From a virus: 64,000 nucleotides of DNA. The notes under the pieces are model-generated. The model saw nothing but the letters and a program-made list of their open reading frames with translations. It made no database searches and was not told where the DNA came from. Each line of letters starts with the position of its first letter. Positions within the stretch are counted from its first letter, which is position 1. The stretch spans positions 1-64,000 of IMG/VR virus record IMGVR_UViG_3300042862_000198; one strand, given 5' to 3'. Shown here piece after piece: positions 1 through 64,000 of this stretch. Both the position numbers and the translations under genes were made by a program.

Positions 1-205
1 TTTTACCATCTGAATTTATAAATGAATTACCAAATACTTTTTCACATTCAAATATACCTTCACTATGATGTCTAAACATTCTGTGTTTACTGTGTCCTAT
101 CCAAGCCTTAGTTTCATCAAACCAATCATGAATAGGTTGGTAATCAGATAACTGACCACCCCATTTTCTAACTGAGGATTTGCAATGTTGCATTGGATGT
201 GCCAT
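1..205 (-). CDS. DUF6915-like protein (partial, runs off window)
   Basis: Manual translation MAHPMQHCKSSVRKWGG...IHDWFDETK...HRMFRHHSEGIFECEKVFG; not in ORF track; lies near a DUF6878-like gene. Confidence 0.7.
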   Translation of the reverse strand, partial: MAHPMQHCKSSVRKWGGQLSDYQPIHDWFDETKAWIGHSKHRMFRHHSEGIFECEKVFGNSFINSDGK

Positions 206-372
206 TACATCTTATATTTTATTTGATAAATAATTTCATTTTTAGCATCACCATATCCTTCACCATAAGCATCTTCATGTATATCTTCTACTTTTTCAAG
301 TATTTCTTTTATTAATTCATCTGTTAGTGTTTTATTCTTCAAAACTTCTAACCACTTTTCAAAATCTATCAT
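205..372 (-). CDS. small hypothetical protein (55 aa)
   Basis: MIDFEKWLEVLKNKTLTDELIKE...; fills the gap, stop overlaps next ATG. Confidence 0.6.
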   Translation of the reverse strand: MIDFEKWLEVLKNKTLTDELIKEILEKVEDIHEDAYGEGYGDAKNEIIYQIKYKM

Positions 373-378
373 ATTTTT

Positions 379-822
379 TTAATTTAAACTTTTACTAATT
401 AAATCTCCATCATGTTCAAATTCTTCAGTATCAGTAACATAAATAGTATTAGTTATTTCATATTCACCTGAAGGAATTTTAATGAGCATTACTCCATAAC
501 CACCATCATTATTCCACCAATCTTCTATATCATTTAGAATTTTTTCATTTGCAAAGTCTGTTAGTTCATCTTTAAGTTCACCATCAAGATCTGCTAAATA
601 AAGAATATCTTCTCCATAAGTACTTAAATTTATAATATCATAAAAACTAACTTCTTTAGTTGTAGTATATAAAACATCATCAATTTCTCCATCATCTCCT
701 CCACCTGAGTATAATATCTTAACTCCGGTCACACCAAGGTCAGCCAACTTTAATAGAAGGCCTGTCATTTCATTTTCTGTCATATTATTTTGTTTTGTAA
801 AATCTGCCAAGGATATTGGCAT
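379..822 (-). CDS. DUF6878-like protein
   Basis: YSGGGDDGEID and DWWNNDGGYG motifs; true start may be MTENEM near 783. Confidence 0.65.
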   Translation of the reverse strand: MPISLADFTKQNNMTENEMTGLLLKLADLGVTGVKILYSGGGDDGEIDDVLYTTTKEVSFYDIINLSTYGEDILYLADLDGELKDELTDFANEKILNDIEDWWNNDGGYGVMLIKIPSGEYEITNTIYVTDTEEFEHDGDLISKSLN

Positions 823-1210
823 TTAAATAATTTTCTTTCTCAAGCACTTCATATTTAAACTGGTGCTTTACTTCTTGATAAGTTAATTCTGTAGCAGAAT
901 AACAAATTAACAAGATCTCTCTTTTAATAATAACTCCTGCTTTGTGAGCTTCTTTTAATTGTTGATTACTACTGTAGTAATTTTCAAAATTAGCTTTTTG
1001 TTCTTTAGTATATTTCTTTAACCTTTTATCAGTAACTAATGCTAAAGCTTTTTTACCAAGTTTCTTTTTTACATTTGAAAAGAAATTCTTTTTACCAATA
1101 TAGGCATAAGTATTTCCATTTAATATCACTGACATGTGATAAATAAACCCAATACCATTTTCTGGTATATTTGTTTCAGTAAACTTTTTACCTTGGTATA
1201 TCCAACTCAT
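785..1210 (-). CDS. GIY-YIG-like nuclease-family protein
   Basis: GFIY...YIGKK, YYSS, REIL, N.NI.GRF motifs. Confidence 0.6.
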   Translation of the reverse strand: MSWIYQGKKFTETNIPENGIGFIYHMSVILNGNTYAYIGKKNFFSNVKKKLGKKALALVTDKRLKKYTKEQKANFENYYSSNQQLKEAHKAGVIIKREILLICYSATELTYQEVKHQFKYEVLEKENYLNANILGRFYKTK

Positions 1211-2190
1211 AATGCTTGTTTTAGTAAAGGTAATAATATATCTCTAACTTTATCAATACCATGCTTTGCTACTGAATCAGATAAGTCTTTTTCCATAGGA
1301 AGAACAACATAACTAAAATTATATTTATGTTTATATCTTTCAGCAGCTTTGATACCAGGTTCATCATTATCAAACAGTACAATTATAGATTTATATTTTT
1401 TACTAAGTTTGTTGATTGTAGACTCTGGAATCATAGTATTCTCACTATCTGGTGCTATAGATTCTGCATTAACTATTCTAAGTTTTTGAAATACCATAAG
1501 ATCTTTTAAAGAAGAAGTTATAATTAAATAATCTTTTTCAAAAGTTAACTGCTCATGTCCTTGTGGATAGTTTTGTATTTTAATAAATTTTTTATTTAAG
1601 TTTTTTGGCATATAAACTTTATACAAAGATCCATCATTTCTGAAATAACCATACATATATGGTTTCTCAAACTTAAATAAAATTATACTATCATCTATAT
1701 CTTTTTTTTCCATTGTAAAATAGCTCAATGGTGATACATTATAATGTTCAAGTAATGTTGATCCAATTTTATATCTTGTCCAATATTGTTGATCTGATGT
1801 ATTCCAATGTCTTATTTCATGGTCAACCACTTTAAATTTATCATGAATTTTAAATTCTCTTTTTTCAAAAAAAGTATTATTATTTATATATTCTTGATAA
1901 TCAGAAAGTATTTTGCTTGTAGCATGAGATCTAGTTGGCATATTATATAATGCTTTAACTAACTCTATGTTATCACCTTGATTTCCAGATGAAAAATCTT
2001 TAAATTTATAATATCCTGATGTTGCATCAATATAAATACACATAGAAGGAATCTTATCCTTTGAATTAAAAGCAGATAATATTTTAATATCTTGTCCTGT
2101 GAGTTTTTCTTTTAAGTTAAGATAATTCTCAAAAACCCATTCTCTTGGTACATCTCTTAAATCAGAAATTAAATTTTTAGTTGAAATCAT
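1207..2190 (-). CDS. DNA primase (Toprim), crAss-like
   Basis: FKDFSSG N-terminal motif; SSLKD, FDNDEPG, KDLSD Toprim motifs; start moved to MISTKN because the upstream extension overlaps a terminator. Confidence 0.85.
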   Translation of the reverse strand: MISTKNLISDLRDVPREWVFENYLNLKEKLTGQDIKILSAFNSKDKIPSMCIYIDATSGYYKFKDFSSGNQGDNIELVKALYNMPTRSHATSKILSDYQEYINNNTFFEKREFKIHDKFKVVDHEIRHWNTSDQQYWTRYKIGSTLLEHYNVSPLSYFTMEKKDIDDSIILFKFEKPYMYGYFRNDGSLYKVYMPKNLNKKFIKIQNYPQGHEQLTFEKDYLIITSSLKDLMVFQKLRIVNAESIAPDSENTMIPESTINKLSKKYKSIIVLFDNDEPGIKAAERYKHKYNFSYVVLPMEKDLSDSVAKHGIDKVRDILLPLLKQAL

Positions 2191-2208
2191 GATATAATTT
2201 TTAATAAC

Positions 2209-2240
2209 AAAAAAAGAGGAACCATTTCTGATTCCTCTTA
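2209..2240 (-). terminator. intrinsic terminator
   Basis: AAGAGGAATC-loop-GTTCCTCTT plus T-run on minus strand. Confidence 0.6.
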
Positions 2241-2254
2241 ATACCAAATAAAAT

Positions 2255-2935
2255 TTAGTCTAATGAAAAATCAGAAGATGATTTAGAAGGAATTGAGAAA
2301 GAATCATCATCCCCAAAAGCTTTAACATCTTTTATTTCAGTTTTTCTTAAGTGTAATGCTTCAGTATATTGTATAACCTTGCCACCTTCAACTTCACCAT
2401 ATGCATACTTACCTTTTTCTGATTTTGGTAAATACATATCATAGTTAGTATATCCTGTTTTGCCAATATATTCTTTACCAGCAACACAAAATTCTAGATA
2501 GTTATCTTTAAAGTCAGCAGTTTTATTAAAAGCTATAATAAGATCATCAATTGTTTGATGTAAACCATCTTGAGCAATAAACCAATCATTAATATCTAAT
2601 GCTTTACATAAGTTCTGCATAAAAATCATCATAGATCTATCTCTCTGAATTTTAATTCCAGACTTAGTCTCTCCATCAGCAAATGCATATTGACTAGCTT
2701 TTACTCTACCAATCTGACCATTATGTTTGCCTTTACTTTCATCATCTTTATCAACCCAGAATCCTTCAAAACCACTAATTGGTTCTGTTTCTACATTTAA
2801 TACTAAATGTTTAGCACCATCTATAAATTGAAAATCTTCTAGCATAAGGCTATTAATTTTTAATACATGATTGCCTGGTGCAATTGTTTTTGGTTGGCCT
2901 GTTCCTGTACCTAGGTCTGTTGTACTTAATCCCAT
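2255..2935 (-). CDS. putative ssDNA-binding/replication protein
   Basis: Between AAA ATPase and primase; acidic tail ending DFSLD. Confidence 0.45.
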   Translation of the reverse strand: MGLSTTDLGTGTGQPKTIAPGNHVLKINSLMLEDFQFIDGAKHLVLNVETEPISGFEGFWVDKDDESKGKHNGQIGRVKASQYAFADGETKSGIKIQRDRSMMIFMQNLCKALDINDWFIAQDGLHQTIDDLIIAFNKTADFKDNYLEFCVAGKEYIGKTGYTNYDMYLPKSEKGKYAYGEVEGGKVIQYTEALHLRKTEIKDVKAFGDDDSFSIPSKSSSDFSLD

Positions 2936-2954
2936 TTTTATTTTTTTTTATTTG

Positions 2955-3677
2955 TTACACATATATTTTATCCCAGTGAAAAATAATTTCACCTTTATCA
3001 TTCATTTCAGAAACTACTATCTCTTCATTTCTTAGGTGTTCTGGCCTTGCACCACAAGTTACTTCTTCACTAGTTTTAAAAGATAAAATTGTTTTATCAC
3101 CCTTTCTAAACATATAGCCTATTGCATCAGCATTGGCACATATTAAGGATTTAATTTTACCAGTTAAATCTATGTTAGCTGCCATTACCATTTCACCTTT
3201 ATCATCTACCTGTTTGTCTTTAATATGACCAGATAAAATAATATGGGGTGCTAAGGTATCAATAAAATCTAAAACTTGAAAAAAAGCTTGTCTTAAATAT
3301 AAATATCCTGCACCATTAGGTAATGATAATACATTGTCTCCATCATAGTGTTTACCCATAGATGTTTCTTTGTATAACTTTATTGCTAAAGGCATTACCA
3401 TATCTTCTAATGCAGTTACTGTATCTATAGTAAGATACTTATATGGACTATTTGCTTCTTTAATTGCTTTACCAGCATCTAGAAGTTCTTTAAGACTTGA
3501 AATTTTAATTTTCATAGCCTCTACATAATCAGAACCATTTTCTAAATCCATTAATAAATTATTTTCTAAACCAGAAAAAGCAGTTGTTTTTCCTGTTTTA
3601 GGCTTTGAATAAATAATTAATCTTTTAGGATTAAATCTTGTTGGTTTTTCTTTCTTTGTTGGAAGTACTATACTCAT
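2955..3677 (-). CDS. AAA_24/Sak4-like ATPase
   Basis: SKPKTGKTT Walker A, DLENGS, IDTVT Walker B, SGH motif. Confidence 0.85.
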   Translation of the reverse strand: MSIVLPTKKEKPTRFNPKRLIIYSKPKTGKTTAFSGLENNLLMDLENGSDYVEAMKIKISSLKELLDAGKAIKEANSPYKYLTIDTVTALEDMVMPLAIKLYKETSMGKHYDGDNVLSLPNGAGYLYLRQAFFQVLDFIDTLAPHIILSGHIKDKQVDDKGEMVMAANIDLTGKIKSLICANADAIGYMFRKGDKTILSFKTSEEVTCGARPEHLRNEEIVVSEMNDKGEIIFHWDKIYV

Positions 3678-3678
3678 G

Positions 3679-4296
3679 TTATTTAATTATTAGTGCTAAT
3701 TTTTGAAAATCTTGAGCTATCCTTAATAATATATCTGAAGCTGATTCATTATTACTTTCTAAATTAATTTCTACTGTAGTTGGAAATTGTTGTTCAAAGT
3801 CAGGAAATAAACTTAGACTTTTTTGTAATTTAGGAAGACCATCTTCTTCTATTTTTAATTTAGTATCAACATCAGATTTTCTTTTTTCATAAAGAGCATA
3901 TGTTATCTCTGTACCATCTTTAAGAACAGCTGATATCTCAGAAACTGGAACAGTATAAGTAGAATAACTTTCACCTTTTCCATTTGTAGTTTCTCTTACA
4001 TCATATTCTTCATAAAAAAACGGATTGTTTTTAAACTTAAACAGTTGTCTATCACTATTCATTGGTACTACATCTACATCTATGCCTTGACTGTCTTTTA
4101 CATTATCATAGAACTCTATGTAAATGTCTTCATTCTTTTTTAACTCCCATTCAAAAAACTGAACATGTCTTCCATATTTTCCTTTTTGAAAGAATGCAGT
4201 TTTTATGGTAAAGAAAGGTTCATCAATTTTAAGATTTTTAAAAGTTTCTAAGTGTTTAACATAGAAATCTTTTTCTTTTTCTTTTCTAATACTCAT
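3679..4296 (-). CDS. hypothetical protein
   Basis: 205-aa ORF in replication operon. Confidence 0.7.
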   Translation of the reverse strand: MSIRKEKEKDFYVKHLETFKNLKIDEPFFTIKTAFFQKGKYGRHVQFFEWELKKNEDIYIEFYDNVKDSQGIDVDVVPMNSDRQLFKFKNNPFFYEEYDVRETTNGKGESYSTYTVPVSEISAVLKDGTEITYALYEKRKSDVDTKLKIEEDGLPKLQKSLSLFPDFEQQFPTTVEINLESNNESASDILLRIAQDFQKLALIIK

Positions 4297-4306
4297 TTGT
4301 TTGTTT

Positions 4307-5308
4307 TTAAATTGCTATTTTTTTTGTTGCTTGGGGTGGTGTGTCTATTTCAACAATTCTCATAGTACTTCTATCAAGCTTAAAAAAACTTATTCTAGTT
4401 GTACCATTTCTAGACTTTAAGAAATGAAAGATTAACATGTCCTCATCATTTATAATAAATCTTTCAGGCCCATACTGTCTAATTTTTCTAATTGAAGGTT
4501 TGTTAATTCCCATAACTACATCTGCATGTTGCAATAAGGCATCTGACCCATATATATCAGAATCTAATACATAATTTCCATATTCACCATCTCTCTGTCT
4601 ATCAGGAGAATCAATATTTCTATTAAGCTGGCTTAATACTACAAAAGCAATTGGATATTTCTTTTTCATAATGGTGAGAGCCTCACCTAAGCTATTTAAC
4701 ATCTCAAATTTATCTTTTTGTCCTCTGCCAACTCTAAATAGTGCTGAATGATCTATAGTAATCAACATGTTTGTAAATTCACCATCTTCTTGCCTGTGTT
4801 TTTCCATTTCATAATGAATGGTAGCACACATTTCATCAACGGTACATGAATCATAAACTACATTTATAAAGTCTTTATCAATAGACTTTTCATAATACTC
4901 AACACATTTATAAAATACTTTCTCATCTACAGGATTACCACCCTTGCTCATTAATGTATTGTAATCAGAACCTGTATTCAGACTTAATTTTCTTATTCCA
5001 TTGGTTTCATCAACCATTTCCATCTGGAACTTTAAAACTCTAAATTCTTGGTCAGTGTTGTGTTCTATAATATCACTAATCAACTGTTCCATAAATAAAG
5101 TTTTTCCTGTTCCCGGTCTAGCACCTACTATAGTGATAGTTCTCCATTCTAATCCATCACAAAAAGCATCATTAAACTTAGGCCATGCACTTCTGAGAGA
5201 TTTAACATCTCCTTTTCTTCTTGCCTTAATTTTGATGATAGCTTTTCTTAAAGCATCTCTCTCACTTACAGGCATTAAAGGCCTGGCACCATTAAATAAT
5301 TCTGCCAT
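4307..5308 (-). CDS. dnaB: DnaB-like replicative helicase
   Basis: GARPGTGKT, IDH, LSQLNR, SDALLQHAD, KSRNG SF4 motifs. Confidence 0.9.
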   Translation of the reverse strand: MAELFNGARPLMPVSERDALRKAIIKIKARRKGDVKSLRSAWPKFNDAFCDGLEWRTITIVGARPGTGKTLFMEQLISDIIEHNTDQEFRVLKFQMEMVDETNGIRKLSLNTGSDYNTLMSKGGNPVDEKVFYKCVEYYEKSIDKDFINVVYDSCTVDEMCATIHYEMEKHRQEDGEFTNMLITIDHSALFRVGRGQKDKFEMLNSLGEALTIMKKKYPIAFVVLSQLNRNIDSPDRQRDGEYGNYVLDSDIYGSDALLQHADVVMGINKPSIRKIRQYGPERFIINDEDMLIFHFLKSRNGTTRISFFKLDRSTMRIVEIDTPPQATKKIAI

Positions 5309-5313
5309 AAAAT

Positions 5314-5490
5314 CTAAGTATTATGTATTTTTGCTTTGTTATACATAGCATGTAGAATGCTAATAATTATCTCAATTAAAATATATTGTCCAATTGTAAC
5401 ATGAACAATAAAAGTATTAACTATAAAATAAGCTATAATACTCCCCAAAATTGCCAACACACTTAACTTTATAGTTTTATTCCATTTCAT
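5314..5490 (-). CDS. small membrane protein (58 aa)
   Basis: Manual translation MKWNKTIKLSVLAILGSIIAYFIV...; two hydrophobic segments. Confidence 0.6.
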   Translation of the reverse strand: MKWNKTIKLSVLAILGSIIAYFIVNTFIVHVTIGQYILIEIIISILHAMYNKAKIHNT

Positions 5491-6083
5491 TATACTATCC
5501 TTTCTTTAAAATATGTTTCAGGTTCATCAAACCCATTATTAAGCAATTCACAATATGTTGCTAAATCAGACTCAAAGGATTTATCTATGTTTTGTTTTCT
5601 TATAAAATACTGAGAAGTTCTCATGAACTCATAATTCCTTATACTGTAGTCATCAACATACTTTTCAGTAGCTTTGATTATTGTTTCCCAATCATAACTG
5701 TAATTTTCAAAAAACCATTTAAAACTGGTTTCTAAATTTTTAGAAGTTGTTCTTGCATATTTTCCAGAAGATAGTTTCCTGTTAGGAAATAATTCAATAT
5801 ATTCTTGGATTCTGTCAATAAACTTTGTTCCTAATAAATCTTGTAATGTTTTTGCTTTAGTCTTTTTGAAAAAACTATTTATTTCTGCCATGAATATAAG
5901 ACTTTTATTAGTTAAAGTCAAATCTTCATTGAGCCAATCATACCTTTTTAATTTAGTTACTTGTAAACTATTATTTACAAAATTATTTGGTACAATCTTT
6001 TCTTTAATACAATGAAGAACATAATATCCATCAGGAGTAATATCTTGTTGCACAAATTTATTAAATATTTCTGTCATTACCAA
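5490..6083 (-). CDS. hypothetical protein (possible replication initiator/helicase partner)
   Basis: ELFPNRK...FMRTSQYFIRK; just upstream of DnaB. Confidence 0.5.
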   Translation of the reverse strand: MVMTEIFNKFVQQDITPDGYYVLHCIKEKIVPNNFVNNSLQVTKLKRYDWLNEDLTLTNKSLIFMAEINSFFKKTKAKTLQDLLGTKFIDRIQEYIELFPNRKLSSGKYARTTSKNLETSFKWFFENYSYDWETIIKATEKYVDDYSIRNYEFMRTSQYFIRKQNIDKSFESDLATYCELLNNGFDEPETYFKERIV

Positions 6084-6757
6084 ATTATTTTTTTATGTAA
6101 ATTGATTTTATTAAACAAATCTTTTGAATCCCACTTAGAACCATTATAAGCTGCACTTGCAGGATGTTTTACAAAATATTTTATATTAGTATCATCTGTC
6201 ATAGATGACCACTCTTCTGCTTTTTTACCCATATAAACATATACAAGTTCAGATTTATTTATATTCAACCAATCTAATAAATATGTAGTAAACGGCCTCC
6301 ATATATCATAATGACTACCAATATTACCTACTTCAGTTGTCAGAGCTGTATTAAGCATAAGAATACCTTGATTTGACCATATTTTAAGGTCCAGGTCTTC
6401 AATTATAACTTCATTGTCATATACAGTTCTATTGACTTCTTCTAGAATAAATCTTAAACTTGGTTGTAATTTATTTGTATTACTACAACTAAATGATATA
6501 CCATCAGCAACTCCTAATTGAGGATAAGGATCTTGTCCTATTATTACAACTTGAAGATTATCATAAGGACATTCTTCAAATGCTCTAAATACTTGTTTTA
6601 ATGGTGGAGTAAATTTTTTATCATCATTGCTTAATTCCCATAATTTTGTTATTATATTATCAAAATCAGAACTAAAAACAAATGATCTGAAAACTTTGTC
6701 CCACCCATTAATTGCAAATTTATTAAATAATTTTTGTTTTATTTCTTGTAAATTCAT
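6077..6757 (-). CDS. ung: uracil-DNA glycosylase family 1
   Basis: GQDPY, GISFS, QGILMLNTALT, HPAS motifs. Confidence 0.93.
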   Translation of the reverse strand: MNLQEIKQKLFNKFAINGWDKVFRSFVFSSDFDNIITKLWELSNDDKKFTPPLKQVFRAFEECPYDNLQVVIIGQDPYPQLGVADGISFSCSNTNKLQPSLRFILEEVNRTVYDNEVIIEDLDLKIWSNQGILMLNTALTTEVGNIGSHYDIWRPFTTYLLDWLNINKSELVYVYMGKKAEEWSSMTDDTNIKYFVKHPASAAYNGSKWDSKDLFNKINLHKKIIW

Positions 6758-6765
6758 TTTTTTAT

Positions 6766-6773
6766 TATATTTG
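6766..6773 (+). promoter_or_regulatory. Bacteroidota -7 promoter element
   Basis: TATATTTG 15 nt before ATG 6789; same element at 24604, 25671 (with TTTG 19 nt upstream), 35429, 42597 and 18589-18596 (minus). Confidence 0.6.
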
Positions 6774-6788
6774 TTAAAAAATTATATT

Positions 6789-7154
6789 ATGCCACAAACA
6801 CTTACAGAAATAGCAGATAATGCTATTATAGATATTAAAGTAAATAAAAGTTTTTATTTTATGGTAAAAAACTTAGGTTTTACATTGTTTAAATTAATGA
6901 GTACTGAAGAAAGTAATATCTTTAATGAAATTATGCTCAAAAAAGATAATAGTCTACTTCCTGATTATAATACTTTATCTGAACCTCAAAAAAATTTTTA
7001 TACAGTAATGTTATTATTGGCAGAAATTGAAAAAGAAGCAATTAAAAATAATTTAACTCAATCTAAAGAAGTATTAATGCCTGAAGATGAAGATTTTAAA
7101 GTTGAAGATATTCAAAAAGAATTTGATATTCCAGATCCAACTACTCAAGATTAA
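6789..7154 (+). CDS. hypothetical protein
   Basis: MPQTLTEIADNAII...; start chosen downstream of promoter element. Confidence 0.65.
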   Translation: MPQTLTEIADNAIIDIKVNKSFYFMVKNLGFTLFKLMSTEESNIFNEIMLKKDNSLLPDYNTLSEPQKNFYTVMLLLAEIEKEAIKNNLTQSKEVLMPEDEDFKVEDIQKEFDIPDPTTQD

Positions 7155-7515
7155 TATTATACATTTTTCCAATTTCTATACAAGCTTGTATAGTTAACAT
7201 TATCTCATCTTTAGAACAATCTGCAAAAGATTTACATATTGTTCCTTCTTCTGTACTATAGCATAATCCTGATTGTTCTTTTACTAAAGTTTTCATTTCT
7301 TCAAATGTATAACCAGATTCTTTAGCTAATTCTCTTATACATGCATATACTTTTGCAAGTTGTGCAACACTTTTATTACTTGTTGCTAAACCTATAAATA
7401 TTTCTATTTCCTGACCTTCAGGTAATTTTTCTAGAAATAATTTATAATTTAATTTTGATTTATCATCTAGATAAACTAACTTTCCATTTTCTTTTATTAA
7501 TTTTGATGTAAACAT
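7141..7515 (-). CDS. NinB-like protein
   Basis: KSVAQLAKVYACIRELAKESGYTFEEMK...SFADCSKDE pattern. Confidence 0.5.
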   Translation of the reverse strand: MFTSKLIKENGKLVYLDDKSKLNYKLFLEKLPEGQEIEIFIGLATSNKSVAQLAKVYACIRELAKESGYTFEEMKTLVKEQSGLCYSTEEGTICKSFADCSKDEIMLTIQACIEIGKMYNINLE

Positions 7516-7544
7516 GATTTTTTTTTATTAAATATAATGATTAT

Positions 7545-8579
7545 ATGTCAATTATAAAACAGCCAAGTGCTAAAAAAAGTAATACTAATATTATTTTTGA
7601 ATATCTTGAAAAGTTTCCTAATGCACCCTCTAAAACTTTAGCTAGAAAAGTATATTCTGAACAATCTGCATTTTTTGAAACATTTGAACATGCTTATAGT
7701 AGAATAAGATATTATCGTGGACAAAAAGGTTCACACTTAAGAAAAAAATTAAGTAATAAAAACTCTAAATATATACAAGAATTAAAATCTACATTTATGT
7801 CAAATAAATTACAGTTACCTGAATCACATACAAAAGTAAGAAATTCATTTACATTTCCTACAGGATGTAAAAAACTAGGAGTATTTGGAGATGTTCATAT
7901 ACCTTATCATGATAATACTGCTTTAGAAGTAATGTTTAAAAAGTTTGAAGAAGAAAAAGTAGACTCTATATTTATTAATGGAGACTTATTAGACTTTTAC
8001 CAACTATCTTTTCATGAGAAAGATCCAAGAGAAGTTCATTTTAAGGGTGAGATAGAAGCAGGAAAAGAATTTCTTGCATATATCAGAAACAGATTCCCGG
8101 ATATTCCTATTTACTACATTACAGGTAACCATGAAAATAGATTTGAAAGATACTTAAGAATAAAAGCATCTGAACTATTAGACATAGATGAATGTAGACT
8201 AGATGTAATACTACATGTTGCAGAATACAGAATAGAATACTTACCATTCAGAAGTAAAGTAGTATTTGGAGATTATACTATTGAGCACGGTGATAAAATA
8301 CCAGGTGCTGGTGGTGTAGTACCTGCTAGAACACTTCTAATGAGACTTAAGTCTAATTCCATAGTAAATCACTTCCATAAGTCTAGTGAGAGTTCTCAGA
8401 GAGTTTTTGGAGTAGGAGAACCTACAAATATTAGAGCCTATAGTTTAGGTTGTATGTGTGACTTAGCTCCGGAATACATGGAAATCAATGAATGGAATCA
8501 TGGTTTCTGTATAATGAGTAAGATTAAAGACAAAGTATCAGTATCTAATTATAAAATAGAAGGTAATACAATAATTTAA
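7545..8579 (+). CDS. calcineurin-like metallophosphoesterase with N-terminal extension
   Basis: GDVHIP, GDLLD, GNHE, HGD, NHFH motifs. Confidence 0.85.
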   Translation: MSIIKQPSAKKSNTNIIFEYLEKFPNAPSKTLARKVYSEQSAFFETFEHAYSRIRYYRGQKGSHLRKKLSNKNSKYIQELKSTFMSNKLQLPESHTKVRNSFTFPTGCKKLGVFGDVHIPYHDNTALEVMFKKFEEEKVDSIFINGDLLDFYQLSFHEKDPREVHFKGEIEAGKEFLAYIRNRFPDIPIYYITGNHENRFERYLRIKASELLDIDECRLDVILHVAEYRIEYLPFRSKVVFGDYTIEHGDKIPGAGGVVPARTLLMRLKSNSIVNHFHKSSESSQRVFGVGEPTNIRAYSLGCMCDLAPEYMEINEWNHGFCIMSKIKDKVSVSNYKIEGNTII

Positions 8580-8893
8580 TGTTTCTACCAATAACTCTCA
8601 AAGATAAAGAAGGTTCTTATATTGAGCACTTAAATGTGACTCACATAACTAGAACTGCATTTATTAATGTTATGAACCCAGATGCGGGAACTAAAATATA
8701 TTTAAGAACTGGAGAAGTATTATCTACTATGGTTCCTATGGATATATTACAACAAGAAATTGATGAGTGTTGGAAATCAGCTTCTGCAATGATTATATTT
8801 AACATCATTGCAGAAAAAACAAGAGTTCTCTCTGCAAGTGAAGAACCTGATATTATTGATGATTATACTGAGAAATCCTCTTTAACTCAATAA
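8579..8893 (+). CDS. hypothetical protein
   Basis: Coupled (TAATG) to phosphoesterase. Confidence 0.65.
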   Translation: MFLPITLKDKEGSYIEHLNVTHITRTAFINVMNPDAGTKIYLRTGEVLSTMVPMDILQQEIDECWKSASAMIIFNIIAEKTRVLSASEEPDIIDDYTEKSSLTQ

Positions 8894-9104
8894 TACTTTC
8901 TTTTGTAGGAAATAAGGCTGCTGGCCAATCCCAATTCTTAACTTTCCAGTTACCATCTTTAGTTTCATCACTGTCTGTGGAAACTAAATGTAATCCAGGC
9001 ATTATTAATAATTCATAATAATAGTATTCTCTTTCATTATCACTTTCTTTAGTAGTAACTACTATTTTATCAAAGTTTAATTCTTTTAAGTCATTTTCTG
9101 TCAT
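8853..9104 (-). CDS. hypothetical protein
   Basis: 83-aa ORF. Confidence 0.6.
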   Translation of the reverse strand: MTENDLKELNFDKIVVTTKESDNEREYYYYELLIMPGLHLVSTDSDETKDGNWKVKNWDWPAALFPTKESIIELKRISQYNHQ

Positions 9105-9105
9105 G

Positions 9106-9249
9106 TTATTTACTATTTAATTTTTTAGACTTTACTTTAGTTGGTTTATCATACTTGTCTAAACATGCATTACATACCCATACTCCAATTTCCTTCATGT
9201 CACTAATATTTTTAATAATGTGACAATTATAACAAGATTTTTCTTTCAT
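9106..9249 (-). CDS. small zinc-finger protein (47 aa)
   Basis: MKEKSCYNCH...VCNACLDKY; ATGA overlap with upstream gene. Confidence 0.55.
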   Translation of the reverse strand: MKEKSCYNCHIIKNISDMKEIGVWVCNACLDKYDKPTKVKSKKLNSK

Positions 9250-9698
9250 TTTTCATTTTTTAATGCATTCTGAAACAATGTTGTATTTAATATTTTAGAA
9301 GCATAATCTGGAACAAGATCCATATAAACTTTACTTCCTTGACTAAATGCTCCATGTTCTTTAATTCTTTTGTTTCTTAAAGACTCTAAAGATAAATATC
9401 CAAGATAAAAGTTATCTGTATCTTCTGACTTAATCATTTCATTAAGATTTTTAATATCATCATTTTCCATATAACCCATTTCTTTAAGTAAATGCATTTC
9501 TGCCATAAATATAAATGGTCTATATACTCCAGAATTTACACCTTTATAATACATATACCATAAATAATTTAATGAATGATTAAGACCTGTAGTATCATTA
9601 TCTTGTGAAGTCATATTATAATGTTCTTCTATAATACTATGTAAAAACTTTTTAAATTTTTTAGTAAGTACAATATCATTTGTTGCTGTTTTTTCCAT
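9246..9698 (-). CDS. hypothetical protein
   Basis: 150-aa ORF. Confidence 0.7.
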   Translation of the reverse strand: MEKTATNDIVLTKKFKKFLHSIIEEHYNMTSQDNDTTGLNHSLNYLWYMYYKGVNSGVYRPFIFMAEMHLLKEMGYMENDDIKNLNEMIKSEDTDNFYLGYLSLESLRNKRIKEHGAFSQGSKVYMDLVPDYASKILNTTLFQNALKNEK

Positions 9699-9938
9699 TT
9701 AGTCTTCTAAGTTTAAATTATGTTCATCTAATATCTCTCTTATGGCTTCTCTTACTTTATCAGCCATATCTTGTTCAGCTGCTGTTGCTTCTCTTTTTTC
9801 AAAAACAGCATACTTTGTTGTACTTCTAAGTAGTTGGTCTAATTCCCACATAGCATTTTTCCATTTATAGCCATCTAATGCTACTCTTACATCACTTTGT
9901 TCTTCAATAGAGTCAAACTCCAGTATTATTTTTCCCAT
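9699..9938 (-). CDS. hypothetical phage protein
   Basis: KIILEFD...ALDGYKWKNAMWELDQLLR. Confidence 0.7.
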   Translation of the reverse strand: MGKIILEFDSIEEQSDVRVALDGYKWKNAMWELDQLLRSTTKYAVFEKREATAAEQDMADKVREAIREILDEHNLNLED

Positions 9939-10305
9939 CTTTTCTATATTCTATTTCTTTATTCATTAATTCAAGATGCCAATCATCACCACCATACTCA
10001 AGTACTGCTTTTAGGTAGTCATCATCCATATCAGCTATAGTTATCCAAGTTAATGGTGTTTCACCATACTTACCTCTGCTTCCCCTTACTGCATGTTTTC
10101 TTACAACTTCAAAGTCATCATCTGCATAGACATAGTGAGTTTCAATCTTGTCCATATCCATTGCACCATACCTTTCATACTCGTTACCACCATCTGCCAT
10201 AGCATCATTGGGGCAACCACAGGTTACATAGTCATGTCTGTGTCTACTTACTAATACCTTGTTACACTCAAGGCATTTTACTGAGTTATATACTATCTGT
10301 CTCAT
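9913..10305 (-). CDS. zinc-binding phage protein
   Basis: CLEC...SRHRHDYVTCGC..DGG; start MRQIVY follows the junction repeat. Confidence 0.7.
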   Translation of the reverse strand: MRQIVYNSVKCLECNKVLVSRHRHDYVTCGCPNDAMADGGNEYERYGAMDMDKIETHYVYADDDFEVVRKHAVRGSRGKYGETPLTWITIADMDDDYLKAVLEYGGDDWHLELMNKEIEYRKDGKNNTGV

Positions 10306-10306
10306 C

Positions 10307-10555
10307 TTATTCTGATTTAAAGGTTTCGTTGTAGTATTGTTCAGCATCTAATTTACACTCTATTCCATCAGGCACATTTGATTTCCAACATTCTACAAAT
10401 GCATCTTTCATCTGCTCCTTTTCCATTTCTTTGGCTTGATTAAGTATTAAATCTAAATAATATTTATACTCAGATATTTCAATTTCATTTATTTCTAATT
10501 GATTAAATAGATGTGCTTGTTGTTCTTCCAACCATTCTACTGCTGTTTGTTTCAT
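10307..10555 (-). CDS. MKQTAVEWL-family cassette protein
   Basis: MKQTAVEWL...AKEMEKEQ...EQYYNETFKSE. Confidence 0.75.
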   Translation of the reverse strand: MKQTAVEWLEEQQAHLFNQLEINEIEISEYKYYLDLILNQAKEMEKEQMKDAFVECWKSNVPDGIECKLDAEQYYNETFKSE

Positions 10556-10556
10556 C

Positions 10557-10778
10557 TTATTCTGATTTAAAGGTTTCATTGTAGTATTGCTCAGGATTAT
10601 ATAAATCTCCCTTACCACCTCCTATAACATAGCCAAATGTGTGTGCTTCAGTAATCTGCTCCTTCTCCATTTCTTTGGCTTGTTCAATCAATTCAGAAGT
10701 TATAACTCCATTAAAGATAAAATCTCCTTTGACATGAGCTCCTCTTAATTCTTCTATCAACCATTCTACTGCTGTCAT
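10557..10778 (-). CDS. MKQTAVEWL-family cassette protein
   Basis: MTAVEWL...AKEMEKEQ...EQYYNETFKSE. Confidence 0.75.
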   Translation of the reverse strand: MTAVEWLIEELRGAHVKGDFIFNGVITSELIEQAKEMEKEQITEAHTFGYVIGGGKGDLYNPEQYYNETFKSE

Positions 10779-10779
10779 C

Positions 10780-10977
10780 TTATTCTGATTTAAAGGTTTC
10801 GTTGTAGTATCTATCACCATCTCCATCACAATGTGGCTCACCATTAAAAGCATCCATTATCTGCTCCTTCTCCATTTCTAATGCTTTATCCCAACAATCA
10901 CTGTTGTAATTAAATTCTTCTTCACTATATGGTTCTGAGTTTAAGTTTTCTAATAACCATTCTACTGCTGTTTTCAT
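10780..10977 (-). CDS. MKQTAVEWL-family cassette protein
   Basis: MKTAVEWL...ALEMEKEQ...YYNETFKSE. Confidence 0.75.
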   Translation of the reverse strand: MKTAVEWLLENLNSEPYSEEEFNYNSDCWDKALEMEKEQIMDAFNGEPHCDGDGDRYYNETFKSE

Positions 10978-11040
10978 ATTTTTTTTTAAATTAAACTGTC
11001 CCAAATATTAGCTAAATTTGGGACAAATGGGTGTAAATAG

Positions 11041-11430
11041 CTAAGATATGAATCCTTTTCCATTTTTTATCATGTTTAACACTTCTAATTTTTCCTCATC
11101 TGTTAGTCTAACAGGTAGCTCATACTCTTTTGTATTGTCCAACCTACACTGCTCTACCTCTTCCCATAATGACTTAATATCATAACAAATAGGTAAGCCG
11201 TCATTAGTAGTTGCTTGGTCAATTGTTCCAACAGGGTCTCTCTCATATAGATACCAATAAATCCAATCTGTTCCCTCCTTACCATAGTAAACATCTAACA
11301 AAATATTTATCACTGAGGCATAATTATCTGAGAAATTAATAGTGTCTATATCTAATACATACAATGCATGTTCCTTATCTGATTGCTTCCTAAGTTTGTT
11401 TAGGATTTCTGTAAATACTTCTAGTTTCAT
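11041..11430 (-). CDS. hypothetical protein
   Basis: DWIYWYLYE motif, 129 aa. Confidence 0.7.
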   Translation of the reverse strand: MKLEVFTEILNKLRKQSDKEHALYVLDIDTINFSDNYASVINILLDVYYGKEGTDWIYWYLYERDPVGTIDQATTNDGLPICYDIKSLWEEVEQCRLDNTKEYELPVRLTDEEKLEVLNMIKNGKGFIS

Positions 11431-11511
11431 GTTGTTAAATTTTTAAATGTTAATCGGAAATATGTCTATTATGTAAAGCATAACTAACAAAAATGTAGAT
11501 TTTTGTAAACT

Positions 11512-11700
11512 TTATTTAGCATTATCTCTATAATCTATTACAAATCCAATGGCTACAATAATGTTCATACCACAGGACATTAGTATCTCATGGATATCAG
11601 CATACACATTTGTTGAAAGATGTACATGACCTACCATCCAAAAAGGTATGGACAAGTTTTGGCTTATCCATACCAATAGATATTTTGTAAAATGTTTCAG
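11512..11700 (-). CDS. small membrane protein, CTG start or lost start
   Basis: Open frame (L)KHFTKYLLVWISQNLSIPFWMVGHVHL...DNAK*. Confidence 0.5.
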   Translation of the reverse strand: MKHFTKYLLVWISQNLSIPFWMVGHVHLSTNVYADIHEILMSCGMNIIVAIGFVIDYRDNAK

Positions 11701-11701
11701 T

Positions 11702-12250
11702 TTAACTATTTAAATATTGTTTGTTTTTGTTTCTTGCATAAATACCAAGAGGTAAAATAAGAAAACCTATTAAAAATGGTAGTGTAACAACACCTAAAAT
11801 TATATATGCTGTAGCAACATGCTTTTTTGCATACCAAGGTTTATCATTTTCTTCTTTAGCTTTATTAATATTCTCTATAATAGCACTGTATTTTTTATCA
11901 AAGTCAGAATCAGATAATACTATAACTTGAGATAAATGTTCTATTAAATCTTTAAAATGATAATTTGCATTTTGTACTTCTACATCTGTATCAAAAGAAC
12001 CTATCTTTCTTCTTATTTCCATTGTAATTTCTGTTGAAGTATCAGATTTCTTTACTAAATTAAAATCAATAAATACACCTAAAGATAAGAATTCTAAACA
12101 TTCTAATATTACTTGATTAAATATTGGATTAACTTCTGTTAATTTATATTTACTATCTGAAACAACTTGAACTTTTGGTATACTTTTCATTACTTGTTCA
12201 ATTGAAAATTCAATTGTAACTGTTTTCTTTGGATTTGGTATTGTAAACAT
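11702..12250 (-). CDS. membrane-anchored hypothetical protein
   Basis: C-terminal hydrophobic segment. Confidence 0.7.
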   Translation of the reverse strand: MFTIPNPKKTVTIEFSIEQVMKSIPKVQVVSDSKYKLTEVNPIFNQVILECLEFLSLGVFIDFNLVKKSDTSTEITMEIRRKIGSFDTDVEVQNANYHFKDLIEHLSQVIVLSDSDFDKKYSAIIENINKAKEENDKPWYAKKHVATAYIILGVVTLPFLIGFLILPLGIYARNKNKQYLNS

Positions 12251-12275
12251 ATTTTTTTATTTATTTAATTATTAA

Positions 12276-12587
12276 TTATTTATTTATTTCTTTATAATAT
12301 AGCATTTCTTTAAGAAGTTTATTTTCTTCTAATAGTAAATTGCATCTTTCAGCATCTCTATACATAAAAATGCTTGTAAGTATACCCATAGTAAGTCCTA
12401 TTACTACACCTATAAATGCATAAGTATATTCTGAACTTTTCTTTACTGGTTTCTTTTTAGATGTAATAGGTTTCCAACCATATTCTTTTTCTTGTCTATG
12501 TTCATTAAGACTGCTCCCATTCAATATTTCCTTCATTTTTTGGTTTTTTAATATTATTTTGAGACCTTTCATATTCTCTCCATTCAT
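12276..12587 (-). CDS. hypothetical membrane protein
   Basis: One TM segment; start uncertain. Confidence 0.55.
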   Translation of the reverse strand: MNGENMKGLKIILKNQKMKEILNGSSLNEHRQEKEYGWKPITSKKKPVKKSSEYTYAFIGVVIGLTMGILTSIFMYRDAERCNLLLEENKLLKEMLYYKEINK

Positions 12588-12696
12588 AAATTTTTAGATC
12601 ATTCATCTTTGCTAAGTCAGCTATAGTAGCTTCCTGTGGTATTTCTCCATTATTTGCATGTAATAACTCATAATATAATTCTTTCATTTTCCCCAT
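12505..12696 (-). CDS. hypothetical protein
   Basis: MGKMKELY N-terminus. Confidence 0.6.
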   Translation of the reverse strand: MGKMKELYYELLHANNGEIPQEATIADLAKMNDLKIYEWREYERSQNNIKKPKNEGNIEWEQS

Positions 12697-13136
12697 AACT
12701 TTAAACTATTAGTTACCAATCTTTTTATTGTTTTTGCTGTAGATTTTTCATTTATAATATCTCTGTAAGCTCTTATTTTTTCTAAAGTTTTAATATCAAA
12801 AGATATTGTAATATATTTATCTTTTTTATATTTATTACTAAAACTTGGAAAATCATACGGATATTTAATTAAATATTCTTTGGCATTTTCTTTAAATACA
12901 TTATCACCATATTCTAATAAAGTATAAGGAAGTTTTTTAGATACTGAAACTGATACTCTTTTTATATTATATATAGTAGAAATTTTTTCTTCAGTATAGC
13001 CAAACTTGTAATACAATATAGCAATTAGATAATTTCTTTTATCTAACATTGGTCTTAATCTTTTTTTAGGGGAATTTTGAAATTCATATACTAAAGCATC
13101 ACACTCTTTTAGAATGTCATTAACTGTATATTCCAT
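12684..13136 (-). CDS. putative DNA-binding protein
   Basis: RNYLIAILY..FGYTEEKI HTH-like segment. Confidence 0.45.
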   Translation of the reverse strand: MEYTVNDILKECDALVYEFQNSPKKRLRPMLDKRNYLIAILYYKFGYTEEKISTIYNIKRVSVSVSKKLPYTLLEYGDNVFKENAKEYLIKYPYDFPSFSNKYKKDKYITISFDIKTLEKIRAYRDIINEKSTAKTIKRLVTNSLKLWGK

Positions 13137-13141
13137 AATTT

Positions 13142-13318
13142 TTATATAAAAAAAGGAAAGAATATTCCTTTAATCTCTGATATTAGTACGCCTAATGTTA
13201 TAGTATTTAAAAAGCCATGATTATTAGACCATAAATATAAGAAATAAAGAGCCATTATCTGACTCATTATTAGATATATAACTGATATTAAACCTATAAT
13301 GTTTATAAATTTATACAT
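13142..13318 (-). CDS. small membrane protein (58 aa)
   Basis: Manual translation MYKFINIIGLISVIYLIMSQ...FPFFI*. Confidence 0.55.
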   Translation of the reverse strand: MYKFINIIGLISVIYLIMSQIMALYFLYLWSNNHGFLNTITLGVLISEIKGIFFPFFI

Positions 13319-13336
13319 AAACTTTATTTATTTAGA

Positions 13337-13792
13337 TTAACAGCAGCTTGTCCCAGGTGTACAACAAGATTTTACTTTTTCCTTATTTATTTCTAAGGTA
13401 GGAATACCACATTTATCTAAAGCAAGGCAAGCTGTATTTGTACTAATTAATTGAAAGATACCATTAGTAAATACAACTCCATACTTTTCAATAGTTTCTC
13501 CTTGATATTCCATTTCAATTTCATAATTTCCAATTTCTAATTTTTTTTCAGAAAGTTCAATAATTGAATTGAGTTTACTTGGTTCTAATCTATGCAAAAA
13601 ATCTATACTTTGCCAAAGTTGCATAGAAATAACTTCTACATTTCTAATAGTTCCTCCACAGTCAATAAATTTTTTACTGATTTGTCCCACTTCTGTAATG
13701 TGAAAATGTTCTGGAATCTTATTTCCGTTTGGTTTTAAAAAGGTTACTTCTGAAACTACTTTTAAAGATTGTTTAAATTCTGATAATATCAT
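13337..13792 (-). CDS. DUF6428-family protein (host-like)
   Basis: PEHFHITEVG, FIDCGG, QLW, EYQGETI, TACLALDKCG, terminal CCTPGTSCC. Confidence 0.8.
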   Translation of the reverse strand: MILSEFKQSLKVVSEVTFLKPNGNKIPEHFHITEVGQISKKFIDCGGTIRNVEVISMQLWQSIDFLHRLEPSKLNSIIELSEKKLEIGNYEIEMEYQGETIEKYGVVFTNGIFQLISTNTACLALDKCGIPTLEINKEKVKSCCTPGTSCC

Positions 13793-13806
13793 TTTAATTT
13801 ATTTAT

Positions 13807-14088
13807 TTAGATTAATTCAAGACATGCTTCTTCAATATTTACTTCTTCTTTTGTTTCTTCTTTCATATTAGATAAAAGTTCAATTGGTAAAAATCTTGAT
13901 GCATCATAAAGTTCATAAGGAAATGATCTGCTTGATAGTTGTACTTCTTTAAGTAAAAAACCATAAGTTTCTTTTTGTAAACCCATTCTAACAATTCTGG
14001 TTACAGTATAAGTATCACCTTCTTTTACCCATTCTTCAATAGGTACATTTTTTGGCTTTTTATCAGCATCAATACAAATCACTTTCAT
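13807..14088 (-). CDS. hypothetical protein
   Basis: MKVICID...YTV...YDASRF. Confidence 0.7.
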   Translation of the reverse strand: MKVICIDADKKPKNVPIEEWVKEGDTYTVTRIVRMGLQKETYGFLLKEVQLSSRSFPYELYDASRFLPIELLSNMKEETKEEVNIEEACLELI

Positions 14089-14323
14089 ATTCTTCTAATT
14101 CAACTTTAATATTTAAGTTATCAAAGGTAGTTTTTAATTCAAACATATCCATAAAATCTCCATGTTTTATTTCACACTTGCCTTTGTTATGTGCTATTAG
14201 AGCACACTGTTCTGCCTGTACTACTTCATGTTTACATAGACCTATTAAACAGGCCATAATATATTCATGTGAGTTTACATTATCATTATATAACATAATC
14301 TTATGTGTTTGTATATCTTCCAT
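14069..14323 (-). CDS. clpS: ClpS-like Clp protease adaptor
   Basis: LYNDNVNS.EYI, QAEQCALIAHNKGKC motifs. Confidence 0.8.
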   Translation of the reverse strand: MEDIQTHKIMLYNDNVNSHEYIMACLIGLCKHEVVQAEQCALIAHNKGKCEIKHGDFMDMFELKTTFDNLNIKVELEEYESDLY

Positions 14324-14341
14324 ACTTTTAATATATACAAA

Positions 14342-15433
14342 TTATACGGAAATATTATAATTTTTCCATACAATTTTAGTTTGATCAAAATCTTCTAAGG
14401 CTTCTTTAACCCATTTTTCATCTACAGTATTCATATAACATAGTATATGTACAATAGCTTTATCATCAGGATTTAACCGGAGTAACCTACCTATTCTTTG
14501 ACTAGCTTTTCTTTCATTACCATATGAATGCATAATAATACCTTGTTTAAGATTAGATATATTTACACCTTCATTTAACTGCATAACAGTAGAAAGTTTT
14601 AAAATAGACCCTTCTTTAAACATTTCAAGATTTTCTTCAGATTTAGGATTATTACTATGATAACTATGAGAACATAATCTATCAGCTTGATCTTGTGTAT
14701 TAGCAAATACAATACACTTAGTATTAATGCTATCCATTAACTTTTTAGTATATTTTTCTTTACTTCCATACTCCATCATTGCTTTCATTCTCATTACTCT
14801 AAGAATATGGACAGGTCCAGAACCAGTTTCAAGTCTTTGACCCCAATAATTATAGTTTTGTACTTCAGAACTCATAAAACTTTTATTCTTCATTACTACA
14901 GAATAATTTTTTTCATTACTAAGTTCTAACTCATGTACTATAATTTGGTAATCATTTAGTATTCCTTGTTCTATAGCAGAGTCTGCTTTAAAAGTATATA
15001 TTACAGGACAAAATTCCTGTATTAATCTACCTTTTTCAGAATCTTTATATCTTGGAGGAGTACCAGTAAGACCAATTATCTTTCCTTTATATAGTTGTAG
15101 AAATCCTCTATGACTATCTAATAAACTATGAGCTTCATCTAAATACACTGCATCATAATCAGCAGGATTATGTTTATTTAAACTTAGATAAGTTGTAAAT
15201 GTAATCCTACTTAATTGTTCAAGCATATCAAACTTTGTTGCATCATCTTTCCAAGATTGAAAAATAGATTTTTTAGGAGCAACTACTAATGTCCTCATAA
15301 GAGGTGTAGTATAAAGTTGCATATGTTTTAGGCCAACAAGGGTCTTACCTACACCAGTTCCAAGCACAATGCTACATCTTTGTTTACCTTCAGTAGCTTT
15401 TAATGCTTCTACTTGTATTTCTTCTCTATTCAT
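14342..15433 (-). CDS. superfamily 2 DExH helicase
   Basis: GTGVGKT, DEAH, GLTGT, NEGVNI, QRIGRLLR. Confidence 0.9.
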   Translation of the reverse strand: MNREEIQVEALKATEGKQRCSIVLGTGVGKTLVGLKHMQLYTTPLMRTLVVAPKKSIFQSWKDDATKFDMLEQLSRITFTTYLSLNKHNPADYDAVYLDEAHSLLDSHRGFLQLYKGKIIGLTGTPPRYKDSEKGRLIQEFCPVIYTFKADSAIEQGILNDYQIIVHELELSNEKNYSVVMKNKSFMSSEVQNYNYWGQRLETGSGPVHILRVMRMKAMMEYGSKEKYTKKLMDSINTKCIVFANTQDQADRLCSHSYHSNNPKSEENLEMFKEGSILKLSTVMQLNEGVNISNLKQGIIMHSYGNERKASQRIGRLLRLNPDDKAIVHILCYMNTVDEKWVKEALEDFDQTKIVWKNYNISV

Positions 15434-15699
15434 TTTTTAAGTGCTTTAAATTCTGCATTCATTTTAAGTTTTACATCTGTTGCAATATGATCTTTTACTG
15501 TAAATGAAGTTTTAGTTAATTTAATTAACCAACTATTTGGCAACCAAATTTCTATTTTAGGTATAATTTCAAATAATGTAGCTTTTTCTGTTTTTGTTAC
15601 AATTCTTTTAAAACTAAATTTACTATAACCTTGATTAAAATATTGTCTCATAATGTTTATATTAAGAATCCAAGCATTGTTGCCTTTGCTTGGATTCAT
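15430..15699 (-). CDS. hypothetical protein
   Basis: TEKATLF...IWLPNS. Confidence 0.6.
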   Translation of the reverse strand: MNPSKGNNAWILNINIMRQYFNQGYSKFSFKRIVTKTEKATLFEIIPKIEIWLPNSWLIKLTKTSFTVKDHIATDVKLKMNAEFKALKK

Positions 15700-15707
15700 T
15701 ATTTATT

Positions 15708-16460
15708 TTAAATTAAATTAAATACATTTTTTTGTATAAATTCATTAGCAGAAGAAGGATCTGACATAACTTTAATTGTCTTGATATGTTCTTCAATGTT
15801 AGCTAAAGTTCTTTTATGATCATATGTAGCATATGCTTGAATAAATACACTTAAGAATTGTTTCTTAACCCATCTATCAGCAACACCAATTTTAATAAAC
15901 AAATCACTAAATGCTTTACACATTTCTGCAGCTTTTGGATTAGTAATTTGAAATTCTCCATTTTTAATTTTAGTACTTGCTGCAAATACACTGTTATAAG
16001 ATGATCCATTATTACAAATTGCTGCAATCATTAAAGATTCTAAATTATATAAACCCATATACATTGAAAGAGTAACATAATCTGGATTACAAAATGAAAA
16101 TGCATGTATGTAATCTTTTAATTGCCATGCTTTAGATGAATTATTATAATAAGCCATCTTTTTAATAAGATCATCCTTATCAACTACTTCTATATATTCA
16201 TATCTTACTGGAATCTGTTCTCTTCTACAACATTCTAATAAATGGTCACCATCTATTACATATGTTAATTTTGATCCAGTAAAGAAATCTACTTTACAAC
16301 AAATAACTTGTCTTGTTAATCCTGAATAACGTATACTTTCTACTAATTCTTGTGTATGCTTAGATAATGTTGGTCTTTGCATTGGTAACCTATTAAACAT
16401 ATTATAATTTGTTGTAATAGGAATTTTAATAAAATCATTTTTTGTGTCTTTCATAATCAT
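15708..16460 (-). CDS. ParB-like N-terminal domain protein
   Basis: LVESIRYSGL, YVIDGDHLL, N...KAWQLKDY. Confidence 0.65.
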   Translation of the reverse strand: MIMKDTKNDFIKIPITTNYNMFNRLPMQRPTLSKHTQELVESIRYSGLTRQVICCKVDFFTGSKLTYVIDGDHLLECCRREQIPVRYEYIEVVDKDDLIKKMAYYNNSSKAWQLKDYIHAFSFCNPDYVTLSMYMGLYNLESLMIAAICNNGSSYNSVFAASTKIKNGEFQITNPKAAEMCKAFSDLFIKIGVADRWVKKQFLSVFIQAYATYDHKRTLANIEEHIKTIKVMSDPSSANEFIQKNVFNLI

Positions 16461-16475
16461 AAATTTTAAATCATA

Positions 16476-16517
16476 TTATTTTAAAAATCCAAGTATTCTA
16501 GCCTCTTCAGGATGTTC
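16476..16517 (-). pseudogene. orphan 3' end of an HNH gene
   Basis: Encodes EHPEEARILGFLK*, versus ENPEQARILGFLK* ending the gene at 18621. Confidence 0.75.
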
Positions 16518-16593
16518 ATTTTATTATTATTATTGTTCTTGTTATTTAAAGGTTAGACCATTTTGTTGGCTTCAACAATATGGTTATTCTGAT

Positions 16594-16950
16594 TTAAAGT
16601 TTAATTATTTCTCTTACAAGGAACTGAATCAGATAAGCATACACCTCTTCTGTCTCAAACCCTGGTTGTACTCCTATTTTATTAAGAACAGCATATGCTG
16701 CATGATATGCTTCATGAGCTACCAAACCAAGTGTATCAGGTTCCTTTTTAATTTTACCTCTAAACCTAACTATTATAAAACCATCACTATGTGTCACAGT
16801 TCTAGCATCTGACTTCCAATCATCAAATGCTAGATCAAATTGTTCTCTTGTAAATCTATGACATAGGCGGTCATATAACTTATCATCAGATTGGTTGATG
16901 GATACTAATACATCAGTAGAAAACACATCAACAGGTATTATTTTAAACAT
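16594..16950 (-). CDS. HExxH metallopeptidase-like protein
   Basis: VAHEAYH...EEVYAYL; start MFKIIP after junction repeat. Confidence 0.65.
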   Translation of the reverse strand: MFKIIPVDVFSTDVLVSINQSDDKLYDRLCHRFTREQFDLAFDDWKSDARTVTHSDGFIIVRFRGKIKKEPDTLGLVAHEAYHAAYAVLNKIGVQPGFETEEVYAYLIQFLVREIIKL

Positions 16951-16951
16951 T

Positions 16952-17146
16952 TTATTCTGATTTAAAGATTTCATTGTAGTATTGTTCAGGTTTAAATTGT
17001 TTTTCTGCCATATCATAACTACCCATTATATAGGCATCGGTTATCTGCTCCTTCTCCATTTCTTTGGCTATTTCTGCCATACTAATAGAAATACCACCAA
17101 CTTTCTTGTACTGTTCAACCAACCATTCTACTGCTGTTTGTTTCAT
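16952..17146 (-). CDS. MKQTAVEWL-family cassette protein
   Basis: Same conserved ends as the 10.3-11.0 kb copies. Confidence 0.75.
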   Translation of the reverse strand: MKQTAVEWLVEQYKKVGGISISMAEIAKEMEKEQITDAYIMGSYDMAEKQFKPEQYYNEIFKSE

Positions 17147-17151
17147 ATCCT

Positions 17152-17385
17152 TTATTTTAAAATTTCTTTTAATTTTTCAGTTAATATAACAATTGCTCTA
17201 CATTCACCCCCCGGGAATGTGTGATTGAATTTAATTTCCTTAGCATATGCTGCAATCTTATCAATAACCTCTGCCGTTGTAGTCTCTGGCATGTCATATG
17301 TGGTTAATTCCTCTTCCATAACTTTTTTCTTTTTTTTAATTAATAATTTATTTATCCTTTTTCTTATACTTTTATGATATATCAA
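17152..17385 (-). CDS. hypothetical protein
   Basis: Probably starts at MEEELT. Confidence 0.5.
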   Translation of the reverse strand: MIYHKSIRKRINKLLIKKKKKVMEEELTTYDMPETTTAEVIDKIAAYAKEIKFNHTFPGGECRAIVILTEKLKEILK

Positions 17386-17422
17386 GTTCTTTTCCTAACC
17401 ATTCTACTGCTGTTTGTTTCAT
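17372..17422 (-). pseudogene. truncated MKQTAVEWL cassette
   Basis: MKQTAVEWLGKELDIS*. Confidence 0.7.
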
Positions 17423-17616
17423 TGTTCTTGTTGTTTAATATGTTCAAATACAATTTCTTTATTCTCAACTCTTACACAACACCCATCATAGATTAATTTT
17501 CCACTTTCTTTATGTGTATAAAAAAAGTATTCTGATTCTTCTGAATCTTTAATTACATAGCCATTATTATCTGTTGGTGTAATTTTAATTGGTAATTTTA
17601 AATTTAATTGTTCCAT
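17419..17616 (-). CDS. hypothetical protein
   Basis: Ends KQQEQ* overlapping the next cassette ATG. Confidence 0.6.
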   Translation of the reverse strand: MEQLNLKLPIKITPTDNNGYVIKDSEESEYFFYTHKESGKLIYDGCCVRVENKEIVFEHIKQQEQ

Positions 17617-17633
17617 TTTTATTTGTTTTTAAG

Positions 17634-17676
17634 TTATACTTTTTCTTTTAACCATTCTACTGGTTGTTTGTTTCAT
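17634..17676 (-). pseudogene. frameshifted MKQTAVEWL cassette remnant
   Basis: ATGAAACAAACA(A)CCAGTAGAATGGTTAAAAGAAAAAGTATAA. Confidence 0.65.
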
Positions 17677-17680
17677 AATC

Positions 17681-17941
17681 TTATTTCTTTTTATATTGTT
17701 CAAACATTCTAATTGTAAAGTCTTTTATTCTCATATATGGAATTTTAACTTTATCATTTATAGTTCTTTGAATTAACATTCCTTCTTCACAAGAAAGTTT
17801 AATTATTTCTATTACTTCTTCCTCACTATAACCTTGTTGTTGCTTCTCCATTTCTTTGGCTTTGTATTCTATTGCCATTGGAATAACTGTTCCATTAATA
17901 TTTAATTGCTCTATTAACCATTCTACTGCTGTTTGTTTCAT
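17681..17941 (-). CDS. MKQTAVEWL-family cassette protein (YSEEEV C-terminal type)
   Basis: MKQTAVEWL...AKEMEKQQQGYSEEEV. Confidence 0.75.
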   Translation of the reverse strand: MKQTAVEWLIEQLNINGTVIPMAIEYKAKEMEKQQQGYSEEEVIEIIKLSCEEGMLIQRTINDKVKIPYMRIKDFTIRMFEQYKKK

Positions 17942-17957
17942 TGTTCTTGTTGTTTAA

Positions 17958-18584
17958 TTAATTACTAAAATTCCATTTAAAACCACCTGCTGTTTTTCTA
18001 TTACCTGATGCACATTTACTAATTGATGCTCTATCAATGTTTGTTTCATTACTTGCAAATTTCATAGAAGAATACTCTTTAATGAAAATATCATCTTTTG
18101 TGTATTGTTTTATAGGTATTCTTTTTTTTTCATAAACACTTTCAACAAAAGGAATACCCTTCATTCTTTGTCTAGCAGATTCTTTTCTTTCTTCTGTATA
18201 AGGAATTGTAGGGCATCTTGCAAGTTTACTTGAATTGTAACTAGGATTTAATAGATCTAAATAATATTGTTCTCTTTCAAGTATATAAGCTCTATTTGTT
18301 GAATCAATAACTTCAATAATCTCAAACCTTAAGCCTTCAATACCATATTTATTTACAACATTTTGTAAATATCTAGAGTTATGTTTATTTTTTTCTAAAC
18401 TTCTTAAATGTTCTCTAAATCTTTTATAAAATCCAAGCTCACATTTTTTTTTACCCATTGTTCCTGAAGCACTACCAATATAAAATATATCAGTTTTAGA
18501 AACATGATATATTTTATATATACCCAAGCTTGTCAATTGCTCTAACATTGCTGGTGTAGAAATTTTGTTTGTTAATCTTCCCAT
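17958..18584 (-). CDS. GIY-YIG homing endonuclease with NUMOD1 domain
   Basis: GIYKI..FYIGSA, RF.EH, ERE.YY; C-terminal ISKCASGNRKTAGGFKW. Confidence 0.9.
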   Translation of the reverse strand: MGRLTNKISTPAMLEQLTSLGIYKIYHVSKTDIFYIGSASGTMGKKKCELGFYKRFREHLRSLEKNKHNSRYLQNVVNKYGIEGLRFEIIEVIDSTNRAYILEREQYYLDLLNPSYNSSKLARCPTIPYTEERKESARQRMKGIPFVESVYEKKRIPIKQYTKDDIFIKEYSSMKFASNETNIDRASISKCASGNRKTAGGFKWNFSN

Positions 18585-18620
18585 GTCACAAATGTAACAT
18601 AAATTAATTAAAAATCAAAA

Positions 18621-19055
18621 TTATTTAAGAAAACCTAGTATTCTTGCTTGTTCTGGATTTTCGTGCAGCCAAGTATGACAAGGTCTACAAGTTGATATCC
18701 ATGTTAATTGGGTTAATGTTTTTTCACCTCTTCCTTCCATGTGATGTATATCAGTAGCATTAAAGAAACAATCTTTTGATACTTTAACATTACATAAAGG
18801 ATTCTTATTCATATATTCTTTTCTCATTAATAAATAAGCCTTATCTAAAGCTTTTTGCTTTTCAGATTTTAGCTTTATTCTTGGTCTTTTCTTTACATTA
18901 GGAAGAACCACAGGGATTAGGTTTTCAGTTGGTTTCTGAGCAACAAGATTGCTTTGGTGACAACTCCAGCAATTTTTGCAATATCTAAATCCCTCATGGT
19001 TTTTCCAAATTATGGATGGTTTCATACATCCATAACATTCTTTCAATTTTACCAT
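18621..19055 (-). CDS. HNH nuclease with N-terminal zinc finger
   Basis: CYGC..CKNC; ATDIHH..GR...CRPCHTWLH. Confidence 0.75.
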   Translation of the reverse strand: MVKLKECYGCMKPSIIWKNHEGFRYCKNCWSCHQSNLVAQKPTENLIPVVLPNVKKRPRIKLKSEKQKALDKAYLLMRKEYMNKNPLCNVKVSKDCFFNATDIHHMEGRGEKTLTQLTWISTCRPCHTWLHENPEQARILGFLK

Positions 19056-19059
19056 ATAA

Positions 19060-19275
19060 CTATTCTTTTGGTTTAGGTACACCTTTTGCAATATAATAAC
19101 TTATAAGATCTATTTTTTCATATTTAGGTCTAGGTATTTGTGCACCTGTAAATATACAGGTAGTCCACCAATAGTTTTCATCTCTCATAGTTCTTAAATC
19201 TTCTAAATCTAATCCAGAAAGCAAATCATAAAATTCTTGATCTAATGGTGTTAACTTTGGTGTATAGTTATTCAT
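19060..19275 (-). CDS. hypothetical protein
   Basis: 71-aa ORF. Confidence 0.55.
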   Translation of the reverse strand: MNNYTPKLTPLDQEFYDLLSGLDLEDLRTMRDENYWWTTCIFTGAQIPRPKYEKIDLISYYIAKGVPKPKE

Positions 19276-19747
19276 TTTTTAGTCTTGGTAATTGAATCAT
19301 ACTTACTTGTGGTCCTTCTAAACTTAAAAAGTTTTTTGGAAGGATTCCTTCTGATATAAAGATAGTAATAATATCACTTTTATTAATATTTAAATCTTTA
19401 AAATTTAGAGTATTAATGATGCTTACATCTGTTTCAGTTTCAGTTAGTAAAAATTCTGTAATTGGACTGTTTGGAAATAAAGATTTAAAAAGAAAATTAC
19501 TATAAGATATAGTAGCTTGTTGTTTAAGTTTATTAATTACAACTTGAGCTCTCTTATATACATTAATAATTCTTTGTTTCTTTTTACTACACATAGTAGC
19601 TATTTCTTTTTCAGTCATTGCACTAAGACCATGCAATGCTCTTTTGTACAAATAGTTTTGGTATTGATTATACCCATCAGTATCATACTTAATGTATGTT
19701 TTACTGCTTGTTTGATACTCTTTAATACTTTGTTTTAGCTTTTCCAT
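19268..19747 (-). CDS. hypothetical protein
   Basis: 159-aa ORF. Confidence 0.7.
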   Translation of the reverse strand: MEKLKQSIKEYQTSSKTYIKYDTDGYNQYQNYLYKRALHGLSAMTEKEIATMCSKKKQRIINVYKRAQVVINKLKQQATISYSNFLFKSLFPNSPITEFLLTETETDVSIINTLNFKDLNINKSDIITIFISEGILPKNFLSLEGPQVSMIQLPRLKNE

Positions 19748-19769
19748 TATATATATATATTAATTTTAA

Positions 19770-19803
19770 ATAAAATAGAGAGGGACATCAGTGTCCCCCT
19801 CTG
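19770..19803 (-). terminator. intrinsic terminator
   Basis: AGAGGGGGACAC-loop-TGTCCCTCTCT then TATTTT. Confidence 0.65.
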
Positions 19804-19820
19804 GTAACATTCTTTACAAA

Positions 19821-20294
19821 TTAGATTGTAAAGTCCTCATTTGCACTAACTGTAGTAGTTGATACTCTTTGTATAGCATATGCTTCACGTAACTCTTCTA
19901 TATTATCATGCTGAATAGTTATATCTGCAGCATTACTAGAAGTATTATACACAGTTTTACGGTAAATAGGTTCATCTCCTACTTTACATAGTATACCTGT
20001 TTTACCTGCAATTTTTAAATCTCTTTCTGGAGACTTTTTATTAAATGGAACTAAAGATTCTTTAATGATAATCTTACCTTCAAGAATTTGTCCTGCATAA
20101 TAGCCCATTTCTTGTAGAATACCTACAGGAGCCTGAATTAGTGCAGACATATTTTGTCTCCTTAGAAATCCATTGTCATCTACAAGTGTTCTAACTTGTT
20201 GTAATTTTACATACCCATAGTCTGGGTTATTTGCAGAGACATATATCACTGCACCGGTAGTAGCATCAGGTACTACAACAACTTTTGATTGCAT
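19821..20294 (-). CDS. hypothetical protein
   Basis: 157-aa ORF with its own terminator. Confidence 0.75.
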   Translation of the reverse strand: MQSKVVVVPDATTGAVIYVSANNPDYGYVKLQQVRTLVDDNGFLRRQNMSALIQAPVGILQEMGYYAGQILEGKIIIKESLVPFNKKSPERDLKIAGKTGILCKVGDEPIYRKTVYNTSSNAADITIQHDNIEELREAYAIQRVSTTTVSANEDFTI

Positions 20295-20394
20295 AATTTT
20301 ATGTTTTAAATAAATAAATAGATTATATGAGTAGATACTCTATTACAGTTACTCAAGCTGTAATAAGTTATTTATATTATATTTTACTATAATA

Positions 20395-20667
20395 TTATAT
20401 ATCTGAGGGACCGGACAAATCTATTATTTCATCAAATGGATCATCATCTGAAATAATATCATTAACATCACTTTCATCATCTGCTAGATAATCAAAGTCA
20501 TAATACTTTTCTTTAGTATTTTTAGATATTGCTGAGTCTGCAAAAGGATTAATTATATGTTCACCATAGTCAATAGACATTAAGTACTGAATATCTAAAT
20601 CTGTGAGATCTAGATACTGATCAACACTTAAATATATTACTTTGCCATTTGGCAGCTGATATAACAT
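20395..20667 (-). CDS. acidic hypothetical protein
   Basis: MLYQLPNGKVIYLS. Confidence 0.7.
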   Translation of the reverse strand: MLYQLPNGKVIYLSVDQYLDLTDLDIQYLMSIDYGEHIINPFADSAISKNTKEKYYDFDYLADDESDVNDIISDDDPFDEIIDLSGPSDI

Positions 20668-20762
20668 TTGTAATGATTCATATAATTAAGTAAATATATT
20701 ATATTATATTTAACATAGCTTTATTAAAAATCAAAATTATTGTAATATATAGCTAATACAAT

Positions 20763-20786
20763 AAAAAGGGGTCATTATAACCCCTT
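20763..20786 (-). terminator. intrinsic terminator
   Basis: AAGGGGTT-loop-GACCCCTTTTT. Confidence 0.6.
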
Positions 20787-20820
20787 ATTATTTTTAGGAA
20801 AAGCAATCCTAATTAAACTT

Positions 20821-21033
20821 TTATAGATTATATTTTTGATAATCTCTAATTTTATCTAACAAACCTGTATTAAAGTTAGTCCATTTGTTATAATAATCTA
20901 CATTAAATATATACTCAGGTTTTTCTTCAGGTATATAATTACAAGTAGTTCCGGAAGGTATAACATTTCCTTCATTATCTGTAATTTCTGCATCAAGATC
21001 AAATCCTAATACAGAAGTAATAGTATTACACAT
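20821..21033 (-). CDS. hypothetical protein
   Basis: 70 aa. Confidence 0.6.
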   Translation of the reverse strand: MCNTITSVLGFDLDAEITDNEGNVIPSGTTCNYIPEEKPEYIFNVDYYNKWTNFNTGLLDKIRDYQKYNL

Positions 21034-21263
21034 TAGGCAAGAATAGCATAAATAATTAATACTATACTTGTAATTATAAAACCATATAGCATAATTTTAA
21101 GAGGTCTCATCATTTTGTAATGATGTATATCTTTTTCTAATATATATAACTCATAGTCTATATCATTAATTGCTTGAAGTTTAAAGTCATAATCTGAATC
21201 TGATCTTCTTGCTTCATCAAGTAAGATTAATAATTCTTTTCTTCTTTTTAATAGTTTTTTCAT
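21033..21263 (-). CDS. membrane-anchored hypothetical protein
   Basis: Coiled-coil plus C-terminal TM; start MKKLLK. Confidence 0.6.
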   Translation of the reverse strand: MKKLLKRRKELLILLDEARRSDSDYDFKLQAINDIDYELYILEKDIHHYKMMRPLKIMLYGFIITSIVLIIYAILA

Positions 21264-21384
21264 AAGATTAAATTTGAGCAAGCATCCAACATATAAAACT
21301 TGTATACATTATAGCTAAGATTAATATTAGTTTCATAATTATTTTAAATAAATGATAAATTATAACAGTTTTACCAACCTACTG

Positions 21385-21696
21385 TTAAGGTATTGAATAA
21401 AATAGTTGTTTTAATTCTTCTTGTTGTTTAATATTTTTTATAGCATGAATAAATTTGAAATAGTTATTTTTATCACTAGTTCCATATACAATTAAGTTGC
21501 CAGAAACTGAATATTGATATCTAATATTACAACCTAAGTTATTATATTTTTTTATTAATAATGATAGTTTATCAATATTCATATCTTTATATTTTAACTT
21601 AAATTCTACATCATTCATGTATATATTTGCTCCAAATTCTCCATTGTAATACAAATTATCAAGAGCATAATTTTCTAACATATTTTCTAGGTTCAT
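21385..21696 (-). CDS. hypothetical protein
   Basis: 103 aa. Confidence 0.55.
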   Translation of the reverse strand: MNLENMLENYALDNLYYNGEFGANIYMNDVEFKLKYKDMNIDKLSLLIKKYNNLGCNIRYQYSVSGNLIVYGTSDKNNYFKFIHAIKNIKQQEELKQLFYSIP

Positions 21697-22028
21697 AGTT
21701 CATCAAGATTAGCAATATTTAACTCAAAATTTGCTTGATTTAATAATGATTGATTTTTATCAATCAACTTATTAATCTTATAATCATTAAGTTTTAATGC
21801 AAGACTTAATTTAAAATCTTCAAGTTTTGTATAACAATAAAAATTATCTTTTTTTGTATTAAAACAACCTTCAATTCTATATCCATTTCTTGTTTGCATT
21901 ATACAAATTTCATTGTACTCTTTTTCTAAACTTGTTGCATCTGCAGATGATAGTTTACAATTTAATTTTACAAGGATATTATATCCTAATTGGGAATACC
22001 CAAATTTTAATTGGTGGTTCATAATCAT
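21693..22028 (-). CDS. hypothetical protein
   Basis: 111 aa. Confidence 0.6.
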   Translation of the reverse strand: MIMNHQLKFGYSQLGYNILVKLNCKLSSADATSLEKEYNEICIMQTRNGYRIEGCFNTKKDNFYCYTKLEDFKLSLALKLNDYKINKLIDKNQSLLNQANFELNIANLDEL

Positions 22029-22088
22029 ATTTTTTATAAGTAATAAGTATAAGCAGTTTCACCATCCCACTGCTAAGGTCAATTAATT

Positions 22089-22307
22089 TTACAAATCTTC
22101 ATTGTACTCAAAATCTCCGGAATCTATATATTCCAGAATCTCTTCCTTGTAAGCATAGTCAACAGTATAACCTATAAACTTTTTATCACCTTCTGTAATT
22201 ATAGTAAGTTCATCAAAGTTTATTCTATATGTATCTCTACCATCTACATCCTTTTGAAATACTATGGTACCTGTAATCAGATACCATAGAAATATTAATG
22301 TATTCAT
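22089..22307 (-). CDS. hypothetical protein
   Basis: DYAYKEEILEYI. Confidence 0.65.
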   Translation of the reverse strand: MNTLIFLWYLITGTIVFQKDVDGRDTYRINFDELTIITEGDKKFIGYTVDYAYKEEILEYIDSGDFEYNEDL

Positions 22308-22474
22308 TATGCAGAAACTAATTTCTCTGCAATGTAAGATTCTCTCAACATAACAATTGTTTGTATGTCTAGCTCATAAAGTGCATCTATGTATTCCTGA
22401 GTTAAGAATACATTTTGTTTCTGTGCTGATGTTACTAACTTAGTAATCTCAGTAATCATAAATTGTGTAATCAT
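22307..22474 (-). CDS. hypothetical protein
   Basis: Start MITQFM; the longer ORF-track version crosses a terminator. Confidence 0.55.
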   Translation of the reverse strand: MITQFMITEITKLVTSAQKQNVFLTQEYIDALYELDIQTIVMLRESYIAEKLVSA

Positions 22475-22499
22475 ATATATAAATTTTAATTGGTTACAG

Positions 22500-22532
22500 T
22501 ATAAAAAGAGGAGTAATCTTATTACTCCCCTT
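22500..22532 (-). terminator. intrinsic terminator
   Basis: AGGGGAGTAAT-loop-ATTACTCCTCT TTTT. Confidence 0.75.
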
Positions 22533-23013
22533 AAGTTTAATGCTAATAACTTTCTACCCATGAACCTCTAAGCATCACCTGTTCATATGCACCAATAAGG
22601 ACTACAATCATTAGTTCATGTATCTTATGTTATTGGATTTCAAGGTCTTTCAACCTATATGTATGATAATAAGTATCATATACTTGCATTGACTCATCAC
22701 CACTTATGCTATGGTATCCCTCTGTACTCAGTTGTAATACACATACATTGTTACCTTTACACTACCTACAAGTCTATGGACTTTTTAATATGAAGGTTCA
22801 GTAAGAATACCCATAACAGGATTTCCATTAACAAGCATAAAATGCATAGTGGTTTCCACAAATCATTAGCTAAATGATTGAAGTGTTAGCATACCAGACA
22901 TAACTATACCACCTCGGAGTTAATTAAACTCTGTATGGATTTATAACTACAACTGTAGTCTTATGCCTATGTATTACAATTGCCTGACCTTGGGAATCAG
23001 GAATGGTACATTA
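22500..23013 (-). ncRNA. candidate large structured ncRNA with twister-like ribozyme core
   Basis: No credible ORF, many hairpins, twister core motifs at 22981-23013 and 22717-22731, ends at a terminator. Confidence 0.6.
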
Positions 23014-23014
23014 A

Positions 23015-23242
23015 TTAATGAAAATCATTATAATCTTCAGGAGCATAATCTTCTTCAAGCATTTGCTCAATGAAGTTTTGTGCTATATCACCTTGTATTT
23101 CAAACTTAGGTTTTACAGGTGTAGCTATTACTCTTGCTTTATTATTAATAATAAGCTTAAGAGTATTTCTTAAATGTTGTATATCCATAGTATCAACATT
23201 AATCTTTTGACCATTTTTCATAGTCCAATAAACATTTTCCAT
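23015..23242 (-). CDS. hypothetical protein
   Basis: WTMKNGQKINVDTMDIQHLRNTL. Confidence 0.7.
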   Translation of the reverse strand: MENVYWTMKNGQKINVDTMDIQHLRNTLKLIINNKARVIATPVKPKFEIQGDIAQNFIEQMLEEDYAPEDYNDFH

Positions 23243-23513
23243 AAGTATAATTTTAAATTTTAAATATTCCGGAAATACTAACCTTGCTTTCCCTATAGAG
23301 AGAGAACCTAATAGTATATATAGTCAATACTAATGATTAGCTATATAAATATATATTATAAGGCTTTATTCCCAATCTGTTAACACACAAACTGCCAATA
23401 ATATGGTGATAGTTTATCACTTTATCACACTTTCACCCTCTTTCTCACTATTTTCAAAAATATAACTACTTGATTTACAGTATCAAAGTCACATTGTTAC
23501 ACAGGCTGGAGAC

Positions 23514-23600
23514 TTGCTACAAATAACAGATAATTATATCTTGCAAACAGTTTTTATAAAAACATTTGCTACAAATAACAGTGATTGTTACCTTGCAAAC
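23514..23600. repeat. two 35-bp direct repeats
   Basis: TTGCTACAAATAACAG-N10-CTTGCAAAC at 23514 and 23566. Confidence 0.85.
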
Positions 23601-23611
23601 CTTTTAGTATA

Positions 23612-24193
23612 AAGCTGTATTAAGACTGCCGTAGGCTTTTTAAACAAAACACACCCAATTAAGGGTGTGCTTGTGTGGTTTGTTATACAGTAAGACCTGC
23701 AAACAAGTGTGCAAAATCTGCTTTGGTAGCAATCTCTGCACTACTGCCGTTTAATACAGTCAACCAAACTGTATCACCGTCCAACTGCATTTCAACAGTA
23801 TATGTGTCACCTACTGTAACACCATTTTGGAAGCTCTTCTCCCAAATTTTGGCAAAGTATGTCTTGCCTGAAACCTCAACTGTACAAGTTCTAAACATTG
23901 TACCATTGCTATTAGACTTAACTAAATTAGCAACACTTTTCAGGATACCCTGAACTTTAACATTTTCCATTAGTTTATTTTTTTAATGAATTAATAATAA
24001 TTATCCCTAACAGTCCTAAGTTGTATCTAAGGCTGCCGCAGGCTTATGTAAAAAAAGGGGAATAAACCCCTTAATAATATAAGTATACTACTGAACTGAA
24101 CCGTATAAACCCTGCTTTAAATGTGGATAGGACAACCACTTTACCTTAATATCCTTAATAGTCTGAAGCTGTATCTAAAGCTGCCGCAGGCTT
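23612..24193 (-). repeat. three promoter-like boxes
   Basis: AAGCCT(G/A)CGGCAG..TTA(G)ATACA at 23612-23638, 24002-24045, 24150-24193. Confidence 0.8.
23683..23970 (-). CDS. small beta-rich (OB-fold-like) protein
   Basis: 95 aa; box upstream, terminator at 23645-23672 downstream. Confidence 0.7.
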   Translation of the reverse strand: MENVKVQGILKSVANLVKSNSNGTMFRTCTVEVSGKTYFAKIWEKSFQNGVTVGDTYTVEMQLDGDTVWLTVLNGSSAEIATKADFAHLFAGLTV

Positions 24194-24661
24194 TATATAT
24201 AGAATATAATATACTATACTATATATATAGTGTGGTGAGCCAAGACCTTTGACATCCTTCTAGTATATACTATACAATACTATACTACATAGCATAGCAT
24301 AGTTACTAGCTATTCCATAGTAATACTAAAACTATTTCCTGGTAGAATTTATTTTAGAAAATAATTCCTGTTTAGTTTTAAGTTGTATGAAACAATGGGG
24401 GGTACCCCGGCTGGCTGAGAGTGGGGGGATGTGTTTTATAGGGACCCTCCTTCCTCCCTTATATATTAAAAACCCAAATAACTTTGTCCAGTTTTTAGTG
24501 CAACAAACTTGACATCCTGGGGGCTACATCTGAGACAGAATGTACCCGGGGGTATAAACACCTACCCTAAATTTTATATATTGGTGATGTCAAAGATGTT
24601 ATCTATATTTGTGTAAGTAATAAATTATTTGTATATTATAGTATAACTTAAAAATATAAAA

Positions 24662-25315
24662 ATGGATATTTTAAATTTTATTTCCTGGATAAAAGCAGGA
24701 AAATATACTACGACTGCACCACTTGATGCAGTTACTGTAGTTGGTGTTCCTAATCCAACAAGAGGAGATGCATATTTACCAGCTACTGTTCCTATATCTG
24801 CTTTACAAACTAATATAGGTAAATTTATTGGAGGAGGAATAGTTGTAAGTGAATGGTTTGAAAATGGAGTTCATAAAGCTCTTATAGTATCATTACAAGA
24901 TTTATCTATTAATTCTAAGTGGACAGTAACTGCACAACAAGGTGTTAATTTACCTGGTGCTATAAGTTTTTCAGATGGTCTTTCAAATACAAATGCAATT
25001 ATAGCACAAACAGGAGCTCCTGCTACTACAGCTTATGCAGCAGGAATTGCAAGACTTTATGCAGATGGTGGTTATAATGATTGGTATTTACCTTCTCTTG
25101 GAGAGTTAACTATGTGTTATAATTCAAGAGCTATTATAAATAAAGTTTTAACAAATTTAGGAATAGGGAATGATTTTGGTAGTGCTGCCTATTGGAGTTC
25201 TACAGGATACACTGCTACTGACGCATATTCACTAGATTTTAGTGATAGTATTAATTATATAACTCTTAAAAGTTCACAAGAAGCTGTACGTGCAGTAAGA
25301 ACACACACTTTTTAA
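24662..25315 (+). CDS. DUF1566/Lcl C-type-lectin-fold protein
   Basis: DWYLPSLGEL, YWSST, VRAVR; N-terminus shared with 27671. Confidence 0.75.
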   Translation: MDILNFISWIKAGKYTTTAPLDAVTVVGVPNPTRGDAYLPATVPISALQTNIGKFIGGGIVVSEWFENGVHKALIVSLQDLSINSKWTVTAQQGVNLPGAISFSDGLSNTNAIIAQTGAPATTAYAAGIARLYADGGYNDWYLPSLGELTMCYNSRAIINKVLTNLGIGNDFGSAAYWSSTGYTATDAYSLDFSDSINYITLKSSQEAVRAVRTHTF

Positions 25316-25339
25316 TTATAAACTATAAATAAAAAAAAA

Positions 25340-25492
25340 ATGAAACAATTAATAGGATATTATAATGAACAAGGAACTTACATTGAAGAACTTGTAGAAG
25401 TTGTTGAAAAAACTAAAGAAGATTTAATAGATCAAAAAGAAAAAAGATTATTAAAATTAACTAAAGAATTAGAAAATTTAAAAAAACTATAA
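25340..25492 (+). CDS. small coiled-coil protein (50 aa)
   Basis: MKQLIGYYNEQGTYIEE... Confidence 0.55.
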   Translation: MKQLIGYYNEQGTYIEELVEVVEKTKEDLIDQKEKRLLKLTKELENLKKL

Positions 25493-25500
25493 AATTAGTC

Positions 25501-25638
25501 ATGGCAAAAATTAAAGATACATTTACTAAGTTAGATAAACCAAAAGTTTCTAGAACTGGTGTTCATGCAAAAACTAAAGTTTCTAAACTTAAGTCTTCTA
25601 AAAATTATAAGAAGTTATACCGAGGTCAAGGAAAATAA
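25501..25638 (+). CDS. small basic YRGQG protein (45 aa)
   Basis: ...RTGVHAKTKVSKLKSSKNYKKLYRGQGK*. Confidence 0.7.
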   Translation: MAKIKDTFTKLDKPKVSRTGVHAKTKVSKLKSSKNYKKLYRGQGK

Positions 25639-25700
25639 TTTAATATATTTGTTTTTATATAAAATATTTTTATATTTGTAAAAAACTAAACAAATATATT

Positions 25701-26027
25701 ATGTTAGATAAACCTAAATGTGGATGTGGAAAATCTCAAGATCCTGATGGATTTTGTGATGGATCTCATAAAAATAATGAAAATCAAGTAGCATTTAAAG
25801 AAACAAAAATTTATTCTTTTGGAGATATTTTAGTAGGATTAAATACTGAAGAATTACCAGAAGGTGTTGAATTAGAAGTAAAACAAAAATTTTCTGAGAT
25901 TACAGAAATTTTAAAAAGTACTTATACAATGTCAACACAATCTCCAGTTAAAAGTTTATTGTTTGATCATGCAGTTGGAGAAATACTAAATGCTCAAATG
26001 TCTGTTGTTAAATTACTAAAACTATAA
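25701..26027 (+). CDS. CDGSH Fe-S motif fused to Acb2/Tad1-like helical hairpin
   Basis: CGCGKSQDPDGFCDGSH; SFGDILVGL...VKQKFSE...AVGEILNAQMSVVK. Confidence 0.6.
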   Translation: MLDKPKCGCGKSQDPDGFCDGSHKNNENQVAFKETKIYSFGDILVGLNTEELPEGVELEVKQKFSEITEILKSTYTMSTQSPVKSLLFDHAVGEILNAQMSVVKLLKL

Positions 26028-26029
26028 AT

Positions 26030-26737
26030 ATGATTTATAAAAATAGAATTATTTGTAATAGTATAGATAATTATACTTATTTGTGTTATGAAAATGATAC
26101 AATTTCAAATAGTTTATTTAATTATGGATATTGGGAAAATGAGTTAATAAAATATGCAGAAACATTTTTAAATGACAATTCTATAATTTTAGATATTGGT
26201 GCAAATATCGGAACTTGGTCAATACCTTTAGCTATAAAAAATAGAAAAGTTTATTCATTTGAACCATACGATTCTTCTTTTTATTCATTATGTGGAAATA
26301 TATTTTTAAATAATAAAGAGCATATTATTTATCCGTATCATTCAGCACTTGTTGATAATGTAAATAAAAAAACAACAATGTATTTATCAGAAACAATAAA
26401 CATAGGTGGTTGTAAACTAATTGAAACAAATGATAATAACAATAAATTAAATAGATATAAATTGATTACTTTAGATTCATTAAAATTAAAAAAAGTAAAC
26501 TTTATAAAAATTGATGTAGAGGGTCAAGAATTAAATGTAATAAAAGGTGGTACTAAAACTATTCTAAAAAATAAACCAGTAATTTTTTTTGAATGTTGGG
26601 ACATAAATAGTGAGCATTGGAATAATATACCAAACACACACAATCAATTAATGGAGTATATAAAATCTTTAGGATATACTATAAATAAAATAAACATTGA
26701 TGGAAATGATAATTATGAAGCAATACCAATAAATTAA
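26030..26737 (+). CDS. FkbM-family methyltransferase
   Basis: LDIGANIG, SFEP, IKIDVEGQE. Confidence 0.9.
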   Translation: MIYKNRIICNSIDNYTYLCYENDTISNSLFNYGYWENELIKYAETFLNDNSIILDIGANIGTWSIPLAIKNRKVYSFEPYDSSFYSLCGNIFLNNKEHIIYPYHSALVDNVNKKTTMYLSETINIGGCKLIETNDNNNKLNRYKLITLDSLKLKKVNFIKIDVEGQELNVIKGGTKTILKNKPVIFFECWDINSEHWNNIPNTHNQLMEYIKSLGYTINKINIDGNDNYEAIPIN

Positions 26738-26754
26738 ATTAAAAAACTATAAAT

Positions 26755-27042
26755 ATGAGCCCGTTTAAAACATTAAGAGGAAGAAGAATACTTATTGAAG
26801 TACCTGTTAAAAAAGAATCAGTAATTAAGTTATCTGAAAAAGATGAGGATGCTTTAATGTATGAAGCAATGAAACAATGGAATAGATTAACTGTATATGC
26901 TATAGGTGATAAAGTAGAAGAGATTGCTGTTGGAGATTCAGTATATATTCCTGTTGCACAATTAGAACATGCAGAAAAAGTTGACATTGATGGTAGTGTA
27001 AAACTAATGTTTAATGAAATGGACATAGCAATAATATGGTAA
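26755..27042 (+). CDS. GroES-like co-chaperonin
   Basis: LRGRRILIE, VYAIGD, VGDSV, EMDIAII. Confidence 0.75.
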   Translation: MSPFKTLRGRRILIEVPVKKESVIKLSEKDEDALMYEAMKQWNRLTVYAIGDKVEEIAVGDSVYIPVAQLEHAEKVDIDGSVKLMFNEMDIAIIW

Positions 27043-27410
27043 ATATAACAGATGATAATCCGTATTTTTCAGAAAGAACAAGTACTGATAAAATTAACTC
27101 TAAAGAATTATCTAAAGAAGATATAGATAAAAGAATTACAAATAGTTTAGATTCAGAATATAATACTAAAAATTATGTTCATGATTTTAGAAAAGATATT
27201 CCACCATTTGAAACACGTCCTAAATACTATGGAGGAAAAGATTCAACATATGAAGTTTTTAATGTGTTAGAAGCCTGGAAGTTAGATAAAGATTTTTATT
27301 TAGGAAATGTAATAAAATATTTAGCTAGAGCTGGTAAAAAAACTTTTAACAATAAAGAAGATTTAGAAAAAGCATTAGTATATTTACAACGTAGAATTGA
27401 CACCTTATGA
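27036..27410 (+). CDS. DUF3310-family protein
   Basis: PKYYGG, FYLGNVIKYLARAGKK, EDLEKA. Confidence 0.85.
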   Translation: MVNITDDNPYFSERTSTDKINSKELSKEDIDKRITNSLDSEYNTKNYVHDFRKDIPPFETRPKYYGGKDSTYEVFNVLEAWKLDKDFYLGNVIKYLARAGKKTFNNKEDLEKALVYLQRRIDTL

Positions 27411-27598
27411 ATTATATATTAATGTTATTAATTTTAAGCATAGCATGTTTGTTATGGATTATAGGAAACTTTTTTAAAAGTCCCATATATAATAAACTTA
27501 AAGATGCATATGAAATAGATCATCAAAGTGATATTATTGGTTCATATTTTATTGTTGCATCTCTTCTTTTAATTTTCTTTGCTGGATCTTTTCTATAA
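27407..27598 (+). CDS. small two-TM protein
   Basis: Two hydrophobic stretches. Confidence 0.6.
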   Translation: MNYILMLLILSIACLLWIIGNFFKSPIYNKLKDAYEIDHQSDIIGSYFIVASLLLIFFAGSFL

Positions 27599-27670
27599 TT
27601 TTTTTGTTTTTATTGATAAATTTTTGTATATTATGTATATATATATTATTAATACTTAAAAAACAAAAAA

Positions 27671-28138
27671 ATGGATATCTTAAATTTTATTAGTTGGATT
27701 AAAGCTGGCAATTACAGAGCAACATTACCAACAGATGTACCAAGTCTTTTAGCTGTCGGAGCTAAAGATCCAAGTAGAGATGATGGTTATTTATCATTAG
27801 CTGTTAATGCAGCACCTTTACAATCATTATATGATACAGCTAATGTAACTCAGATAACTTCAATGACTACTGCTGTTACAGTTAATGCACATAATGGAAC
27901 AATAACAACTGTTTCTTATACTTTAGGTACTACTTCTAATACATCTTTTCCTGTAAATAATAGTAAAGTAACTACAGCATCTAAAATATTATTAACTTTA
28001 GATTCAACAACTGCAGGAATGCCAATATTAGTTACTAATAATATAGCAAATGGAAGTTTTGTAATTAAAGTAATTAATGCTTCTTCTACTGCAGCATTAA
28101 ATAGTACATTAAAGATTTCTTATCTAATACTAGATTAA
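27671..28138 (+). CDS. putative virion fibre/decoration protein
   Basis: MDILNFISWIKAG N-terminus; Thr/Ser-rich beta domain. Confidence 0.6.
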   Translation: MDILNFISWIKAGNYRATLPTDVPSLLAVGAKDPSRDDGYLSLAVNAAPLQSLYDTANVTQITSMTTAVTVNAHNGTITTVSYTLGTTSNTSFPVNNSKVTTASKILLTLDSTTAGMPILVTNNIANGSFVIKVINASSTAALNSTLKISYLILD

Positions 28139-28198
28139 AGATAAAAATATATTATAAATATTTTAATCTGGGTTTACTTAAAAACTATTAATACCTAA

Positions 28199-31100
28199 AT
28201 GGACAATAATCAACCCAATCAAAATTTTTTTTGTAATGATGGGTTAACTACACCTATTTCATGTGAACCTCAATTTACATGTCCTGATCCTGAACAATGT
28301 TCAGAAGTATATGATGCAGATTGTGTTATATATTTTGGAGAAAATATTATTTGCCAAGGAACTACAATAATAACTCAGTATACTTCAGTAGCACAAGGTT
28401 TAAATGAAATAGTTAATTGGCTTTGTAATGAAGGAAATATAGGTGTCCAAGGTATTCAAGGAGTCCAAGGAGTCCAAGGTATTTCAGGTGCATTTGCAGG
28501 ACAAGGTGTACAAGGAACCACTGGTATACAAGGTAATGTAGGTATTCAGGGAATCCAAGGAATACAAGGCATTCAAGGTATTCAAGGTTTTAATGGTCCA
28601 CAAGGAATTCAAGGTTTTGTTGGAACAGGTGTTCAAGGTTATCAAGGTCCTCCTGGTATTCAAGGCCCTACAGGAGTACAAGGATTTGTTGGAATAGGCA
28701 TCCAAGGATATCAAGGTGCTCAAGGTAGTCAAGGTTTACAAGGATTTACTGGTGGAGTTGGTATTCAAGGAGTACAAGGATCTACTGGAATAGGAGTTCA
28801 AGGTACACAAGGTATACAAGGACAAATTGGTATAAATGGTGTACAAGGAAATACAGGTATTCAAGGAAATACAGGTATTCAAGGAAATACAGGTAATGCA
28901 GGTTCTCAAGGTGCAGCCGGAAGTAATGGTAGTCAAGGTAGCACTGGAAGTCAAGGCAATATAGGTTCTCAAGGTGCTGTTGGAAATATAGGATCTCAAG
29001 GATCTATTGGTACAACTGGTGCTACAGGTAGTCAAGGTAGTCAAGGTTTTACTGGTACTACTGGTACACAAGGAACTACAGGTACACAAGGTATACAGGG
29101 TTTTGTTGGTTCTCAAGGAACACAAGGTACAGTAGGTAATATTGGTTCACAAGGATCAACAGGAAGTATAGGTTCACAAGGAAGTATTGGTATACAAGGA
29201 TTTAAAGGAGATACTGGTAATCAAGGTACTACAGGTAATACTGGAATGCAAGGAGCAACAGGCACACAAGGAAATATTGGTGTTACTGGTAGTCAGGGAG
29301 CTCAAGGCATCCAAGGAACAACTGGTACACAAGGTTTAACAGGAACTCAAGGTTCTCAAGGAACACAAGGATTGTTAGGACTTCAAGGTGTTCAAGGTGT
29401 TCAAGGTGTTTCTGGTACAGGTGGTGTTGTAGCTAATTATGGATCATGGTATTCAACAGTAGATCAAACTGCTGCAGCAATCAATACAGAATACATAATG
29501 ACTGCTAATACAATTTCTTATGCTAATGGTGTAAGTCTTGTATCAGGAACCCGAGTAACATATTCAAGTGCTGGTACTTATGCTTTTAATTTTTCAGTTC
29601 AGTTACATTATACCGGAGGTGGAGGATCAGGTGATGTAATAGATATTTGGTTAAAAAAGAATGGAACTGTTGTTCCTGATTCAAATACAAAATATTTAGT
29701 ACCTTCTAATCTTGCTTTTAATGTATCATCATTAGATTTTCTATTTACAGTAGTAGCTGGAGATTATTATGAAATTGCATGGGCTACTAATAACATAAAT
29801 ATCAGATTAGAATATGATGCGGCATCAGCACCTCATCCAGCTGTTCCTTCTGTAATCATTAATACTTTCCAAGTAACTTATACTCAATTAGGACCACAAG
29901 GATCTCAAGGAATACAAGGTACTACAGGAACTCAAGGATCAATTGGAACACAAGGTACTCAGGGCATACAAGGTATACAAGGAACTACTGGTTTACAGGG
30001 TTCAACAGGACTTCAAGGTTCAGTTGGAACAACAGGTTCTCAGGGTTCTATAGGAACTATTGGTAGTCAAGGAGCCACAGGATCCCAAGGTACAACAGGT
30101 ACTACGGGAACAGCTGGTTCTCAAGGTAGCACAGGATCAATTGGAACCCAAGGAGCAATTGGTAGTCAAGGAATACAAGGATTTATTGGTAATACAGGTA
30201 CTACCGGAAGTCAAGGAACACAAGGTTTTATAGGATTAACTGGTGCACAAGGAGCAGTTGGTGCACAAGGTGCAACAGGTAGTGGAGCTCAAGGTGCAAC
30301 AGGAACCCAAGGTTCAACTGGATTAACAGGTAATCAAGGTACAACTGGAAATCAAGGTACTGTAGGTTCACAAGGTTCAGTAGGAGTACAAGGCACTCAA
30401 GGTTCTCAAGGTGCTTTAGGAAATGTTGGATCTCAAGGAACTGTTGGTGCCCAAGGATTAAATGGAACTACAGGATCCCAAGGAACAACAGGTTCTACTG
30501 GTTTACAAGGTATAATTGGAACACAAGGAACTCAAGGCACGAATGGTACAACTGGTTCACAAGGTGCTATCGGTACTCAAGGAACAACTGGAACTAATGG
30601 CTCACAAGGTACTAATGGTACTCAAGGTGCTATTGGTTCTCAAGGAACTATAGGTACAACTGGGGCTACGGGATCACAAGGAGCAACTGGAACACAAGGT
30701 AATATTGGTACTCAAGGTGCTACTGGAACTCAAGGTACTACTGGTACACAAGGTAATATTGGTACAAGTGGTAGTCAAGGTTCAACTGGTTCTATAGGTT
30801 CACAAGGAGCAGTGGGTGCACAAGGAACAACTGGTACTACAGGTAATGCAGGATCACAAGGTGCAATAGGCTCTCAGGGATCTATTGGAACTACCGGATC
30901 TACAGGAAGTCAAGGAAGTACTGGAGCAACTGGTTCTACAGGTAGCCAGGGTGCAGTTGGATCCCAGGGTACTCAAGGAGCTATTGGAACTCAAGGTAGC
31001 ATTGGAACACAAGGAACTATTGGAGCTCAGGGTGCCGTTGGATCTCAAGGTTCTGTTGGTACTCAGGGTGCACAAGGTGCACAAGGAATTTTAGGTACAA

Positions 31101-32659
31101 GTGGTAGTCAAGGTACAAGTGGTAGTCAAGGTACAAGTGGAAGTACTGGATTACAAGGAACAGTTGGATCACAAGGAACTACAGGAACAACCGGAACCCA
31201 AGGAACAATTGGTTCTCAGGGAGCTATTGGATCTACTGGAGCAACAGGGACTCAGGGAACAGTTGGTAGCCAAGGATTTATTGGATCCCAAGGAGCAACA
31301 GGAGCAACAGGAAGTCAGGGTTTTACTGGAACAACTGGTACTCAAGGTAGTATTGGTTCACAAGGTGCTACAGGAACAACTGGAGGAATAGGTAGTCAAG
31401 GAGCTATTGGCTCTCAAGGTACAATTGGGACTACTGGATCCCAAGGAACAACAGGATTTCAGGGAACCACAGGTACAACAGGAAATACTGGTTCTCAAGG
31501 AGCAATTGGTAGTCAGGGTACAATTGGATCTACTGGAAATCAAGGTACTACAGGTGGAATTGGAACACAAGGTGCTACAGGTACACAAGGTGCTAATGGT
31601 TCTATTGGAGCTCAAGGTAATACAGGTTCTCAAGGTACAAGTGGAATAAATGGCTCACAGGGAACCACTGGTAGTCAAGGTGCACAGGGAACATTAGGAG
31701 TTCAAGGTCTAACTGGTAGCCAAGGTTCTACTGGTACTACAGGTTTGACTGGAGCCCAGGGTACTCAGGGTATTATTGGCTTACAAGGAACTCAAGGAAT
31801 ACAGGGAATTATTGGTGCAGGTGGTTTACAAGGTACTGATGGTGCACAAGGTACTGATGGTATACAAGGTACAATTGGTAGTCAAGGTTCAACTGGTAGT
31901 GGTACACAAGGTATACAAGGAATCCAAGGTCTATTAGGACCTTCACCAACTGTACCTGGAAGTAATAATGAAGTTTTAACTTCAAATGGTGCTGGTGCAA
32001 TAGTTGCTGAATCTAATTTAACTTTTGATGGAAGTATACTAACAATAAATGATAGACTGTTAACTACAAGTTCTACTTACCCAAACATTGATACTCAAAA
32101 TGGTCAATTGATTACACCAAGTGGTACAACCATAGCATTTAGTTGGTTATCTGATTTTATAGCATATGGTAATTTATATTCTTTATGGTATAAAGATATA
32201 AACATACAAAGATTTTTTTCATTTAATAATGCCCTATCACCTACATTTTACTATGAGGGTGATGTCATTGAAGGAACCTATTATTCAGCACCAACCCTTT
32301 ATAGTTTGGTTTCTTTAAGAACTGATGGTACTTGGGAGATGGCTGACCAATCAACTGCCTCATCAACAAAAATGTTAGGGATATATGTTGAATCTGCTGG
32401 TTCTGGTACTATTAAAATTCTTTTAGAAGGGCATGTGCAGGTTGAAGATACAAATAATGGTTTAGCACCTTTTGTAACTGCATTAGACCACGGCCTTCCT
32501 ATCTACATTAAAGGTGCTACTACTACTGGTCTATTATCCACTACATTACCTACCAAAGATTATGTACGCATCTTGGGTTATGCTTATCATCAAAGCACAG
32601 ACACACCAACAATATGGATTATGAGATTTGATCCGGATAATACTTGGATTTTCGTATAA
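28199..32659 (+). CDS. collagen-like fibre protein
   Basis: Two G-X-Y tracts (about 28433-29425 and 29891-31940) split by a C1q/BclA-like beta domain. Confidence 0.85.
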   Translation: MDNNQPNQNFFCNDGLTTPISCEPQFTCPDPEQCSEVYDADCVIYFGENIICQGTTIITQYTSVAQGLNEIVNWLCNEGNIGVQGIQGVQGVQGISGAFAGQGVQGTTGIQGNVGIQGIQGIQGIQGIQGFNGPQGIQGFVGTGVQGYQGPPGIQGPTGVQGFVGIGIQGYQGAQGSQGLQGFTGGVGIQGVQGSTGIGVQGTQGIQGQIGINGVQGNTGIQGNTGIQGNTGNAGSQGAAGSNGSQGSTGSQGNIGSQGAVGNIGSQGSIGTTGATGSQGSQGFTGTTGTQGTTGTQGIQGFVGSQGTQGTVGNIGSQGSTGSIGSQGSIGIQGFKGDTGNQGTTGNTGMQGATGTQGNIGVTGSQGAQGIQGTTGTQGLTGTQGSQGTQGLLGLQGVQGVQGVSGTGGVVANYGSWYSTVDQTAAAINTEYIMTANTISYANGVSLVSGTRVTYSSAGTYAFNFSVQLHYTGGGGSGDVIDIWLKKNGTVVPDSNTKYLVPSNLAFNVSSLDFLFTVVAGDYYEIAWATNNINIRLEYDAASAPHPAVPSVIINTFQVTYTQLGPQGSQGIQGTTGTQGSIGTQGTQGIQGIQGTTGLQGSTGLQGSVGTTGSQGSIGTIGSQGATGSQGTTGTTGTAGSQGSTGSIGTQGAIGSQGIQGFIGNTGTTGSQGTQGFIGLTGAQGAVGAQGATGSGAQGATGTQGSTGLTGNQGTTGNQGTVGSQGSVGVQGTQGSQGALGNVGSQGTVGAQGLNGTTGSQGTTGSTGLQGIIGTQGTQGTNGTTGSQGAIGTQGTTGTNGSQGTNGTQGAIGSQGTIGTTGATGSQGATGTQGNIGTQGATGTQGTTGTQGNIGTSGSQGSTGSIGSQGAVGAQGTTGTTGNAGSQGAIGSQGSIGTTGSTGSQGSTGATGSTGSQGAVGSQGTQGAIGTQGSIGTQGTIGAQGAVGSQGSVGTQGAQGAQGILGTSGSQGTSGSQGTSGSTGLQGTVGSQGTTGTTGTQGTIGSQGAIGSTGATGTQGTVGSQGFIGSQGATGATGSQGFTGTTGTQGSIGSQGATGTTGGIGSQGAIGSQGTIGTTGSQGTTGFQGTTGTTGNTGSQGAIGSQGTIGSTGNQGTTGGIGTQGATGTQGANGSIGAQGNTGSQGTSGINGSQGTTGSQGAQGTLGVQGLTGSQGSTGTTGLTGAQGTQGIIGLQGTQGIQGIIGAGGLQGTDGAQGTDGIQGTIGSQGSTGSGTQGIQGIQGLLGPSPTVPGSNNEVLTSNGAGAIVAESNLTFDGSILTINDRLLTTSSTYPNIDTQNGQLITPSGTTIAFSWLSDFIAYGNLYSLWYKDINIQRFFSFNNALSPTFYYEGDVIEGTYYSAPTLYSLVSLRTDGTWEMADQSTASSTKMLGIYVESAGSGTIKILLEGHVQVEDTNNGLAPFVTALDHGLPIYIKGATTTGLLSTTLPTKDYVRILGYAYHQSTDTPTIWIMRFDPDNTWIFV

Positions 32660-32686
32660 AATAAATAAATAAATAAAAAGGATGTT

Positions 32687-32989
32687 ATGAACATTAATGG
32701 TGTACCTATAGGAGGAGGAGGAAGTTCTACAATAAGACTAGCATCTCAAACATTAACTTCAGCAAGTTGGTCACTTGTAAGTGGATACTATACATATACA
32801 TTTTCTAATACAAACATAACAGTAAATACAAGAGTAGACTTTACTCCTGATAGAGCTAGTTATCTTGAAGTAACAACTTGTGGAATGCAATCTGAAGTAA
32901 CAGTAGGTGCAGGATCATGTACATTTTATTCATTATTTCCACCTCAAACAAATATATTAGGAGAAATAACTATATTCCCAACAGTATAA
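32687..32989 (+). CDS. small tail-fibre-associated protein
   Basis: TLTSASWS..YTYT. Confidence 0.55.
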   Translation: MNINGVPIGGGGSSTIRLASQTLTSASWSLVSGYYTYTFSNTNITVNTRVDFTPDRASYLEVTTCGMQSEVTVGAGSCTFYSLFPPQTNILGEITIFPTV

Positions 32990-32991
32990 CC

Positions 32992-35193
32992 ATGGCATTT
33001 AACTTACCATTACAAAATTATTTTAGTAGAACAACAGGTCCAGCAGTATATTCAAGACCTGCATGTTGGCCTGTAATTACAGATGTAGCTACAGAAGTAC
33101 AATTTTTATTTTGTGATCTTGGAGATGCAGCATGTCAAATTAGAACAACATTTACAAGAACATCAGGCACCCAAAATATAACTATAGATTGGGGAGATGG
33201 ATTTACTAGTACAGTTACAAATACTTTTTCAACAGATACTACTCATACATATACTCCAGGAACAGGAACACCTTGTCCATCTTTAGGTTACACAACATTT
33301 AAAATTAGAGTTTATTTTACAGGAACTGGAGTATCAGTTTTAAATAACTGTAATATAATGGCTATTCTAAATACTGCTAGTACTGCAGTTGGTAGTCCTC
33401 AAATTTGTCATGTATTAGAAGCATATTATGGAAATAGCACACAAAATGCAACTCCTGTTAATTTTTATTCAATCATAGGTAGTTCTTGTTTATCTATATA
33501 TAGCAATTTACAATTTGTAAAATTACCAGCAACAGTATCTTGGACAACATGGACTACAACTTTTAGTTATTGCTTTTCCTTACTTAAAGTTGTTATGCCA
33601 ACTTCTAATTCTGCTGTAACTTCATATGCAAGTGCATTTCAAAATTGTTGGAATTTACTAGAAATTATACTTCCTTCTAATTCAACAGGTATTCAAAATA
33701 TGAATGCCTCATTTATTGGTTGTAGTAACTTAAGATCTGTTACTCTTCCAACTACAATGAATTCTTGTACTGATTTGGGTAATTGTTTTTTTAACTGTAC
33801 TAATTTGAGATCTGTTACATTACCCTCTATTAATGCTTGTAATAACTTACAATTTACATTTTACACTTGCATGCAATTAGAATGGGTAAAATTTACAAGT
33901 ATGCCAACGGTAGGAGCTAATATGCAAAATTGTTTTCAAGACTCCGTAAATTTACAAACTGTATATTTCCCTGCTACAGTATCAAATCCTTTATCCCTGT
34001 ATTCTTTAAACAGTGCATTTAATAGTTGTCGTCAATTAAAAAACATTGTTTTACCATCAAATATGAATGTTAGTACGTTTGAGAGTGCTTTTAATAGTTG
34101 TACTTCATTAACATCTTGTATATTACCTGCAACTTCTCCAGGTTGTGGAGCATATAACAATATATTCTTAGCATGTGTTTCTTTACTTAAAATTACATTA
34201 CCTGCAGCACCAACAGCTGCTGTTACTTTTCAATCTGCGTTTAATGGTTGCATAAAATTACAAGAAGTTACAATTCCTTCTGGATATATACTTAATAATT
34301 TTAATCAAACATTTCTTAATTGTTTTAGTTTAAAAACAATATCATGGACCCCAGGTGCTCAAAATTCAATATCAGGAATGCAATTAACATTTGTTAATTG
34401 TTATCTATTAACAAGTTTTACAATGCCTACTTCTATGAATGCTTTAACAACTCTTTCATCTGCATTTAGTGGTGCAAGGTCTTTATCAAGTTTAACATTT
34501 CCTTCAAGTTTAAATGCTGTTACTACAATGGCAAATTGTTTTTCTGGTAATACAGGACTTACATCTGTTACTTTACCTACTTCAATGTCTGCATGTACTA
34601 ACTTTAGTGGTACTTTTAATAGTTGTATCTTACTTACCAACATTACTTTACCAAATACTGTAGGAGCAGTTACAACATTTAATGGATGTTTTTCCGGTTG
34701 TAATAGTCTTAAAACTTGTGTTTTACCTGGAGCTGCTCAGTTGTCTTTAGTAAATGACATTAATGCAATGATTCAAGGGTGTTCTGATTTGGTTACACTT
34801 ACAAACTTTGATAAAATTGGGTCTTTAACTGCAACACCTTTAATGTCTGCCGCTACTTTTAATAGCAATAGATTTAAAGGTGGATCAGCAATTTCATTTT
34901 ATGGACCATTAAGTTTACTTCAATTAAATGGATTAAACGTTAAAACAGATACACAAGCAGTAAGACTTTTAAATACTTCAGCAGGACAATGGACAGGAGG
35001 ATCTCCTCAAATAAATGTATCTTTTACTAATATGAGTACAGCACAAATAGTACAATTATTTAATGATATGGCACTTCAAGGAACTCAAGCAACAACAAAA
35101 ACAATTAATATAACTGGAGCAACAGGAGCAGCAGCTTTAACTACAGCAGATAGATTAATAGTAACATCAAAAAATTGGACAATAATAGGATAA
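32992..35193 (+). CDS. BspA-like leucine-rich-repeat protein
   Basis: IDWGDG PKD-like motif, then many F..C..L..v.LP repeats; start MAFNLP. Confidence 0.85.
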   Translation: MAFNLPLQNYFSRTTGPAVYSRPACWPVITDVATEVQFLFCDLGDAACQIRTTFTRTSGTQNITIDWGDGFTSTVTNTFSTDTTHTYTPGTGTPCPSLGYTTFKIRVYFTGTGVSVLNNCNIMAILNTASTAVGSPQICHVLEAYYGNSTQNATPVNFYSIIGSSCLSIYSNLQFVKLPATVSWTTWTTTFSYCFSLLKVVMPTSNSAVTSYASAFQNCWNLLEIILPSNSTGIQNMNASFIGCSNLRSVTLPTTMNSCTDLGNCFFNCTNLRSVTLPSINACNNLQFTFYTCMQLEWVKFTSMPTVGANMQNCFQDSVNLQTVYFPATVSNPLSLYSLNSAFNSCRQLKNIVLPSNMNVSTFESAFNSCTSLTSCILPATSPGCGAYNNIFLACVSLLKITLPAAPTAAVTFQSAFNGCIKLQEVTIPSGYILNNFNQTFLNCFSLKTISWTPGAQNSISGMQLTFVNCYLLTSFTMPTSMNALTTLSSAFSGARSLSSLTFPSSLNAVTTMANCFSGNTGLTSVTLPTSMSACTNFSGTFNSCILLTNITLPNTVGAVTTFNGCFSGCNSLKTCVLPGAAQLSLVNDINAMIQGCSDLVTLTNFDKIGSLTATPLMSAATFNSNRFKGGSAISFYGPLSLLQLNGLNVKTDTQAVRLLNTSAGQWTGGSPQINVSFTNMSTAQIVQLFNDMALQGTQATTKTINITGATGAAALTTADRLIVTSKNWTIIG

Positions 35194-35195
35194 TT

Positions 35196-35405
35196 ATGGA
35201 AGATACATCAGGATTTTATAAATTAGAAGATAATAATTGGCAGTATGCACCTAACTTTGTATATGGTCCAAATTATGAATTAGTTAGAAATAATAAAGAT
35301 TCTTATACATATCCTGTAGAAGGATGGACTTGGTATGATAAATCACCTATAGAAGAATCATTTATAGAAGAAGCAGTTATAATAGAAGACTTAAATAGTT
35401 TATAA
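35196..35405 (+). CDS. small fibre-associated protein
   Basis: SGFYK...YAPNFV...YTYPVEGWTWY. Confidence 0.6.
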   Translation: MEDTSGFYKLEDNNWQYAPNFVYGPNYELVRNNKDSYTYPVEGWTWYDKSPIEESFIEEAVIIEDLNSL

Positions 35406-35454
35406 CATTAAAGTATAAATAAATTTATTACATTTGTAATAAAATATACAGAAA

Positions 35455-37680
35455 ATGAATAATCTATGTCAACTTGCCCTTCAAAAAGGAGGTTCTTTAA
35501 ATTACTTAATGTTACCAGCTACTATAACAGAAGGGTTAGGTTTAACTAATCCTTCTATTTTTATACATAAGGGGCATTATTTTCTTAATCTTAGACATGT
35601 TAAATATGCATTATATCATAGTGAAGGAGAACAAAAATTTCAATCTTCATGGGGACCATTAGCATATCTTAACCCAGAAGATGATCTTACTCTTAAAACA
35701 ATTAATTATTTATGTGAATTAGATCCTAATACATTAGTTATTAATAAGTATCAAAAAATAGATACTTCTAAATTAGATGTTAAACCTATTTGGCAATTTA
35801 TTGGTCTTGAAGATGCAAGAGTAGTATATTGGGATAATAGTTTATTTATTACAGGAGTTAGAAGAGATACAACTACTAATGGAGAAGGTAGAATGGAACT
35901 TTCTACAATAGATAATAAAAATAAAGAAACTAAAAGAATTAGAATTGAACCACCTACAAAAGGTTCTTATTGTGAAAAAAACTGGATGCCTATTCTTGAT
36001 TTACCATATCATTATGTTAAATGGACTAATCCTACTGAAGTAGTTAAAGTAGATCCTATTAAAGGTATTTCTGAAACAGTTTTTTTAGTAGAACAAAAAA
36101 TAAAATTTCCAAGAGATATTAGAGGTGGTTCACAAGTTATTACAATTGGAAATTATTATGTTGCTGTAACACATGAAGTAGACCTTTGGTATAATGAACA
36201 AAAAAATAAAGATTCTCACTATTACCATAGATTTATTATATGGGATAAAAAATGGAATATTGTTGCTTATTCTTCTGAATTAAAATTTATGACAGGAGCA
36301 ATTGAATTTACTTGTGGTTTAGCTTTTGATGGTAATAATATTATATTACCATTTGGATTTCAAGATTCTACAGCTTTTATTCTTAAATTTCCTATTAATC
36401 TTTTAGAAACATTATGTAATTTAAAACTTGTAAAACCTAAAATAAAAAAATCATTAATATCGGTTACTCCAAAAAAATTAGAAAACTTTATTTATCAACC
36501 ATATAATGAAGATATTACATTTGAATTAGGAGAATATTATTTTTTAAATGGTCATTATGCATCTGCAATGTCTTTTTATTTAAGAACAGCAGAATACTCA
36601 AAAAATTCAAATAAAACATATGAAGCATTATTAATGACTGCTAAATGTTTATCTAATATTAAAAGAAGAGAAGTTACTGAATTAGGGTTATGGCTTAATG
36701 CACTTAACTTTGATACAGAAAGACCGGAAGCATATTTATTTATAAGTGTATATTATGAAAAACAAAAAAAATATAATCAAATGTATAGTTATGCTATATT
36801 AGGATTAAAATATTATGCAAATGCTAAACCAGTAACTTCTAATCTAGGATATGAAGGTAGCTATCAACTTAATTTTCAAAAAGCAGTTTCTGCTTGGTGG
36901 ATTGGTAAATCAAAAGAATCTAAAGATGAGTTTATTAAATTACTTAATAAAAGTACAGAATTAAGTGAAACATACCAAAAAATGGTACGATCTAATATTA
37001 CATTTTTAGATTCTGGACCATATCCTTTTTTAAGATATTACAAAGGATTTTATGATCAGTTAAGATATAAGTTCCCAGGATCAGAGTCTATTGAAAAAAA
37101 CTTTTCTCAAACATATCAAGATATGTTTGCATTATCTATGGTTAATGGTAAAAGAAATGGAACATACTTTGAAATTGGTGCAGCAGATCCATTTCATGGA
37201 AATAATACAGCTCTTTTAGAACAATTTGGATGGACAGGTACTTCATTAGAAATTTTACCACATGAAGTTGAAAAATTTAAATTACACAGAAAAAATGAGA
37301 TTATATTATGTGATGCTACAAAGTTTGATTACTCTATACTTAAAGGTCATATTGACTACTTACAAGTTGATTGTGAACCACCAGAAACTACTTATAAGAT
37401 ACTTACAATGTTACCTTGGGATCAATGTACTTTTGGAGTAATTACATATGAGCATGACTACTATACAGATGTAACACAATCATTTAGAAAAAAGTCTAGA
37501 GAATTTTTATTAAGTAAAGGTTATATGCTAATAGCAAGTAATATATCTCCAAATGATGATTGTCCTTATGAAGACTGGTGGGTACATCCAAAACATATAG
37601 ATAAAGATATAATTAAAAAAATGTTGGCAGATAATGATTCAACTAAAAATGCAGAAAAATATATGTTTGGAAAGTTGTAA
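35455..37680 (+). CDS. GH130-like propeller + TPR + FkbM-like methyltransferase fusion
   Basis: GLEDAR, EKNWMP, RGGSQ, IEFTCGL; ERPEAY TPRs; SQTYQD, EIGAAD, IDYLQVDCEP, ITYEHD. Confidence 0.75.
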   Translation: MNNLCQLALQKGGSLNYLMLPATITEGLGLTNPSIFIHKGHYFLNLRHVKYALYHSEGEQKFQSSWGPLAYLNPEDDLTLKTINYLCELDPNTLVINKYQKIDTSKLDVKPIWQFIGLEDARVVYWDNSLFITGVRRDTTTNGEGRMELSTIDNKNKETKRIRIEPPTKGSYCEKNWMPILDLPYHYVKWTNPTEVVKVDPIKGISETVFLVEQKIKFPRDIRGGSQVITIGNYYVAVTHEVDLWYNEQKNKDSHYYHRFIIWDKKWNIVAYSSELKFMTGAIEFTCGLAFDGNNIILPFGFQDSTAFILKFPINLLETLCNLKLVKPKIKKSLISVTPKKLENFIYQPYNEDITFELGEYYFLNGHYASAMSFYLRTAEYSKNSNKTYEALLMTAKCLSNIKRREVTELGLWLNALNFDTERPEAYLFISVYYEKQKKYNQMYSYAILGLKYYANAKPVTSNLGYEGSYQLNFQKAVSAWWIGKSKESKDEFIKLLNKSTELSETYQKMVRSNITFLDSGPYPFLRYYKGFYDQLRYKFPGSESIEKNFSQTYQDMFALSMVNGKRNGTYFEIGAADPFHGNNTALLEQFGWTGTSLEILPHEVEKFKLHRKNEIILCDATKFDYSILKGHIDYLQVDCEPPETTYKILTMLPWDQCTFGVITYEHDYYTDVTQSFRKKSREFLLSKGYMLIASNISPNDDCPYEDWWVHPKHIDKDIIKKMLADNDSTKNAEKYMFGKL

Positions 37681-37726
37681 ATTTTTTTGTATATTATAGA
37701 TATAACATCATTTAATATATAAAACT

Positions 37727-38203
37727 ATGTCAGTAGGAAATTTAAAAACAGATGGTCAAAAAGGAAATAACTTTCCTTGGCAATTAAAAATGCTAAAAGG
37801 ATTACAAGGTATTATTAATGCTATTGCTTCATCAACTAATATAAATATTATAGGGCCATTAGGACAAAGAGCTTGTAGTGATTCAGTTTCTACAACTTTG
37901 TGTGATAATCAAGCTAATGTACCAATTTTGCCAGGTATAAATACAGTTACTGGACTTAAAAATATGGCCTTTTATACTGGAGGAAGTGCAAAATTATTAA
38001 CACTATCAATTTATAATCAAGACACTACTGTTTCTATTTTAGTAAGTACAGATAATGGTGTTACTTATGTTTCTGTTCCTAAAGGTGTAACAATTAATTA
38101 TGATGCCGCAGGATTACTAAATTATTTTAATCCAAGTAGAATATACATTAATCAAAATTCAGCTACATTAAATCCACTTATTATTTATACATATACATTA
38201 TAA
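37727..38203 (+). CDS. putative structural protein
   Basis: MSVGNLKTDGQKGNNFPWQ; late-promoter-like motif upstream. Confidence 0.6.
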   Translation: MSVGNLKTDGQKGNNFPWQLKMLKGLQGIINAIASSTNINIIGPLGQRACSDSVSTTLCDNQANVPILPGINTVTGLKNMAFYTGGSAKLLTLSIYNQDTTVSILVSTDNGVTYVSVPKGVTINYDAAGLLNYFNPSRIYINQNSATLNPLIIYTYTL

Positions 38204-38391
38204 TGTCTACAAGTATTAATACTAATAAAGTTCTTGGTAGTACAAGTGGCACATCAATAATAACAGATGGAGGGGGGGATGTAGTTACTAGCATTGTTGA
38301 TTCTTTTAAGACAAGGGTATTAGCTGATGGAGGTGTGTTCGAGGCTGAACCTTGTATACTAGCTCAATTAACACTTTTAAATAATATATAA
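38203..38391 (+). CDS. small hypothetical protein
   Basis: FKTRVLADGGVFEA; coupled on both sides. Confidence 0.6.
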   Translation: MSTSINTNKVLGSTSGTSIITDGGGDVVTSIVDSFKTRVLADGGVFEAEPCILAQLTLLNNI

Positions 38392-39584
38392 TGAGTTTAT
38401 TAACAGATGCAAGTTTAATTGTAACACCCAACGCTTATAAGGCAAGCAAGTTATATTCTGTTATTCCAAACACAGTTTTGGGCGATATGAATATTGTAAG
38501 AGCAACAACAGCTACAAGGGTAAATAGTGCAGGACTTATAGAAAGTGTTGCTATCAATGTTCCACGTTTAGATTATACATTAGGTAGTTGTCCAAGTATA
38601 TTGGTAGAGCCGCAGAGGACTAATTTAGTTTTATATAGTGAGCAGTTTAATAATGCAGCTTGGGATAAAGGAATAGGAGGAAGTATTTCAGCTAATTCAG
38701 TTATTTCACCAAGTGGAACTTTAACTGCAGATGCTTATACTTGGGCATCTTCAACAGTTTCATTTGCTTATTTATCACAAACTGTAGCAGCAATATCTCA
38801 AATTTCAAATACATTTTCTATATGGTTAAAAAGACCACTTGGTTCAGGAAGTCGTACAATAAGGCTTAATATTAGTGATCTATTTATTTCAACTGCACCT
38901 TCTTCTACTTTTACAGTTACAGAAACTTGGCAACGTTTTGAATTTACAAGAGCAAGTCCAAACACTACAGGAAATGTTGGGGTTGGACTTATATTTGGTA
39001 CATCAGGTACTCCTATTGCAGCAGGAGAAATCCTTGATGTATGGGGAGCTCAACTCGAAGCAGGCTCATCCCCAACATCCTATATTTCAACAACAGCAGC
39101 TACAGTAACACGAAATGCTGATGTAATTAGTAAGACAGGAATAAGTAGTTTGATAGGGCAGACTCAAGGGACTATCTATGCTGAAATCAATAATACTTTA
39201 ATGACATCTTATTCAACAGGTTATGTTATGAGAATATTTGCAGATGCTAATAATGAAGTATGGATAAGAAAAGAAGCAGGTTCAAATAAATATACTGCAA
39301 AATGGAGAGCTAATAGTGTAGATGTTTATACTCAATCAAATATATCTGTTTTAAATGGAAATAATAAGATTGCTATTGCATACAAAACAGGTGATTCAGC
39401 TGTATACTTAAATGGTACACAAATAGCAACAAGTGCAAGTACAGGAGCTTTTTCTGTAGCACCGAGTCAAATTGGTATAGGCTCTTCAAGTACTGCTGAT
39501 TTCTTTAATGACAGAATTGAATTAGCTACTCTATTCCCTACAAGATTAACGAATGCACAATTAGCAACCTTAACAACTCTATAA
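38391..39584 (+). CDS. head/tail spike-fibre protein with lectin-like domain
   Basis: RATTATRVN, PRLDY, LVEPQRTN, WGAQLEAG, TSYI.T..TVTRNAD. Confidence 0.75.
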   Translation: MSLLTDASLIVTPNAYKASKLYSVIPNTVLGDMNIVRATTATRVNSAGLIESVAINVPRLDYTLGSCPSILVEPQRTNLVLYSEQFNNAAWDKGIGGSISANSVISPSGTLTADAYTWASSTVSFAYLSQTVAAISQISNTFSIWLKRPLGSGSRTIRLNISDLFISTAPSSTFTVTETWQRFEFTRASPNTTGNVGVGLIFGTSGTPIAAGEILDVWGAQLEAGSSPTSYISTTAATVTRNADVISKTGISSLIGQTQGTIYAEINNTLMTSYSTGYVMRIFADANNEVWIRKEAGSNKYTAKWRANSVDVYTQSNISVLNGNNKIAIAYKTGDSAVYLNGTQIATSASTGAFSVAPSQIGIGSSSTADFFNDRIELATLFPTRLTNAQLATLTTL

Positions 39585-39862
39585 TGAACATCTACAAACT
39601 CAAATACATAACTAAAGCAGATGCTGAAAAAGACCTACAAAAAAAAGGAATCCTTGACTATTGTGAGGGTGTCCACGCAGTAGTTGAGATAGGTAAAATT
39701 ATCACTACTGATGGCATTTATGATGAAGAAGGCAATGAACTTAATGCTCCTGTATATGCTGATGGCTACCATTACGATGTGATGTGTGAGCAAGACATAG
39801 ATTTTGGAAGTAACTCAATAGAAGTAAACAACCCAAAACACGTTTTTTTAGGACATAATTAA
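39584..39862 (+). CDS. fibre-associated small protein
   Basis: VVEIGKI...GYHYDV...PKHVF. Confidence 0.6.
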   Translation: MNIYKLKYITKADAEKDLQKKGILDYCEGVHAVVEIGKIITTDGIYDEEGNELNAPVYADGYHYDVMCEQDIDFGSNSIEVNNPKHVFLGHN

Positions 39863-39880
39863 AATTATTATATTATATAT

Positions 39881-40369
39881 ATGAAATATTTATTATATTT
39901 ATTGTTAATTATTTTAGTTAGTTCTTGTTCTCTTGAAAAAAGATTAGCAAAGTATTGTCCACTATGTGTACAAAAAGATAGTACAGTAACTATAATACAA
40001 ATCAAAGATACTACAATTGTAATACCTGGAGAAACTATAACCTTAATTGACACTTTATATTGTGATTCATTAGGTAATATTATATCTAAACTAAAAGAAG
40101 ACTTAAGAGATAAAGATGGTACTTTAGTTAGTGTGCAAACTAAGATTAAAGATAATGTGTATTACACAAAAGCTAAAGTTCATACAATCTATAAAACAAT
40201 TAAAGGTAATGATGTCTATCATACCAGAGTTGTTACCAAAACTTTAAAACCAGAAAAAATTAAATACATTCCATGGTGGGTAAATTTCTTTGCTGTACTA
40301 GGGGTAATACTATTTATTATACTACTTGTATACTTTGGTTACAAGCTGATTAAACTTTATTTATTATGA
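39881..40369 (+). CDS. putative unimolecular spanin
   Basis: Lipobox LVSSC, C-terminal TM, next to holin. Confidence 0.6.
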   Translation: MKYLLYLLLIILVSSCSLEKRLAKYCPLCVQKDSTVTIIQIKDTTIVIPGETITLIDTLYCDSLGNIISKLKEDLRDKDGTLVSVQTKIKDNVYYTKAKVHTIYKTIKGNDVYHTRVVTKTLKPEKIKYIPWWVNFFAVLGVILFIILLVYFGYKLIKLYLL

Positions 40370-40833
40370 AAACACAATTATCACTATTACTAATATCTAT
40401 ACAACAAGAACTTTTGACTTTAATATCTATTTGCCTTGCATTCTTTTTACCAATCTCAGGAATACTGCTAATGATTGGAGTATTAATAGCTATTGATACT
40501 TTTACAGGGATATGGAAAGCTAATAAGTTAAATGAAAAAATTACTAGTAGAAAACTATCAAGTATAATTAGCAAATTAGCACTTTATGAGGTAACTGTAA
40601 TTATGTTTTTTCTTATAGACAAATTTATTCTTAATGATATCATACTAACTTTTTTTAGTGTACCATTTATGTTAACTAAAGTAGTAGCATTGGTCCTAGC
40701 TAGTATAGAAGTAATGAGTATTAATGAGAACTACAAAGTAGTAAAAGGCATAGACTTATGGCAATCAATGAAGTTATTATTTGCTAGAGCTAAGGATATT
40801 AAAGATGATATAACTAAAATAAACAAAAAATGA
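40366..40833 (+). CDS. phage holin (holin-4-like)
   Basis: IDTFTGIWKA, ITSRKL, IEVMSINEN; several TMs. Confidence 0.8.
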   Translation: MKTQLSLLLISIQQELLTLISICLAFFLPISGILLMIGVLIAIDTFTGIWKANKLNEKITSRKLSSIISKLALYEVTVIMFFLIDKFILNDIILTFFSVPFMLTKVVALVLASIEVMSINENYKVVKGIDLWQSMKLLFARAKDIKDDITKINKK

Positions 40834-41429
40834 CTACTAAAGAACAAAGATTACAAGAATTAACTAATATTGCTCCAACAGTATCAGTCAAAATGGATAT
40901 GGAATGGTTAAGTTCAACTACTAATACTGCAGATTTTCAGATCCGGTTAACAAATACTGGAACAACAGTAGTTAAATTAAATGCTTTAATTATACGTGGT
41001 GTACATGCTCCAAAGTTAACAACAGGAGCAATAACCTGGAAAGCACTAAATGACAATACTGATCCGGCATGGTTAGGTTGGCCTAAAGTAACAACTAACT
41101 TACCGTATATCTCAGGACAAAGAAAATTAAATTTTTCTTCAGCAACAAATATCTTTACCAATGAGACAGCTCCTATTATACCTACTGACAAAGGAGTAGT
41201 AGTTGGAACTTTTAGGATTTCTACAACAACAACATGGAATCCAAATACTGACTTTAAATTTGTATGGGAAATGACAACAGGGGGAGTAGTAGGTTATGTA
41301 AATTTTGAAACACAATCTTCAACTTCATTACTACCAGTTGGTTTTATGCATTATGGACCAACAACATCTAATTCAATAGGTAAATGCTTAACAGTAACAG
41401 CACCAAGTACACAACCTTTAAGTAAATAA
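40830..41429 (+). CDS. beta-sandwich hypothetical protein
   Basis: DFQIRLTNTG; sits between holin and lysin. Confidence 0.6.
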   Translation: MTTKEQRLQELTNIAPTVSVKMDMEWLSSTTNTADFQIRLTNTGTTVVKLNALIIRGVHAPKLTTGAITWKALNDNTDPAWLGWPKVTTNLPYISGQRKLNFSSATNIFTNETAPIIPTDKGVVVGTFRISTTTTWNPNTDFKFVWEMTTGGVVGYVNFETQSSTSLLPVGFMHYGPTTSNSIGKCLTVTAPSTQPLSK

Positions 41430-41435
41430 AGTTAA

Positions 41436-42029
41436 ATGTTATATACTAGAGAACAAATAGAAAAAGCAGTAAAAGAAAAAGGATACACTTATTTTAAAGG
41501 TCCTGGAAACTATGATGTTAATATAGTAGGAGTAAGAAACTCTGATACTGGTAAAACAGTAACTAATCTATTTGATGATAAGATAACTCTATCTTATAAG
41601 TTAGATGGAGTATGGCAGTATCATGAATGGGACAACACAACTGAGCCCGGTAAAAAAGGAGTTACACAATATCACAATGCTAATGGTGTAGCTAGATTAG
41701 TACCAGGACAATATAGAGGAGTATATGCCATATCTAAGCACCAAGGAAAGTATGAAGCTCTGTGCCAAAGACTAGGTAATGTGACTGTATGGAGAGATAA
41801 AAATAAAAACATGACCTTTGATGAAGTTGAAACAGATACAGGAATGTTTGGTATAAATATACACAAGGCAGGTTCAGTATCAAACTTTGTAGAGAATTGG
41901 TCAGAAGGATGTCAAGTATTTAAAAGATCAAAAGATTTTGATGCGTTCATGAAAATAATAAATAAAGCAAAAGACTTTTATGGTAATCATTTTACATATA
42001 CTTTACTAGAAAGTAAAGATATTAAATAA
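41436..42029 (+). CDS. putative endolysin, L,D-transpeptidase-like
   Basis: GINIH...WSEGCQV His/Cys motif; in lysis cassette. Confidence 0.65.
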   Translation: MLYTREQIEKAVKEKGYTYFKGPGNYDVNIVGVRNSDTGKTVTNLFDDKITLSYKLDGVWQYHEWDNTTEPGKKGVTQYHNANGVARLVPGQYRGVYAISKHQGKYEALCQRLGNVTVWRDKNKNMTFDEVETDTGMFGINIHKAGSVSNFVENWSEGCQVFKRSKDFDAFMKIINKAKDFYGNHFTYTLLESKDIK

Positions 42030-42043
42030 TTAAACAAACAATT

Positions 42044-42202
42044 ATGAAATTTAGAAACAACTGGAAATCAGCAAGAAAACAATGGGATAAGATATCTATA
42101 AGACTTAGATTATCTTCAGTAGATGTATTTACTTTAGAGATAGATATCTATAGAGAATTTTACATGCTAACAATATTAAACTTAACTATTAAAAACAGAT
42201 AA
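42044..42202 (+). CDS. small hypothetical protein (52 aa)
   Basis: MKFRNNWKSARKQWDKISIRLR. Confidence 0.6.
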   Translation: MKFRNNWKSARKQWDKISIRLRLSSVDVFTLEIDIYREFYMLTILNLTIKNR

Positions 42203-42204
42203 TC

Positions 42205-42510
42205 ATGAAAGATAGTAAAAATCAAATAATTAGATCTATGAAAAGTTATGAAACAGGAGGATCATCAGATGACCCTTGTATGGAGACTGTTATGGTAGAT
42301 GGTTGGCCAAAACGTAGAAGAAGACCTAAATGTGGAAAAACTAAAACATTTAGAGTTAGAAGTGCTGGAGAAAAATTAGGTCTTGGTGCTAAAATAGCAG
42401 CAGGAGCAGGTGCAGTAGGTTTAGGTATTGCAGAACTTACAAATAAAACTGTAAGTAATATGTTTAAGAAAAAACAAAAAAAAGGAGGCATTATTAAAAC
42501 TAAAAAATAA
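42205..42510 (+). CDS. small basic protein
   Basis: Ends KKGGIIKTKK. Confidence 0.65.
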   Translation: MKDSKNQIIRSMKSYETGGSSDDPCMETVMVDGWPKRRRRPKCGKTKTFRVRSAGEKLGLGAKIAAGAGAVGLGIAELTNKTVSNMFKKKQKKGGIIKTKK

Positions 42511-42531
42511 AACTCTTATTTAAGCTATAAT

Positions 42532-42565
42532 AATCCAGGTAATTTAATTTATCTGGATTTTTTTT
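42532..42565 (+). terminator. intrinsic terminator
   Basis: AATCCAGGTAA-loop-TTATCTGGATT plus T-run. Confidence 0.65.
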
Positions 42566-42627
42566 GTTTAAATATTTTTTATTTAAACTTTTATAGTATA
42601 TTTGTTTAAACTTTAAAAATATAAACA

Positions 42628-42897
42628 ATGGAAAATGTAAATCAACAAGAACAAGAATTAGATTTAACTCCTGAACAGTTAACAGAACGTAAGGAACAAA
42701 TGCTTTCTTTTTATACTGAATCTTTACCTTATTTAGAAGCTCAATTAAAATATGAAAGTTTACTAACTAGCATAGATGAAATAAGATTTAAAAGAACTAA
42801 TATTCAAATGCAGTATGCTATGTTAGCATCAGAAATGCAAGAAGGACCAGAAGAAGAAACTACTGAACCTACTAAAAGAACATTAAAGAAAAAGTAA
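42628..42897 (+). CDS. coiled-coil hypothetical protein
   Basis: 89 aa, promoter element upstream. Confidence 0.7.
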   Translation: MENVNQQEQELDLTPEQLTERKEQMLSFYTESLPYLEAQLKYESLLTSIDEIRFKRTNIQMQYAMLASEMQEGPEEETTEPTKRTLKKK

Positions 42898-42899
42898 TC

Positions 42900-43277
42900 A
42901 TGGCTTTAGTTAACCAGGTACAGAAACGTGTAAAAATGCCCAAGTGGGACATTGTTAAATTTCAGATTTTAACTCATTGTTATGTTAATCATATAACAAT
43001 GAGTGATTCTGATCTTAACTGTCTTACTCTATTAAGTTTTAACCAACCTATAGAACTTACTCATTTTTGTTATGATGCTTCTGCAGAAGATGAAAAAATA
43101 TTTAAATCTTCTCAAACAGTAAGAAATTCTTTAAATAAATCAGAAAAAAATAATCTTATAATAAAAGATGATAGTAATAAAAAAATTATAATGTTAAATC
43201 CAAGTTTAAAAATACAAACTCAAGGTAAAATATTATTAGATTATAAATTTTTAGATAATGATTCCGAAGAAGTATAA
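42900..43277 (+). CDS. putative winged-helix protein
   Basis: SSQTVRNSLNKSEKNNLI. Confidence 0.5.
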   Translation: MALVNQVQKRVKMPKWDIVKFQILTHCYVNHITMSDSDLNCLTLLSFNQPIELTHFCYDASAEDEKIFKSSQTVRNSLNKSEKNNLIIKDDSNKKIIMLNPSLKIQTQGKILLDYKFLDNDSEEV

Positions 43278-43647
43278 CATATTATACAAACATGTTGCAG
43301 AAGAATTAAATATTAGTGAAACACTTGTTGAAGATGTAATTTCTTTTTATTATAAAGAAGTAAGACAAAATCTTAGTAATCTAGTTTTTCCAAGAATTAA
43401 CATTGAAGGATTAGGACATTTTATTATAAGAACTAAACTTGTTAGAAATGCAATACCAAGATATACTAATTCACTTGAAAATCATGATACATCAACATTT
43501 GCAGCTTATTATAATAAAAAAGGTATTGAAACAAAATTAGAATTATTAATAGAACTAGATAAAATAATTCAACAACAAGAACTTAAAAAAATAAATTTTA
43601 TAAAAAATAAAAATGAAAAACCTTTTAACAACTCTGTGGAAGAATAA
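43258..43647 (+). CDS. HU/IHF-like DNA-binding protein
   Basis: VAEELNIS..LVEDVI...INIEGLGHF. Confidence 0.65.
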   Translation: MIPKKYNILYKHVAEELNISETLVEDVISFYYKEVRQNLSNLVFPRINIEGLGHFIIRTKLVRNAIPRYTNSLENHDTSTFAAYYNKKGIETKLELLIELDKIIQQQELKKINFIKNKNEKPFNNSVEE

Positions 43648-43915
43648 AAAACAAATTCTAGAAGGAGTAAAAAATTCTATTATTAGAGATGAATTTGTAG
43701 AAGAAGTAGCAAGAATAAGATATGATATCTGTAATACTTGTGAACTTAAAGGAAAAAAATGTGCAGTAAAAGGTACTGCTCCATGCTGCAATGAATGTGG
43801 ATGTTCTTTAACATTTAAGACTAGATCTTTATCTTCATCTTGTCCTCATCCAGAAGGTGCAAAGTGGGAAGCAATTATGAGTCAAGAAGAAGAAGATAAA
43901 CTTGATGCATTATGA
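43613..43915 (+). CDS. Cys-rich zinc-binding protein
   Basis: RYDICNTC..CNECGC..KT....SCP..KW. Confidence 0.7.
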   Translation: MKNLLTTLWKNKKQILEGVKNSIIRDEFVEEVARIRYDICNTCELKGKKCAVKGTAPCCNECGCSLTFKTRSLSSSCPHPEGAKWEAIMSQEEEDKLDAL

Positions 43916-44745
43916 GTATTACATTTAATGCCATAGATCATAGTTATAATAGTATAAACACTGAAGGTATAGACTGGATTAGTGTAACAACTCTTGTTTC
44001 TCATTTTAAGAAATCCTTTGATGCTAAAAAGGTTGCTGAAAAAGTTTCTAAAAATAAAAAATCTAAATGGTATGGTATATCACCAGATGAAATTCAAAAT
44101 ATATGGAATGCTGAATCTACAAGAGCAACTACACTAGGAACTTACTATCATAACCAAAGAGAATCTGATTTATGTGCATTAGCATCTATTGAAAGAGAAG
44201 GTTTTACAATTCCAATATTTTCACCACTACCAGAAAAAGATGGTATAAAATATGCTTCTATACAAAAGTTAGAACCAGGAGTATATCCTGAACATATGAT
44301 GTATCTTAAATCAGTTGGTATTTGTGGACAATCAGATTTAGTAGAAATAGTAAATGGTAAAGTAAATATCATAGATTATAAAACTAATAAAGAAATAAAA
44401 ACAGAATCATATACAGATTGGGAAGGTAAGTCAGATAAACTATTACCACCTCTAGATAATTTAGATGATTGTAATTTTAATCACTATGCCTTACAATTAA
44501 GTATTTATATGTATATTATACTTAAGCATAATCCTAAATTAAAACCTGGAAGAATATTTATCCATCATATTTCATTTGAACAAGAAGATGTTGATAAATG
44601 GGGATACCCAATAGCTAAACTTAATTATAATAATGAACCCATTGTAAAAGAAGTACTTCCAATTGCAGTTCCTTATCTAGTTGATGAAGTAATAAGCATT
44701 ATGCATTATTTGCATGATAATAAACATAAAGTAAAAAAGAAATGA
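43912..44745 (+). CDS. PD-(D/E)XK exonuclease
   Basis: SVTT, GTYYH, GQSD, IIDYKT, YALQLSIY. Confidence 0.85.
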   Translation: MSITFNAIDHSYNSINTEGIDWISVTTLVSHFKKSFDAKKVAEKVSKNKKSKWYGISPDEIQNIWNAESTRATTLGTYYHNQRESDLCALASIEREGFTIPIFSPLPEKDGIKYASIQKLEPGVYPEHMMYLKSVGICGQSDLVEIVNGKVNIIDYKTNKEIKTESYTDWEGKSDKLLPPLDNLDDCNFNHYALQLSIYMYIILKHNPKLKPGRIFIHHISFEQEDVDKWGYPIAKLNYNNEPIVKEVLPIAVPYLVDEVISIMHYLHDNKHKVKKK

Positions 44746-45257
44746 TTGTAAGATTATTTGATGTTCAGAATGGTGTGGTTATTCCTACAGAACATTGTTA
44801 TACACTAAAAGCCCTTAAAGATATAATGGATAACTATCCAGAAGATCATCTTAACATATATTTATATCTTTTTTATATGACTTGTCCTAATCCAGATTTG
44901 AATCCTTTTTTTCATACTCCTGAGATTGATAAAGAAAGTATTATTCTAAAAGAAATAAATGCTGAATTTTCTACAGAAGATGATGATATCTTTATTGCTT
45001 TACAGTTTTGTCAAAAAATGTATGAAACTCCTACATCAAGAGCTTATAAAGGAATGGCTTCTATGTTAGATAGATTAGCTAAATATATGGAGACTACACA
45101 GATTACAGCAGGAAGAGATGGTAATATTAATTCACTAGTAGCTGCAGCCAAAAACTTTGACCAGATTAGAGCATCATTTAAAGGAGTATATAAAGATCTT
45201 CAAGATGAACAATCTAGTAAAGTTAGAGGTGGAATTGGTATGGCTTATGATCAATAA
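44742..45257 (+). CDS. putative terminase small subunit
   Basis: Directly upstream of TerL; helical, ends VRGG. Confidence 0.5.
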   Translation: MIVRLFDVQNGVVIPTEHCYTLKALKDIMDNYPEDHLNIYLYLFYMTCPNPDLNPFFHTPEIDKESIILKEINAEFSTEDDDIFIALQFCQKMYETPTSRAYKGMASMLDRLAKYMETTQITAGRDGNINSLVAAAKNFDQIRASFKGVYKDLQDEQSSKVRGGIGMAYDQ

Positions 45258-45259
45258 TT

Positions 45260-47461
45260 ATGAGTGAAATATATCAAGACATACCCTGTTGGGATAATGG
45301 TACATGGACAACAGTATCATTTGATTCTAGAGAAGAATTTTCTAACTCTATTGCTGAAATATTTTCTGAACCTGGAAAGTATAAATTTGATGATACAAGT
45401 TTTCTTTTTAATCAAGAAGCAGTAAGGTTTAGAGAACAAAATGTATATTGTACATTTCCATTTAGATCTAAAGATTTTATAAATTATTGGGACAATCAAA
45501 AAGAAAAATGCAGAAAAGGAGTGTTCTATATAAAAGATACCAAGAAATGGTATATTACAAGAGACTACTATATGTGGTTAAACTTTTTACCAATCTTTGA
45601 TAAAGAACAACAGAAGTTTGACTTTGCAAAAATTAGAGATGCTCAGTATCATATGGCACTATATGAACTACTTGCAGAACTTAATTATAAACATGTTGCT
45701 ATTCTAAAGAAACGTCAGATAGCATCTTCTTACTTTCATATATCTAAGTTACTTAATCAGCTTTGGTTTGAGTCAGGGGTTACACTTAAAATAGGTGCTA
45801 GTCTTAAAGATTATATAAATGAAAAAGGTTCATGGAAATTTCTTGCAGAATATGCTGCATTTTTAAATGAACATACTGCTTGGTATAGACCTATGTCTCC
45901 TGATAAAGTTTTAATGTGGCAACAAAAGATTGAGGTAAGAAAAGGGGATAGAAAAACAGAAGTTGGTCTCAAAGGTACAATGCAGGGGATGTCATTTGAA
46001 AAGGATCCAACAAATGGTGTAGGTGGACCAGTAAAATATTTCTTTCATGAAGAAGCTGGTATAGCACCAAAGATGGATCAGACTTATGAGTACATGAGAC
46101 CGGCAATGAGATCAGGTTTAACAACTACAGGAATGTTTATTGCTGCAGGATCAGTTGGTGATTTATCACAATGTAATCCATTAAAGGATATGATGCTTAA
46201 TCCTACATCAAAAGATATTTATGCTATTGAAACTGATCTTATAGATTCTAAAGGTACTGTAGGTTTGTCAGGTTTATTTATTCCTGAACAATGGTCAATG
46301 CCACCACATATTGATGAGTATGGTAATTCACTTGTAGAAGAATCATTAAAAGCTCTAGATGAACAGTTTGTTAAATGGAAAAATGAATTATCTCCAGAAG
46401 ATTACCAATTAAGAATATCTCAGCATCCAAGAAATATTGAAGAAGCTTTTGCACATAGATCTGTATCTGTTTTTCCTCCACATCTAGTAGCTGCACAACA
46501 AAGAAGAATTGAAGAAAAAGAATATTCATATGAATTTTTAGATATTTCTACAGATGAAAATGGAAAGCCTACTGTTAAACATTCTAATAAACAACCTATT
46601 AAAGAGTTTCCAATAACTAAAAAAACTGAAGATAAAACAGGAGTATTAGTTGTATGGGAAAGACCAATTAAAGATCCAACATTTGGACAGTACTATGCTT
46701 CAATTGACCCTGTATCTGAGGGAAAAACAACAACATCAGAATCATTATGTTCTATATATGTAATGAAAGCTCCAGTAGAAGTTACAAAAGTAACCGGAAC
46801 AGAGACAGAAACTTACATAGAACCAGATAAAATTGTAGCAGCTTGGTGTGGTAGATTTGATGATTTAAATAAAACACACCAGAGATTAGAATTAATTATA
46901 GAATGGTATAATGCATGGACAGTTATTGAAAATAATATTTCTTTATTTATACAGTATATGATATCTAGAAAGAAACAAAGATTCTTAGTACCTAAGAGTC
47001 AGATCATGTTCTTAAAAGATCTAGGTGCTAATGCTAATGTGTTTCAGGAATATGGTTGGAAGAATACTGGAACCTTATTTAAACAACATCTTCTTAATTA
47101 TGCTATAGAATATACTAAAGAAGAATTAGATGTAGAAACTAAAACAGATGGTACTATAGTAAGAACTAAATATGGCATAGAAAGAATACCAGATCCTATG
47201 TTATTAACAGAAATGAGAGAATATGCAGCAGGTGTCAATGTGGACAGACTAGTTTCTTTTGCAGCTTTAGTTGCCTTTATGAGAATACAACAATCTAATA
47301 GAGGTTATGCAAAAAGAGTTATTATGGATGATGCAGCAAAAAACTTGCAAAAGTCAGAAAATTTGTTTAAATTAGATAGAAGTCCGTTTCGTCACATGGG
47401 AAATAATAATCTTGCAAAAGGTAGAGGATTTAATAAATCTGCTTTTAGAAACTTAAAGTAA
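45260..47461 (+). CDS. terL: terminase large subunit
   Basis: LKKRQIASS Walker A variant, HEEAG Walker B, SIDPV and NVDRL nuclease motifs. Confidence 0.9.
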   Translation: MSEIYQDIPCWDNGTWTTVSFDSREEFSNSIAEIFSEPGKYKFDDTSFLFNQEAVRFREQNVYCTFPFRSKDFINYWDNQKEKCRKGVFYIKDTKKWYITRDYYMWLNFLPIFDKEQQKFDFAKIRDAQYHMALYELLAELNYKHVAILKKRQIASSYFHISKLLNQLWFESGVTLKIGASLKDYINEKGSWKFLAEYAAFLNEHTAWYRPMSPDKVLMWQQKIEVRKGDRKTEVGLKGTMQGMSFEKDPTNGVGGPVKYFFHEEAGIAPKMDQTYEYMRPAMRSGLTTTGMFIAAGSVGDLSQCNPLKDMMLNPTSKDIYAIETDLIDSKGTVGLSGLFIPEQWSMPPHIDEYGNSLVEESLKALDEQFVKWKNELSPEDYQLRISQHPRNIEEAFAHRSVSVFPPHLVAAQQRRIEEKEYSYEFLDISTDENGKPTVKHSNKQPIKEFPITKKTEDKTGVLVVWERPIKDPTFGQYYASIDPVSEGKTTTSESLCSIYVMKAPVEVTKVTGTETETYIEPDKIVAAWCGRFDDLNKTHQRLELIIEWYNAWTVIENNISLFIQYMISRKKQRFLVPKSQIMFLKDLGANANVFQEYGWKNTGTLFKQHLLNYAIEYTKEELDVETKTDGTIVRTKYGIERIPDPMLLTEMREYAAGVNVDRLVSFAALVAFMRIQQSNRGYAKRVIMDDAAKNLQKSENLFKLDRSPFRHMGNNNLAKGRGFNKSAFRNLK

Positions 47462-47466
47462 AAAAC

Positions 47467-50217
47467 ATGCAAATAATAAATGCAATACAAGCAAAGAATG
47501 GAGTTAAAACTGAACAGAACAAACTTGGTACTGTTACACAACCTTTACAATTTATTTCTAAAAAGGATAAGACTCAAGAATGGGCAGCTTGGAATTTAGA
47601 TTGGATTGAATTACAAGGACTTAAACAGATCCGTAGAAATGCTAGAAGGTTAATGAAAAATTATAAACTAGCAAAAGGAATAATAGATAAATCAGATTAT
47701 ATTGTTGAAGAAAATAATGAATATAGAGATGTAGTAGAAATACTAACTAAAGAAGATACATCAGCTTTAGAATTAAAATTTTATCCAATAATACCTAATG
47801 TTATAAATGTTCTTGTTGCTGAATTTGCAAAAAGATCAACTAAACTTACTTATAGAGCAATTGATGAGTTTTCATATAATGATATGATTGAACAGAAAAG
47901 AGCAATGGTTGAAGAAACATTACTTGCTGATGCTCAAATAAAACTAACTGCTGCATTAATGGAACAAGGTTTAGATCCTCAATCTGAAGAAGCAGCACAA
48001 CAATTATCTCCAGAAAATCTTAAATCATTACCTGAGATAGAACAATTCTTTAAAAAGGATTATAGGTCTATGGTAGAAGAATGGGCTACCCACCAACATA
48101 AAGTTGATGTAGAAAGATTTGGTATGGATGAATTAGAAGAAAGAGGATTCAGAGATATGCTTATTACAGACAGAGAGTTTTGGCATTTTAGAATGATGGA
48201 AGATGATTATGAAGTAGAACTTTGGAATCCTGCTATTACATTTTATCATAAATCACCAGATTCAAGATATATTTCTCAATCTAATTGGGTTGGAAAAACA
48301 GATATGATGTCAGCATCAGATGTTATTGATAGATATGGTTACATAATGACAGAAGAACAATTATCTGCATTAGAAGCTATTTATCCAATTAGAGCTGCTG
48401 GATACAATATTCCTGGTATACAAAATGATGGTTCTTTTTATGATGGTACAAAATCTCATGAATGGAATACTAATATGCCATCATTAGGAATGAGACAATA
48501 TACTTCTTTTATGGGAAGCAATGCAATTAATGGTAGTGATATAATTTCTGAAATTCTTTTACAAGGTGATGAATATTTAGATGAAGGAGGAGAGTTCTTG
48601 TTAAGAGTATCTACAGTGTATTGGAAATCACAAAGAAAAATTGGACACTTAACTAGTGTAGCAGAAAATGGAGAAGTTATTAATGAAATTGTTGGAGAAG
48701 ATTATGTTGTTGAAAATAAACCTATTTATGATAATAGATTATTTAAAAATAAAACAAAAGATAATATAATATATGGAGATCATCTTGATTGGATATGGAT
48801 TAATGAAGTATGGGGTGGAGTAAAAATAGGTCCTAATATTCCATCATATTGGGGTATGAATAATCCAGGAGGCTTTACTCCTATATACATAGGTGTTGAT
48901 AAAATTAAAATTGGTCCTTTAAAATTTCAATTTAAAGGAGATTCAACATTATATGGTTGTAAGTTGCCAGTAGAAGGGGCAGTTTTTTCAGATAGAAATA
49001 CTAAGTCAACAGCTTTATTAGATTTAATGAAACCATACCAGATTGGATATAACATAGTAAACAACCAAATTGCTGACATATTAGTAGATGAGTTAGGAAC
49101 TATTATCATGTTAGACCAAAACACTCTTCCTAGGCATTCTTTAGGAGAAGACTGGGGGAAAGGAAATTTATCTAAAGCATATGTTGCTATGAAGAATTTT
49201 GGTATGCTTCCTCTAGATACATCTATAACAAATACAGAAAATGCATTAAACTTTAATCATTTCCAGAAACTAGATCTATCTCAGACTGAAAGATTAATGT
49301 CAAGAATACAAATAGCAAACTACTTTAAATCTCAGGCATATGAAGTAATAGGTGTTAATCCTCAAAGGATGGGACAACAGTTATCTCAAATGACTGCTAC
49401 CGGAGTAGAACAAGCAGCAGCTGCATCTTATGCACAGACAGAAGTATTCTTTATTCAACATTGTGATTACTTAATGCCAAGAGTTCATCAAATGAGAACT
49501 GACTTAGCTCAGTATTATCATTCAACAAAGCCATCATCAAGACTTACTTATATAACAAGTGCTGATGAAAAAGTTAATTTTCAAATTAATGGAACAGATC
49601 TATTAATGAGAGACTTAAATATTTTTTGTAGTACTACTGCAAATCATAGAGCTGTTCTTGAACAACTTAAACAAATGGCTATGACAAATAATACTGCAGG
49701 AGCTAGTATATATGATCTTGGTAAAATTGTTCAGTCTGATTCAATTGCTGAACTTAATACTGTATTAAAAACATCTGAAGAAAAAACACAACAGCAAAAA
49801 CAACAAGAACAGCAAGCTCAACAACAATTACAACAGGAGCAATTAGCTTCTCAAGAGAAACAAAAACAGATGATGATTCAAGCTGAAGCTGAAAATCAAG
49901 ACAAACAACTTCAAAATAATATTACTGTTGCTGAAATTAGATCAGCTGGTTTTGGTGCTGCTTCAGATGTTAACAAAAATGAAATGTCTGATTATCAAGA
50001 TTCAATGAAAGATATAAGACAGTCTGAACAGTATAGACAACAAACAGAACTAGCAAGAGATAAACAATCTAATGAGAATTTAAGACAATCTCAAAAAATG
50101 AGTATTGAACAACAGAAGTTACAAATGCAAAAAGAAGTTGCAGATAAACAACTTGAAATAGCAAGAATAAATAAAAATAAATTTGATTCAGGAAATGATA
50201 AGAAAAAGAAAAGCTAG
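47467..50217 (+). CDS. portal protein
   Basis: 916 aa after TerL; YPIIPNVINVL, LMKPYQIGYN, Q-rich tail. Confidence 0.85.
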   Translation: MQIINAIQAKNGVKTEQNKLGTVTQPLQFISKKDKTQEWAAWNLDWIELQGLKQIRRNARRLMKNYKLAKGIIDKSDYIVEENNEYRDVVEILTKEDTSALELKFYPIIPNVINVLVAEFAKRSTKLTYRAIDEFSYNDMIEQKRAMVEETLLADAQIKLTAALMEQGLDPQSEEAAQQLSPENLKSLPEIEQFFKKDYRSMVEEWATHQHKVDVERFGMDELEERGFRDMLITDREFWHFRMMEDDYEVELWNPAITFYHKSPDSRYISQSNWVGKTDMMSASDVIDRYGYIMTEEQLSALEAIYPIRAAGYNIPGIQNDGSFYDGTKSHEWNTNMPSLGMRQYTSFMGSNAINGSDIISEILLQGDEYLDEGGEFLLRVSTVYWKSQRKIGHLTSVAENGEVINEIVGEDYVVENKPIYDNRLFKNKTKDNIIYGDHLDWIWINEVWGGVKIGPNIPSYWGMNNPGGFTPIYIGVDKIKIGPLKFQFKGDSTLYGCKLPVEGAVFSDRNTKSTALLDLMKPYQIGYNIVNNQIADILVDELGTIIMLDQNTLPRHSLGEDWGKGNLSKAYVAMKNFGMLPLDTSITNTENALNFNHFQKLDLSQTERLMSRIQIANYFKSQAYEVIGVNPQRMGQQLSQMTATGVEQAAAASYAQTEVFFIQHCDYLMPRVHQMRTDLAQYYHSTKPSSRLTYITSADEKVNFQINGTDLLMRDLNIFCSTTANHRAVLEQLKQMAMTNNTAGASIYDLGKIVQSDSIAELNTVLKTSEEKTQQQKQQEQQAQQQLQQEQLASQEKQKQMMIQAEAENQDKQLQNNITVAEIRSAGFGAASDVNKNEMSDYQDSMKDIRQSEQYRQQTELARDKQSNENLRQSQKMSIEQQKLQMQKEVADKQLEIARINKNKFDSGNDKKKKS

Positions 50218-50306
50218 TTTAGCTATATATTACAAAAAATTACTTTTTCTATTTTAAATTTATCAAGTTTAATTTGTATATTGAAGTATAAACAAAAACC
50301 AACAAA

Positions 50307-51560
50307 ATGAGTAAAGAAATTAATGACCTCAATAAAGAGGTGAAAGATTCTACAACGGTAGATCTAGTAGATGTAAATATTGATGAGTTATTTGGAGTAC
50401 CTGGAGCAGAAAATATAATGCTTCCAAGTAATGAAGAAGACAAACCAAAATCTATGTTTTCTAAAGAAAATGTAGATACAACGTTCCTTGACAACCCTGC
50501 AAGACCTTCTAATAAAATAGAAGAAGCAGAAAAGAAAGCAGAAGTTGATGAGACTATTGCAGAGCTTGATAACTTAATTAGTCAAGAAGAAGATGCTGGT
50601 AATAAAGGAAGACCAAAGATTGATAAGTCTGGTCTTTATGAATTAGCACAGAAAATGATTGAAGAAGGAGCTTTAGTTGCTTTTGATGATGATAAACCAT
50701 TAGAAGAATATAGTACTAAAGACTTTAGAGAATTGTTTGAAGCTAACTTCCAAGAAAGAGAAGACAAGATTAAAAAGAATGTTCCAAAAGAATTTTTTAA
50801 TTCTTTACCAGAAGAACTTCAAATTGCAGCTAAGTATGTAGCTGATGGAGGACAAGACTTAAAAGGATTATTTAGAACACTTGCACAAGTAGAAGAAATG
50901 ATTCAATTAGATCCTTCAAATGAATATGATCAAGCTGAAATTGCAAGACAATATTTGCATGCTACAAATTTTGGAACAGCAGAAGAAATAGAATCTGAAG
51001 TTCAAGATTGGAATGACTTAGGTAAACTAGAACAGAAAGCTAACCAGTTTAAACCAAAATTGGATAGGATGCAAGAAGAGATAGTTGCAAGACAGTTAGC
51101 AGAACAAGAACACAAGAAAGAACAACAAGCATCTGCAGCAAAAGCTTATACAGATAATGTATATAATACACTTTTAACAGGTGAGTTAGGTGGAATAAAA
51201 ATTGATAAGAAAATACAAAGTCAACTTTATTCAGGATTAGTTCAACCAAACTACCCATCAATTTCTGGTAAACCTACAAATATGTTAGGACACTTATTAG
51301 AAAAGTATCAGTTTGTAGAACCAAGACATGATCTTATTGCTGAAGCTCTTTGGTTACTTTCAGATCCTGACGGATATAAAGGTAGAGTAAGAGAACAAGG
51401 TAGTAAAGAAGCTACTGAAAAAACAGTAAGAATGTTGAAAACAGAGGAATCTAGAAAAAATACTCCTTCTGCCCGTGATGATGAGCAGGAAGATAGAAGA
51501 TCTAGCAAACCTCAAAGAACAATTCCTAGAAATACTGGAAATATATTTAGGAAATTTTAA
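50307..51560 (+). CDS. putative scaffolding protein
   Basis: Acidic helical protein between portal and MCP. Confidence 0.65.
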   Translation: MSKEINDLNKEVKDSTTVDLVDVNIDELFGVPGAENIMLPSNEEDKPKSMFSKENVDTTFLDNPARPSNKIEEAEKKAEVDETIAELDNLISQEEDAGNKGRPKIDKSGLYELAQKMIEEGALVAFDDDKPLEEYSTKDFRELFEANFQEREDKIKKNVPKEFFNSLPEELQIAAKYVADGGQDLKGLFRTLAQVEEMIQLDPSNEYDQAEIARQYLHATNFGTAEEIESEVQDWNDLGKLEQKANQFKPKLDRMQEEIVARQLAEQEHKKEQQASAAKAYTDNVYNTLLTGELGGIKIDKKIQSQLYSGLVQPNYPSISGKPTNMLGHLLEKYQFVEPRHDLIAEALWLLSDPDGYKGRVREQGSKEATEKTVRMLKTEESRKNTPSARDDEQEDRRSSKPQRTIPRNTGNIFRKF

Positions 51561-51588
51561 TTAGTAACAAATAAAAACAAAATAAAAA

Positions 51589-53205
51589 ATGGCAACTCCA
51601 GTAATGAACAATGGCATATTCCTTCGGGATACAGCCTATGCAGCTAGTTCCCATGTGGATTCTTACCACTTGGTGAACATGCTAAAAGACGCAGAACCAA
51701 TGGACTTAGGTCCAGTGGATTTATGGGCTATGTCCCAAAAGGTAGAAATGCCTCTTTATCAAATGTCCTCATTTGGTGGGAAAAATGTAATTAATGTAGA
51801 TAATGCTCGTGGAGAGTACAAATGGCAGACTCCTGTTGTTATTGACCTTCCATACATTATTGAAGACATTGAGTCAAGTAATACATTTAAAGGTATTGAT
51901 GGTGCAACATTCCGTATTAAACTTAACAGGAGAGAATTTGGACATGGTGATATTATCACATATGACAAATACAATGGTGTTGAGATGTACATTACAGCAG
52001 ATGATATCCTTACTTTAGGTGATGGATTTATCTATACTGTACAGTTAGTAAACAATGATAACTTCAAATACCTAGATAATAAGTATTTAGCTAATGGTAC
52101 TAAAGTATTCCGTAAGGGTTCTGCCCGTGGGGAATATGGAGAAAGATTCTCTGACATTACAACAAAAACAGGATTCCGTGAATTCTATAACTTTGTTGGT
52201 GGAGCAGAAGCTCATGTACATTATTCAGTTTCTTCACGTGCTGACTTAATGATCAAAGGTGGAATGAATGCAGATGGTACAGTTCCTGTAACTGAAATCT
52301 GGAGAACATTTGACAAATCAATTGATCCATCTATTTCTTCTTTAGAAGATATGGTTAAAGTAATGGGTAAAGATAAAGTTAAGAAAGCATTTGATAATGG
52401 TGACTTATCTAGAACTTTCCTTACTGGAATGGAAGCTGCACACTTATCTAAAATTGCTTCTGACATTGAGACTTACTTAATGTGGGGACAAGGTGGTAGA
52501 GTACGTCAGGATGGTCCAGATGATTTAAGGTTATCAGTAGGTCTTTGGAAGCAGTTGGATAACTCTTTCAAAAGAATCTATAACAAGAATAACTTTACAC
52601 TTGACCTATTCCGTTCTGAAATTTATAATTTCTTTAATGGTAAAGTTGAGTTCCAAGGTCCAGATCCAAAACGTTCACTAGTTGTACAAACTGGTATGGG
52701 TGGTATGCGTATGGTAAATGAAGCTATTAAAACTGAAGCAGTTTCTTCAGGTTTATTAATTCAAGCTGCAGACATAGGAGCTATCACAGGAAAAGGAATG
52801 GACTTGAACTTTGGATTTGCATATACTTCATATGTAATACCTTTCTTAGCAAATGTTAAGTTTGTGCTTAATCCAGCATTTGATAATGTTCATACTAATG
52901 ATATTGAAAACCCAATCATTGATGGTTTCCCATTATCTTCTTATAGCTTCATTATCTTTGATATCACTGATAATACTAATGACAATATCTTCTTATTGAA
53001 GTTGTCTTGGGATAATCAATTGAAGTGGTGGTACCAAAATGGAACTATGGACTATATGGGCCGTACACAAGGATTCCAGTCTTCAGGACAATTTAATGGA
53101 TACCGTGTAATGATGTCTCAAACAATGCCAGCTATTTGGGTAAAAGACCCAACTAAAGTTTTAAAGATTGTAATGAGAAACCCAATCACTGGTGGATCTT
53201 TCTAA
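51589..53205 (+). CDS. major capsid protein
   Basis: crAss-type gene order; G...QL, TGMGG, WVKDPTK motifs; biased codons; strong terminator after. Confidence 0.85.
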   Translation: MATPVMNNGIFLRDTAYAASSHVDSYHLVNMLKDAEPMDLGPVDLWAMSQKVEMPLYQMSSFGGKNVINVDNARGEYKWQTPVVIDLPYIIEDIESSNTFKGIDGATFRIKLNRREFGHGDIITYDKYNGVEMYITADDILTLGDGFIYTVQLVNNDNFKYLDNKYLANGTKVFRKGSARGEYGERFSDITTKTGFREFYNFVGGAEAHVHYSVSSRADLMIKGGMNADGTVPVTEIWRTFDKSIDPSISSLEDMVKVMGKDKVKKAFDNGDLSRTFLTGMEAAHLSKIASDIETYLMWGQGGRVRQDGPDDLRLSVGLWKQLDNSFKRIYNKNNFTLDLFRSEIYNFFNGKVEFQGPDPKRSLVVQTGMGGMRMVNEAIKTEAVSSGLLIQAADIGAITGKGMDLNFGFAYTSYVIPFLANVKFVLNPAFDNVHTNDIENPIIDGFPLSSYSFIIFDITDNTNDNIFLLKLSWDNQLKWWYQNGTMDYMGRTQGFQSSGQFNGYRVMMSQTMPAIWVKDPTKVLKIVMRNPITGGSF

Positions 53206-53223
53206 CCAGTTACTATAATAAAC

Positions 53224-53251
53224 AAGGAGGGGGAAACTCCTCCTTTTTTTT
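53224..53251 (+). terminator. intrinsic terminator
   Basis: AAGGAGGGG GAAA CTCCTCCTT plus T-run. Confidence 0.85.
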
Positions 53252-53304
53252 GATTTTAATTTAACTTAACCAATAATAATAATAACTAAAAACCAACAAA
53301 CAAA

Positions 53305-54321
53305 ATGGAAAATTTCACAATGGTAGAAACCGGAAAAGGATCAGCTAAAGTAACACCAATAGCTATAAGACCTTTTTTTGATTCAAGTGCTTCTAATATG
53401 GGCTTAGAAGATTATGGTATGTCTTTATTTGATGGGGTAACTCATCATGAACAATTAGCATGCTTAGAAAATAATGGAGTAGTAAGATATTTAACTGGCT
53501 TAAATGAATTTTCTCCAGAAATTAGATTATTAAATGAAGATGATAAAAATGCAAGAGTTAGAGAAATAAGATCTGCAGTATCTGAATTAGAAAAAGAATT
53601 AGCTGCAAATGTTATTGAATTAGATGATCCACAATTTTGGAATAAAGTAAAATTATTAAAACCTGATAATTCTCAATTTTGGAATAAAATTAGTATTGCT
53701 TGTGGAAATGAACCTTTATTTTTGGATCCAAAAAATCCATATGATAGAATTAAATTATATGGAATTGAAGCAGGAGGATTTTCATTGGTAGCTAAAAGCT
53801 TTGAAGATGCAAGATCAAGACCAGTTGCTCCTAAGTTTTACTTAGATAAAACAGAAGAAACAGTAATGGCTAGAACTGAATATAAGAAGTTGCGTAATAA
53901 GGCTCTTTCTGAACTTCAGAAATTATTTGATAAAAATAGTACCAAGTTATTCTACATTGCAAAAGCTGTAGATATAAATAGTACACAATATAAAAAGTCA
54001 ACACCTAATGATGTTATCTATGAAAACATGGATAACTATATCAATGGTTTAGGTGGAGAAGGTAATAAAGAACGTGCAGCTAAATCTTTTGTTGAAACTG
54101 CTAATTTAGATATGGAATCATTAAAAATCAAATCAATTGTAAGAGATTCCGTTTTTTTTAAGTATATTATAAATAAGGCAGATGGTTATATTTATCATAC
54201 TAAGTCTGATTCATTACTAGGAAGAAATGTAGCAGATGTTGGTGAGTATTTAAAAAATCCTTTAAATGAGGATATTTTAAAAGATTTAAATATTGCTGTT
54301 GAGAAATATTGGAACTCTTAA
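53305..54321 (+). CDS. conserved crAss-like protein downstream of MCP
   Basis: YLTGL, FW, LDPKNPYD, YLKNPLNED. Confidence 0.65.
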   Translation: MENFTMVETGKGSAKVTPIAIRPFFDSSASNMGLEDYGMSLFDGVTHHEQLACLENNGVVRYLTGLNEFSPEIRLLNEDDKNARVREIRSAVSELEKELAANVIELDDPQFWNKVKLLKPDNSQFWNKISIACGNEPLFLDPKNPYDRIKLYGIEAGGFSLVAKSFEDARSRPVAPKFYLDKTEETVMARTEYKKLRNKALSELQKLFDKNSTKLFYIAKAVDINSTQYKKSTPNDVIYENMDNYINGLGGEGNKERAAKSFVETANLDMESLKIKSIVRDSVFFKYIINKADGYIYHTKSDSLLGRNVADVGEYLKNPLNEDILKDLNIAVEKYWNS

Positions 54322-54333
54322 ACTAAAAATAAA

Positions 54334-55026
54334 ATGAAAGCAAAAAAAATGCAATATGGTGGTGTTAAAAAAATGCAAAAAGGTGGACCTAAAATGATTA
54401 GTACAGTAAAAGGAACCAGTGCAATAAATACAAAACTCAATCCAAAAAAAATTATTGAAACAGGTTTTAATTATAATACTGAATTAGCTAAAAAACAAAA
54501 AGCTGATACTGCCAAAAGAACTGCTGCAAAAGCAGCATCTGGTAAAAAAGTTAAAGCTGTAATTGAAGGTATAACTAGAGATAATCCTAAAAAGACTCCT
54601 ATTAAACCAAAAGCAACCACACAATATAAACCTGTCGGAAGTGCAAAAGTTTCTATAACAAATTCAAAAATAAAAATTGAACCTAATTTAGGTAAAAATA
54701 GTTCTTCTGTAAAAACTCCAGTTAAGACTCCAGTTGTAAAAACTCCTGCTGGTAAAACAGTATCTGAAATATGGAAAGAAAAAACGGGAACCTCTTGGTC
54801 TGAAGCTAAGAAAAAAGGTTTAACAGATGGTTCAATGAAAGCTAATTTAGCATTACTTGCAAAATTAAAATCTGGTTCATTTGATAAAGAAAATCAACCA
54901 CCAGCAAAAATGGAAACAAAAAAAGCAACTGATATGAAAGTATCAAGTACAGGTCCTACTGAATTAGCAGGAGTTAAGTCTCCAGAGAAAAAGAAAAAAG
55001 GTGGTATTATTAAAACTAAAAAATAA
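54334..55026 (+). CDS. Lys-rich protein with xxGG motifs
   Basis: MQYGG, MQKGG, terminal KKGGIIKTKK. Confidence 0.65.
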   Translation: MKAKKMQYGGVKKMQKGGPKMISTVKGTSAINTKLNPKKIIETGFNYNTELAKKQKADTAKRTAAKAASGKKVKAVIEGITRDNPKKTPIKPKATTQYKPVGSAKVSITNSKIKIEPNLGKNSSSVKTPVKTPVVKTPAGKTVSEIWKEKTGTSWSEAKKKGLTDGSMKANLALLAKLKSGSFDKENQPPAKMETKKATDMKVSSTGPTELAGVKSPEKKKKGGIIKTKK

Positions 55027-55035
55027 TAATTAATA

Positions 55036-55374
55036 ATGCCAAAAGATGCCTGTTATTCTAAAGTAAAAGCACAGTATGCTGTGTTTCCTTCAGCAAGGGC
55101 TTCTCAAGCAATTGCTAAATGTAGGAAAGGTTCTGGCGTAGTTAGAAAAACTAAAGCTGGTACAAACCTTAAAAGATGGCAAGCAGAGAAATGGCAAGAT
55201 ACAAAATCAGGTAAAGCTTGTGGTGCCGGTGGTTCTAATGAATATTGCCGGCCTACAAAAAGAGTATCAAAGGATACTCCTAAAACAAAGTATGAACTAA
55301 CTCCTTCTAAACTAGCTGCTAAGAAAGCTGAGAAGTCAAAAGTAGGTATGGGAAGAAGAGTAAAAAAAGCATAG
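55036..55374 (+). CDS. small basic protein (DUF5872-like)
   Basis: KDACYSKVK..FPSA; LKRW..EKW; YCRPTKRVS. Confidence 0.65.
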   Translation: MPKDACYSKVKAQYAVFPSARASQAIAKCRKGSGVVRKTKAGTNLKRWQAEKWQDTKSGKACGAGGSNEYCRPTKRVSKDTPKTKYELTPSKLAAKKAEKSKVGMGRRVKKA

Positions 55375-55376
55375 TT

Positions 55377-55649
55377 ATGGCAAAGACAGCAGCTTGGACT
55401 AGAAAAGAAGGTAAGAATAAAACCGGAGGTTTAAATGCAAAGGGAGTAGCCAGTTATAGAGCAGCTAATCCGGGATCTAAACTTAAGATGGCAGTCACTA
55501 CTAAGCCATCTAAGTTAGATCCAAATGGCAAAGCAGCAAAGAGAAGAAAAAGTTTTTGTGCTAGAATGTCAGGAATGCCTGGTCCTGCAAAAAAACCAAA
55601 TGGAGAACCTACAAGAAAAACTCTTGCTTTAAGAAAATGGAATTGTTAA
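55377..55649 (+). CDS. small basic protein (DUF6321-like)
   Basis: GGLNAKG, RRKSFCARM, ALRKWNC. Confidence 0.7.
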   Translation: MAKTAAWTRKEGKNKTGGLNAKGVASYRAANPGSKLKMAVTTKPSKLDPNGKAAKRRKSFCARMSGMPGPAKKPNGEPTRKTLALRKWNC

Positions 55650-55665
55650 TTAAACTATATATATT

Positions 55666-56052
55666 ATGAAAACAAAATGTATGAGCTGCGGAGGTTCTAT
55701 GAAAAAAATGGCAGTAGGAGGAACTACTACTAAAAGAATAATTAAAAAAAGTACTGGTGGTATGTATGGTATACCTCAAGAAAATATGGGTACTTCTGAT
55801 CAATATGGTTTTGGACAGAAAGGTGGTACTGTTAAAAAACCTCTAAAGAAAACAAGAATTATTGATAGTAAAATTCCAATGAAAGGTCCAGGTGCTCCAG
55901 TATATAAACCTCTTTTAGCAAAAAAAGGTGGTACTGTAAAAAAAATGAAAACAGGTGGTGCAACTAAAGCAGCTAAGTTTGCAGCATTAGCTCCTCCATA
56001 TAATAAAGCAACTTTTGCTGACAAAATTGTTGGTGCTAAAAAGAAAAAATAA
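55666..56052 (+). CDS. basic protein with repeated xxGG motifs
   Basis: MAVGG, STGG, QKGG, KKGG, KTGG; TFADKI. Confidence 0.65.
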   Translation: MKTKCMSCGGSMKKMAVGGTTTKRIIKKSTGGMYGIPQENMGTSDQYGFGQKGGTVKKPLKKTRIIDSKIPMKGPGAPVYKPLLAKKGGTVKKMKTGGATKAAKFAALAPPYNKATFADKIVGAKKKK

Positions 56053-56198
56053 TGGCTGAGAAGAAGGATAAGAAGTGGATACAAAAAGCAGTTAACCCTA
56101 AACATAAAGGTTACTGTACTCCTATGTCTAAACCTACTTGTACACCAAAGAGAAAAGCATTAGCTCGGACATTTAAAGCAATGGCTAAAAATAAATAG
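56052..56198 (+). CDS. small basic protein (48 aa)
   Basis: KWIQKAV...GYCTP...KALARTFKAM. Confidence 0.65.
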   Translation: MAEKKDKKWIQKAVNPKHKGYCTPMSKPTCTPKRKALARTFKAMAKNK

Positions 56199-56201
56199 AA
56201 C

Positions 56202-56900
56202 ATGTTAAATAGCACTATTACTATAAAAATGAAGCAAAGGCTTAATAAGCTTGACAGCAATGACTATGATAATATAGAGTGCTGGCAAATTGTTGAGTCT
56301 TTTAATAAAGCACAAGTAGAGTGGACTAGGAGACAATTACATGGAGGTAATCAATATAAAGAAGGAGATGAACAATCTACTAGAAGAAAAGATGACCTAC
56401 AAGTATTAATGAAAAAATATGATTTATCATTATATCCAAAAGATTATTATTATTTTGCAGCATTACCGGAAGATTATTTACAATGGAAAAGAACAGATGT
56501 ATTTGCCAAAAATGATTGTTGTGATAAAAGAAGAATGACAGTATATTTTGCAGAAGAATCAAATCTACAACAATTATTAAATGATAAACTAAAACAACCT
56601 AGTTTTGAATGGGCAGAAACATTTGCTACTTTAATAGGAAATGATGTACATATATATACTAACAATCAATTTAATATAGAAAGTGCAGACTTAATATATT
56701 ATAGACAACCTATTAAAATTCAAATAGAAGATTGTATTGATCCTTACACAGGTGTAGTATCTTTAACAAATGTACAATGTGAATTTAAGGATGATATAAT
56801 AGAATTACTAATTGATGAAGCAGTAAGTATATTAGCAGGAGATTTAGAGTCTAATAATCAGTTTGCTAGAGGAAGTGCAAATGCAGAAAAAAATAACTAA
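56202..56900 (+). CDS. putative ring/head-tail connector protein
   Basis: LNKLDSN, FNKAQ, YYRQP, IDEAVSI. Confidence 0.6.
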   Translation: MLNSTITIKMKQRLNKLDSNDYDNIECWQIVESFNKAQVEWTRRQLHGGNQYKEGDEQSTRRKDDLQVLMKKYDLSLYPKDYYYFAALPEDYLQWKRTDVFAKNDCCDKRRMTVYFAEESNLQQLLNDKLKQPSFEWAETFATLIGNDVHIYTNNQFNIESADLIYYRQPIKIQIEDCIDPYTGVVSLTNVQCEFKDDIIELLIDEAVSILAGDLESNNQFARGSANAEKNN

Positions 56901-56902
56901 AA

Positions 56903-57355
56903 ATGGAAAAGCCTAGACTATTAAAAAGAAATACTGAATCAACTGCATCATACTCAAGTGCTCCAGCAGGAGGCTCTATAGATACAATGACAGCAGCATG
57001 TGTATCTGAATTAATGAATGCTTCTACAAGTTTTCATAAGTTACATCTTAAAGTAACTGGTGTAGGATCATTTGCTGCTCATAAAACTCTTAATGATTTA
57101 TATGATGCATTAGTTGATCATGCTGATAATTTAGCTGAAGGATATCAAGGAGCAACAGAAAAATTACTTACTTACTCTGAGTCATCTCCTAAAACTTTAA
57201 ATAGTGTAGATGAAGGATTAAATTATATTCGTGAAATAATAAACATGGTAACTGACTTACAATCTAAAATACCATATTCAGAAATAGTAAATGAACTTGA
57301 CACAGTTAAATCAAGTTTAAATTCTGCAAAATATAAATTAAAATTCTTAAAATAG
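56903..57355 (+). CDS. Dps/ferritin-like protein
   Basis: HKLHL, SFAAHK.L..LYD, D.LAE.YQG, YKLKFL. Confidence 0.8.
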   Translation: MEKPRLLKRNTESTASYSSAPAGGSIDTMTAACVSELMNASTSFHKLHLKVTGVGSFAAHKTLNDLYDALVDHADNLAEGYQGATEKLLTYSESSPKTLNSVDEGLNYIREIINMVTDLQSKIPYSEIVNELDTVKSSLNSAKYKLKFLK

Positions 57356-57422
57356 TTTTGATATTTCAAAACTTTTTATTATATTATATATGTATTATAT
57401 TATTAACTAAAAACTAAAAACA

Positions 57423-59138
57423 ATGAGTTATTTTAATCATGCTTTTAAGAAAGCATTCTTGGCTACAGGGCCAACACAAACAGCTGTACCTATTACTAAT
57501 CCTTTAGGAGGTTCATTAGGTACTGCTACAACATCTCTTGGCTATTTAACTACAGGTGGTTTGCCAACTTATACTCTTAATCAGTTATCTGCATTAACAG
57601 TTGCTACTTATGGTACTGCACCTACAGCTACTACAGATGGTTATATTGGATGGTTTAATCCAAGAACAAATGTATCAGTTGATATTAATGACGAAGAATT
57701 TGCTCCTTGTTGTAATTTATATCTTGCTGGTTCAGCAATTTATTCTAATGATAAAATTGGTCCATTAGCAGGTGGTTATCAAGAGACTAACAAGTCTAAA
57801 ATGATTAATCCTAAATATGTATCTAGGTTTTATTCATCAGCACCATGTGCTCCACAAAATAATGTTATTCACGTAGGTTCTACTTACTGGACTGCAGGTG
57901 GTGGTATTTTAACTGTTAATGCTGCTATTACTGGAACAAATACATTGTATGCAGTTTCTGCAACTGATGTTGTTGCAAAACCTGTAACTACTACAGGTAC
58001 TGGAAAAGGTCTTGAAATTTCTTATGATACAACTGCAGGTGGTAAAATTGCTAATAGTTCAGTTGTTATTCTTAATCCTGGAAAAGGATATGCTGTAGGA
58101 GATACAGTAACTGTTCCTTATTCAACTGGTTTACCTGGAAATGCAATTATTACTATTTTAACAGTAACTACAGCACATACTCAAACAGGTTGTGGTACAA
58201 CATCTACATGTTGTAAAGAATTTCTTTGTGGTGAAACTTACTCATTAAGAGTAGATGTAAAAGGTTCTCCTGCAATGAGATTTTTAAATCACAATGCATA
58301 TGCTACTATTGATGCTTATACTGGTTGTTGTCCAGATGGTGCTATTGCACCTACAGCTGTTGATTCAACTGGAGTATTTATTGCATGGGCAAATGGTTTA
58401 ATTACTAATCCAATTGTAGCTCCGTTTTTACAAATTGTTGTTCAAACAGAACTTGGTGATTTATTATATGCTCCAGGTACATCTGCTGCATTCTTAACAG
58501 CTAATGGTGCTACTACTTGGGATTTATATGTATCTCCAGGACACACAGCTAATGCTTGTGCAGGAATAATTATAAATGGTGCATATGTAGATACTAAGTT
58601 TGGAGATTGTTCATTCCAGATTTCTGATTTCTATGAAAAAGAGCCAGTTAGATTATATGCTTCTGAAGTAGATCTTAATGGTGATCCTTGTACATTTGAT
58701 TCTTTATGTACAGTTACTGAATGTGAAGGTCTTCAAGCTCAAGGTTTAGGTGAAACTATTTTAAGAGATCTTACTTTGTCAGAATCTTACAGACAAAATT
58801 TCTTAGCAACAGATATCCGTATCCGTGAGATTACTCAAGGAAATCAAATTGTAACTTCTATTAATAGAAATGCACAGTATTACAGATACATGTTACAACA
58901 CAATGTACCACGTAATTACAATCCATCAGGAACATTTGATTCAGATCAGTATGTATTAGAGATATATTCTTTATTACCTCTTGCAACATTTTATACTGAT
59001 ACTGCTGGATGGTTAGGGTCTTGTGGTGTATGTGAAACAGAAGAATATACATGTTCTACAACATGTGTAGTTCCTATTCTTTTCCCTGCATTACCTGTAT
59101 TTAATCCTTATAATACAGTTTCTTGTTGGGGACTATAA
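57423..59138 (+). CDS. putative virion structural protein
   Basis: 571 aa with NPGKGYAVGD insert; strong terminator after. Confidence 0.6.
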   Translation: MSYFNHAFKKAFLATGPTQTAVPITNPLGGSLGTATTSLGYLTTGGLPTYTLNQLSALTVATYGTAPTATTDGYIGWFNPRTNVSVDINDEEFAPCCNLYLAGSAIYSNDKIGPLAGGYQETNKSKMINPKYVSRFYSSAPCAPQNNVIHVGSTYWTAGGGILTVNAAITGTNTLYAVSATDVVAKPVTTTGTGKGLEISYDTTAGGKIANSSVVILNPGKGYAVGDTVTVPYSTGLPGNAIITILTVTTAHTQTGCGTTSTCCKEFLCGETYSLRVDVKGSPAMRFLNHNAYATIDAYTGCCPDGAIAPTAVDSTGVFIAWANGLITNPIVAPFLQIVVQTELGDLLYAPGTSAAFLTANGATTWDLYVSPGHTANACAGIIINGAYVDTKFGDCSFQISDFYEKEPVRLYASEVDLNGDPCTFDSLCTVTECEGLQAQGLGETILRDLTLSESYRQNFLATDIRIREITQGNQIVTSINRNAQYYRYMLQHNVPRNYNPSGTFDSDQYVLEIYSLLPLATFYTDTAGWLGSCGVCETEEYTCSTTCVVPILFPALPVFNPYNTVSCWGL

Positions 59139-59163
59139 GAACAAATAATTAATTATTAACTAG

Positions 59164-59200
59164 AAAGGGGAGAAGAGTTTCATACTCCTCCCCTTTTTTT
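59164..59200 (+). terminator. intrinsic terminator
   Basis: AAGGGGAG...CTCCCCTT plus T-run. Confidence 0.75.
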
Positions 59201-59211
59201 ATATAAATACT

Positions 59212-59754
59212 ATGGCAAATCATGTATTAAGTTTAGAGGTACCTACTGTGATGAACACATGTATTTTAAGTATATTTGATACAAGTGTATATTCTGAATT
59301 AATTCCTGTTAGCTGTCCATTATTAACTATTACAGTACCAGGTTTTGCATATTCTGTACAAATTCCAGTTTCACCAAATTTCAATGAAACTATAACAGCA
59401 TGTGATTTAAATTTACAAACAGAAAATTGTGGAATAAGTTATAATAATATACCTGATGGTATTTATATTATTAAATATTCAGTAGAACCATCTGATATAG
59501 TATTTGTAGAATACAATCATTTGAGAATTACAAAAGCATTAAATAGATATAATAATATTTTATGTAGAGTGGATGTTGCTGATTGTGACCCACCTTTTAG
59601 AATTAAAGAAAAATTAGAAGCACTTAGAATAATACGTATGTATCTAGATGCTGCTAAATCTAAAGTAGAAGTTTGTCATGAACCTCAAAAAGGAATGTCA
59701 TTATACAACTATGCTTTAAAACTTTTAATGAAAATGGAATGTGTAAATTGTTAA
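59212..59754 (+). CDS. putative structural protein
   Basis: IPDGIY.IKYSV. Confidence 0.6.
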   Translation: MANHVLSLEVPTVMNTCILSIFDTSVYSELIPVSCPLLTITVPGFAYSVQIPVSPNFNETITACDLNLQTENCGISYNNIPDGIYIIKYSVEPSDIVFVEYNHLRITKALNRYNNILCRVDVADCDPPFRIKEKLEALRIIRMYLDAAKSKVEVCHEPQKGMSLYNYALKLLMKMECVNC

Positions 59755-59781
59755 ATTATTAAACCTTTAAAAACCAACCAA

Positions 59782-59994
59782 ATGAGTCAATGTTCAAATT
59801 GTAATCAAAAATTATCTTGTGGATGCCAAAGAAGAAATGCATCTAATGGAGTTCAAGTATGTAGTAATTGTTTAACTAGTTATGAATCTCAAATACAAGC
59901 TACTAATCAACCTTCTGTAATTACAGAAGCAGAAGTAAAAACAGAAGAACCTCTTCATAGAAGAGCAATGTTACAAAGAAGATTTACAAAATAA
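59782..59994 (+). CDS. small Cys-rich protein
   Basis: CSNC...CGC...CSNC. Confidence 0.65.
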   Translation: MSQCSNCNQKLSCGCQRRNASNGVQVCSNCLTSYESQIQATNQPSVITEAEVKTEEPLHRRAMLQRRFTK

Positions 59995-60003
59995 AATTAT
60001 ATA

Positions 60004-62571
60004 ATGCCTGATACTGCTTTAATTTATTTTATTCCTTGCTGTGCTCCTGGAGATACTAGTATAGTATTTAGAGGTGCTCCTATTGCTGGTATAACAAATA
60101 ATTCTTATTGGGTTTATACAGATGCAACAGCTATTCTTGGACAAGGTACATCACCATGGGATTCATTAATCCCTGGTCAATGTTATAATATATTTTTTGG
60201 TTCAACACCAGGTATTTCTACTGCTCCAATACTTACTTTAACTGTTTCTAGTTTTAGTAATAGTGCAGCTTATTTTCAAACAGATAAAACATGTACCGCA
60301 CCTTATTGTGTGAATATTTGTAATCCTTTACCACCACAAGAATTTACAAATAGATACTATAAGTTTACACCTTGTTGTGATCCTGATAATCCAGTTTATT
60401 TTAAACCTGTTACTTTAGGAACACAGATAGCAACCGGTGTTGCAATATATTCTGCAACAATTACTCCAAATCCATATCCAACAACTGATATTTTTGGAAA
60501 TCCAGATAATCCACTTATTGCTAATTTTTGTTATAGCATAACAATGGAAAATGCAGGACCTGGAATGCATGTAACAAATGCTACTGAATGGAATAATTTA
60601 CAAGAAGCTCCTAATAATGCTTCATCAAATTTTTTATATGTAAGTCAAGGTACAAGTTGTACAGCTCCACAAGTTATTAGCAGTTGTCCAAGTTGTAATC
60701 CTTTTTGTTTTACCTTATGGTCATGTGATGGTTCTCAACCTCTTTTTACAACTTATACAGATTTAACAGCTTATATCGGAACTAATATACTTGTAAGTAG
60801 TTTAGATCCAGATGATAATATAGTTGATGTTTGTGTATTTGTTCAAGACTCAACTGGTAATAATTGTACAAATGCAATTGAAGTTGTAGTAGAATCAGAA
60901 ACTTGTGAATGTGACTGTACATGTTATACTATACTTGGTGTAATTAAATCAGTAGAATGGATTGATTGTGATGGTGTCTATCATTTAGTAGCTACACCAC
61001 AAAGTCCTTTTCAAATATGTGCCGGAGCATATCCATTAACATATCCTTCAATACCAGATAACCCTTTACAAATTATAGACAATGGTTTATGTATTGAAAG
61101 TACAATTTTTAATGATGAAACATGTGAGGAAGAAACTGTATTTAATTGTGAGCCTGCTTGTTATTTATTAGAAGATTGTTTAGATAATACAAATGTTATT
61201 TATTCTAACTCACCTTCATTACTTGGTCCTGCAAATCTTGGACAAGTAGTTACTATTGCTGGTTATACAGAATGCTGGAAAATATTAATTCCTCAAATAT
61301 GTGACTGTCCAATAAATGTAACAGTATTAACAGTAAGTGACTGTTGTGAAGCATGTTTACCTAATATAAATTATAAACTTACAACCTGTAATGATTCAAA
61401 TGTATATGTTTATACATCAGATGATTTAAGTCTATATGTTGATAAAGTTATAAGAAGAGAAGACTGTCCAGATGAATGTTGGATTGTATCTCAAATTGAT
61501 GGTAACATACCAACAGATATACCTATTGTAGTTTTAGAAGATTATTTAGATTGTGAATTATGTTATAGAAAATATTATTTGCTTGAAGATTGTATAGGTT
61601 TACAAAATGATATAATAACATATACGGATCTTTCAGATTATGTTGGTAAAGTAATTACATTAGATTGGTGTCCTGAAACATGTTGGGAAATAACTGAAAC
61701 TATTGAAGATGATACTGCTGGTATTATATCAGATATTTTAAATACATATAATGTCTGTGTTGATTGTTTAACAAATGCTTCTTGTATTTGTAGTACAATA
61801 AAAAATTATAATACTATATCACAAATATATAAGTATTTAGATTGTTATGGAATATTACAAAGTATTACATTACTTCCAAATCAAAAAAGTAATAGGTTAT
61901 GTTTAATAAGATGGTATGCACCAGAACCTTGTGATGAACTTATAGTAACTATAACATCTTCTACAGGAATTGTATCTAATATTACACTATATCAAAATAG
62001 TGTAAATCATCCAGGACCTGTAATTGTAAATGATAAACCAACTTGGAAAGATACAGGAAATAATTTATATATATATTATGATGGTGCAAAATGGATATTA
62101 AGTAAAAATTTGACTCCATCGGTATTACCTTCTGTTTATACTACTATTGGTTTTATTAACTGTAATGGAGATTGTGATTGCCCAACAGGAACATGGGAAC
62201 AAAGTTCAAGCATTCCAAATCAAGATGTTTATGTAACAACTGAACTTAAATATACAATAGAATATTTTGGTAACTGTATAAATGGTGTATGTCCTCCAAG
62301 AAAAAATAGTCAAAAATCTGTTACTCCTGGTTACAATACTCCAGGGTGTGAAGCATGGAAGTATGAAGAAATTTCTTGTAGAGCTGCAGAAGCAATGTAC
62401 AAACAAGTTTTAGAATTAAGATATGGAATATCAAATTGTTGTCCTGATGAGGATGAACAATATATTGTACAAAAAGAACTTATAGATTTAGCTGCATTAA
62501 ATGATCCAGCTTATCCATGTTCTACAAATTCATGTGGATGTAATAATGATTGTAATTGTTCAACAACATAA
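60004..62571 (+). CDS. large Cys-rich repeat protein
   Basis: About four Y.L..C...DL..YVGKV...CW repeats. Confidence 0.75.
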   Translation: MPDTALIYFIPCCAPGDTSIVFRGAPIAGITNNSYWVYTDATAILGQGTSPWDSLIPGQCYNIFFGSTPGISTAPILTLTVSSFSNSAAYFQTDKTCTAPYCVNICNPLPPQEFTNRYYKFTPCCDPDNPVYFKPVTLGTQIATGVAIYSATITPNPYPTTDIFGNPDNPLIANFCYSITMENAGPGMHVTNATEWNNLQEAPNNASSNFLYVSQGTSCTAPQVISSCPSCNPFCFTLWSCDGSQPLFTTYTDLTAYIGTNILVSSLDPDDNIVDVCVFVQDSTGNNCTNAIEVVVESETCECDCTCYTILGVIKSVEWIDCDGVYHLVATPQSPFQICAGAYPLTYPSIPDNPLQIIDNGLCIESTIFNDETCEEETVFNCEPACYLLEDCLDNTNVIYSNSPSLLGPANLGQVVTIAGYTECWKILIPQICDCPINVTVLTVSDCCEACLPNINYKLTTCNDSNVYVYTSDDLSLYVDKVIRREDCPDECWIVSQIDGNIPTDIPIVVLEDYLDCELCYRKYYLLEDCIGLQNDIITYTDLSDYVGKVITLDWCPETCWEITETIEDDTAGIISDILNTYNVCVDCLTNASCICSTIKNYNTISQIYKYLDCYGILQSITLLPNQKSNRLCLIRWYAPEPCDELIVTITSSTGIVSNITLYQNSVNHPGPVIVNDKPTWKDTGNNLYIYYDGAKWILSKNLTPSVLPSVYTTIGFINCNGDCDCPTGTWEQSSSIPNQDVYVTTELKYTIEYFGNCINGVCPPRKNSQKSVTPGYNTPGCEAWKYEEISCRAAEAMYKQVLELRYGISNCCPDEDEQYIVQKELIDLAALNDPAYPCSTNSCGCNNDCNCSTT

Positions 62572-62631
62572 TTTAAATATATAGCAATAAGATAATATAC
62601 TACTTTAAATAAAAATAAAAAAATACTAAAA

Positions 62632-64000
62632 ATGGAAGCAATACTTTTAAAAATTGAAGAATTAGGAAAAGAACTTTTTTTAAACAATAATTCTAGATTA
62701 AATACTTCATCTAATATAACTAGTATTTCATATGGTTATAAACATGTTAATAATATTCAAACAGATGAGTTGTGTGTTGTTTATACTGTTAAAGAAAAAA
62801 AACCAATATCAGAACTTTTACCTTCAGAAATTATTTCAAAAACAATATCAATTGATAATGCACTTGTAAAAACTGATGTAAAAGAATTACATAGTATAGA
62901 ATTATTAGTATGTAATCCAGTATGTGGTCAAGTTGCAGGTCCAAATTCTGCAGCTAACAGAGCTCTTACAAGACCATTAAAAGGTGGATTATCAATAACT
63001 TCTACTAATACAGTAACTAGTGTTGGAACAATGGGTTTTATTGCTGTTCATACTGCTACTAATACTTTAGTTGGTGTAACAAATAATCACGTTGTAATAC
63101 AAGATGCATATATTGCTTGTGATAGAGGAAATTCTACTCCATATGAAAATGAATATCAACCAATAAATAGTGTATATCAAAATGGAGAAGCAGGTGTAAT
63201 ACCTCCTCCAAATTATACAATTGGGCAAACATTAAAATATAAACCAATATATGCTAGTACAACAAATGATGTAGATTGTGCTATATTTTCATTAAGACAA
63301 CCAGATATTGATATGACTAATCCTTCAACATCTGGAATGCAAGTAGGAGAAGCTTATACTAATTGTTTACCTTTTGCAACAACTGCAGAAATAAATAATT
63401 TGCTTGTATCTAATCCTATGTTATATTCTTCAGGAAGAACAACAGGACCAAAAGGAGGGGTTGGTTGTCCACTTAGAATACTATCAACATTTAATGCTTT
63501 TCAAATAAATTATCCATTACAAGGTGTTAATGTTCCATGTACTTTTATTAATGTACTTTCATTTGTAAAACCTGAATTTGATCCTAGTTTATCAACCACA
63601 TGTTTTAATCCTATTGTTCCTGGTGATTCTGGTTCAGCATTAATTGCTGATTTTGGAGGAGTTAGAAAAATTATTGGTTTAGTTTTTGCAGGTGCAAAAG
63701 ATTCAGCTGGAAATACTATTATTGGTTATGCATGTAGAATTGATGTTGTAGCTACTCAAATGGGTATACAAGCATGGGATTGTACAAATAAAAGTTTTGT
63801 AGATGAATCATCTATTGTATATAAAACAGTACCTGGATTATCATGTATTGAAACATTACAGTGTTCTCTTTCAGATCCTATATATTATCAAGCTGGAATA
63901 ACTAATACACTTAGCAATCCTTGTCCAACTCCTCTTATAAATGATTTTACTACAACATGGGAAACTACAACTGCAAGTGAATCTATTGAACTACCTTATA
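62632..64000 (+). CDS. trypsin-like (Nal1-type) serine protease fusion, partial
   Basis: Frame open to window end; TNNHV (63088), DVDCA (63274), GDSGS (63628), GLVFAG; then FTTTWET. Confidence 0.8.
   Translation, partial: MEAILLKIEELGKELFLNNNSRLNTSSNITSISYGYKHVNNIQTDELCVVYTVKEKKPISELLPSEIISKTISIDNALVKTDVKELHSIELLVCNPVCGQVAGPNSAANRALTRPLKGGLSITSTNTVTSVGTMGFIAVHTATNTLVGVTNNHVVIQDAYIACDRGNSTPYENEYQPINSVYQNGEAGVIPPPNYTIGQTLKYKPIYASTTNDVDCAIFSLRQPDIDMTNPSTSGMQVGEAYTNCLPFATTAEINNLLVSNPMLYSSGRTTGPKGGVGCPLRILSTFNAFQINYPLQGVNVPCTFINVLSFVKPEFDPSLSTTCFNPIVPGDSGSALIADFGGVRKIIGLVFAGAKDSAGNTIIGYACRIDVVATQMGIQAWDCTNKSFVDESSIVYKTVPGLSCIETLQCSLSDPIYYQAGITNTLSNPCPTPLINDFTTTWETTTASESIELPY

Follow-up and report, generated by a model that had tools for sequence, protein, structure and literature searches.

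Twister ribozymes, as described in PMC5408937, are assembled from the stems P1, P2 and P4, the optional stems P0, P3 and P5, and the two pseudoknots T1 and T2. The review places a conserved A after the scissile bond, gives a 4-bp P2 an adjoining A-G pair of the sheared type, and attributes T2 to a conserved GC dinucleotide in L2. It also reports that deletion of P1 leaves the activity at the wild-type level, and that about 20% of the members lack P3. Twister-sister, by the same account, displays twister-like stems without pseudoknots and is cleaved on the opposite strand. The role of the bacterial and phage twisters is presented as still open (PMC5408937, PMC6765202).

The element analyzed here lies in the window, i.e., the whole stretch of 64,000 nucleotides under study, which constitutes the initial 64 kb of a virus record of 122,176 bases with a completeness rating of 100%. 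The terminase and portal of the window match PHROG families, and the source virus is a tailed phage. Among 50,697 phage records, the terminase has its nearest relatives, at about 25% identity, in the crAss-like phages of Bacteroides and Flavobacterium, in agreement with the crAss-like affiliation implied by the original prediction. The DNA runs that contain the stretch are labelled lake or fresh water. Genes run leftward on the minus strand from 23242, and the ribozyme unit is positioned between the first small gene (23015-23242) and the next one (ATG 22474). Neither the 75-aa product of the former, P0001, nor the 55-aa product of the latter matched a PHROG family. The features of the region are collected in Table 1.

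Table 1. Positions of the features of the ribozyme unit and its flanks, numbered along the window.
Feature	Position	Strand	Remarks
Conserved leader box	23243-23300	-	Just upstream of the 75-aa gene; contains TTTCCGGAA at 23267-23275
75-aa gene P0001	23015-23242	-	Stop codon 23017-23015; one base separates it from U23013, the last uncut base
Twister 5' half	22983-23015	-	CM R1 64.8 bits at 22916-23025; columns invariant or covarying in A1 and A3
P1, 5' strand	A23015, U23014	-	Pairs with A22717, U22716
Proposed cleavage site	U23013/A23012	-	A23011 next
P2	23010-23007 with 22726-22723	-	UGUA with UACA, 4 bp
T2 (predicted)	23006-23005 with 22989-22988	-	CC with GG, 2-bp pseudoknot
Junction AUU	between T2 CC and P4	-	Stands where P3 would be
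P4	23001-22997 with 22987-22983	-	CCUGA with UCAGG; P4/L4 hairpin is 23001-22983
L4	22996-22988	-	UUCCCAAGG; holds T1 CCC and T2 GG
T1 (predicted)	22994-22992 with 22720-22718	-	CCC with GGG, pseudoknot
P5 arm with module X	22729-22982	-	Closing stem 22982-22963/22748-22729; interior 22962-22749, 214 nt, hairpin-rich
Twister 3' half	22716-22728	-	AG 22728-22727, UACA, GA 22722-22721, GGG, AU; CM 24.8 bits at 22705-22842
P1, 3' strand	A22717, U22716	-	P1 is 2 bp
Module A	22643-22715	-	Starts exactly at the ribozyme's last base; 26 distinct homologues
Module A, first stem	22715-22711 with 22703-22699	-	ACCAU with GUGGU, 5 bp; loop AGCAUAA (7 nt)
Module A, loop to 3' pairing	loop GCAU with 22689-22686	-	GCAU with AUGC; possible H-type pseudoknot
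Module A, hairpin H2	22680-22662	-	Predicted
Module A, hairpin H3	22656-22643	-	Predicted; GAAA loop
Module B	22533-22642	-	94-96% identical in L036 and L208, same terminator in each
Module B, stem	22636-22592	-	CCAAUAA with UUAUUGG, variable interior; interior differs in L036
Module B, hairpin	22586-22560	-	AUGAAC...GUUCAU; kept in L036
Intrinsic terminator	22503-22532	-	12-bp stem, 3-nt loop, T-run
Downstream gene, 55 aa	22307-22474	-	From ATG 22474; starts about 28 nt past the terminator's T-run

The twister core and its phage family

All core elements of a type-P1 twister are present at 23015-22716 on the minus strand. The order of the elements, P1, U/A site, P2, L2 dinucleotide, P4/L4, P5, P2', T1 strand and P1', is that of the type-P1 twister (RF03160; Roth et al. 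2014 as reviewed in PMC5408937), in which two pseudoknots emanate from L4, as is predicted for the phage RNA. P1, P2 and P4 stand in the canonical order, the T1 strands are in place, and the conserved A after the scissile bond, common to both, is preceded by a U. A 4-bp P2 with a neighbouring A and G that could form the sheared pair is likewise common to both; the candidate letters, A23011 and G22722, are present in the window and invariant in alignment A1, which concerns the letters only. The short junction that replaces P3 in the phage family corresponds to that of the ~20% of twisters mentioned above (PMC5408937).

The letters and coordinates quoted in the original prediction were all found in the sequence, and the coordinates were recomputed. 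Its placement of the element directly after the stop codon of the gene is correct, and P2 exists as proposed, with four base pairs (UGUA/UACA) instead of the three assigned to it. The strands of the CCC/GGG pseudoknot were located at 22994-22992/22720-22718, and the CC and GG invoked in place of the usual GC/GC pseudoknot are present and, wobble changes aside, kept family-wide. The two reservations attached to the prediction, a P1 of about 2 bp and an L4 one nucleotide longer than usual, both hold.

The window copy agrees with the consensus at all core positions. In a nested thermodynamic model, the pair probabilities are ~0.97 for P4 and ~0.55 for P2. The 526-nt stretch folds with a z of -2.59 (1 of 100 shuffles folds as well). 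Single core 9-mers are not rare in the window, where 13-40 of 100 shuffles give as many matches, and the significance of the element therefore comes from its family and not from the window alone. A search of the genome revealed no second copy of the ribozyme, blastn of the region returned no match among the 50,697 phage records, and ARAGORN detected no tRNA. The window copy was not reported by CM R1, a model built from family members, in the 69-source run; with filters off, the model breaks it up into two partial hits, as the insert is longer than the span that the model allows.

The 19-nt P4/L4 word is present in 62 viral contigs. In almost all of them the preceding 12 nt read TAATGYACCATT, with unrelated sequence further upstream, and the 3' half CTGAGTRCAGAGG (at most one mismatch) follows P4 at a distance of 21-252 nt in 59 of the 62 stretches. 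The remaining three comprise two copies cut by the end of the locus and one decayed copy. CM R1 yielded 94 matches in 69 sources, and two further scans for changed T1 strands brought the CM total to 113 matches in 94 sources. Two alignments were examined, A1 with 33 family members and A3 with the 113 matches (107 distinct rows).

The U-A-A at the cleavage site is invariant in 33/33 sequences of A1. A P2 pair is C-G in 21 of these sequences, U-A in 12 and unpaired in none, and the four P1 pairs each carry several pair types. Across the 107 distinct rows of A3, 95.4% of the pair cells are paired, as compared with 83.1% after shuffling and 30-40% after sliding of the partner. Double changes are seen in 22 of the 27 pairs. 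The paired cells amount to 77.6% in P1, 99.0% in P2 and 99.6% in P4, and double changes were found in 4/4, 1/4 and 5/5 of their pairs, respectively. P4 occurs as CCUGA/UCAGG, CUCAC/GUGAG, UCUAC/GUAGA, CCGGU/ACCGG and others. T1 covaries as well (CCC/GGG, CAC/GUG, CCA/UGG), its variants having been selected by the 3' strand only and both T1 and T2 lying outside the CM. In A3, T1 pair 35/375 is C-G in 87 rows, A-U in 14 and other in 2, and pair 36/374 is C-G in 80, A-U in 19 and other in 4, with 6 unpaired cells in all; T1 is broken in some copies, e.g., L102 and L107:4577. T2 pairing is possible in 98% of the A3 cells, with C-to-U wobble changes as the only variation of CC/GG (CG:85, UG:12). 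The covariation among homologues called for by the original prediction is thus found, and with P1, P2, P4, P5 and T1 all covarying across the family, its proposal of a twister-type ribozyme with a large insert at P5 holds. Judged by these alignments, the window element is no chance look-alike.

A scan of 185,579 species genomes returned 20 pattern stretches, where ~17 were expected by chance according to our estimate. R1 gave 8 matches in 6 of these stretches, all of them MAG contigs; no R1-confirmed copy was found in an isolate genome of this set, and Rfam found no twister there. The variant twister family looks phage-borne, since only 6 MAG contigs and no isolate carry it among the 185,579 species genomes.

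Several arrangements were observed around other family members. Two copies at L045:7255-7520 and 7885-8180, with P4 CUCAC/GUGAG, bear an insertion of ~170 nt inside L4, 5' of the CCCAAGG word; L4 of the L045 copies is a second insertion site besides P5, and three copies lie there in tandem within 1.3 kb. At L043:1122-1190, ~430 nt upstream of a variant twister on the same phage contig, lies a pistol ribozyme (RF02679) with a score of 42.8 bits, which exceeds the gathering score. Back-to-back twisters, in which a 3' half abuts the next TAATG, occur at L012:9400-9440 and in a contig of run X16 at window positions 22971-23013; pieces excised between such twisters would carry a 5'-OH and a cyclic phosphate. 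tRNA genes are found 1-3.5 kb from ribozyme copies at L023:6392-6465, L034:8419-8492, L016:6886-6959 and L032:1992-2065.

The P5 arm and the downstream modules

The closing stem of the P5 arm is pairable at 18 of 20 positions, with mismatches at A22980 x C22731, the third P5 pair, and at G22967 x A22744. It contains the 17-bp stem originally proposed to join the two ribozyme halves, over which pair probabilities are 0.68-0.95 in 16 of the 17 positions and 0 at G22967/A22744. The large insertion and the distance between the halves likewise agree with the proposal, as the insert comprises 214 nt and the halves are 252 nt apart. The inserts are hypervariable between otherwise identical cores, and the P5 arms of the family reach 252 nt; the window copy and its near-identical relative (L002/L039) have the longest arm among 49 distinct copies bearing the 19-mer.

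The interior of the arm, module X, is 93-98% identical in L002, L234, L239 and L021, and partially present in L232. A 16-mer scan had marked 14 stretches, mostly chance by estimate, of which BLAST kept L234, L239, L021 and L232. In L234, X is accompanied by the twister 3' half with loss of the 5' half, and in L239 by a broken P4. In L021, X has no surrounding twister core and is found directly 5' of another, intact twister. Because X persists where the twister core has decayed (L234, L239) or is absent (L021), the ribozyme is dispensable for keeping it, and module X is, by its distribution, a unit of its own. The copies differ in loops or by whole hairpins that are replaced or flipped, such as CC-loop-GG to CUAC-loop-GUAG and AAUCAUU/AAUGAUU to AAUGA/UCAUU; this pattern suggests a conserved structure, for which the sequences are too few for statistics.

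Inside X, GUUAUAAAUCCAUACAGAGUUU (22926-22947, minus strand) resembles a twister 3' half without the GGG of T1. Every copy of X retains it, even the free-standing one in L021, and it could act as an inactive alternative pairing partner of the true 5' half. We considered whether X is a fusion of two tandem twisters, composed of this decoy 3' half (22947-22926) and a 5'-half-like segment at 22831-22817, and rejected it, as 22831-22817 is not kept in L021.

Module A follows the ribozyme. A scan with a 16-letter word retrieved 52 stretches with 39 distinct cores, and the 26 that show a further conserved AAUGC were taken as homologues; they are 70-98% identical. The module encompasses ~75-90 nt (window; L094:10903-11010, L099:5742-5849, L117:8932-9039; ~20 more loci), with a core of ~28 nt that is nearly invariant, spacer included. 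The second pair of its stem (9/23) is G-C in 13, C-G in 10 and A-U in 2 copies and broken in none. The GCAU of the loop can pair with the downstream AUGC in a pseudoknot; this pairing is invariant, with one of its strands fixed by the search word. The two covarying hairpins vary widely in sequence, and both fold in ~21 of 25 single-sequence predictions, as counted from the folds. Because the hairpins are misaligned by MAFFT in alignment A4, RNAalifold recovers no stem but the first from it. A twister 3' half lies at most 100 nt upstream in 15 of the 26 copies, or 17 of 26 when two with a U in P2, recognized by eye, are counted.

Module A was searched against Rfam at E<=10 without a match except a spurious snoRNA. 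According to PMC6546385, the coremin motif requires two hairpins, one of 3 bp with a YGAD loop and one of 4 bp, separated by a conserved 10-nt spacer. Module A and the coremin/xrRNA elements of plant viruses (PMC6546385) are both small hairpin-plus-spacer elements near an RNA 5' end; identity with coremin was rejected, as module A displays instead a 5-bp stem, the loop AGCAUAA, a 9-nt GAUGAAACA-like spacer and the putative loop-to-3' pseudoknot. A pistol ribozyme was discarded too: RF02679 found no match at E<=10 on 22300-23300, and the same model finds the true pistol in L043.

For module B, a 15-mer scan gave 74 stretches, mostly chance by estimate, and BLAST kept only those in L036 and L208. 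The crossing CAUGAAC/GUUCAUG pairing drawn here by the original prediction is not supported by L036, which lacks the first CAUGAAC, yet keeps the local hairpin (AUGAAC, 15 nt, GUUCAU). The terminator expected at the end of the unit is present, with its 12 pairs and T-run at 22532-22506, ~510 nt downstream of the ribozyme start. Of the structured non-coding RNA of ~500 nt that had been predicted, the terminator-closed unit stands and the single co-evolving fold does not: since X, A and B occur separately in other phages, the downstream RNA is a string of modules.

Transcripts, predicted processing and rival readings

The leader box motif has one match in the window, and 4 of 100 shuffles show any match. 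The box also occurs in L002, L036, L064 and L065, and may represent an early promoter or leader. It comprises ~50 nt, contains TTTCCGGAATATTTAAAA and lies ahead of either the 75-aa gene or, among the relatives, the twister itself; in L036 and L064 the twister begins within ~12 nt after the leader box, with no 75-aa gene between. A second recurring box, AAGGRTTGCAACCTTGTGAGAGTA, contains a palindromic hairpin and lies a few bases upstream of many twister copies (L021:40-66, L027, L037, L040, L045:6903-6930). In the majority of copies a hairpin of some kind is found immediately 5' of the cut site; it may correspond to the optional P0 or protect the 3' end of the upstream fragment.

The DNA runs X1 and X2 contain all sampled words of 22450-23300. 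Six RNA-labelled runs contain 27-50% of the sampled words, and four of these were examined as assembled contigs, which show neither strand, ends nor level, and come from libraries in which DNA may be present. X20 has a single 464-nt contig wholly within 22530-22992, and the contigs of X15, X16 and X17 encompass 22542-22715, 22740-22992, 22530-22692, 22716-22985 and 22754-22983. Those of X15 and X20, from two studies, stop at 22992 without a loose end and miss the predicted 5' end by 20 nt, which hints weakly at a discrete RNA with an end near the ribozyme. In X17 and X20 no contig falls on the flanking genes; cover is sparse at 21800-22530 and hardly any at 23014-23800, and this is not evidence of absence.

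We consider it probable that the early transcript is cut two bases past the stop codon of the small gene by a working variant twister, which heads a ~510-nt, terminator-capped non-coding RNA composed of X, A and B. The leftward early transcript would start upstream of the 75-aa gene. Once the P5 arm is fully transcribed, its closing stem would join the ribozyme halves, P2, P4 and the pseudoknots T1 and T2 would form, and self-cleavage would take place between U23013 and A23012. The cut would leave a small mRNA that ends two bases past its stop codon with a 2',3'-cyclic phosphate. The freed RNA would bear a 5'-hydroxyl and run to the terminator, with the ribozyme and X in its P5 arm placed first, then module A, then module B and the terminator. 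The most likely role of the cut would be to give the mRNA and a stable structured RNA independent fates. Speaking against a working ribozyme are the 2-bp P1, the A x C mismatch at the third P5 pair, the silence of Rfam, the wobble-only variation of T2, and an X15 contig (record 3) that spans the cut site in a variant carrying an insert of 84 letters and could be uncut RNA or DNA carry-over.

More tentatively, the ribozyme may be a processing head for RNA cargo, exchanged at its borders, with X and A as new classes of functional RNA. Module A, for instance, could block nucleases as a cap, act as a decoy for a host factor, or be a further motif for catalysis or ligand binding.

A possible alternative, compatible with cleavage, is that the invariant ribozyme halves are homology points for swapping RNA or gene cassettes and that cutting is secondary. 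Three runs show loose contig ends at 22715/22716, and one shows such an end at 23013, where the contig abuts the 3' half of another twister; relatives therefore differ exactly at the ribozyme borders, which speaks for such exchange. The order is leader box, twister and module A in L064 and leader box, gene, twister and module A in the window; relatives of P0001, present in 6 viral contigs, have the twister upstream of the gene and not downstream as in the window; and the hypervariable P5 inserts between otherwise identical cores fit the same pattern. Homology points, however, need no covarying pseudoknots, and the compensatory changes in P1, P2, P4 and T1 indicate selection on the fold.

It is unlikely that the element is a dead relic, i.e., the leftovers of one or two neighbouring twisters split by X, in which nothing is cut and only the modules matter. 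The consensus letter at every core position distinguishes the window copy from the decayed ones, which are common in the family (e.g., L010:1978, L028:5979 and the GAGAG types), and its closing stem pairs at 18/20 positions. Its 2-bp P1 would fit a relic, but P1 is dispensable according to PMC5408937. More in keeping with decay are the A x C mismatch in P5, the RNA-library contig bridging the site in a variant, and the retention of X at 93-96% identity where the core has decayed or is missing (L234, L239, L021).

Least probable of all is a cis-acting leader or attenuator, in which A and B would respond to a ligand or factor and thereby govern terminator read-through into the genes from 22474, while the ribozyme would only trim the 5' end: the terminator ends ~28 nt before the next ATG, module B and its terminator stand just before a gene in L036 too, and the near-invariance of the ~28-nt core of A is frequent in ligand-binding RNAs, but A and B are also encountered separately and in numerous further contexts, an alternative anti-terminator pairing was not detected, and no Rfam riboswitch matched 22300-23300 at E<=10.

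Comparison with known RNAs

A working variant twister being the preferred reading, its relation to the catalogued families has to be addressed. At gathering score, Rfam had 0 matches in the window, and at E<=10 it had chance-level matches only on 22300-23300. The Rfam twister models RF03160, RF03154 and RF02684 matched neither the window, nor a 91-nt short-insert copy, nor 11 loci at E<=10, and a search of 5 records with RF03160 revealed no twister. The family is therefore without a curated Rfam twister match. Twister-sister was rejected, since T1 covaries and RF02681 matched neither the window nor the 91-nt copy. In the literature we found no printed description of a twister variant with a CC/GG T2, and supplements such as that of Roth et al. 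2014 might list such sequences.

A comparison of the phage family with the twister of PMC5408937 reveals several differences. The predicted T2 is CC/GG in the former, whereas T2 is formed by the conserved GC in the latter, i.e., one pair is flipped. The phage L4 is one nucleotide longer, and the pair that closes P4 is not a fixed G-C. P1 is short, with 2 bp in the window, and P5 is long and hypervariable, with up to 252 nt. The family is filed as a twister variant because the architecture matches, the catalogue models fail, and T2, L4, P1 and P5 differ; by the sequence tests on P1, P2, P4, T1 and the cleavage site it behaves as a variant of the type-P1 twister, and the element is a candidate catalyst.

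Engineered twister switches (PMC5052635) resemble the phage RNAs in that both carry a foreign folded domain on a twister stem. Those constructs were designed with grafted aptamers, whereas the phage inserts are natural, reach ~250 nt and have no known ligand. The family offers one invariant core with dozens of different natural inserts up to ~250 nt, and a natural, abundant system for asking what bacterial and phage twisters do. The module borders lie at the ribozyme ends, often followed by a conserved RNA of putative pseudoknot type, module A, and the assemblies of lake metatranscriptomes already include the region. The catalogue models miss a whole twister branch with a flipped T2 pair, which matters for ribozyme censuses and for the insertion tolerance of the scaffold.

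GOLLD and ROOL are large, structured, phage-associated 'ornate' non-coding RNAs of several hundred nucleotides. The RNA described here is similarly a structured RNA of several hundred nucleotides in a phage genome. It differs from both in having no Rfam match to them and in its build, that of a probable ribozyme-headed mosaic of shuffling modules.
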